Virus record (IMG/VR): IMGVR_UViG_3300044517_000015
Location: 1-36,829 of that record
Length of the DNA: 36,829 nt
DNA from: a virus
Taxonomy: Duplodnaviria; Caudoviricetes
Strand: one strand, 5' to 3'
The notes under the pieces are model-generated. The model was not told where the DNA came from. It did no database searches and saw only the letters and a program-made list of their open reading frames with translations. Both the position numbers and the translations under genes were made by a program. This document shows, piece after piece, positions 1-36,829 of this stretch. The first letter of the stretch is position 1. Each line of letters starts with the position of its first letter.

Positions 1-259
1 CGCCATGGCCCTTGGGCCAGGACTTTGAGGCAAATTGCTTGTAGCTTTTCGGATTGTTCCAGCCCCATTCGGTCACGTTTTGATAGATGTGCTCGTTACC
101 GACAAAATTTCCGTCCCACGGGTAACCGGAGTCCGACTTTACCTGCCAGAGCCAGTTCTGTTTGGGGATCGCATACTTCGGATGCTCGCGCGAAACGAGA
201 TGAACATTCTTGCGGAACCACTCGGGCGGCATCATGTAGTCGAGAAGGTCGATAGTCAT
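1..259 (-). CDS. hypothetical protein, partial (runs off left edge)
   Basis: ATG at 259 overlaps the TGA of the upstream gene (ATGA). The frame stays open to position 1: MTIDLLDYMMPPEWFRKNVHL...GYPWDGNF...TEWGWNNPKSYKQF. Not in the ORF track because it has no stop in the window. Confidence 0.7.
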   Translation of the reverse strand, partial: MTIDLLDYMMPPEWFRKNVHLVSREHPKYAIPKQNWLWQVKSDSGYPWDGNFVGNEHIYQNVTEWGWNNPKSYKQFASKSWPKGHG

Positions 260-819
260 GGCATTCCCTTTTTGGCGGCGATCGCGACCATCTGTCGCTT
301 AATGTCAAATATGCTCGCCGGATTAATGGCCTTGTTGTCAGAGTCTGATCGGTGTCTGATCAGAGTCTGATCAGACTCTGATCCCCAACGCTTATGATTT
401 GCCTTCTGCGCGCCCAGGCTCTTGCTGGCCTTTATTTTTTCCTGCTCTTCGCGCACTTTCTTGAGCTTTGAGTTCACTAATCCACCGTTCCCGTCTGGGC
501 CGAAGGCAGTTAGCACTTGCCGTAAAATGCCGTCGTAGTCCAAGCCATCCATCATCTCGTCAAAGCAGCGATCCTGAGGCATCTGCAACAAACGCCGGAT
601 AGGTTCTAGCTGAGCGCTGCGGCATTTATCGCACATGTCCCTTTGATGGCTCTGACAATCTTCGCAGGCTGGCGCAGGCGCCGGAATCGAGCCTTCGTCC
701 CACTGGGTACGGAGCAGCTCTAGAAAATAGGCGCGCGCGACCGGCCCCATCAGGCGCACCTTCACATCGGTAAACCAGTCCCGGGTGTAGAACGGGAACC
801 AGGCCAAACTGTTATGCAT
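256..819 (-). CDS. DUF1376/YdaU-like phage replication protein
   Basis: N-terminus LAWFPFYTRDWFTDVKVRLMGPVARAYFLELLRTQWDEGSIP, then G.LVN.KL and GAQKANHKRW motifs. Strong RBS AGGAGGTG (823-830) before ATG 819. Confidence 0.75.
   Translation of the reverse strand: MHNSLAWFPFYTRDWFTDVKVRLMGPVARAYFLELLRTQWDEGSIPAPAPACEDCQSHQRDMCDKCRSAQLEPIRRLLQMPQDRCFDEMMDGLDYDGILRQVLTAFGPDGNGGLVNSKLKKVREEQEKIKASKSLGAQKANHKRWGSESDQTLIRHRSDSDNKAINPASIFDIKRQMVAIAAKKGMP
341..384. repeat. 4 x 11-bp tandem repeat (iteron-like) inside the replication gene
   Basis: GAGTCTGATCG GTGTCTGATCA GAGTCTGATCA GACTCTGATCC; each unit contains GATC. Confidence 0.75.
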
Positions 820-821
820 AA

Positions 822-1400
822 TCACCTCCTTTGCCACTTCGCGACGGTCAAGGCGGCCTCCCAGGTTTCTAAATCGGGCGTGTAGTTCAGCAATTTGTAA
901 GTTCCATCCGAGGCCAGCCAGCAGACATACAGGCTGGCCTCGTATTCGGTGAGCCACTGGTAAGCCGAGAGCTGGATTGCCCAGTGAGCTGCGGCGCACT
1001 TCGGGGTTTTGATGTCAACGATTACCGGCATGTCTTTGGCAAAGCGGCCGATCCGGTCGGGCGTACCGGCAACCCCCTGGCGGTAATAGCTCTCCTCGAT
1101 CGCGAGCCATTCCGGCTCGATCTCTTTCAGGAATTTTTGATACCCCGTGACATAGCCAAGCAGGAGACTGTCATCAAGCCGAGCAAGGCTTATTCCAATG
1201 TCTTTGTCGATCGCGCTCGTCCAGGCATGGGTCAAATCGCCGATCATGCGCGCGTGTTCGACATTCGCCGCTGCGGATTCGGGATAGGGCTTGACGATGC
1301 CCGATTCGTGCAGCACATCGCTCACGCACAGACCTACCGGCTGCCCGTTGACGGTGTAAGTATGCGTGTCGTAATCGAGAATTACTTCGTCGCCGATCAC
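822..1400 (-). CDS. PD-(D/E)XK family exonuclease
   Basis: AGTPDRIG...IVDIKT...QLSAY motifs. GTG 1400 overlaps the ERF stop (GTGA). Sits next to a recombinase. Confidence 0.85.
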   Translation of the reverse strand: MIGDEVILDYDTHTYTVNGQPVGLCVSDVLHESGIVKPYPESAAANVEHARMIGDLTHAWTSAIDKDIGISLARLDDSLLLGYVTGYQKFLKEIEPEWLAIEESYYRQGVAGTPDRIGRFAKDMPVIVDIKTPKCAAAHWAIQLSAYQWLTEYEASLYVCWLASDGTYKLLNYTPDLETWEAALTVAKWQRR

Positions 1401-2107
1401 GGCATCATCTCCGGTAGATCGGGTGGACGGTCTTCGGCCCAGGCCATGCACTCGTCGTACTTCTGTGGCGGCACGTCCCCGGTGTGCTCATAGCCGAGGC
1501 TTCCCAGGAACTCGCGGATCTGGGTGTCGGATTTATTGCGGGCCTTGGCTGCGCTCCAGAACCGTTGCCGCCAGGTGACCGGCTTCGGATCGCTCACGAA
1601 CTCCTCGAGCTGTTGCGTCGACTTCTTTGGTCTGCCCCGGTGCTTCACCTCTGGAGGCGGCGGCCCGATCGCAGCCGCGCGCGCCTCCACCTCTTTGCCG
1701 CTCGCGAGATTGGCATCGTCGTCCAGCTCGCCCGCCAGCGCAACGAATGCCTCGAGCGAATAGCGGCGCGCAAAGGTGATCGAAGATCCGCAAGCCTGCG
1801 CCGTCCAGTCTTTCGTGGGCAGAAGCAGCTCGCCTTCGAACCACTCATCGGAGGAATGGCCGAGGAAAGTAATTACCCCGGCCTCCTTGGCCTCGCGATC
1901 CTTGACTGGGGCCTGGATTACAGCGATCTCTTCATCGGAGAGCGCATCGATGCAGGCATCGACCACCGCATTGAGATCGGAGTACTTCGATTTGTAAAAC
2001 GGATTGAGCGCTTCCTTCTTAAGTTCTTTGAACTTTTTCCGGGCCCGCGAGAGCGCCGCCAGGATTTGTCCCACTTTCTCCGAGTGGCGGAAATTTTTGA
2101 GTTCCAT
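1397..2107 (-). CDS. ERF-family ssDNA annealing protein
   Basis: K...NPFYKSKYSDL N-terminal motif and AQACGSSITFARRYSL...DDD signature. Confidence 0.9.
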   Translation of the reverse strand: MELKNFRHSEKVGQILAALSRARKKFKELKKEALNPFYKSKYSDLNAVVDACIDALSDEEIAVIQAPVKDREAKEAGVITFLGHSSDEWFEGELLLPTKDWTAQACGSSITFARRYSLEAFVALAGELDDDANLASGKEVEARAAAIGPPPPEVKHRGRPKKSTQQLEEFVSDPKPVTWRQRFWSAAKARNKSDTQIREFLGSLGYEHTGDVPPQKYDECMAWAEDRPPDLPEMMP

Positions 2108-3089
2108 ATTTTCCTTTCACATGATCCGAGAGGTATTGATAGATCAGGACACCTGCATTGCCGCCGCCAAGACATAACGCGGTTACCTGGGGATCGAAGA
2201 GCGGGAATGTCTTCAGGCGATTCTGCAATTTTTCAGGCACGGTCATGACCGCGTTCTTCCAGCACTCTTCGTGATCGGAGAGCACCTTGGCGAGAGCCAT
2301 CAGGAAGGGGAAAGCCACCTGGGGCGCGCGGATCTTCTTCGACACCAGGCGCAGGCCCCAGCAATGATCGACCACCTCAAAAAACTGGCTGGTGTTCCAG
2401 CGCAGGGCATGATGGTTATTCGCCGTCCAGCGATCGAGCGCGAGCACAACGTTGCGCAGCGATTGCACCATCCCTGGAGTGATGCGCGCATGGAGGCGCC
2501 CGATCACCTTTACCAGAGTGACAGCGGTAATCAACTGTTCGCGGTTCTGGTTCTGTGACCAGCACACGCGATTGAACATTGCGAAGCTGGGCTCGATCGA
2601 GAGGTCAACGAAGATACGCAGGGTGTGCGAATACTTCGCCTGGTTGCGCAGGATGATATTCGCGTTCACCTTGATGCGCGTCGAGTTGAGAATACAGAAG
2701 CGTTCCTCTTCCATTTGCTCGTTGGTATTGAAGTGGATAATCGCCCCGAGATGGGGGCGCGAACCCCGCTTCATCAGCTCGACCGCCCAAGCCCTCCGCT
2801 GCTGCCCGTCGATGATGTAGACGGGATCGAAGAGCGTGAACGTCCCATGTTTGTCCTCGAAGTTTCCGCCCCGCATTCCCAGATCGATATCGGGGCAGGC
2901 CCCAAAATTCATTGCTCTGCTTTTGTCGCCCATCTTTACAATAGGCAGGAGCTCTCGCTGATAGCTCCCTACCTTCAGAAATTCCAGACACGAAGGCTCG
3001 ATGACTCCGCGAAGGATCACTACATCCTTCGCGAGCTCATCGAGAGCCCCATCGGTGACGATGATCGGATTTTTAGTTTTTTCAGTCAT
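2019..3089 (-). CDS. ParB/Srx-superfamily (DGQHR-like) protein
   Basis: YQR motif, IIDGQQR motif and E..RF..LN motif. Confidence 0.7.
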   Translation of the reverse strand: MTEKTKNPIIVTDGALDELAKDVVILRGVIEPSCLEFLKVGSYQRELLPIVKMGDKSRAMNFGACPDIDLGMRGGNFEDKHGTFTLFDPVYIIDGQQRRAWAVELMKRGSRPHLGAIIHFNTNEQMEEERFCILNSTRIKVNANIILRNQAKYSHTLRIFVDLSIEPSFAMFNRVCWSQNQNREQLITAVTLVKVIGRLHARITPGMVQSLRNVVLALDRWTANNHHALRWNTSQFFEVVDHCWGLRLVSKKIRAPQVAFPFLMALAKVLSDHEECWKNAVMTVPEKLQNRLKTFPLFDPQVTALCLGGGNAGVLIYQYLSDHVKGKYGTQKFPPLGESGTNPGGALAGPEKVQRT

Positions 3090-3406
3090 GCGACCAGCCT
3101 TATGTTTGAGAGTTCCTCTTTACCACCATCCTTCCAATTCACGATGTAATCGATGTCTCTGACGAAAGCGGTCGACCAGGGGATGCCATCGCGAAAGCAG
3201 ATCAGAATTTTGGCTTCGAGCTTGATCTCGCTATTCCCCTGTTTTGCGTTGCGGCTTTTCCTTATGCGGCGTATCGCCATGAGCGCCGAGTTCGGCCCGC
3301 TCTTCAGGTGATCGGCGAGCACCTGCTCGCCCACCAGCAGCCAGAGCTCCTTCACCAGCTTGTTCCATACTCCCGCGCAATCGCCGAAGTGGCCCGGTCT
3401 TGGCAT
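3086..3406 (-). CDS. hypothetical protein
   Basis: 106-aa ORF with GGAGG RBS and ATGA coupling to the downstream gene. Confidence 0.6.
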   Translation of the reverse strand: MPRPGHFGDCAGVWNKLVKELWLLVGEQVLADHLKSGPNSALMAIRRIRKSRNAKQGNSEIKLEAKILICFRDGIPWSTAFVRDIDYIVNWKDGGKEELSNIRLVA

Positions 3407-3407
3407 G

Positions 3408-3614
3408 TCAATCCTCCCTTCTCACGCGGAACAGCGCAGCCTGCGGACAGGTCGCCCAATGGGCGATCGCGGTGCCGTAGTTGACCGGCAGCTTCTTGCC
3501 GTGCGGAGTCGACCACCATTCGATATCGGCGCCGCAGGCACGGCACTCGGCGCGATTTGAAAGTTTATAACCCTGGTCGAGCATTTCCTTGATGGTTTGA
3601 GGAAAGGGCATCAC
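3408..3614 (-). CDS. small Zn-binding protein
   Basis: CRACG...W..T..GKKLPVN...HWATC pattern; GTGA overlap with the upstream gene. Confidence 0.7.
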   Translation of the reverse strand: MMPFPQTIKEMLDQGYKLSNRAECRACGADIEWWSTPHGKKLPVNYGTAIAHWATCPQAALFRVRRED

Positions 3615-3781
3615 TCCTCCTCGGGATACTCCTGGTTGCAGTCGTCGCAGTAGTAGACAACGTATTCCTGCACCCAGTCCCCACGGTCGGTGGGGGTTAC
3701 GTCTCGCTGATGGCGCGCGTGGGTGGCCCCGGGCTCGCCGCAGTTATCGCACAGGTGATCGTCTTTGAACCTATGACTCAC
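3611..3781 (-). CDS. small Zn-ribbon protein (56 aa)
   Basis: Read by hand: VSHRFKDDHLCDNCGEPG...YYCDDCNQEYPEEE*, with two CxxC motifs. Confidence 0.6.
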   Translation of the reverse strand: MSHRFKDDHLCDNCGEPGATHARHQRDVTPTDRGDWVQEYVVYYCDDCNQEYPEEE

Positions 3782-3952
3782 GTTGATTTCCGGTGATTTC
3801 TGGAAATCAAAACTCGCGAAACTTCTGACTACTTGTGACCACTTATGAACAAGTTAGGCCAACTGTGCTCATGGTTATGGTTTAATGTTTCGTAATACCA
3901 AGACCCCTTGTTTTCAAAAACTTAGTTGGTCTTGAAATCACCGGAAATCAAC
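3782..3952. other. putative intact attP site
   Basis: Perfect 19-bp inverted repeat (3782-3800 / 3934-3952) built from TGATTTC units, three 10-bp-phased ACTTNTGA repeats (3821-3850) and an IHF-like site (3912-3924), all at the 3' end of the integrase. Confidence 0.7.
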
Positions 3953-5088
3953 TGCCGCTCGCGCCCCTCAAAGGCCAGCTCGGTCATCTCGAGCTGCAAC
4001 TTCTGCGCCGCTGGCGACAATTGCTTCCGCTTTCGCCCACGCCCGTAACGCTCGGTGGTCGCCCGCAGCTTGTGCCGCATGGACTGCCGTTGCGCCTCGG
4101 GATGCGCCCCCAGGTACTCTTCCGCCCAGTGGCAATGGGTATGCCTCATGATGTGCGTGTTCCACCGCTTGAGGCCAATCGCTTTCGCCGCCCGCTCGTA
4201 AGCTTGCGTGATCGCCGTCTGCGAGTATGGAGTCGCGCCGTCCCGGTAGGGCGAGGCGAAAATCCAATCGCTCGGCTCGGCGTAAGGCGTCTCGCGCTTC
4301 CAGCTCTCGAGCTCGCCGATCATCTTCGGCCCCAGCTTGAGCACCTTCTGCGACTCTGGCGTCTTGCACTCATGCACCCTGCCCCGCACGATGTCGCGCT
4401 CGACCGTGAGCGTGGCTTCGAGCGGACGGTAGTCGAACCACTTGAAAGCCCGGGCCTCGCCTATGCGCAAGCCGTGGGCTTCCGACACCAGCGCAATGAT
4501 CGAGTAGGGCCGCTCGAGCCATGACTCGAAGGCCCAGAATTCCTCCTTCGACATGGGCACGGTTTCATTCACCACGATCGATGACTCATCGATGGTGACG
4601 TACTGCATGGGGTTTGCGAGAATCTGCGAAACCATGCCGCGCTTGGCCGCATACTGCCACAAGCGGCCAAGCGCATTGGCGATCTGCTTTTTGGTGTTCT
4701 GCGCGAGGTCGAGCGGCACCAGCCACTCCTCGACCACGCCCGCAAGCAGCGAGGTCAACGGCAAATGACCGAACTGCTGGCGAATGTGACGATGGAAGTT
4801 GCGATAGGTGACGATCGAAACCTCGCGCATACTCTGGTTGCGGCCAAAGCGATGGGGCGAAAAAGCGAAATGTTCGTAGCGTTCGATCACCCGATTGACC
4901 GTCCATTGCTCCGATTCGTGCTCATCGGCGAGCCGATCGGCTTTCTTCTGGGCCTCGACTTCATTGAGTTCATCGAGCCTGCCCAGAGTTCTGGTTGTGC
5001 GTTGTTTCGAATTGGCCTGCAGGCAGTTGGCGATCCAAGTGCCCTTCGACCGGCTGGGTACGGCTTTCCATTTCTTTTGGCTCTCCAT
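3922..5088 (-). CDS. int: tyrosine recombinase / phage integrase
   Basis: Catalytic residues in order: GLRIGE (R), KTPES (K), HIMRHT (HxxR), MRH (H), TTERYG (Y). Confidence 0.95.
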   Translation of the reverse strand: MESQKKWKAVPSRSKGTWIANCLQANSKQRTTRTLGRLDELNEVEAQKKADRLADEHESEQWTVNRVIERYEHFAFSPHRFGRNQSMREVSIVTYRNFHRHIRQQFGHLPLTSLLAGVVEEWLVPLDLAQNTKKQIANALGRLWQYAAKRGMVSQILANPMQYVTIDESSIVVNETVPMSKEEFWAFESWLERPYSIIALVSEAHGLRIGEARAFKWFDYRPLEATLTVERDIVRGRVHECKTPESQKVLKLGPKMIGELESWKRETPYAEPSDWIFASPYRDGATPYSQTAITQAYERAAKAIGLKRWNTHIMRHTHCHWAEEYLGAHPEAQRQSMRHKLRATTERYGRGRKRKQLSPAAQKLQLEMTELAFEGRERQLISGDFKTN

Positions 5089-5308
5089 TTTTTGACCCCT
5101 GAAGTAGAGAGCACAGTTGGCATGGCTCTAAGGTAGCACAGTGATGGTTGAGTATCCGCTCGATATCGGCATCGGTGAAACGAACGATGCGTCGCCCGCG
5201 AGTACCTGGCAGCCAGTGATAGGTAATCGAGTTAGCGCGCACCCAGCGCCTGAGAGTGGAAGCGGATACCTGCAGTTTTTTGGCGGCAACGGAGAGAGAA
5301 AAACACAC
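4970..5308 (-). CDS. excisionase-like HTH protein (start uncertain)
   Basis: SLSVAAKKLQVSASTLRRWVRANSI...RIVRFTDADIERIL, a Xis/MerR-like HTH directly upstream of int. Confidence 0.65.
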   Translation of the reverse strand: MCFSLSVAAKKLQVSASTLRRWVRANSITYHWLPGTRGRRIVRFTDADIERILNHHCATLEPCQLCSLLQGSKNGEPKEMESRTQPVEGHLDRQLPAGQFETTHNQNSGQAR

Positions 5309-5541
5309 AATCCTGTGGGGAAGTGACGATGACAACAGCAAAGCTCGCCTCGATTTTCTGGGCGTAAACGCTCGGAGACTGCACATCCTACAGCAGCTTC
5401 GGGGATTGCGTCCTGCTAAGGTTTTGGTTACCCCGGGGGAATTGAAAGGTTTTACGCCCAGAATCCGCACAAAACAAGGGGCTGAAGGTTCGTGATGCCC
5501 GGGTCAACTTTTGAGGGGGGTATTGATTTACTAACCTGCCT

Positions 5542-5557
5542 CTGTCAGTTTTGACAG
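5542..5557. promoter_or_regulatory. palindromic operator candidate in the divergent control region
   Basis: CTGTCA-GTTT-TGACAG, overlapping a TTGACA hexamer. Confidence 0.35.
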
Positions 5558-5622
5558 TTGACGACCGTCCGAATTCCTCCTCAACTTGCCTGCTTGGCTC
5601 TAAGGTAGTAGCCTTTAAGCCT

Positions 5623-5790
5623 ATGGACAGTCGGGAGATGGGCAAACTTGGAGGTCATGCCCGGGCCAGGAAACTGACCAAGAAACGCAGGCGCGAAATC
5701 GCCATCAAGGCTTCAAAAGCCGCAGTTCAGGCCCGCAAACGCCAGAACGGGAAACCCAAATCAAAATCCCGCAGGAGTAAAAATGGATGA
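5623..5790 (+). CDS. small basic protein
   Basis: MGKLGGHARARKLTKKRRREIAIKA, a GG.ARA.KL...RR.EIA motif typical of small mobile-element proteins. Confidence 0.7.
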   Translation: MDSREMGKLGGHARARKLTKKRRREIAIKASKAAVQARKRQNGKPKSKSRRSKNG

Positions 5791-6352
5791 AAGCAACTCA
5801 CGAAAAAACCAACGGATCAACGAAGTCGCTATCTATACATTCGCCCGATGCGAACAGCTCATCGCAGATTCGGCGCGAAGCGCAAAAATACTTGAGGACG
5901 AGCTTGCCCAGCGGGTGGCAGAACTTATTCTTGCCCAGACGCACGGGTCGCTACTTCGGCCTCAGGATCATATGCCCGCACTGCGACGAAACGGCACCGG
6001 ACACGATCAACCCCTGGAACCGGTGGAGGTGGCTGGCGGTGCACATCGCCGAACATCAAGGCGGATAGCAAAAGAAGAGTACGACAACCTCACCCGCACC
6101 GAGCTCGCGGCGGCGCTCAAAAGTCAGGGGCTCTCGACCGCTCAGATCGCGCGCAAGATGGACATCAATCAGGCCACCGTGCGCACCTATCTCGCGCGCG
6201 AAGGAATGGCCGAGATCGACAACCGCCATTCGCTCAAGGGCCGCAAGTACAAACCCGGGACGCATTGGACGCAGCAACCCAAGAACCGGGCCAAGCTCGC
6301 CAAGGTGATCGCCGATGCTCATGCCGCAAAAGTTCAGAAGCAAGCCCAATGA
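5783..6352 (+). CDS. HTH DNA-binding protein
   Basis: LKSQGLSTAQIARKMDINQATVRTYL HTH; AGGAG RBS. Confidence 0.7.
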   Translation: MDESNSRKNQRINEVAIYTFARCEQLIADSARSAKILEDELAQRVAELILAQTHGSLLRPQDHMPALRRNGTGHDQPLEPVEVAGGAHRRTSRRIAKEEYDNLTRTELAAALKSQGLSTAQIARKMDINQATVRTYLAREGMAEIDNRHSLKGRKYKPGTHWTQQPKNRAKLAKVIADAHAAKVQKQAQ

Positions 6353-6367
6353 AACAGGAGAGTCAAA

Positions 6368-6481
6368 ATGGACATGTTCTTGGTGGTGGGAGCGATTCTC
6401 GCAGCCATCATTGGCATTTACATAGCTGCGCTGCCCATTCGCTTTATCCTTGCCGTGATCCGCAGATTGGAACGGCGCTAA
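6368..6481 (+). CDS. small membrane peptide (37 aa)
   Basis: Read by hand: MDMFLVVGAILAAIIGIYIAALPIRFILAVIRRLERR*; AGGAG RBS. Confidence 0.65.
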   Translation: MDMFLVVGAILAAIIGIYIAALPIRFILAVIRRLERR

Positions 6482-6517
6482 TTCCCGGCTCATCGAACCT
6501 CACATCAGGAGAGAAAG

Positions 6518-6838
6518 ATGCCACAGAAGCCCTCGCCCTACGTTCACAATGTTCGTTATTTACCCATCAAAAACTCGGTCGATGTGCGGGCGGCGGTCGG
6601 GCCCGAATGGCACCGGCTCGGCCTCGTACAAGTCCCGTGGGCTGCTGGCAAGGGCCCAGCGGGGCCTTCGGAAAGCACCAAGGCCCAATATCGCGAGCTG
6701 CTCACGGTCAGCTCGGAAACTTTGGATGCTGCGCTTGCGCTCATGGGCGCACACGCAGCCGCTCTCGTCGTCGCTGCTCTCGGGGCCATGGCGGGATGGG
6801 TCAGACTCGCAACTCACAAAGAGGGAGGTTGTCAATGA
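6518..6838 (+). CDS. hypothetical protein with hydrophobic C-terminus
   Basis: AGGAGA RBS; ATGA overlap with the next gene. Confidence 0.6.
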   Translation: MPQKPSPYVHNVRYLPIKNSVDVRAAVGPEWHRLGLVQVPWAAGKGPAGPSESTKAQYRELLTVSSETLDAALALMGAHAAALVVAALGAMAGWVRLATHKEGGCQ

Positions 6839-7074
6839 AACTTGCAGGCGCACTCATTGCTCTCATCGGGCTGGTGCAGGCATTTTTGTTTCTGATGTAT
6901 CACCAGTGGGGCTACGCTTTCGGATCGGCCATGATCGCAGTCACCGGCCTCGTCGTCTACAGCCGGGAAACCAGCAAGCAGATTTTTGAGCGTGAGCTTC
7001 AACAAGAGCGCAAAAAGGATGCCATGCGCCATGCTGAAATGGAAACCGTCGCGCGCTACGGAAGAAAGCTATGA
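6835..7074 (+). CDS. small two-TM membrane protein
   Basis: GGAGG RBS; two hydrophobic segments followed by a charged tail. Confidence 0.65.
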   Translation: MKLAGALIALIGLVQAFLFLMYHQWGYAFGSAMIAVTGLVVYSRETSKQIFERELQQERKKDAMRHAEMETVARYGRKL

Positions 7075-7075
7075 C

Positions 7076-9688
7076 TTAACGTCTGCGCATCTTGATCGGC
7101 CCCGCTTTTGCCGGGGCCGTTTCTTTTGCTTTCATGGCTTTTTTTATCTCTTGGTTTCGCGCTTCCACTCCCGTCGCTGCTTTTGTCTCCGCTTCCGATG
7201 CTCCCATCAGCTTGTTGAGCTGATGGCTCAGCTCCTCGACGCGCGGGCCTGTGGGCGCAGGAGCTCCTTCCCGGGGATGCGCCGCTCTCCACTCTTGTTG
7301 GACTTTTATGAATTCATCCACACCCATGTTCGGGTCGAGATTCTTGGCCTTGAAATCATTCCAGAACTGCTCGGTTTCTTTGGCATTAAATTTCGGAACT
7401 TTTCCCGCCTCAACTGCCTGTGCATACTCGCTCATCTTCCCCTGCTGTTCTGGCGTATAACGTGATGCGGCCTCCGCAGACATACCGCCCACCTTCGGCT
7501 GCTCGGCTGGCTTGGCCGCCGATCTCGTCCAGGCTCCCTGTTTCTGAGCAGGGGTCAGCTTGCGCCATTGTTCGGGAGTGTATTGAGGCCGCCAATTGGG
7601 ATCTTTCACCCATGGCGAGCGATCGGGGTGACCGGAAGGGCGATCTTCGCCATGGCGGAATGTTTCTTCTGCCGTGGGCGCAGCCCCCCCACCGCCTTTC
7701 GACTTGGGCGCGCGATCGAGTCCCTGAGTTCTTGCGTCGCGCCACGCCTGGGCCTGATCGCCCGCCGACATCTTGCCCCACTCCTCGGGAGAAAATTCCG
7801 AACGCAGAACATTTCCGACTCGCACCATCGGCGAGTAATCGCGTACCTCTTCTGCTGGTGGCTTCTCTGCTGCTGCCGGTGCTGCGGGAGCTGCGGCCTT
7901 CTCAGGCTGCATAGTTTCATAATCTTTTCGGCGTTGTTCAACCTCGGCTTCACGTTGGGCATCACGCGCACGTCCCTGTTTAATAGTTTCGGCAAGTGGA
8001 CTCTCTTCTCCTCCCGCTCGCCGGATAGCTTCTTCGGGCGTGATCTCTTCCTCCTGGCCTGTGGGCGCGCGCTCTTCGCCTCTGCCACTGATGACCGGCT
8101 CAGCCGTAGCCCGGGCTTGGCCTGCGGCTACGCGCGCCCGAGCCTTACGCACCACCAGCGGAACCTCTTCGCCTGAGGGAGTTTCTGGTATTACGATCGG
8201 TTGCCGCCCTCCAGGCGTTGCCGGGGCTGCTTGTGCCGCTGGTGTCGCAGGAGCTGCCGCTGGTCGGGCTTCCGGCGGAAGATCGCGTGGATTAATCTGT
8301 CCTTCGCTCATCGCGTTTGATGCCGCAACCATCGCGTCATCTTCACTGAGCCCGGTATCGCGCGCCTGGTTGTAATGGGTTTCAAACTGGTCGAAAGCCG
8401 CTTGCGATTCTGGGCTCGAGAATCCGCCGAACTCTTCGCCAGCCGCAGGGGCGCCGCCTTCGCCTCTGGTTATGAGCGCACCCAGAATTTGTAACGCCGG
8501 AATTCCATACTTGCCCGCCGCTTGAACATAAGGATTTTTGAGAGTGGGGAATTTCTCTTCGAGATCTCTGCCGATCTGCTGACCAAGACTCAGCTCTCTT
8601 CCCGCCTGGATCTCTTGCGAGTGCCTCTGCATATTGCGAAGCCATTCCGGGCCCCACAAAGGTAAGGGAAAACCCAATGCCCTGCGTTCTTCTTCCGAGC
8701 CAGGAACCGGGCGTTTTGGCGGTTCGCGATATTTCCCGGCGGCTTGCTGCTGAGTTTCCTGTTCGCGCATATAGCGCGCGCGATTCTCTTCGGTGTATCG
8801 CTGAAAACCTGGTGTTTCCTCCCGCTGCGGCTGTCCTCCTGGCTGCCATTCCGGCGATCCCATCTGTTGCATGACCTGGGCAAGGCCGGATTCTGCGGTA
8901 GCTTGCGCCTCTAGAGGATCAGTTTCTCCGTGATTGATCTGGTCATCGGCACCCGCGAGATGCCCATAGATATTCATCACCGCCTGCGCGTAAGCATTGC
9001 CCGCCTGAATATTGTGGTTGGCGTTGTAATGGAAGATCGCCTCGCGCATATTGCCGCCATGCTGATTTAACAGTTGGCGCAGTAACTTCGCCCCCATCCT
9101 GACATTCGTTTTGGCATCAAATGCCTGGTCAAATGGCAGTCCCTGCGGATTGTCCTGCGTCCTGGTCATGGCCTTCCAGGTTCCCGGGGTGAATTGCATG
9201 AGTCCCCGTTCGCCGCCCTGGCCTACCGCCTGCGGATTGAAGCTTGATTCCTTGGCCATGATTGCGGTTAAGAGTTTGGGCTCGATATTAAATTCATTAG
9301 CGGCATCGAGAATGCCCTGTTTGAGTTGAGCAGGCGCGCCGCCCAGATGACTATGCCGCTGGCCAGCTTCGCCTATTGCCGGTTCCCATGGCAGGCGCAT
9401 TCCGGTTGCGACATCCCAGGCATTCTGCGAACGAAACTCCTCCGTCCCGGGAATACGGGCGGCCAGAGCTTTGTCCATTATGTTTTGGACTGCACCGCCT
9501 ATGGTGCGAGTTATCGGGCCCGGGGAAGGAGTAGCTGCCTGCTGTTGCTGGGTGAAGAAATTAGCCGGTAGAGTTTGAGGCGGATCTGGGGCCGCCGGTT
9601 GAGACGGAGATTGAGCAAAGGCATTAGCTGGCAGGGTAGCTGGCGGCTGCGCTGCCGTTCCTTGCGGCTGATCCTGTCCATTGCTCAT
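7076..9688 (-). CDS. internal virion/ejection protein with lytic transglycosylase (SLT) domain
   Basis: AIMAKESSFNPQAVG..GERGLMQF...NVRMGAKLL...AIFHYN SLT motifs within low-complexity P/A/E/Q sequence. ATGA overlap at 9685-9688. Confidence 0.8.
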   Translation of the reverse strand: MSNGQDQPQGTAAQPPATLPANAFAQSPSQPAAPDPPQTLPANFFTQQQQAATPSPGPITRTIGGAVQNIMDKALAARIPGTEEFRSQNAWDVATGMRLPWEPAIGEAGQRHSHLGGAPAQLKQGILDAANEFNIEPKLLTAIMAKESSFNPQAVGQGGERGLMQFTPGTWKAMTRTQDNPQGLPFDQAFDAKTNVRMGAKLLRQLLNQHGGNMREAIFHYNANHNIQAGNAYAQAVMNIYGHLAGADDQINHGETDPLEAQATAESGLAQVMQQMGSPEWQPGGQPQREETPGFQRYTEENRARYMREQETQQQAAGKYREPPKRPVPGSEEERRALGFPLPLWGPEWLRNMQRHSQEIQAGRELSLGQQIGRDLEEKFPTLKNPYVQAAGKYGIPALQILGALITRGEGGAPAAGEEFGGFSSPESQAAFDQFETHYNQARDTGLSEDDAMVAASNAMSEGQINPRDLPPEARPAAAPATPAAQAAPATPGGRQPIVIPETPSGEEVPLVVRKARARVAAGQARATAEPVISGRGEERAPTGQEEEITPEEAIRRAGGEESPLAETIKQGRARDAQREAEVEQRRKDYETMQPEKAAAPAAPAAAEKPPAEEVRDYSPMVRVGNVLRSEFSPEEWGKMSAGDQAQAWRDARTQGLDRAPKSKGGGGAAPTAEETFRHGEDRPSGHPDRSPWVKDPNWRPQYTPEQWRKLTPAQKQGAWTRSAAKPAEQPKVGGMSAEAASRYTPEQQGKMSEYAQAVEAGKVPKFNAKETEQFWNDFKAKNLDPNMGVDEFIKVQQEWRAAHPREGAPAPTGPRVEELSHQLNKLMGASEAETKAATGVEARNQEIKKAMKAKETAPAKAGPIKMRRR
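7097..7127 (+). terminator. rho-independent terminator of the plus-strand module
   Basis: CGGCCCCG-N7-CGGGGCCG followed by TTTCTTTT, just after the stop at 7074. Confidence 0.65.
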
Positions 9689-11409
9689 TGCATTCGTCCC
9701 TGGCGCACCCATTGAGTGCCGTCGAATGTGTAAGTGTAATTCTGATAGATCCGGCTATCGCCTTTAGTCGGAGCTCCGGTCAAGGCCGGTTGTCCGGTCA
9801 TGTCTTCAAATTGTTTGCGGATCTGACTGGTGGTGGGCATCCCTGTCGGCAGGGGTATCGATTTCTCGACCATCTGAATGTTTTCGTTGAATTCATTCAA
9901 GCGGCGCGCGACATCCTGGGGATGGAAATCCGGGGTCAGTACTTGCTGTAACTCGATATCCATCTGTTCCTTGGTAAATCGCTGCGAGGCCAGGGCGCGC
10001 ATGTATCCGAGCATTGCCCCCCTGGTTCGCTGGTAACCGTCCAGCATGTCTTTGGCTTGATCCGATAAAACTCCATAGGCTTCCGCGCGCGCACCTCGAC
10101 TCAACGATTCCATTGCCGTACTTATCCCCGGGATGTCAATTTCCCCGCCTGGGCCAATCTGCACCTTGAGGTCGAACAGACCGGCCTTGTCGAGATAGGT
10201 TCTCATATTGGCGGAATCGCCAAACTTAGTGAGCGACGGATCTGGCACTCCATCTCGCGTCAATACATTGGTGGTCGCGTATTTGTTGGCGGCCTGAAAA
10301 TAGCGGCTTACGTTCAGTTGCGCATCATTCAAGACGCCCTGGCGGGCCATGGCGTCTTTCTTCTGCGGTTCCGTCCATTTGGTAAAGCTGGCTACCTGTC
10401 CCTTTCCGATCGCCTCTTGCCGGGTTCCTTCAATTGTCCTTCCAGTAGCCGCATCGTAATATGTCCCCGTATCCTGCAATCTTTCGGCTTCCTTGGTGGC
10501 CAGGTTCGAGACTCCGTTCTTGCGCATCGATTCCCGGGTCGCGAAAAAGTCTTTCACGTTCATGCCCGCATGTCCCATGAGGGTGCCGATCTCCCATTGG
10601 CCGGTCGCCGGATCGAGATAGGGATAATTGATCGGCGTGTCTTTACTGAGAGTGGCATTGGGATCTACTTTCACCACCTGCCAATCCTTTACCTTCCCAT
10701 CGGCATCGTGGGTATAAGGCATGGCCCAATACTGTCCCTGAAAGTTCGGGTCTTTCATCATCAGATCGTGCTGCATGTCGGTTGCCTGCTTGCGCGCATC
10801 CGCTCCCGACATGGTTGCCATACGGGTCGCCCAGCCCTGCTCGAGTCCTGTCTTCACCGTATTCACATCATCCAGCGTCATGTTGCCTACGAGAGCATCA
10901 TCGAGCTGCATACTCATCATGTGGTATTGCTTCTGATTCATGTAGGACTGAGCCATCAATGCCTTGTCCTGCTCGACCTTCGACAACGAGTCCCACATCT
11001 GCTGCTGCTGTTGCTGCTTGTAGAGCGCGATGTTCCCGGGCTGCGCATTCACCAAGCCCTGAGCAAACAGCGAACCTGGCGCCCCGTACAATGGCGCATT
11101 TGCCTGGGCCCGCATTCCGGCTCCCAGGCCATCGAGTAACACGCCAGTAAGTCCGGTAAGCAAGCCACCGTGCCGTTGCGCCTGCTGACTGAGCGTAGGC
11201 TGGGCCATCGGTTGCGCCATCGGCATCCGAGTCATGGTCTGCGGCGGGGGGAATTGCGGCATCTGCTGCGGAGTCGCACCCGGCGGCACACCCATAGGGG
11301 GCATCGGCATACCGCCGCCTTCTAGCGGCTGCTGCGCCTGAGCCAGCGGATCGAAATCCGGCGGCTGCCCTGTACCTTGCTCTACGTCCAATGCGTCGTC
11401 GTCTGGCAT
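9685..11409 (-). CDS. putative ejection (DNA transfer) protein
   Basis: 574 aa with a Q/P/G/M-rich N-terminus; lies between the nozzle and SLT genes. Confidence 0.55.
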   Translation of the reverse strand: MPDDDALDVEQGTGQPPDFDPLAQAQQPLEGGGMPMPPMGVPPGATPQQMPQFPPPQTMTRMPMAQPMAQPTLSQQAQRHGGLLTGLTGVLLDGLGAGMRAQANAPLYGAPGSLFAQGLVNAQPGNIALYKQQQQQQMWDSLSKVEQDKALMAQSYMNQKQYHMMSMQLDDALVGNMTLDDVNTVKTGLEQGWATRMATMSGADARKQATDMQHDLMMKDPNFQGQYWAMPYTHDADGKVKDWQVVKVDPNATLSKDTPINYPYLDPATGQWEIGTLMGHAGMNVKDFFATRESMRKNGVSNLATKEAERLQDTGTYYDAATGRTIEGTRQEAIGKGQVASFTKWTEPQKKDAMARQGVLNDAQLNVSRYFQAANKYATTNVLTRDGVPDPSLTKFGDSANMRTYLDKAGLFDLKVQIGPGGEIDIPGISTAMESLSRGARAEAYGVLSDQAKDMLDGYQRTRGAMLGYMRALASQRFTKEQMDIELQQVLTPDFHPQDVARRLNEFNENIQMVEKSIPLPTGMPTTSQIRKQFEDMTGQPALTGAPTKGDSRIYQNYTYTFDGTQWVRQGRMQ

Positions 11410-12329
11410 TAGCTGAATCCTGGTAACCCGGCGAAGATGCCCCCGGGGAATTGTGCCGGTATTCCCGAAAGCGGCGAGTTAGGCCCCACAGTCGGAAGCG
11501 GATTCGGGTTCACGTTATAAGCTCCAGGATTGGGCGTATTCCATGCCGCATCCCCGCCGCCTGGTTGCTGGAACATACCGGCGAATGGACTTGAACCACC
11601 ACCGCCGCCGCCAGCGCCACTTATCCCTCCACCTACCGCGCTCATAATCGGCCCCAGGATCGGGCCGATCCCCGGGATCATGGTTGCCAGCGGGCCGAGC
11701 GCTCCCAATATCCCGCCGAGTATCCCGGAAGTTGGTGATTGCTGACCATAGAAACTCTTTGCCTGCTGTCCCTCCATGCCGGTCAAGTTGGCGGCGAGCT
11801 GGGCGGACTGCGGGAGCTGGCCGAGCGCCTGCTCGGCGCCCTGCAGTCCACTAAGTCCAAATTCACGTTGCTGCGCCTGCTCCTGGGCGTTCTGAATATT
11901 GATGGTATTGAGCCCCTGCGCTTCCTGGCCCGCTGCGGTCTGCCGCGCGGCGGCAACCAGTGCCGCTTCGGGCCCCGAGCCCAGGCCCGCCATGTTTTGC
12001 GTGGCAAATTGGTTCTGCAGGTTCCCCACCTGGCTCGAGAGCTGCGAACCTATATTGCCGATCAAGCCACTTCTCATGCTGGCAAGCGCCGTGGCGCCGA
12101 AACCAGGAGGGTTATTCACGAAACTTTCTAACTGGGGAATGAGAAAGTTATTCAGTAGTCCCTGCTGCTCTCTAAACTGGAGATTCATCCAGTTGTTCAT
12201 GTTCGAGAGCTCATACCCTAATTGGTTCCAGGCGGTCGTCTCGGGCCCGGTCATGTAGCAATAACCGTCGTATGCGGCGTACCCCTCGCCGCCCCAGTTG
12301 AGTTTCGCAAGTGTTTCTTGGAGCGTCAT
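11409..12329 (-). CDS. putative ejection/pilot protein
   Basis: Q/A-rich helical region followed by a Gly-rich hydrophobic stretch (GILGGILGALGPLATMIPGIGPILGPI). Confidence 0.55.
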   Translation of the reverse strand: MTLQETLAKLNWGGEGYAAYDGYCYMTGPETTAWNQLGYELSNMNNWMNLQFREQQGLLNNFLIPQLESFVNNPPGFGATALASMRSGLIGNIGSQLSSQVGNLQNQFATQNMAGLGSGPEAALVAAARQTAAGQEAQGLNTINIQNAQEQAQQREFGLSGLQGAEQALGQLPQSAQLAANLTGMEGQQAKSFYGQQSPTSGILGGILGALGPLATMIPGIGPILGPIMSAVGGGISGAGGGGGGSSPFAGMFQQPGGGDAAWNTPNPGAYNVNPNPLPTVGPNSPLSGIPAQFPGGIFAGLPGFS

Positions 12330-12964
12330 ACTGCCCTCAGATTGCTGGCCTGAAATGTACGGTTATTCTCAAAAGCCGTAACCGTGATGTTATTCACCGT
12401 TCTCCAGCGCAGATCGTAGACATGATATTTACGCAGAGCGGCGCCGGTATCCACGTAAGTCCCCGAAACCAGGCTCTGCACATTGCCGCCGCCCGTCAGT
12501 TGGCGATACTCCTGCGAAATCTTCTGCCCGTCACGAAAGACGGCGAATGCGGGCGACGCTTGCGTAGCCGTCGAGATCAAAACCGTAAACGTCACCTGGA
12601 CTTCGGAGTCGACAAACAGGCTCTGCGCCATATTGGGCACTACTCTGAAGTTGCCAAGCGCGGTCACCGGATTCATGGCCTTCCCCGATGGCGAGACGAT
12701 CGTAGGCGAGACAAACCTGGTGGCTGCGCTCGAGCGCACCGTGTTTACTGTCTCGGCAGTTACGCCGATCGAAGGGATGTTCCACCCGGCGCGCCTGCCG
12801 GTCGATTGCGAGGCGAAGGCATAGTCGATGTGGGTCAACTGATCCCAGGTATCAAGGCTCGAGACGATCGGGCGCGCCACGATGTCGGGCTGGATATTCG
12901 CCCCGTTCATCTGGGTTTCATCCGGCTGCACGATGCGCGCGTTCGAGTTGAAGTTAGTCGCCAT
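12326..12964 (-). CDS. putative tail protein
   Basis: TAATG overlap with the upstream stop; beta-rich C-terminal half. Confidence 0.5.
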   Translation of the reverse strand: MATNFNSNARIVQPDETQMNGANIQPDIVARPIVSSLDTWDQLTHIDYAFASQSTGRRAGWNIPSIGVTAETVNTVRSSAATRFVSPTIVSPSGKAMNPVTALGNFRVVPNMAQSLFVDSEVQVTFTVLISTATQASPAFAVFRDGQKISQEYRQLTGGGNVQSLVSGTYVDTGAALRKYHVYDLRWRTVNNITVTAFENNRTFQASNLRAV

Positions 12965-15933
12965 TACCTTCCCTGGATCTGGGGCAGTTGCCCCGCTTGG
13001 CCGAGCGACGATCCGCCGGTGGTTTGCGTCCCGCCTAATGTCCACGCGAAAAGCTGGTCAGGATTCCCATCAGCACTAAAATCAATGCGCAGAAAAACAA
13101 AATTGGCATATTCGGAGTAAGTGGTATTTTTCCAGGTGTAGCGGTTGGCCTGATAGCTCAGGCTGGGCGTTGCCGAGAGCTCCGGTGGCTCGCTCGAGGT
13201 GATGCCGAGCAACTGAAACTGATTGGCCGCCATGGGCACGATCTCATTGGGCAGAATGCTCGCGAACTTGACGGTATCGGTCGAGGCGGTCGCAATTACT
13301 ATGTCGCGCATCTGCGCGAGGGTCAGAAAATCGGCCACCGGGATCGGCCCGAAGATCACATTGCAGGCGTAGCCGAAACCCTCATCGCGAAAGCTTGTCA
13401 GATCCCTGAAGGTAATCGTCTGATTGACAGCAGGCTTCCCTCGCCATAATTGCCAGATCCCGGGCATGACTTCCATCGACTTGATCGCGCCCACCCCGCC
13501 GATCGGCGCCTGGATGGTGGCCCAGGCTTGCAGCTCCAAATTGTAGGGATAGATGAAGGTTGAGCCATCCGATACCAGAAGCCAATTCTCGGTTGCCGTG
13601 AAGCGATACTGCGCAACATAAGCCAGCGAGGGATCTACCGCCTGGATGCGATCGGCGATATTCTGGCTGATCGAGGTAAGGCCATTCGGATTGATAAGCA
13701 GTAACTGCCGGTCGGTCGTATACAAATAAATATTCGAGCCATCGGTATCGGCTGCCGTCCAGGTTCTCATGCCAATGTCGAGCATAAAGTCATTGACAGT
13801 AAAGCTTGCCGTCGAAAACCCGCGCACGATGTAGATGTTATCGGTGCCGATGATAATCATCCCATTCGGAGTCGAGAACTTGCGGATGATCTGACCGCCT
13901 GGGATGGTGAACACATAGGGCGGGAACCAGGACTCCTCGCCCGATCCCATGGTGACATCGGGCCCCGAGGCAAAGAACAGGCGATTGCCCTGGTGCATCC
14001 ACAGACGCCCGCCGAACCAGACAGGATCGGTCGCGCCGAGCACTGGCGGATCGTTGAAGAAGGGCAGGGGCGCGATGTTCGCTAGCTGCAAGGCATCGTC
14101 ATCGGCGGTATCGATGATGGTGTGCGAGGGCGGGCCTGCGCCACCCGAGCCGTCGTCTGAGTTTGGGATCGGCGAGTTAGGCAGCTCGAAGAACGGAGTA
14201 CCGCCGCCATCGGTCGTCCTGAACACATGGATCTCGTTCACCTGGGGATCGGGAGATACGCGCACCACAATGCCGAATTGTGAAGGAGTGGTGAATGGGC
14301 CAAGCAGGGGCGAGGCGAAGCTCGGGCTCGAAATGTGGCCCGAAGTACTATTGCCATAACAATAGACCCACTGGAAACCGGTCTGCGCCGTGGTGCCGTT
14401 GGGATCGGCGGTCACATTGATTGTGTCTGGGCCATCACCGATAAAAAAGACATTCACCAGCACACTCTGGATCGAAAAGTTGGCATTGACCGCAGAATTA
14501 TTGACTGCCTGAATGCTTACCCCGAAGTCCACCTCGTTTATCTGCGAAGGGCTCCAGTTGGCATTCCAGAGATCATTCGATCCGCCGAGCACCACCGTGC
14601 CGACATTCGAAGGCAGGGTAATGAACCTGGTCGGGCCTATGACCTGGCCATGGCGGGTGAGGGCTACATTGAGGCCGATCCCATCGCCCTGGCTCTCCAT
14701 GCCGGTGATATTTACCTGGATGCCGGTCACATGATTGTCGGGCGCTGTCGCTAAACCGAATCCATAAGTGCGGAAGAAAAGATTGTCAGAGACGAGCGGC
14801 TGCGAATCGGCGGGGATCGAATAGAAGACCGTGAGCCGAACCACATCGATCCCCATCACGATCTGAAAATCCGTAGGATTACTTACAACGATCTCCAGGC
14901 CAAATTCGGGATTGTTGATATCCCCTACCGTCCAAGTCGTTCCCCACAGATCAGTCGCGCCGCCGGAGGTAAAATCCGCATCGCCCACGAAGGTTTGGCT
15001 GCCCCGGTTCGCGCCTATCGCCGTTCCCGCCTTCATCAACTGGAATACCGGCAACTGAAACGTAAGATTGCCGCTCGGCGCGAAGCGGTTCGAGAGGAAT
15101 GCTTCCGCCTGGATGCCTTCCACCACCGCATTTGCCGGGAGCAGGAAATTAAAACCCATGGCCTTGAAGACTGGGCTGTTCGATTGCGGATCGAGGCTGA
15201 CGGTTGAAAAATTGCCATCCTGAACTGCCGTATTCTGCATGTGTTGCCACATGCCTTCCCAGGCGGTGGGCGGGCTGGGGCCTTGCGTGGCGGCGCCCAG
15301 GTTGCGCGAGAGGCTTACCGTCGATGGCGGGCCTATAGTCCATGCCACGCCTTCGCTCGAAGGCAGTTGCATGTCCTGGATATTTGCCGGTGAGTTAAAG
15401 CCGGTCTGATTGGCGGACGCAAATACATCGATACCCCATTTGGTTATCCCCTGCGCGCCCGCTGGCGAGTCCCACTTATTCATGAAGCTTTCATTTGCTA
15501 TGTATAAGTAGGCCCCGACTTGCGCGAAAGTAGACAAGCCAGGAGTAGGCTTCATGTTGGTGCGGCTAAGATCGGGCAGGATAAATACCAGGGGAACCGG
15601 CGCCGCCGAGCTATTCGAAACGATCTGCACGATCTGCTCGGTCGAATCCACCATGTTGTAGACCTGGCCTGGGAAATTACCCGGCTTGAAGGTGAAAAAG
15701 TTGATGGGCCTGCCGTTGACCGGGGTGGAATTGACCGAGGAGTAGCCCGGTCGCCGGTTGAGCGTCAGCCGATTCGATGGTTCCATATTCAGGCCATCCT
15801 GAATCGCATCGTAAAGCTCGATGATGCGCCGCCCCATGGTGCGGATGGGCACGATGAGCGGATTTCTGTAGCTGTACCATCCCGTATAAAATCGCGAAAT
15901 CTGCAGCGGTGCTGCTTCACTGATATGTGCCAT
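12964..15933 (-). CDS. tail nozzle / head-stabilisation protein (P22 gp10-like role)
   Basis: 989 aa and beta-rich, with N-terminal NME...L.RRPG and GRLW...RLFFAS...ESW motifs; podoviral gene order. Confidence 0.65.
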   Translation of the reverse strand: MAHISEAAPLQISRFYTGWYSYRNPLIVPIRTMGRRIIELYDAIQDGLNMEPSNRLTLNRRPGYSSVNSTPVNGRPINFFTFKPGNFPGQVYNMVDSTEQIVQIVSNSSAAPVPLVFILPDLSRTNMKPTPGLSTFAQVGAYLYIANESFMNKWDSPAGAQGITKWGIDVFASANQTGFNSPANIQDMQLPSSEGVAWTIGPPSTVSLSRNLGAATQGPSPPTAWEGMWQHMQNTAVQDGNFSTVSLDPQSNSPVFKAMGFNFLLPANAVVEGIQAEAFLSNRFAPSGNLTFQLPVFQLMKAGTAIGANRGSQTFVGDADFTSGGATDLWGTTWTVGDINNPEFGLEIVVSNPTDFQIVMGIDVVRLTVFYSIPADSQPLVSDNLFFRTYGFGLATAPDNHVTGIQVNITGMESQGDGIGLNVALTRHGQVIGPTRFITLPSNVGTVVLGGSNDLWNANWSPSQINEVDFGVSIQAVNNSAVNANFSIQSVLVNVFFIGDGPDTINVTADPNGTTAQTGFQWVYCYGNSTSGHISSPSFASPLLGPFTTPSQFGIVVRVSPDPQVNEIHVFRTTDGGGTPFFELPNSPIPNSDDGSGGAGPPSHTIIDTADDDALQLANIAPLPFFNDPPVLGATDPVWFGGRLWMHQGNRLFFASGPDVTMGSGEESWFPPYVFTIPGGQIIRKFSTPNGMIIIGTDNIYIVRGFSTASFTVNDFMLDIGMRTWTAADTDGSNIYLYTTDRQLLLINPNGLTSISQNIADRIQAVDPSLAYVAQYRFTATENWLLVSDGSTFIYPYNLELQAWATIQAPIGGVGAIKSMEVMPGIWQLWRGKPAVNQTITFRDLTSFRDEGFGYACNVIFGPIPVADFLTLAQMRDIVIATASTDTVKFASILPNEIVPMAANQFQLLGITSSEPPELSATPSLSYQANRYTWKNTTYSEYANFVFLRIDFSADGNPDQLFAWTLGGTQTTGGSSLGQAGQLPQIQGR

Positions 15934-17043
15934 CTATGCCAGAGTTGCGAGTAACGTAATGCCCACGCTATGCGCCGTGGGATCTGCGCCCGAAGTAACA
16001 AACATGTCGATTGCGTCACCTGGAGCCAGAGTAAAAGGACTAGCCGTCCCAAAGGTCGCCGTCTGATTGACGTTCAAGGTTATGGTTCCGATCGTGGTTG
16101 CCGCACCTACCAGCGGAATCAAATCAACCTGCACCACTACGGGAGCAGTGGGCGCACCAAAGATGCGCGCGAAGCTCCCCACGAAGTTGCCGGGAAATGC
16201 CAGAGCCTGCGCCGCCACATACAAGTCCGAGCTATCAGCCGCATTGCCAGGAGGTGTCAGCAGCTTGAATGGAGCAGCGACTTGAGTGGTTACTCCTGGG
16301 GTTGAAGTACCCAGGAAATTGACCGCCGCAGAGTGAGCCGTAGCATCAGCCGCAGAGGTAATGAAGAGATCGAGCGCATCGCCGGGATTCATGGTGAAAC
16401 CCGGGCTTGCGCCGATCGTGACCGTCTGATTAGTATTGAAGGTAATGGTGGTCAAGGTCGATGCTGCCCCGGTAAGCGGCACGAGATCGAGCTGGGCGGT
16501 AATCGGGTTGGTCGGGGCCCCGAAGATGCGCCCGAAGCTCCCCAGGAAATTTGCCGGGAAGCTGAGCGACTGGACGGCGACAAACAAATCCGAGCTGTCG
16601 CCGGATGCGTTCGGAGGAGTGAGCAGTTTCAACTGCGCAGTCGCCGCCACCAGTGGCCCGGGAGGGCCAGGAGGGCCTTGCGGGCCAACCGGCCCCTGCG
16701 GCCCGGGAGGGCCTTGCGGCCCAGGCGGCCCGGGGACGCCCTGCACCTGAATCGCGCCCGGTATATTGACCGGCGAGTCACCGCAGATCGAAGAGAGGCG
16801 GGGCCCGAACACCAGGGTATTGAACTGATCGGTGACGATGATCTGATACTGCGAGCCCTGGAACATCAACTCATCGTTGCCCCATATGCGCGTGTCGTCG
16901 GGAATAATGCCGCTTGAATCGAGCGGTATCACATACAATCGGGGCGCATTGCGGGTCGAGCCGCCTATCAGCGACTGCTTGTCGAGCATAAGCGTCAGCT
17001 CGCCGTTAGCTGCGTTTGGGAACTGTCCCGTTATTACTTTCAT
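15934..17043 (-). CDS. collagen-like fibre protein with duplicated C-terminal domain
   Basis: 10 Gly-X-Y triplets (16651-16740) followed by two ~110-aa repeats, each starting KLLTPP. Confidence 0.75.
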
Positions 17044-17575
17044 CGCGTTTCACCAAATTGACCTGCAGGTCACTTACCGCATTGACGTAGTGCCGGATAT
17101 AGAACTGCTGAGTTTCCTGACTCTTCTGGGCGGTTTCCATGTCGAGTATGTAGCCGTAGTTGAAATCGAAATCGCATTTGCCCAGGTAATGCGTGAGCTT
17201 GTTCTGCACCCGCCAGTCCTTGTTGAAGTAGAGAAACGAATTCTCAACCAGCGGCGGCCACTGATGCGTGGGATCTTGGATCGCGCGAGGACTCGACCAA
17301 TAGGGGGTGACGATGGTCGCCTTGCCGCCAGGAATCAGGATGCGATAGAGTTCATCCATCCACTTGATGCGCAGGGGGCCGGGAACATGCTCCAGGAAAT
17401 GGGAACAGAACACTTCTTCAGTGCTAGCGTCTTTGAAGGGCCAGGGAAATTTCATAAGATCGACCTGGTAATCAGCAGCAGCGAAAAGATCGACCCCAAG
17501 AAAGCCTTCTCTTTTATTCTCTCCACAGCCAAGATCGAGCTTGAGAGGCGGGGCTTTACCGTTAAGTTTTTTCAT
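17006..17575 (-). CDS. class I SAM-dependent methyltransferase
   Basis: LDLGCG motif [18 protein letters not shown] and DPTH motifs. Confidence 0.9.
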
Positions 17576-17581
17576 GACAGT

Positions 17582-18280
17582 TCACCACATCATTCCAGTG
17601 GCTACGTCGAGATGCCCGACTTTGATCCTCGTATCGCAGGCAAAGCGATATCCTTCTCGGCCAGCATTCTCGAAAAACCATAAGTCCTGGGTATATTGCT
17701 TGCCGGTTTCCTGCACCGTGCGGAACCAGGGGCCGGGGAGCTTCCTGAACATACTCAGCCGGAAAAGATTGAAACCCATACCCAGGCCATTGCACTCCTG
17801 CAGGCATTCCGGTTTTGGCACCTGTGGTATAAAGTTCTTCGGCATCGTATGCGGATCACCATAAATCATGGGTTGACCACCCTCACCCTTAGTCCAGTAG
17901 AGTCCCCCGACGCAATCGAATTTTTCGATACTCTCGTAAAGTTTCAGGAGTCCATCGGTAGGTGGGGCGTTGTCTTCCTCTGTGGTGAGCAGGTATTTCC
18001 AACCGCGCAGCTCGGGGTGGTCGAGGATCATCTGCACTGCCGCCTGGTAGCCAGCGCCCACTTCTTTGCCCTCAATGAAAAGCGGGCCGACCATCTTTTG
18101 ATTCATCGGTCGCATGAGCCCCATCCATGAGCTGAATATGCGCGTCGGAAGCATTCCCCGGGTAACCGAGATCCATACCGTAGAAAGATCCTGATAACTC
18201 TTCGCCTGGTGCAAGCGATCGCGCGCCAAGCTCAGGTTGGCGTTGTGGAAGCCGATCTGGTCTTCGAGCTTAGGAACCAA
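17582..18280 (-). CDS. GT-A fold (GT2-like) glycosyltransferase
   Basis: YLLTTEEDN (DxD-equivalent), VGGLY, GLGMGFNLF, QDLWFF and D.RIKVGH motifs. Confidence 0.75.
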   Translation of the reverse strand: MVPKLEDQIGFHNANLSLARDRLHQAKSYQDLSTVWISVTRGMLPTRIFSSWMGLMRPMNQKMVGPLFIEGKEVGAGYQAAVQMILDHPELRGWKYLLTTEEDNAPPTDGLLKLYESIEKFDCVGGLYWTKGEGGQPMIYGDPHTMPKNFIPQVPKPECLQECNGLGMGFNLFRLSMFRKLPGPWFRTVQETGKQYTQDLWFFENAGREGYRFACDTRIKVGHLDVATGMMW

Positions 18281-20075
18281 GGCGCCTCCTCAGATCGACC
18301 AGTGATCCCGAAAGCGATACGCACAGATCGCTCAATGAGCGGATGCTCTCCATGGCGGCGGCGACCCCGGCAACATTGATGGTGAGGTTCCCGAAACCCG
18401 CTACTGGCTGGTCAGCAGAAAGAGTCACGCCAGACCCCGCCCATAGTCCCAAAAAGGGTTGGATACCTAAAATAGATGTGCCCAACGTAGCGCCCCCGCT
18501 TAGATGATCCAAAGTAAGAACCCAACCCTGCTGTATGGCATCGATGGTGACGGTAGTGCCAAAGGGGCTGACGGAACTTGCAGTCGTCATGGTTATATTG
18601 CTTCCGGCAGTAACTTCCAGCCTGGGTACATTGATAGTGAGATTGGCGGAACTACTGACGGTAACATTTCCGCTGAACGATACATTCTGCCCCGCTCGAA
18701 GCTGTAAAGCCCCAATGGGCTGGGGCGAGTTAGGCCCAGCCGCGCTTCCGCCCACAGTTGAAGCTGCCAAATAGTTGAACTGGGGATTGGGCAGGCTCAC
18801 CGTCATTCCTGCACTGTCCGTAGCCGTAGTAAAAGTTGAGCCCATCCCTCCCATAGCGAGCTGCAAACGATTTGAAACCGTTGCTGCACCTGCGCCAGCG
18901 ATAAATCCCGCAGCGTTCGCGCTGATCGTAGCCGTAGTTCCAACTGAGTTGGTAGCCTGAGTGATTCCGATATTGTCACTGGCAACGAATGAAACATGAC
19001 CCATGGGGGAGCCGGTGATCGTGGCGGTGGTTCCAGAAATATTGGTAGTTTGCGTGATGCCGATATTTGCTCCCGGAATCAATGACATTTGCGCTCGGAG
19101 GCTGGTCTGATCCCTGGCCCCAATCCATACCTGGGCGACACCGGGGCCATTGTCAAAGAGACTTAAAGCAATATTGCTAGCCGCAAAAAACCCTAGGGTA
19201 GAGATATCGGCAAGGCTCTGTTGCCCAGCCGTTGACCCTCCCGGGCCAAATCCCACCATGGTTACAAGGGGTATTCCGGCGCTTCCGCCGCCGCCGCCTC
19301 CACCGCCCGCGCTGATGGTTGCCGTCGTACCCAGAGAATTGAAATTCTGGATGATGCTGACATTCGCGCCGGGAACGAGGGAAACTGATCTCAACCTTTC
19401 GCCGATGATCGAACAAGTCATCGATCCGGCAGTGGTGCTGTAGGAGAGCGTGATGTTCGAGCCAGCGGCGAGAATAAGCTGATTGCTTACCGTCACCGTG
19501 TCCGTACCCGCAGCACCATTGATGGCGCCAGCGCTCAGCCCGGGAATCCCATTGATCGAGAGGGTCAGGCTATTCTGGCTTAAAGATCCCGAGAGCGATA
19601 TATTCGAGCCACCTGCGAGAATGAGCTGATCGGATACCGTCACTAGATCCGTTGATACTCCGTTTGGCCCGGTGATCGTCGCCCCCAGCGCGCCCCCTAC
19701 CAAGGTAGGCGAGGTCACTATCGAGATCGAAGCAGCCTGGTCGGTAGGTGGAATGGTCAGGATCGGAAGCAGGGCGTTGATGTTTACCGGATCTGGCCCG
19801 CTGATGATGATCCATTGCGGCCCCCATATTAAGCCACCCCCAAAGGCAGTAACCGTAGCGGTGTAGTAAGTCCCGTCAGGACTCAGTTCATCGTTGGCCC
19901 AGACCCTGGCATCCGACTTAAGCGCGCCCTGCTGAGTAAGCGCGAACGACACCTCGCGCGGGGCCACCTGGTTGGTGTTCTTGACCACCGCATCCTGATT
20001 GAGCTTCAGATGCAGTTTTCCCCATTGTGCGAGATTGCCGCGCGCGTCTTGCCAGATGCCGGTGATGAATTTCAC
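18270..20075 (-). CDS. Ser/Thr/Gly-rich tail fibre-like protein
   Basis: GTG 20075 overlaps the upstream TAG; repeated AGxNI(S/T)(L/I)-like motifs; N-terminus paralogous to the collagen fibre. Confidence 0.7.
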   Translation of the reverse strand: MKFITGIWQDARGNLAQWGKLHLKLNQDAVVKNTNQVAPREVSFALTQQGALKSDARVWANDELSPDGTYYTATVTAFGGGLIWGPQWIIISGPDPVNINALLPILTIPPTDQAASISIVTSPTLVGGALGATITGPNGVSTDLVTVSDQLILAGGSNISLSGSLSQNSLTLSINGIPGLSAGAINGAAGTDTVTVSNQLILAAGSNITLSYSTTAGSMTCSIIGERLRSVSLVPGANVSIIQNFNSLGTTATISAGGGGGGGGSAGIPLVTMVGFGPGGSTAGQQSLADISTLGFFAASNIALSLFDNGPGVAQVWIGARDQTSLRAQMSLIPGANIGITQTTNISGTTATITGSPMGHVSFVASDNIGITQATNSVGTTATISANAAGFIAGAGAATVSNRLQLAMGGMGSTFTTATDSAGMTVSLPNPQFNYLAASTVGGSAAGPNSPQPIGALQLRAGQNVSFSGNVTVSSSANLTINVPRLEVTAGSNITMTTASSVSPFGTTVTIDAIQQGWVLTLDHLSGGATLGTSILGIQPFLGLWAGSGVTLSADQPVAGFGNLTINVAGVAAAMESIRSLSDLCVSLSGSLVDLRRRLGS

Positions 20076-21115
20076 TAACCACCTCTGAGCATAGGTAAGT
20101 CTGGGAAGAAAGCTTCGTGCCGTTCCTGCTGCTGGCGTATGCCGAGCGCGCGCGCGATGTCCTGCTGCCACTTGGCATCAGCCCCGGGCGCGCGTGGGTC
20201 TTCGGCGTGATCGAGGGCCTTGGCATACACACCGCTGCGCAGCACATAGGCGAGCTCGTCGGGCCAGGGCGCCCAGTTGTCATCGAGATGAGTCTTGATC
20301 GGCGGACGCAATTGAAAAAAGATCAAGACCCGCCATATCTGCGAGCTCGGAACCGGCCACAGGCGAATCAGAACTTCGTGCATGGTGCTCGGGCCGCAAT
20401 TTTGTATATTTTCGAATTGGACGGTGACCTTGAAAGGCGGCTGTACGATCGACTCCTGCGAAAGCGAAGCCACCACCAGGATCTCACGCACCGGCTTCAC
20501 AAATGCCGTACTGAAAAAATCCTCGAGCGTGGATCGCTCGAGCCAACCAATGTTGTTGATGCCCTGGCCACCATCGTTACTCATGCCGGATGTGGCAAGC
20601 TCGAAGGTGAAACTATTGATCGATGGAACCGTATCGATCATGAATGTCCCGTTGTAGTTCGCCTGTCTGGCACCGGCAATGGTGACAAAATCGCCGGGAG
20701 AGAAGGGAAGCGGCATCTGCGATGTCCCCTTGCCGCGAATGCCAAAGGGGGCAAATCGCGAGTAAGTGGCGAGCACATGGGTGGCATCCAAAGGCATCAG
20801 TCCTGGCGGATCGGTGAATTCCGTATTGAGCTGAACCCATGCCTTGGTGATGCGAGTGCCCGAGATCGAGGTATCGACTATCGCGCTCGTTCCCGATAGC
20901 CAATAATCCTGCTGGTTGGGGATGGTGGTAAATGGCGGCACTTCCCCTTTGTTGAACGTCCAGTTATTCGGGGCGCTCAACAAGGTTTGCAGCGTGTCAT
21001 TGCAAATATCTAACGCAGGCTGATTGGGCACACCTCCAACGTTGACGAGCTGGATCATCCTCGTCCTCGTCCTATTGAAATCGACTACGCTGCGTAATGA
21101 AAGTGTCGAGCTCAC
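20075..21115 (-). CDS. putative head-tail adaptor protein
   Basis: N-terminal A...N...L...NW.FN...QQDY and C-terminal IRLWPVP / WPDELAYVL motifs; position after the head genes. Confidence 0.6.
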   Translation of the reverse strand: MSSTLSLRSVVDFNRTRTRMIQLVNVGGVPNQPALDICNDTLQTLLSAPNNWTFNKGEVPPFTTIPNQQDYWLSGTSAIVDTSISGTRITKAWVQLNTEFTDPPGLMPLDATHVLATYSRFAPFGIRGKGTSQMPLPFSPGDFVTIAGARQANYNGTFMIDTVPSINSFTFELATSGMSNDGGQGINNIGWLERSTLEDFFSTAFVKPVREILVVASLSQESIVQPPFKVTVQFENIQNCGPSTMHEVLIRLWPVPSSQIWRVLIFFQLRPPIKTHLDDNWAPWPDELAYVLRSGVYAKALDHAEDPRAPGADAKWQQDIARALGIRQQQERHEAFFPDLPMLRGG

Positions 21116-21618
21116 GCCGTCTCAAATATGTGAATATTTCCCGCTGGATGCGTGGGAATGCGCACCAGCATCGAATATGCCTGCCATATCTCATCCGACA
21201 GACATTCCTTGCGGATCGGCGAGAAGTCAGTCCCGCAGTGCGGGCAATGGCCTCGCCTATTCCCGTCCGACTGGCTCGCCCAGGCAATCACCGAGCAGCC
21301 CGAGAGCACCGAGCCCGGGAGCTGGAGGTGGTTGCAACTGTGAAAGCGAGCGATCGCGAGCTTGATCTTGTCCTGGTGCATCTGCCGGTTATGCTCGCGC
21401 CACCTCTTGGCGCGAGCTTCAAGTTTTTCGTCTTTAACCGGCTTACGGGCTTCGAGGATGGCGCTGGCAATCACCTGCGCCATCCTGTCGTTTGGCTCAT
21501 CGGGCTCAGGCTTCGGTTCACCTGGCGGGTGCGGGCGCGAGGGATCGGGATGCGGATGGGTCGGATCGTGCGGCTTAGGCGGTTCATGCGGCTTACTGGG
21601 AGTCGAGATTTCAGGCAT
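21112..21618 (-). CDS. hypothetical protein, Pro/His-rich N-terminus and Cys/His cluster
   Basis: KPHEPPKPHDPTHPHP; CNH...HCPHC; AGGAG RBS. Confidence 0.65.
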   Translation of the reverse strand: MPEISTPSKPHEPPKPHDPTHPHPDPSRPHPPGEPKPEPDEPNDRMAQVIASAILEARKPVKDEKLEARAKRWREHNRQMHQDKIKLAIARFHSCNHLQLPGSVLSGCSVIAWASQSDGNRRGHCPHCGTDFSPIRKECLSDEIWQAYSMLVRIPTHPAGNIHIFETA

Positions 21619-21627
21619 GATTTCTCC

Positions 21628-21924
21628 TTACAGTTCAAATACGACCACATTGACTGCGCTTGCAGCGGTTGAAGTAGTGCCGCCCACGCTTATCTGCACC
21701 TGGAGCGGAAAGCCGAGCGATCGCGCGCTAACGGACGGCAGCATGAAGGCGGTGACGGGAGTTCCCAGCGGATCGGAGTACGCCTGGAGCGCGCCCAGTC
21801 CCTTGAACTCCCGCTTAAGATCCAGAGTGGTTGAGGCTGCGAGCGCAACTCCAGAGAAGTACTGCGCCGCTCTCGGCGGAAATACATTTTGTACCCGGTT
21901 CTGCACACTAGGGGCTAATGCCAT
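21628..21924 (-). CDS. small putative virion protein
   Basis: GGAG RBS before ATG 21924; beta-rich; in the head module. Confidence 0.55.
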   Translation of the reverse strand: MALAPSVQNRVQNVFPPRAAQYFSGVALAASTTLDLKREFKGLGALQAYSDPLGTPVTAFMLPSVSARSLGFPLQVQISVGGTTSTAASAVNVVVFEL

Positions 21925-21926
21925 AA

Positions 21927-22727
21927 CTAGACTCCTATAATCGTGAATACCAGCCACCGCGAGTTAGCCGGGATGGTTCCCGTGCCAACTGTGGTGATAG
22001 TTAGAGTAGGTGGGCTGGTAGTTACATCAATCGTCGCGCCCTGGATGCCGAGCGTTGTCGGCAGAGCATTCGAGGTGCCCAATCCGGGGACGATGCCCGG
22101 AAAGCCCGAAGGACTCATGCCGGTGAGCGCCTGTTGCTCGGGAGTGAGCGGCTGCAACGCCAGGATCTGCGGAATACCGGAAGCGATATCGGCGTTATAA
22201 GCCTCAAGCGCCTGCTGATCGACCTGCTGGCGGGACTGGTTCTCGACCGGCATACCCGCGAACTGCGGCTGCAGTTCGGTAATGGTGATCGCCGCTGGCG
22301 TGATCCCGGCCTTCGCTTCCGGCTTCTCGCCATTCTTCTTCTGCGCGCTCGATGCGAAGGGCCCAGGAGCTGCTCCCGGGGGCGCAACCTTGGGCGGAAT
22401 GACAGCCACGGCAATAGGTAACTGCAATTTGGCGAAGAGATCGCCAGCGCCGTGGATAGGAATGTCAGCCGCGAGCGCACCCGCCGCAGTGATATCGGCA
22501 GGATTGGTCAGTAAGAGCCACGCGGGCCCGGGAGCAACCGAGTAATTGGTGGAGAGAGCAACCAGCGGATCGGTGGCCTGCCGGGGTTGAGCTGCTCGCG
22601 ACTGCGGCGGCTGCTGCTTGCCGCCTTCGTGCGGCTTAGATGGTTCGTCTTTCTTCTCGGGCTTGGGCTGGCCGAGGCCCCCGAAGCCTCTGAGCGTCGA
22701 TGATTCGAAATTCGGTGTAGTAGCCAT
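21927..22727 (-). CDS. putative virion/decoration protein
   Basis: 266 aa, P/A/T-rich; GAGG RBS; in the head module. Confidence 0.55.
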   Translation of the reverse strand: MATTPNFESSTLRGFGGLGQPKPEKKDEPSKPHEGGKQQPPQSRAAQPRQATDPLVALSTNYSVAPGPAWLLLTNPADITAAGALAADIPIHGAGDLFAKLQLPIAVAVIPPKVAPPGAAPGPFASSAQKKNGEKPEAKAGITPAAITITELQPQFAGMPVENQSRQQVDQQALEAYNADIASGIPQILALQPLTPEQQALTGMSPSGFPGIVPGLGTSNALPTTLGIQGATIDVTTSPPTLTITTVGTGTIPANSRWLVFTIIGV

Positions 22728-22735
22728 GTTGCCTC

Positions 22736-23215
22736 TCAGTTCTTGAATTTTCTGGTCTGCCGGTCGAAAGCCTCGGAGGCTGACGATTCGTAAATGGGGA
22801 AATGCTGCTGAACTTGCTTCCAGGTTATTAGCCGCAATTTCAGCAGGCGGCGCAGCACCTCGCGCCAGCCATAGTCAACGGGCGGCTTCGTGCCCACCCA
22901 GGCGATGCGATCCGATGCATCGGTAAATACCTGGCTGAACTCGCGCACCATGCCTTTCGCGAAATGGGCCCCGGTATAGCACTTGAGCTGCCCAAGCGAC
23001 GAGGGATAGTACAGGCTGATGCGCTCATGCTTGAATTTGATCGAATCCTCGGCCCAGATAAGCGGGTTCATCAACTTGATGCGGCTGATGAGCTCGTTCG
23101 AGTGGATGGAGATCGCCCGCCGGTCTTTCTTCCACTCGTCCTGGTCGGGAATGCGATCGCGCGCAAGCTGGCGATCGGTGTCCTCATAGAGTCGCGCGAG
23201 CTCCTCATCAGGCAT
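22736..23215 (-). CDS. hypothetical protein
   Basis: AGGAGG RBS before ATG 23215. Confidence 0.65.
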   Translation of the reverse strand: MPDEELARLYEDTDRQLARDRIPDQDEWKKDRRAISIHSNELISRIKLMNPLIWAEDSIKFKHERISLYYPSSLGQLKCYTGAHFAKGMVREFSQVFTDASDRIAWVGTKPPVDYGWREVLRRLLKLRLITWKQVQQHFPIYESSASEAFDRQTRKFKN

Positions 23216-23840
23216 GTACCGATTCCTCCTTGGGTTTTCGCAGAATGTCGCAGTAATAGCCCAGGCGGGTGGCATATACCGCAATCACTCCACTTGGCTC
23301 GATCGGAGTCGAGTCGTAATCAACGCCATTCCCCTCGCCGCACATATATCTCCACATCCATTGCAGCAAAGAGCCATGCAGCACTAACACGATCGGGAAA
23401 GGTTCCTCGAAAGCGATTCCCGTATACTTCAGTAAAGCTGTCATTCCCCGTTCGCCAGCGCTCCCCCAGCTCTCGCCACCGGGAGGAACAATATGTGGCT
23501 GAAGTTTGAGTTTTCGGATTTCCGCGTGATTGGCCGAGATAATTTTGCCTTCCAGATCACTGCCCACATCCCAGCTCCTGAGAAGGATGTCCTGGTGGAC
23601 TTCGAGATGGTGGGGTTCCGCGATAGAAATGGCCGTCTGGTAAGTGCGCTCGAGGTCGTCCGAATAGACGGCACTAAGCTTGATATCACGAAAGAAATCG
23701 GCGAGTTCGCCCGCTTCCTGTTCACCCTCCTGGTTGAGCGCGACATTCTGCGTTCCACGTATCCGTTCCTCGATGTCAAGATCGACCAGGGCATGGCGAA
23801 CTAGATACATGATGATTTCGCCGAATTTAGATTCATCCAT
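23208..23840 (-). CDS. histidine phosphatase (phosphoglycerate-mutase superfamily)
   Basis: YLVRHA, L...G..EA, YSDDLERTYQTA, PGGESW and VLVLHG motifs. Confidence 0.9.
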   Translation of the reverse strand: MDESKFGEIIMYLVRHALVDLDIEERIRGTQNVALNQEGEQEAGELADFFRDIKLSAVYSDDLERTYQTAISIAEPHHLEVHQDILLRSWDVGSDLEGKIISANHAEIRKLKLQPHIVPPGGESWGSAGERGMTALLKYTGIAFEEPFPIVLVLHGSLLQWMWRYMCGEGNGVDYDSTPIEPSGVIAVYATRLGYYCDILRKPKEESVHA

Positions 23841-24832
23841 CAACTGATTGAGCTTTCGGTTCTGATTTCAACAAATCGGGGATGGAGTCCTGCGGCTTGC
23901 GGGACTCGCATGGCGGCATATTTGAAGTTGTAGGCACAGCTTGCACCAATAACTCGCGCTGGGTCAGCCGCACTGGGTTCCCAGTTTCTAACGATAAGTT
24001 GGAAGTTTCGTTGCTCGGGGATTTCTGTAGCTCCGAGAGAAACACTGAATACAGCGTCTTGCCCGACGATGAGGGTTCCGAATGCGGTAAGTCCCGCTGC
24101 CGGGGTGTCCTGGTAGATGCTCGCGGTTGTCGTTTCAATGAACCTCACTCCAGCGATATCGATAACTCGATATCCCTGTACGCCTCTCATTAATTCTTCC
24201 GAACCTTCCTTGTGATACTTGAGTATGTCAATTATGCCCCCGGCCACATTGTCGTTCATTAAGTCAAAAGCAACGACCGGAGATATAATTCCCGCGAAAA
24301 GACCGTCTGCCTGCGGTCTTACATCCAAACCACGGAGATGAAATACAGCCTGTCTTACTAAGGCCGCACTTAGGAACTCATCTACCGCACCCAGTAACAC
24401 GGCTGCGGGATCGGAGGCCGCCTGCGATTCAAACTCCATGCGCGCGAGCGTGTTGGCAGTAAGTGCAGCCCGAAAACCCATTTCCGCTGCGGTATTTTCC
24501 ACGATCGGGTCGATGGCGGTTTCGACTAACAGGTCGGAGAACGACGCGAAATCGAAATACTGATTAACGGTAACGTTACGGATAGAAGTGGTCGGAGCAA
24601 TCCCCGTTCCCACAGTGCCCTCAACCCCTGGCGTGACATTGGCGGGCAGAAGATCGTAACCAAACAATTGCAGAGTCCTACCGTTACGATCCGGTAACTT
24701 CCGACGCGATGTAACCGCCACGAAGGGAAGATTAGGTTTGAGATTTTCAACGGCCACCCTGTCGTAATAGATTGAAGCTAAATGCGTAAGTCCTGATGTG
24801 CTAGTGAGCACACTTGCCGGTTGGTAAGCCAT
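23840..24832 (-). CDS. major capsid protein (N4-gp56-like)
   Basis: YYD...L......F.....LP...G.T, EG, QY.DF..FSD, IAGVRFIET and DP motifs; follows the scaffold gene. Confidence 0.85.
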   Translation of the reverse strand: MAYQPASVLTSTSGLTHLASIYYDRVAVENLKPNLPFVAVTSRRKLPDRNGRTLQLFGYDLLPANVTPGVEGTVGTGIAPTTSIRNVTVNQYFDFASFSDLLVETAIDPIVENTAAEMGFRAALTANTLARMEFESQAASDPAAVLLGAVDEFLSAALVRQAVFHLRGLDVRPQADGLFAGIISPVVAFDLMNDNVAGGIIDILKYHKEGSEELMRGVQGYRVIDIAGVRFIETTTASIYQDTPAAGLTAFGTLIVGQDAVFSVSLGATEIPEQRNFQLIVRNWEPSAADPARVIGASCAYNFKYAAMRVPQAAGLHPRFVEIRTESSIS

Positions 24833-24924
24833 AGCCGCATACCTTTCGTCAACTAGGTTTAGACGACGGCTCCCTTACCCACTTATAAGCGAGTTGGCGT
24901 CTCACTTATTAGCGGTGCCGGGAG

Positions 24925-25731
24925 CTACCTAGCCGATCGCGACTGCCTCCACAACTGCTCAATACGAGCCTTTGCTTCAGCGGGGCTTAACTGCGCAATA
25001 CGCGCAGCTTCGGCATTTACGTCGATCCCTCCACTTTCATCGCCAGTAGGGGCCCGCCCGCCAAGGCTGGGCCTCACAAACGATGGTGGAGCAGAACTTG
25101 GAGGGGGAGCTGGGCGACCCTGTGACTGAACGACAGGTGCAGGCGCCGCAGGTTGAGAGGTCTGACTCAGCTCGCCCCGTAACTCTTCAAAAGCGTAATC
25201 CAGGTTCGCCTTGCTTACTGGATAACCCTGCTCTTGAAGGAATTTAAAAAGCTTTTGCGCGTTCTCATTGGTGGGCACGTAATCGGGATGCCGCTGCACA
25301 AACTCGCTCTGCGCTCGGTACTCGGCTTCCATGCGGCGACGCTCGCCTTCGCGCATACGAAATTCCTCAAGCGACATCCCGGCTTCCGCCTGGAAGATGC
25401 GCCGCACCAGCTCATGAGGATCGGCCTGCAATTGCTGGAGTTCTTCAGCCTTCAATTGCATGGACTGCAGAGGCTGGTAATCGGAGGATTTCTTTTCGGG
25501 CTCGATCCGGCCCCTGCGCTGGGTAGCCAGCTCCTGAAGCTTCTTGGTCGCATTCTCCTGGGCCTCAACCAACTTGTCCACCAGGCCCTCGTAGGTGTCG
25601 GACTCAAACTTCTGCTTGCGCCCGCCTACCTCGATCTCACGCACAAACTTCTGCGGCTGGGCTTCCGCTTCGGTTGCGACCGGCGTCTCGAACTCCTCGG
25701 TGATGCGGATCTTCTCACTGGATGATGTCAT
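24925..25731 (-). CDS. putative capsid scaffolding protein
   Basis: E/Q-rich helical protein with a Pro-rich linker and short C-terminal helix, directly upstream of the capsid gene. Confidence 0.65.
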   Translation of the reverse strand: MTSSSEKIRITEEFETPVATEAEAQPQKFVREIEVGGRKQKFESDTYEGLVDKLVEAQENATKKLQELATQRRGRIEPEKKSSDYQPLQSMQLKAEELQQLQADPHELVRRIFQAEAGMSLEEFRMREGERRRMEAEYRAQSEFVQRHPDYVPTNENAQKLFKFLQEQGYPVSKANLDYAFEELRGELSQTSQPAAPAPVVQSQGRPAPPPSSAPPSFVRPSLGGRAPTGDESGGIDVNAEAARIAQLSPAEAKARIEQLWRQSRSAR

Positions 25732-26038
25732 CTTGTCTCTCGTAAAATTTCGCGATCATCTGCTGAATGGCCAAGCGATCGTTCATGTCCGAAGCCTGCC
25801 GTACCGAATCTTCCATGGTCGCCTGAAATTCCTTGATGGCTTTCAATCGCTCGCGCACCGTCCAGGCAGCATCCGGCGTTAAGTTTTCGCGCAGGTAATA
25901 CTCGTTCAGCCGGTCGATCCGCCGCCGCGCGAGCTGGCAATAGATCGGCCAAGCGGGCGACGCAAACAGATCCCTGAGCGCGATGGCCTCGTCAAAGTTG
26001 CGCAGAATGTCCTCGAGCTCCTGCTTTGAAAAACTCAT
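25715..26038 (-). CDS. small helical protein after portal
   Basis: ATGA overlap with the portal stop; L..L..SPAW motif. Confidence 0.65.
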   Translation of the reverse strand: MSFSKQELEDILRNFDEAIALRDLFASPAWPIYCQLARRRIDRLNEYYLRENLTPDAAWTVRERLKAIKEFQATMEDSVRQASDMNDRLAIQQMIAKFYERQDDIIQ

Positions 26039-28173
26039 GATGGCGCCTGTCCCATCGGGGGCGGAGTACCCGGCTGGCCGCCCCCGGGCTCGGTCTGCAT
26101 TCCCTGATCCTGCTCGGGGGGAGTAAATAAGTCCTTGAGCTGCGCGAGCACCTGCATACGGTTGGCCGGGTTCATCTGCTCGACCAGGCCCCGGATGATA
26201 TGTGTGCCCGACTGCGCCAGTCCCTTCTTTTCGATCTCCTGCATGGTGGCCTGGTGCTTGAGCGCGATCTGGTTGGTCTGCATGGCCTGCTCCGATTTCT
26301 GCTGTTGCCGCTTGCGGTCGTCGTCGGTCATCTTGACTATGAATTTCTGGGCCCCCGGCCAATCGGTTGAATCAAGCAAAGTCTGGATAAACTCCATCCA
26401 ATCCACCTTCATCTGCTGGGCATCGATCGCATCGAGCACCGGGGCTAGCTGCAAGAGCCCGACTATCTGCGGCGCGAGCTGCAACATGCCCATGCGCTGG
26501 CGCAGCTTCGAGCCCGCCAGCACCTCGAACTTGAGGCTCGCGTTCTTGAGCTGGAGGGGATCGAGATCGAGCTGGTCTTTCAGGTCCTCGCGCATATACG
26601 TCTCGATTTGATCAGCGGGCAGCCACTGCGCATTCATCTCATGCAACGCCTCGAGGAAGGGAACGAACATGAGCCCGGTGATTTGATCCATCCAATAGCC
26701 AATGCGGGCACCGAGCGCGCCGACTGCGGTACTAACGCCCGCACTGGTTCTTCCCAACTGACCACTCGAGGGTGCCGTTCCCTGAGTAACCAGTTGATTC
26801 GCGCCGGTTCTACGTTGCGCGCGCGAATCCGAAGCCTCGATCTCGGTAAAGGCATCGACAATAGCGGGAGGGTATTGAATCATCTGGATGCCCTTGGCAT
26901 CGTCCGTATCTACGATCCCGCCCGGTCTTAGTCGTAACTGCTGAGTCGGAGTATTAGAACCACGAGTGCGCAGAAAAGTACCAGACAAACGCAGAGCCAG
27001 ATCATCAAGCCTACTATTAATGACGCCCTGCTGGAGCCGCTGCTCGCCCGCTAATAACTGCGAGATGCCAAGACCGTACCAAGAATCAATAACATCAGCG
27101 AAGTTAATAGAAAGATAATTGATCTTGCCGAGAGGATTGGGCGCATTTTTGATTACCAGCTTCCGGTTAAGTACGGTTATGCACTTAGTATCAGTAACAT
27201 ACTCGACCATCTCGAGCGGTTGCTGATTGGGATCACGCGAGGGATCTTGCCAGCGAGGCTGGGCCTTGAACTCCATGTTAATATCGAGGCTTGAAATTCC
27301 TGTATTTAGTACGCTTGAAGTGGAGCGACCTTCTAACAAGGATCTTTCCGGCGACTCCCGTGGTGGCCGAAACAGCGACTCTAGAAAGTCTCTGGGTGGA
27401 ATTCGATAATCCGGTTGCTCCCGCAGATCTTCTAGATCTGTCAAATCCACATATCTGCGATCGCATACGTATCTTGCTTTCCTTATATCCGGCTGGCGAA
27501 GCTGGGGATCACACACCAGGAAGCGAATGTGGATGCGTTCAAACCAGGGTTCGTGATAGCTATATTCCTCGATCTTCTCTTGGATATCACGCGAGTGCCT
27601 GGTTGGAAGTAAGACGGTGGCATTGCCCACGGTGCGGGCTTCGGGCACATCAGCGTATGTGTATTTAATCCGCCGCTTGGTCTTCTGGCACCATCCGTAC
27701 TTCCATATGCCGGTGCCGTAGATCAAACTTTCCTTGATGCCCAGCCTCACCTGCTCCTCAAATCCGATCGCCTTCAACTGCGCGGCCATGAGGGCTCGCA
27801 CGGCGCGCGCAGTTTCGGGCGAGGTGTCGCCTTTGCCGATAACATCAAATGGCGGATTGTCGGCAAAGAGACTAGCCATGATCTGGGGCATGAGCGACTC
27901 GATATGCTCGAAGATCAGGGGAATTCCAAGCGACGCGCGGGGGACGCTCGAACCTTCCCAGAACGCCTGCGGCATTCTGAACAGGAATAAGCGGTCGCTG
28001 CGATCCCAGCTTACGGTCATGCCTTTCGCAAGCACATAGTACTCGGCCAGGTTCAGATCCTTGACCACCAGGCGCAGGGCGGCATCGTCGTCGGTTTCAG
28101 CCCCATAGTCTATGGGGATATCGAGAGGATCTAACTCCCTGCCCAGATCGTAAGGTTGGTATAAGACCGCCAT
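26035..28173 (-). CDS. portal protein
   Basis: 712 aa after TerL; LIYGTGIWKYGW, DP, WYGLGISQLL and L.PGG motifs, with a Q-rich C-terminus. Confidence 0.85.
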   Translation of the reverse strand: MAVLYQPYDLGRELDPLDIPIDYGAETDDDAALRLVVKDLNLAEYYVLAKGMTVSWDRSDRLFLFRMPQAFWEGSSVPRASLGIPLIFEHIESLMPQIMASLFADNPPFDVIGKGDTSPETARAVRALMAAQLKAIGFEEQVRLGIKESLIYGTGIWKYGWCQKTKRRIKYTYADVPEARTVGNATVLLPTRHSRDIQEKIEEYSYHEPWFERIHIRFLVCDPQLRQPDIRKARYVCDRRYVDLTDLEDLREQPDYRIPPRDFLESLFRPPRESPERSLLEGRSTSSVLNTGISSLDINMEFKAQPRWQDPSRDPNQQPLEMVEYVTDTKCITVLNRKLVIKNAPNPLGKINYLSINFADVIDSWYGLGISQLLAGEQRLQQGVINSRLDDLALRLSGTFLRTRGSNTPTQQLRLRPGGIVDTDDAKGIQMIQYPPAIVDAFTEIEASDSRAQRRTGANQLVTQGTAPSSGQLGRTSAGVSTAVGALGARIGYWMDQITGLMFVPFLEALHEMNAQWLPADQIETYMREDLKDQLDLDPLQLKNASLKFEVLAGSKLRQRMGMLQLAPQIVGLLQLAPVLDAIDAQQMKVDWMEFIQTLLDSTDWPGAQKFIVKMTDDDRKRQQQKSEQAMQTNQIALKHQATMQEIEKKGLAQSGTHIIRGLVEQMNPANRMQVLAQLKDLFTPPEQDQGMQTEPGGGQPGTPPPMGQAPS

Positions 28174-29975
28174 TATCCGACTATCCCAGCTCCTATTTCT
28201 CCGTCGCCATAGGTCTGTGCACCATGCACCAATACCGGCTCGGGGTCGGGCGCCAGTTCAGGGCGATACCCATGATTGCGGTAAAACGCCATAAGGGAGA
28301 CTGCACGGCAAATATCATCGTGGTGATACTTTGGAAATCGAGAGAACTCACGAAACAGCTCCTCTAAATCGGTGCAGCTCGCACAGAACCATAGCTTCGA
28401 CTGCTCGAGCAGCGGGCCCATGGCCATGATCTGCTGCATGGGCCGCATACCCCCATAGTGGACGGGTATCAAGTCAGTCGGGATATGCAGCCCAAACTCA
28501 CGCTGCTTCATCTCGAGTCCCGGCATCAACATGGTGGTCGCCTGGTCTTTCTCGATCCCCACCCGGCAGACCGGCCACTTGCGGTATGTCTCGATGATCT
28601 TGTTGATCACTTCATTAGGGCGGAAACGCCCGCGCACCAGGTCAACGATGAAGAGCGTCCCATTCGGCGAGTAACCGCCCAGAATGCCTGCCGAGAAATC
28701 GGAATGCTCGCGCGTCGAGTAGGCAAGATCCCACGCCATGAAGAGGTTCACGGTGGATGGGATATCCGAGCGCTCGATAATGTGGGTGCGCAACCTGGCC
28801 TGGGAGAATTGATCGGCAGCCATCGACTGCGGATCATTCATATATTGAGAGGCAAATAATTCGGGGTCGTCCCGCCAGATCTGCTCTAAGTTTTGCTTTT
28901 CCGCCGTGCGATCCTCATCAACGCAAAAGCGCTCAGGAAACAGGATCGCTTCAGCGCGAAACAGCGGCTTATCCGGCTCGCGCTCGATCGCGCCCTCGAC
29001 CATGACCTTCCAACCCTCGGGTTTTTCGATGATCCCGGCATAGAAACAATCGTAGGTATATAGCGTCCCGATCACATCCCGGTAGCCGCCGGGATTCAGC
29101 AGGGGCAGCGTTGTAGACCATTGCCGCTTGGTTTCAGCATTGAGGATCGCGGTCTTTGAGTTCTGTTCGGTGATCACGTCATCGAACTTCATCAGATCGT
29201 AGTGCGAACCGGCGCGAGTCTTTTTGAGTGTCGTGATGCTCAAGGTGGGCTCGCGCCGGATCTGGGCTCGGCAAGGGACGGTGAAATGTCCTTTCTCGCC
29301 AAAGCGCGCTATCTCTTTCATCGGGCACCACTGCGGATACATCTCGCGAAAATCCCCGTTCATCAGAAAATGCTGCTTCACCTCATCGACCATGCGCTCG
29401 GTGAGCTCCTCGGTTCCCGAGAAGAGAGCAATGGTGATATTCGGGATCGCGAGCATCCACTGAATGGTGTCGATCAAATTGATGGTGGTCTTGAAGTGGC
29501 CCCTCGGTAATAACAACAATCGGTTCTTGTCATAATCCTGGACAAGCCAGTCTTTGGTCGGATCTTTCTCGACAAAGAAATCGCACATCGGCTTATGCAG
29601 CCGCTCCACCAGGTCGGGATAGACGCGCGAAAAAACCGTCTGGGCCAGGAACCACAAATCCCGCTTCCCCCGTTCACCAGCCTCAGACGAAATAAGCGCC
29701 CGGGACTTAGTAGGCGCAAGCTCGCGGTTTTCGTACTTCTTGTGGCCAGGTTTCGGCACTCGCTGAAAGGCTTCGCCCCGCGCATTGACACCGAAGGCTT
29801 CCATGACCTCGGCCCTGGCTTTCTTAATCGCCTTGCGGGCGAGCTTGCGTTCCTCGGCGCGCACCTCGGCCTTGGCCGCCTTGATCTCGGGCGAGTCGGG
29901 CTTGCGGCCCGCTGGTAATCTTCCGTTAGCGATCGCTGACGCGATCGTGGCCTGCTTGGCTTCGTCCGAATCCAA
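28173..29975 (-). CDS. terL: terminase large subunit
   Basis: Walker A LLLLPRGHFKTT, Walker B GSHYDLMKFDD, VIGT coupling motif, QYMNDP, nuclease WDLA...DFSA and FPKYHHDD. Confidence 0.93.
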   Translation of the reverse strand: MDSDEAKQATIASAIANGRLPAGRKPDSPEIKAAKAEVRAEERKLARKAIKKARAEVMEAFGVNARGEAFQRVPKPGHKKYENRELAPTKSRALISSEAGERGKRDLWFLAQTVFSRVYPDLVERLHKPMCDFFVEKDPTKDWLVQDYDKNRLLLLPRGHFKTTINLIDTIQWMLAIPNITIALFSGTEELTERMVDEVKQHFLMNGDFREMYPQWCPMKEIARFGEKGHFTVPCRAQIRREPTLSITTLKKTRAGSHYDLMKFDDVITEQNSKTAILNAETKRQWSTTLPLLNPGGYRDVIGTLYTYDCFYAGIIEKPEGWKVMVEGAIEREPDKPLFRAEAILFPERFCVDEDRTAEKQNLEQIWRDDPELFASQYMNDPQSMAADQFSQARLRTHIIERSDIPSTVNLFMAWDLAYSTREHSDFSAGILGGYSPNGTLFIVDLVRGRFRPNEVINKIIETYRKWPVCRVGIEKDQATTMLMPGLEMKQREFGLHIPTDLIPVHYGGMRPMQQIMAMGPLLEQSKLWFCASCTDLEELFREFSRFPKYHHDDICRAVSLMAFYRNHGYRPELAPDPEPVLVHGAQTYGDGEIGAGIVG

Positions 29976-30198
29976 CTCGGTATGTCTCCTGAATGCGCTT
30001 GCCGTCGAGCTCTACCGCCATGGCCTGAAAGGTGTTCCTGATCCCGCCGCCGTGGGTGGCAGCCGGGTTGTCGATCGCAGGCGACTCCTCAAACATCTGC
30101 TCGCGGGTGCGGGAGATGATGGAGTTCTCTCGGGCTTCGGTAGAGGTGGGTGGTGCAGCCGGGAAAATGTGGATCTTATTTCCAGGGGCAATGGACAT
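29926..30198 (-). CDS. hypothetical protein
   Basis: AAGGAG RBS; 90 aa. Confidence 0.55.
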   Translation of the reverse strand: MSIAPGNKIHIFPAAPPTSTEARENSIISRTREQMFEESPAIDNPAATHGGGIRNTFQAMAVELDGKRIQETYRVGFGRSQAGHDRVSDR

Positions 30199-30236
30199 GG
30201 CTGTCTCCTTGACCCCTGAAAATTGGTGTTACGGAC

Positions 30237-30593
30237 TTAGCCGATTGTCGGAGGCTTTGGCCCGGGAATGTAACCGGCAGCCTGCGTCATGCGGCCTTTC
30301 TTGGCAACGATCGGGTTAGGCGCGCCCCGCACTTTCTCGGGGTGCACCGCAAAAACCGTCTTCGAACGCCCCAGCTGTTCGGCGGGGCGCCCGCTCTCGT
30401 TCAGCAGCTTGTCGACCGTCTGCCAGGGCGAGGTGAGCGAGAGCGGCTGAGCATGAGGATGCATGTAGCTCGGATTCGATTTGCCGGTCGGGCTCGGGAT
30501 CTTATAGGACTCGTTCACGCCATGCCCGTCGATATGGGAGACGCGCTGATGTCCCTGGACTTTCTTGTTCTCGGTATCCATGTCGCCATTCAT
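30237..30593 (-). CDS. hypothetical protein
   Basis: GAGG RBS; ATGA overlap. Confidence 0.55.
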   Translation of the reverse strand: MNGDMDTENKKVQGHQRVSHIDGHGVNESYKIPSPTGKSNPSYMHPHAQPLSLTSPWQTVDKLLNESGRPAEQLGRSKTVFAVHPEKVRGAPNPIVAKKGRMTQAAGYIPGPKPPTIG

Positions 30594-30778
30594 TTCAAAT
30601 CCTCGAGGTTTAACTTCGTGCCCGCAAACTCATCATCGAGAAAACCATAAACTTCTACCGGCTGCCCCGTCAATGGATCATCGGCCAGACCGATAAGCTT
30701 CGAATGTGAGCGGATGTTTCCCCGCTCCCACGCCTGGTACTCGGGATCACCATGATCTGATAAAGCCACCTGTCGCAC
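30590..30778 (-). CDS. hypothetical protein (start uncertain)
   Basis: Fills the operon gap; ATGA coupling to the next gene. Confidence 0.45.
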   Translation of the reverse strand: MRQVALSDHGDPEYQAWERGNIRSHSKLIGLADDPLTGQPVEVYGFLDDEFAGTKLNLEDLK

Positions 30779-31049
30779 CTCCCAGCCACATCTGCTGTCC
30801 CGGGCCGATATCTATACCCGGCGATCCGCCCTCAAATCCCCACTCGGGCTCGGGCCAGACATTCGCCGTCTCGCCGAGAGCCTGGGTATAAGCGTTGCCC
30901 TCGGCCAAGCTGATGCCGATTACCCAGGCGATCGGAATGGCGTTCGGGGTATCGACAATCCAGCCACCCTCGTTCTCGAGATACCAGGAGTAACTGCCGT
31001 CGAGGCCGATCTGCATCAAGTCTGCGGCTTGATTACCTGAAAAGCTCAA
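30747..31049 (-). CDS. hypothetical Trp/Gly-rich protein
   Basis: AAGGAG RBS before TTG. Confidence 0.55.
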   Translation of the reverse strand: MSFSGNQAADLMQIGLDGSYSWYLENEGGWIVDTPNAIPIAWVIGISLAEGNAYTQALGETANVWPEPEWGFEGGSPGIDIGPGQQMWLGGATGGFIRSW

Positions 31050-31356
31050 GTTTTACTCCTTTGCCAAATTCATTCAACCGCCTAGCTTCAGCGATAGCCT
31101 GGAAATACAGATTGGCCTTGAGGTTATCGACCGCTTCTTTGTTGTAGTAGATAACAGCCATATTCGCCAAGCCTCGCCCATAGAATGCATCCGGCTTCAT
31201 AACTCCCATTCGAATAGGCATCGCTTCCCAAAATGGTTTGTCTCGAATGACGATCTTCTTCGGGAAGCTCCATACCCGATTGAACGGGATGGCCTCTGCA
31301 AGCGCCACCCCTCCGACTGTAGCCGACAAGGCTTTTAAAAATCCCCTGCGATTCAT
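31033..31356 (-). CDS. Tat-signal-like small protein with a capsid N-terminus paralogous segment
   Basis: MNRRGFLK...ALA signal; C-terminal 41 aa align to major capsid residues 18-57. Confidence 0.75.
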   Translation of the reverse strand: MNRRGFLKALSATVGGVALAEAIPFNRVWSFPKKIVIRDKPFWEAMPIRMGVMKPDAFYGRGLANMAVIYYNKEAVDNLKANLYFQAIAEARRLNEFGKGVKLELFR

Positions 31357-31463
31357 TTCACGCTCGGCTGTTTATTCCGCCCACGAAACCAGTCAACGAT
31401 CACCCACAGGATCAGCATTAAGAGCGCGCCGATCCCGCCATCTTCCGGCCCAGTTAATGTCAT
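31353..31463 (-). CDS. small membrane peptide (36 aa)
   Basis: Read by hand: MTLTGPEDGGIGALLMLILWVIVDWFRGRNKQPSVK*; TAATG and ATGA overlaps on both sides. Confidence 0.55.
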   Translation of the reverse strand: MTLTGPEDGGIGALLMLILWVIVDWFRGRNKQPSVK

Positions 31464-31600
31464 TATCGCCCCCTCGGATCGTGTCGATCGAGCGCGTCCA
31501 GCCCTGACTTTACCGGCGTCCCTCGCCTCGCAGGGCGGGCGCGCTTCGACGGTTTAGGCTCCGACTTAGAGATTCGCATTGGTGGTTTTGCGGTTGCCAT
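31463..31600 (-). CDS. small basic peptide (45 aa)
   Basis: Read by hand: MATAKPPMRISKSEPKPSKRARPARRG...; TGATG and TAATG overlaps. Confidence 0.5.
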   Translation of the reverse strand: MATAKPPMRISKSEPKPSKRARPARRGTPVKSGLDALDRHDPRGR

Positions 31601-31956
31601 CAGAAACCCGCCTGTCCGGTGCTTACAACTAAGGGCGAACCTTCAGACACAGGTTCGCGGGCGGGGCCAGCAGGCGGCACCGTGCGCGTGGCTCTAGGTG
31701 AGGTACTCCGTCCCGCTACTCGGGCGCGTGGAGGGCCACCCACAGACATAGGGCGGTGACCACCGCCGCCAGCACCAGGAGTACGATAAATAGAACCAGG
31801 TTGTGATTGCTGAAGCATCGAAGCCGTACTCGTTCCCATGTAGCCCGGATTCGAGTGATAGTTGTGCGGATCACCCAGCAGATCCTCCCCCGGGTCGTAT
31901 GATGACACACCGCAGGGAGCGCAGTCGGGCCAGGGGGCATTTACGTATCCAGGCAT
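31600..31956 (-). CDS. hypothetical protein
   Basis: GAGGAGG RBS; 118 aa. Confidence 0.5.
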   Translation of the reverse strand: MPGYVNAPWPDCAPCGVSSYDPGEDLLGDPHNYHSNPGYMGTSTASMLQQSQPGSIYRTPGAGGGGHRPMSVGGPPRARVAGRSTSPRATRTVPPAGPAREPVSEGSPLVVSTGQAGF

Positions 31957-32147
31957 TTGGCCTCCTCTTTAGCGTCGATCACTTCCATCGCCCGAAACAC
32001 CTGCTTGAACTCCTCGAGCGCTTCTTCGTCCGTCAAGCCGGGATGATTTCGTTTCCAGTAGCGCGTGGCTTCGAACTTATGCAGACGGCAGGTCATGACG
32101 ATATCGTCGTCAAACTGCTCCAGCCATTCGACGTAGCCGGTGGTCAT
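31941..32147 (-). CDS. hypothetical protein
   Basis: ATGA overlap; acidic 68-aa protein. Confidence 0.55.
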   Translation of the reverse strand: MTTGYVEWLEQFDDDIVMTCRLHKFEATRYWKRNHPGLTDEEALEEFKQVFRAMEVIDAKEEAKCLDT

Positions 32148-32488
32148 CGCTTCCTCTTTTCGATCTGAACCTTATCCGCCACCTGGCGATTCAGATGCCG
32201 CTTGGCCACCTTCGAGAAACTCTCGTCCGTGGCTCCCGCCTCATAGGGATCGGGAAAAGGAGCAGGGGATATACGATCCGCGAAAGGAACCTTGGCGCGC
32301 CTGAGCTGCTCCTCATTCTCCAGTTCGACAACCTTGTAGCTGTCAATATCAGCGCCCTCACTCCAGCTCTGCGCACGTACAAACCAGAACCGGTTCTGAT
32401 CCGAGGCAGACTCACCCAGACCCAAAGGGCCAGGGTAATCATCGGGCATCCTTATGCTTTCGCGTCTTGCGCGCTTGATGTCGCTCAT
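32144..32488 (-). CDS. hypothetical protein
   Basis: GGAGG RBS; 114 aa. Confidence 0.6.
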   Translation of the reverse strand: MSDIKRARRESIRMPDDYPGPLGLGESASDQNRFWFVRAQSWSEGADIDSYKVVELENEEQLRRAKVPFADRISPAPFPDPYEAGATDESFSKVAKRHLNRQVADKVQIEKRKR

Positions 32489-32858
32489 TGTCTTCGTCCT
32501 CCTTCCACCAACTCTGGGCCCGTCTTGCCCGCTCGATCTGATGCATCCTCATGGCCTTCGCGTCCCGGTAAATCCAGCACAGATTGGCCAGCCAGTCATT
32601 ATCGCCGGGAGGTGAATGATCAGTCTTGAACTGATCACAGCCATCGGGACGATCATCGTCACCAAAGCAATTGGGATCAAAGGCGACTCTCGTCCATGGC
32701 TTCGGCCATGTCGGCAACGCCGTCCGGTCGAACATGGTCGCCTGAATCGCGATAAACATATTCTCGAATGGCCAACTGTAATCGTCGCCTTCCGGCCAAT
32801 CGGGAAAGAGGTTCGGGGGCGGCCACCTACTGTGATGGTGCATCCTGCGAATCCTCAT
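32439..32858 (-). CDS. hypothetical Trp/Pro/Asp-rich protein
   Basis: GGAG RBS before ATG 32858. Confidence 0.5.
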   Translation of the reverse strand: MRIRRMHHHSRWPPPNLFPDWPEGDDYSWPFENMFIAIQATMFDRTALPTWPKPWTRVAFDPNCFGDDDRPDGCDQFKTDHSPPGDNDWLANLCWIYRDAKAMRMHQIERARRAQSWWKEDEDNERHQARKTRKHKDAR

Positions 32859-33015
32859 GCTTCTCCGTCGTTCCGTAACCCGCCCGCGCATCGAACTGAT
32901 CCTCGAGGAATTCCTTGAACCAGTTCAACTGGTCGCGCACGAACATCTGCGGGCCCGAGCAGTCAAACTCATACGTCCCCACCTTCAGGCGCAAAGAGCA
33001 GAACACTACATTCAC
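32827..33015 (-). CDS. hypothetical protein
   Basis: GTGA overlap with the HNH stop; LRLKVGTYEFDCSG. Confidence 0.5.
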   Translation of the reverse strand: MNVVFCSLRLKVGTYEFDCSGPQMFVRDQLNWFKEFLEDQFDARAGYGTTEKHEDSQDAPSQ

Positions 33016-33320
33016 TCCGTTCTCTTCATCAAGCGGCGCAAACGTTGTCTTTGATACTCTCTTTCGCGGTGGCAGTTCGCGCATACGATCTCGCACTTAC
33101 TTATCTCCTGCAACAATTCTTCTTCGCTCATACGCCTGACCTCGGGGTCATGGCCGATGGTGATGCGCTTCGCGCCCCGCTCGGGATCGTGGTCGAAGTC
33201 GACCATCCAGACGGGGTAGAACACCGGTCTCCCCTCGCGATCGGAGCAGTCCACGCAAGGGTGCGTAGCCTTGTACAGCTTGATGTACTCGCGAGCTTTC
33301 GAGGTCGTCCAAGCCATCAC
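33012..33320 (-). CDS. HNH endonuclease-like protein
   Basis: CVDC...DFDH...EISKCEIVCANCHRER. Confidence 0.85.
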   Translation of the reverse strand: MMAWTTSKAREYIKLYKATHPCVDCSDREGRPVFYPVWMVDFDHDPERGAKRITIGHDPEVRRMSEEELLQEISKCEIVCANCHREREYQRQRLRRLMKRTE

Positions 33321-33322
33321 AT

Positions 33323-33531
33323 CCTGGTTGGCGGCTTAACGTTGCCGCCGAACGCTGGCACTGATTTTCTCCAGGCGCCACCACAGTTATCGATTGCGGC
33401 TCGCTCTCAACTGCAAGAGATTTACCTGGGGGAATAATTGATCAGGGAAGAACGGAGCCGAAGCTCTGTTCGCTGACAAGGCGAAGTATCCCTAATCTTC
33501 GCCACCCAGGCCCAGGCAAGTTTCACTTGCC
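33323..33531 (-). ncRNA. candidate structured RNA upstream of the HNH gene
   Basis: About seven stems in 210 nt, including a C(UUCG)G tetraloop on the minus strand. Confidence 0.4.
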
Positions 33532-33657
33532 CTTTCTACTCTTTCCCGCTTCCTTCATGGCGATCGCGACCGCCTGCTTCTGCGGGCGGCCCGTCGACTT
33601 CAGCTCCTTGATGTTCGAGGAAATCGCTTTCTGACTCGATCCTTTTTTCAGCGGCAA
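33523..33657 (-). CDS. small basic phage protein (44 aa)
   Basis: Read by hand: MPLKKGSSQKAISSNIKELKSTGRPQKQAVAIAMKEAGKSRKGK*; GGGAGGTG RBS. The QAVAIA motif is common near phage packaging genes. Confidence 0.75.
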   Translation of the reverse strand: MPLKKGSSQKAISSNIKELKSTGRPQKQAVAIAMKEAGKSRKGK

Positions 33658-33708
33658 AGCTGCACCTCCCGGTTCGCACATTGCAGAAAATCGCACCTGG
33701 CGAATAAG

Positions 33709-33840
33709 TCAATTCGTCCCCTCGCTCGGCGTATGACTGTAGTTACCGCCCGGGTTCGGTCGGGGCTTGCCCTTCTTTGCCGGCGGCCTCGCCACCGAGA
33801 GCCCTACTCTCGGTCGTTTGCTCGGGGCTTTTTTCGCCAT
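33709..33840 (-). CDS. small basic peptide (43 aa)
   Basis: GGAGG RBS; MAKKAPSKRPRVGL... Confidence 0.5.
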   Translation of the reverse strand: MAKKAPSKRPRVGLSVARPPAKKGKPRPNPGGNYSHTPSEGTN

Positions 33841-34045
33841 ATTCCTCCAACCACTTGGCTCTCTCCTGATGCCACTTGCTGTTCGCGTCATCAAAGAGAA
33901 CCGTGTTCAGTCCGAGTTCAACAGAGCGCAGGAGCTCCTCGGCCTTCCTGATCCCGGCCCTCAGCTCCAGATAAGCCTCATCATGCTTAATCATGCGATA
34001 GCGATCCTCGTCCCATTTAAGCAATGCCGTACTATCTTTCCCCAA
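33743..34045 (-). CDS. hypothetical protein, ELLR...WL paralog 3 (start uncertain)
   Basis: KAEELLRS...WHQERAKWLEEYG. Confidence 0.55.
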   Translation of the reverse strand: MGKDSTALLKWDEDRYRMIKHDEAYLELRAGIRKAEELLRSVELGLNTVLFDDANSKWHQERAKWLEEYGEKSPEQTTESRALGGEAAGKEGQAPTEPGR

Positions 34046-34140
34046 TAGACAACCAACTCGGGCCAGCGTAGTTTCAACTTACATCCAGGGCGCCTCTCTG
34101 GTGCCTTGACCGGGGCGCCCATTCCTCTGTATGGGACAGT

Positions 34141-34389
34141 TCAATGGCGCCCCGCATCCTTCAACCACTTTTCACGCTTCACATGCCAGTCCAGAAATTT
34201 GCTTATCGACTTGAAGTCGTCCTGTTTCAGGCGCAGCAACTCGGCGGCTTGCTCTATAAGTACTTTCTGGCGTTGAGCCAGACTTATGAGGTCATCGATG
34301 TCGCGAACGGCAGTGCGTAAATGTTCCCAGGATTCCTCCGCGAAAGCCTGCTTTTCTGCATCCAGCATTTCGCTCATTTTTAGGCTCAT
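34141..34389 (-). CDS. hypothetical protein, ELLR...WL paralog 2
   Basis: QAAELLRL...WHVKREKWLKDAG; ATGA overlap. Confidence 0.6.
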   Translation of the reverse strand: MSLKMSEMLDAEKQAFAEESWEHLRTAVRDIDDLISLAQRQKVLIEQAAELLRLKQDDFKSISKFLDWHVKREKWLKDAGRH

Positions 34390-34727
34390 TTCTCCAGCCT
34401 CGCATCCCGCAGCCACGCATCTGCGTCTTCCCTGAATCCCTGGTGGTATACGTGGAACTCTTCCATGATGGCACCGGCAGAGCGCAGCAGCTCGGCTGCC
34501 TCCGCTCTCTTAGCCAACAAGATCATAATCTTCTTGTGCTGAGCTTCGATGATTTCGCCCCGCTCACGAATAAGCTGATCCATGCGCTTGAGAATATCGA
34601 GGCGCAGCTCGCCCGGTTTGGCATAGGGCAGGGAAGCGAGGAACTTATCCACGTCCTCCAGCGCCGCCTGCCATTTCTCATAGTCCTTGAGCGTGTCGTC
34701 GCGAACTTCCCAGTTAAGCTCCATCAT
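34386..34727 (-). CDS. hypothetical protein, ELLR...WL paralog 1
   Basis: EAAELLRS...FREDADAWLRDAR; ATGA overlap. Confidence 0.6.
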   Translation of the reverse strand: MMELNWEVRDDTLKDYEKWQAALEDVDKFLASLPYAKPGELRLDILKRMDQLIRERGEIIEAQHKKIMILLAKRAEAAELLRSAGAIMEEFHVYHQGFREDADAWLRDARLEK

Positions 34728-34918
34728 TTGGCCTCGAAGAAGTCGCAACAGTACTCGTTGGCCGGGGCAGGGAGGACAGGCGACTTATTCCAGGCCACAA
34801 AGTCGGGCTGCGCACAGTCTCGCCTGTTGTTGCGCACGTACTCGCACTTAGCGCAGGAACTTCCGCCCCGGGGCACCACCATTCCCACTTTGTGATCGGC
34901 AGGATAAGACAGCCGCAT
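34724..34918 (-). CDS. small Cys-rich protein
   Basis: CAKC...C...CCDFF; stop coupled to the next gene. Confidence 0.6.
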   Translation of the reverse strand: MRLSYPADHKVGMVVPRGGSSCAKCEYVRNNRRDCAQPDFVAWNKSPVLPAPANEYCCDFFEAK

Positions 34919-35227
34919 TTGCTCATCTTCGAATTCCCACAGGAGGGGCACTTGACAAGCATAGTATATTTTGCCTGTCAAGCATTCGCTTGACCACATG
35001 CAACTCAGGAAGAAGCGTCGAACCGGAGTTTCTAGCGACTCTACCGGCCAGCCAGGGGAGCAATCCCCCGCAAGCGGAGGTAACCCTTCTAGGGGTGAGC
35101 GGAAACGCAAACCATGATTGCTATGTCATTCAGCTAACGATCCAGTTAGTCCCCTAGGGCTTAGGAACAAACGCCATTCCTGGGCGAATAAACATTCACC
35201 TAAAAGTCAGAGTTGCACCCCGCAGTT

Positions 35228-35287
35228 ATCGCTCAGCGATCAGAGTCTGATCGCTGAGCGATCGGTCAGCGACCCGGGTCGCTGACC
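35228..35287. repeat. two adjacent perfect palindromes
   Basis: 17-bp arms around one base (35228-35262) and a 24-bp palindrome (35264-35287). Confidence 0.85.
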
Positions 35288-35880
35288 TTTGACTTTTATT
35301 CTGGGGTGTGCGCGCCCGCCAGCGCCCCTATGATAGGGCGACTGGCGGCGCGCGATGCAAGCTTTTGGGGTTGGTTTTGGTTTTCTCAAAGTCAGAGCCA
35401 AAAAAAACCTTACCACTACATAAGCGCTCGGTGGTAAGATCGCCGCGCAGCGTTTTTCTCGATCGGCGAACGGCGTTGCTTCGGGCGAGCTGGCAGACCC
35501 CTGAACAGCTCGCCGATCACTCCTGCTATACTCCTCCCAACGTAGAGCGATTACTCCTGATGTCACCGGCCCCGGTTCTCCATTACCCGGGGCCTTCGTT
35601 TTATCGGACACTCGGGATCGGACGGCAGGAAAAGTTGGCGCCCGGCGTCGCCGCAAGGCGGCGACGGTCAACCTCCCCCCGGGGTGTTACAGCGTTACCA
35701 CCCGCTCTTTAACAATGTTACTCAATGTTTTCAGTAATTTACGAGCACGTTACATCACGTTAAACGTCACGGTCGGGCGCATGTAAGACTTCCCCGCGCG
35801 CGTGAATGCTGAAAATGCTAAAAATCGGCCGCTTAGGGAAGGGAGTCGGGGCAGTGCGTAAATATCCTGGTTTCAATGTC

Positions 35881-35908
35881 GCTTTACATAATGCTTCTTA
35901 TCGGACAG
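35881..35908 (-). other. dif-like XerC/XerD site
   Basis: Minus strand CTGTCCGATAA GAAGCA TTATGTAAAGC: 11-6-11 layout with a TTATGTAAA XerD-type arm. Confidence 0.7.
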
Positions 35909-36072
35909 TAGGTTCGCCACGCGCGTCCCATTTTCCCTCGCCCCTGGTGTTTGGCTCGCGCGCATCCTACGATCACACTCGCCCTGGTATGAATGAGTGC
36001 GCACAATGGCATCTGGTGGCCACCAGGGACGCTCGCGCGTTCTTTAGCCTTGCAGGTGATATTTCGGACAAC

Positions 36073-36109
36073 AAAAAAGCCCCTGCAGTTTTGCGGCCTG
36101 CAGGGGCTT
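36073..36109 (-). terminator. rho-independent terminator
   Basis: GCCCCTGCAG stem followed by a T6 run on the minus strand, just after the stop at 36115. Confidence 0.8.
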
Positions 36110-36114
36110 GGTGT

Positions 36115-36567
36115 TTATTCCATCTGAGTACGGCTGAGTTGCTCCTCGATTGTTTCCGGCAAAACGTCCGAACCGTTGGTATCGATAAACCAGCGTATAC
36201 GCTTTGCTGCCACCTGTGCGCGCTCGTATTGGCCTTTCGCTTGGTTGTAATCGTTCTTGTAGCGCGTAGGCCAATTTTGCACGTAAAACAATCGATCGCC
36301 CTGATATTCATCCAATTGCAATAGCTCTAACGCTTTGTGCTCGACATCGTCGTAGTTGTGATATTCGGGGTGGCCACCCAAAATAACCGCCCATCCGCCT
36401 AAGCAACATGCTTTTCCGCAGGGGGCATAATAAATGTGATCGAATCCGTTATCGGATTCAAACGTTGTGCGCCATCCGGCACTGTCTAAGATCCAGGAGT
36501 TCATATGCAATCTGTTAGGCAATTGTGTGATGTGTTCGGAAACTTGCAATAGCAATTCAACGTTCAT
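36115..36567 (-). CDS. phage hypothetical protein
   Basis: M..W...CGKACCLGGWA...A.ELL.L......LFY motif pattern; ATG 36567. Confidence 0.7.
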   Translation of the reverse strand: MNVELLLQVSEHITQLPNRLHMNSWILDSAGWRTTFESDNGFDHIYYAPCGKACCLGGWAVILGGHPEYHNYDDVEHKALELLQLDEYQGDRLFYVQNWPTRYKNDYNQAKGQYERAQVAAKRIRWFIDTNGSDVLPETIEEQLSRTQME

Positions 36568-36602
36568 TTGGTTTTCCCTTTCAAAGGAATTGAGTACAGC
36601 TT

Positions 36603-36628
36603 GCAACGTCCTGTCACCAGGACGTTGC
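36603..36628 (-). promoter_or_regulatory. intergenic hairpin with GNRA loop
   Basis: GCAACGTCCTG-GTGA-CAGGACGTTGC, a perfect 11-bp stem with no U-tract. Confidence 0.5.
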
Positions 36629-36654
36629 CCGCCACGCTCAACCTTAGAAAGGAA

Positions 36655-36829
36655 TCAAATCCGCATCTTCATAGTGCACGTGGTTTTCATCATCTCATCA
36701 TCATCATTGAAATAATCCGCATCAGCGAAAAGACCATCTGGCTCTGATGCCATGACATCAGCGATTTCCGCCAGTGTCATGCCCGTACCATCATTCAATG
36801 ACATCAGGCTGTCGATTCCACCGTCTGTC
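36655..36829 (-). CDS. 3' end of a hypothetical protein (partial)
   Basis: SLMSLNDGTGMTLAEIADVMASEPDGLF, an LND...T..EIAD motif; enters from the right edge. Confidence 0.65.
   Translation of the reverse strand, partial: TDGGIDSLMSLNDGTGMTLAEIADVMASEPDGLFADADYFNDDDEMMKTTCTMKMRI

Follow-up and report, generated by a model that had tools for sequence, protein, structure and literature searches.

Why should a phage encode a small protein that begins like a twin-arginine translocation (Tat) substrate and ends like its own capsid? We investigated this for P0001, encoded in a 36,829-nucleotide stretch of viral DNA (the window, record G000). The record represents a temperate, podovirus-like phage and is 44% complete; an integrase, together with an excisionase-like gene, indicates the temperate lifestyle (Table 1). 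An earlier note, made from the sequence of the window, had suggested that P0001 is a decoy that binds a host sensor, or the capsid or scaffold of a rival phage, and tethers or exports it, or alternatively that it regulates assembly. Our analysis favours a bait for a host sensor of virion proteins, tethered or exported via Tat, to which we assign a probability of roughly 45%.

Genomic setting of the gene

The P0001 gene, located four small genes upstream of the terminase, has a GC content of 0.48 compared with 0.52-0.61 in its neighbours. Its 3' end overlaps the start of the next gene, and it therefore heads the run leading to the terminase, portal and capsid. A terminator-like hairpin 280 nt upstream (31635-31658, minus strand), of a kind that stays within chance counts, suggests that a separate transcript running into the packaging genes may begin with this gene. 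Elsewhere, a histidine-phosphatase gene directly follows the capsid gene both in the window (23208-23843, minus strand) and in locus L058 (2069-2728), and one lies close to the terminase in L025 (14627-15331). Between tail genes of the window are a methyltransferase gene (phrog_6636; 17006-18280, minus strand) and a phrog_1574 gene that is glycosyltransferase-like by eye.

Table 1. Coordinates of P0001, its segments and related genes in the window
Feature	Position	Strand	Remark
Tat-leader mini-protein gene P0001	31033..31356	-	107-aa ORF, 31356->31033
P0001 residues 1-22, twin-arginine signal	31291..31356	-	R3, R4 and F6 invariant in the family
P0001 residues 23-37, conserved motif IPFNRVWSFPKKIVI	31246..31290	-	Family-specific
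P0001 residues 54-64, KPDAFYGRGLA, probable portal-derived scrap	31165..31197	-	GLA shared with the start of the capsid piece
P0001 residues 62-106, diverged copy of capsid residues 14-57	31039..31173	-	
Source segment, major capsid protein (MCP) residues 14-57	24662..24793	-	Within the MCP gene
DSWYGLGIS, probable source motif of the portal-like scrap	27061..27087	-	In the portal gene
MCP gene, phrog_1357	23840-24832	-	
Portal gene	26035-28173	-	
Terminase	28173-29975	-	
Downstream 100-aa gene	30747-31049	-	TTG start and Shine-Dalgarno AAGGAG overlapped by the 3' end of the P0001 gene
Integrase	3922-5088	-	
Excisionase-like gene	4970-5470		

The tail carries a diverged copy of the capsid N-terminus

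We compared the tail of P0001 with the window's MCP by BLASTP and found that residues 62-106 align with capsid residues 14-57 at 21/45 identities (E 3e-9, single comparison), with an ungapped core of 17/33 at residues 62-94. The identity counts given in the earlier note (15/29 ungapped, 19/41 with one gap) are correct when counted on this alignment. Residues 60-104 independently matched phrog_1357, the family of the window MCP (E 0.015), and against a profile built from 21 related MCPs the tail gave E 1.3e-9, so that the profile match to the capsid N-terminus exists and chance resemblance was rejected. Four identities past the gap fall where the last codons (KGVKLELFR) overlap the next gene and may be partly imposed by that gene's start; the xLF ending is also present in other members.

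The codons told the same story as the earlier note, which had ruled out a recent DNA duplication. The codon is identical at only 6 of the 21 shared residues, where 6.9 are expected from MCP codon usage; third-position identity is 0.30, and the longest DNA word common to the tail and the window MCP is 9 nt. Recent duplication within the window was accordingly rejected. Over residues 14-57, 19 related capsids are 66-95% identical to that of the window, compared with 47% for the tail, which makes a fresh capture from a sampled relative unlikely on the aligned sequences; an unsampled donor could still be the source. The tail holds capsid residues 14-57 of 330 alone and not a full-length HK97 fold with E-loop, P- and A-domains. 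For the window capsid itself, single-sequence fold prediction reached pLDDT 32 and a PDB sequence search gave no match.

The portal-like stretch just before the capsid piece is a weaker case, as the earlier note had also judged, and the motif DSWYGLGIS is present in the portal where it had been placed. BLAST found nothing between this stretch and the window portal. When residues 38-66, a segment chosen post hoc, were scored against a 20-portal profile, the score was equalled by 2/1000 shuffles at any portal window and by 6/2000 shuffles with HMMER; a scan of all 203 tails with the portal profile (E ≤ 1) did not list P0001. A portal origin of residues 54-64 is probable by these scores, not firm.

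A near-invariant Tat module precedes the tails

The leader MNRRGFLK scored 22 bits on TIGR01409, above the cut-off of 16.7, in agreement with the Tat consensus read at residues 1-22 in the earlier note; on Pfam PF10518 it scored 17.5, below the cut-off of 22.7. NRRGFLK corresponds to the Tat motif S/T-R-R-x-F-L-K, and residues 6-19 form a hydrophobic h-region (mean Kyte-Doolittle value 1.56 in the window and 2.0 in 200 members), which is short for a Tat signal. G16-x-A18 is a possible cleavage site, with small residues at positions 16 and 18 in 189/200 members and at positions 20 and 22 in only 12/200; the leader has no lipobox cysteine. The ESM Atlas yielded only leads to Tat signals that scored below 0.9.

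Homologues share residues 1-37 and are wholly different beyond, so the fixed module consists of the Tat signal and the near-invariant IPFNRVWSFP, always ahead of a short swappable tail. R3, R4 and F6 are present in 60/60 locus members with varied codons. Among the 200 top-scoring members, whose median length is 104 aa, R3, R4, F6, G16, A22 and P24 round to 100% and K8 reaches 24%; positions 27-32 served as the selection motif for these members, and their invariance is circular. A DNA or RNA element behind the leader conservation was rejected, as synonymous codons are free and both serine codon families occur at S30. In the available portion of a study of the TatBC-MdoD structure, the equivalents of R3, R4 and F6 contact TatC (PMC13323110), and from this we infer that the leader would engage TatC.

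We searched a 40-position module profile against 1.84 billion representatives and found 643 clusters (50% identity) at E ≤ 1e-3, 459 of them at E ≤ 1e-10. Among 50,697 cultured-phage records there was no match. In 401 genomes of the order around the Terriglobales genome G001, the whole module was matched only in G001, which encodes TatC, and in G395, of the same order; in the other 17 matching genomes the match was confined to residues 1-29 in long ORFs, probably ordinary Tat substrates. An Acidobacteriota host is likely for the family, an assignment that rests on binned contigs. The G395 member (L165:15138-15494, minus strand) is divergent and sits on a 119-kb contig (C29), in antisense orientation among phage head and tail genes; its tail showed no match to neighbouring ORFs (64/200 shuffles equal or better).

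Many tails contain pieces of virion proteins

Of 166 non-redundant tails, 65 matched profiles of locus genes at E ≤ 0.01, against a null of 0.0 from ten-fold shuffled or reversed tails, and at E ≤ 0.05 three MCP families received 71 of the 84 matches. In a wider set, 91/203 tails matched one of five capsid profiles (E ≤ 0.01; null 0.0 with shuffles) and 112/203 matched none; the tail of L001 is of the latter kind, with no match to its own capsid or to the remaining four profiles. In hundreds of homologues the RRxFL leader recurs together with fragments of virion proteins, an architecture for which the earlier note had proposed to look. PHROGs alone were insensitive: at E ≤ 0.1, 12/114 members matched anything and 3 a head protein, and at E ≤ 0.02 a head-protein match was seen in 1/87 members.

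The tails are often patchworks of 2-3 pieces of 20-60 residues in altered order (P0109, P0106, P0142, P0065). When 60 locus members were compared with the ORFs of their own locus, the best match exceeded all 40 shuffles in 20, and the targets were the own MCP in 16, a head-closure protein in 3 and another protein in 1. A terminase Walker A-like motif occurs in 2/243 tails (null 0), and the tail of L059 mirrors the terminase motif of its own phage; some tails are thus catalytic motifs and not assembly interfaces. Recurrent tail ends such as TAAFPPDSSHTPS, with pS 0 and pN 0.26 in one overlap with a convergent neighbour, look like an antisense reading of that neighbour's end; they were stripped for the counts of tail turnover and capsid regions and kept in the profile scans of 166 and 203 tails.

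Two further tail types recur without a firmly traced source. An IGD-containing, beta-rich type is found in 31/243 tails (null 0; for example P0017, P0090, P0092, P0151 and P0167) and weakly matches the window gene at 20075-21115, and a Y-A-x-I-R-x-x-G-W type is found in 10/243.

Tails follow the carrier's own capsid family

We then asked whose capsid is copied. Among 65 distinct tails with DNA context, the capsid family of the tail was that of its carrier in all 23 testable cases; 22 of the remaining tails had a known capsid family and no match, and 20 had no known family. The 23 comprise 17 P22-type, 4 phrog_1357, 1 phrog_371 and 1 phrog_9953 tails, the last two being partly circular because their one-sequence profiles derive from the MCP of the carrier itself, and the leaders in two rows (L016, L125) are of other kinds. 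A decoy should resemble the carrier's sensed protein, and at the level of the capsid family every testable tail did so.

A reciprocal test agreed with this, the window tail scoring 91 on its own MCP and 45 on that of G004, and the G004 tail 133 on its own and 97 on the window's. Within a family the correspondence is looser. The own MCP was best for only 1/13 P22-type tails (mean rank 0.32 among 33), and the tail of L058 scored 87 on its own MCP and up to 97 on others. Judged by these alignment scores, the tails track self at the family level only and are not tuned to self within the family.

These data bear on the main competitor of the sensor bait, in which the gene serves prophage defence by poisoning the assembly of related superinfecting phages. 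The lysogen would express it from a promoter read by the host, the scrap would bind the capsid, scaffold or portal of the invader, Tat would tether or export the complex, and late antisense transcription would silence the gene in the carrier's own lytic cycle. We regard this scheme as unlikely overall, though worth weighing. A decoy must resemble the own capsid whereas a poison must not hit it, and the agreement in 23/23 cases, with no sign that self is spared, speaks for the former; Walker A-like tails are not assembly interfaces either.

The regions copied are more favourable to poisoning. The MCP of one P22-type carrier gave a good fold prediction (pLDDT 79) and matches the Sf6 and P22 coats (E 1e-20). 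Tail matches peak at the N-terminal helix and the following strand, with lesser peaks at the start of the spine helix, one insertion-domain strand and the last hairpin; these element names are presumptive, being assigned from general knowledge of HK97 folds. In HK97-type capsids the N-terminal helix and strand, the start of the spine helix and the last hairpin are subunit and scaffold contacts, as interference with assembly would call for. Well-conserved P22-type profile positions 281-320 are almost unused. N-terminal pieces dominate in three families (58/81 in the P22-type, 10/12 and 4/4), and in the phrog_371 family they number 0/7. The tails of P0030 and L125 sit behind different leaders and both combine one and the same pair of capsid strands, a further point for poisoning.

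In five close relatives (L115, L122, L123, L126 and L127) the capsid gene is split into two ORFs by inserts, located at residue 191/192 in L115 and near residues 276-282 in L123, L126 and L127. They are probably introns.

Tails change quickly and are kept at the protein level

Over 16 pairs of a tail and its own MCP, the same codon was used at 89/219 shared residues against 83.8 expected. Distant tail pairs had pS 0.58-0.86 and pN 0.13-0.49, and the tails of L045 and L067 had pS 0.79 and pN 0.13 over 28 codons; these ratios are indicative, as local alignment itself selects for protein similarity. The earlier note had raised neutral evolution of the segment as a test of its idea, and what we found is tail similarity kept at the protein level only, with codons at chance. 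The closest pairs do not fit a simple purifying picture, their tails having 4 non-synonymous and 0 synonymous changes. Unrelated tails were found in 641/824 pairs whose leaders are at least 34/37 identical, which shows that tails turn over faster than leaders. Each of five contigs carries two copies of the gene, and together with the unrelated-tail pairs this looks like the pattern of an arms race.

The contrast between leader and tail raises the alternative that the leader alone is the effector, jamming or occupying TatBC and, for instance, altering envelope proteins or receptors, with the tail as captured filler. Conservation of the leader greatly exceeds that of any tail, at residues 23-37 it goes further than a signal requires, and more than half of the tails lack a traced source. 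Filler, however, would not be expected to keep a protein-level likeness while synonymous sites are at chance, to sit at 47% where capsids are 66-95% identical, or to retain a tail-specific motif found in 7/243 tails and absent from long locus ORFs; nor does it explain why three unrelated leaders carry the same segment. We consider a leader-only effector quite improbable.

The gene is optional and often has its own promoter signal

A -10 box (TANNNT) whose end lies 6-7 nt ahead of the start codon was found in 33/63 members compared with 2/297 structural genes. This layout is that of leaderless mRNAs transcribed from housekeeping-sigma promoters. No such box precedes the window copy. Among the 63 members, 48 are antisense to the virion genes, 12 could not be oriented, and three (window, L003 and L014) are co-oriented and adjoin the gene run leading to the terminase. 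A PF00589 recombinase is present in 18/30 carrier records, many of them just 180-210 aa long, and two records are classed as provirus.

Several of these features suit assembly poisoning, namely the antisense position of 48/51 orientable members within the virion operon, the leaderless -10 boxes, and the recombinases, provirus records and window integrase. The three co-oriented copies speak against it, as they would be made together with the own capsid. By position and by the -10 boxes, the gene is placed for production with or before the capsid, and the protein is presumably made during infection.

We found the module in 0/29 loci with a window-type MCP, many of which end before the site would be reached; L101, L111 and L125 do span the syntenic position and have no copy there. 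In G030, a close relative with a 75% identical portal, the gene is missing from the syntenic position, and the phage instead encodes at L125:769-1230 (plus strand) a protein with a different Tat leader and capsid pieces 86-104 and 2-44, with TATACT 7 nt before its ATG. In the 96.6-kb phage G004 (L016), a third leader is joined to the N-terminus of the own capsid, 50 kb from the MCP gene. The leaders of L016 and L125 are unrelated to the module and carry the same capsid segment. Other small RRxF-leader ORFs unrelated to the module occur at L003:9763-10014 (plus strand), between scaffold-region genes just ahead of the capsid, and at L008:17529-17804 (minus strand).

The gene is therefore optional, and close relatives do without it, so the assembly-regulator alternative of the earlier note is unlikely as an essential role. 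A milder form would have a capsid or portal scrap, anchored in the membrane, nucleate procapsid assembly at the inner membrane or set its timing. It accords with the own-family matches and with the window copy heading the packaging genes, but sits badly with the empty sites and 0/29 loci, and with the rapid turnover of the tails and the many regions and proteins from which they derive. We hold such a helper to be very improbable; like the leader-only effector, it fits worse than the bait or the poison.

A proposed bait for a virion-protein sensor

The recurrent fusion of leader and fragment, the profile match to the capsid, the conservation at the protein level and the promoter boxes together make a decoy or bait the best reading. 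Also in its favour are the constant likeness of matched tails to the carrier's capsid family, the copies positioned for production along with that capsid, the catalytic-motif tails and the arms-race-like turnover. In this scheme a host sensor of virion proteins would be bound by the capsid scrap yet not triggered, and the leader would hold the sensor-bait pair at TatBC or carry it out of the cytoplasm. For the latter step, the Tat system can co-export partners that lack a signal of their own, as described in the accessible part of PMC4273604. Of the original decoy proposal, the recurring architecture and the capsid match are borne out, while the choice of partner and the movement through Tat stay predicted; that the partner is a host sensor we infer.

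Short scraps could in principle be bound. As far as the available text of PMC13601566 goes, Avs3 reads active-site residues of the terminase and Upx was modelled to bind unfolded strands, so linear pieces are conceivable ligands. Other observations weigh against a decoy. The consulted portion of a preprint (bioRxiv 10.64898/2026.01.04.697583) describes Avs7, Avs8 and Avs10 as binding the folded HK97 shape, mainly its A-domain, whereas the tails favour the capsid N-terminus (58/81 in the P22-type), and in one screen covered by the available part of a review, capsid triggers required oligomerisation (PMC13728456). Short scraps may not fold into the sensed surfaces. In addition, more than half of the tails have no capsid-profile match, self-tracking is at the family level only, the window copy lacks the box, the antisense placement of 48/51 members also fits silencing in the carrier's lytic cycle, and the changes between the closest tails are all non-synonymous.

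Comparison with known systems

Like known Tat signals and hitchhiker systems (TIGR01409, PF10518; HybO, PaoA), the module has RRxFL, invariant TatC-contact residues and a moderately hydrophobic h-region, and in the Tat system the signal of one chain can carry partners out. Unlike Tat substrates, it is phage-encoded, its short leader is followed by a unique conserved motif, and its passenger is about 65 residues of virion scraps and not a folded enzyme; export is a prediction. Sensors of virion proteins (Avs2/3/7/8/10, Upx, Thoeris, CapRel) detect the classes copied in the tails, namely capsid, portal, head closure and terminase, but the known capsid sensors read folded surfaces and the tails are short scraps. 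The tail is homologous to the N-terminal segment of HK97-fold MCPs (phrog_1357 in the window, P22 coat PF11651 in most relatives), yet it comprises only about 45/330 residues, has diverged further than genuine capsids have among themselves, and is unable to adopt the fold.

Assembly blockers (Tab; CpmB, Rcm, Ccm, Sid, TcaP) are likewise small accessory genes of temperate elements. In the portions of the sources at hand, CpmB mimics a scaffold motif of the helper phage (PMC12409344), and Tab is made constitutively from a prophage and is a precedent for prophage-borne blocking of assembly (PMC10884400), which lends poisoning some support. None of the blockers described in those portions has an export signal or is pieced together from virion motifs of the carrier itself, and Tab has a dedicated antidote, whereas no antidote gene was seen for the module.

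The full texts searched gave no description of Tat-leader proteins with virion fragments; a capsid-fragment decoy or Tat-routed inhibitor is absent from the available parts of reviews of phage anti-defence, and the whole word 'Tat' is absent from the main text of a November 2026 review of phage countermeasures. We found no anti-defence or anti-phage strategy in this literature that uses Tat or shuffled fragments of the own virion. The size of the family, at least three unrelated leaders and four unrelated capsid families imply that the design has been selected repeatedly.

If the tails poison rivals, they would represent a modular, programmable block of phage assembly. If they are baits, they would show where on capsids, portals and terminases immune epitopes lie, and would offer affinity probes for unknown sensors. 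A bolder form of the bait reading, which we put forward as a tentative and rather doubtful possibility, is a Tat-tagged, rapidly refreshed library of the phage's own virion epitopes, by which the host's own exporter deports its immune sensors. Were this true, the list of tails would be a readout of the capsid, portal and terminase epitopes watched by the immunity of uncultured soil bacteria.
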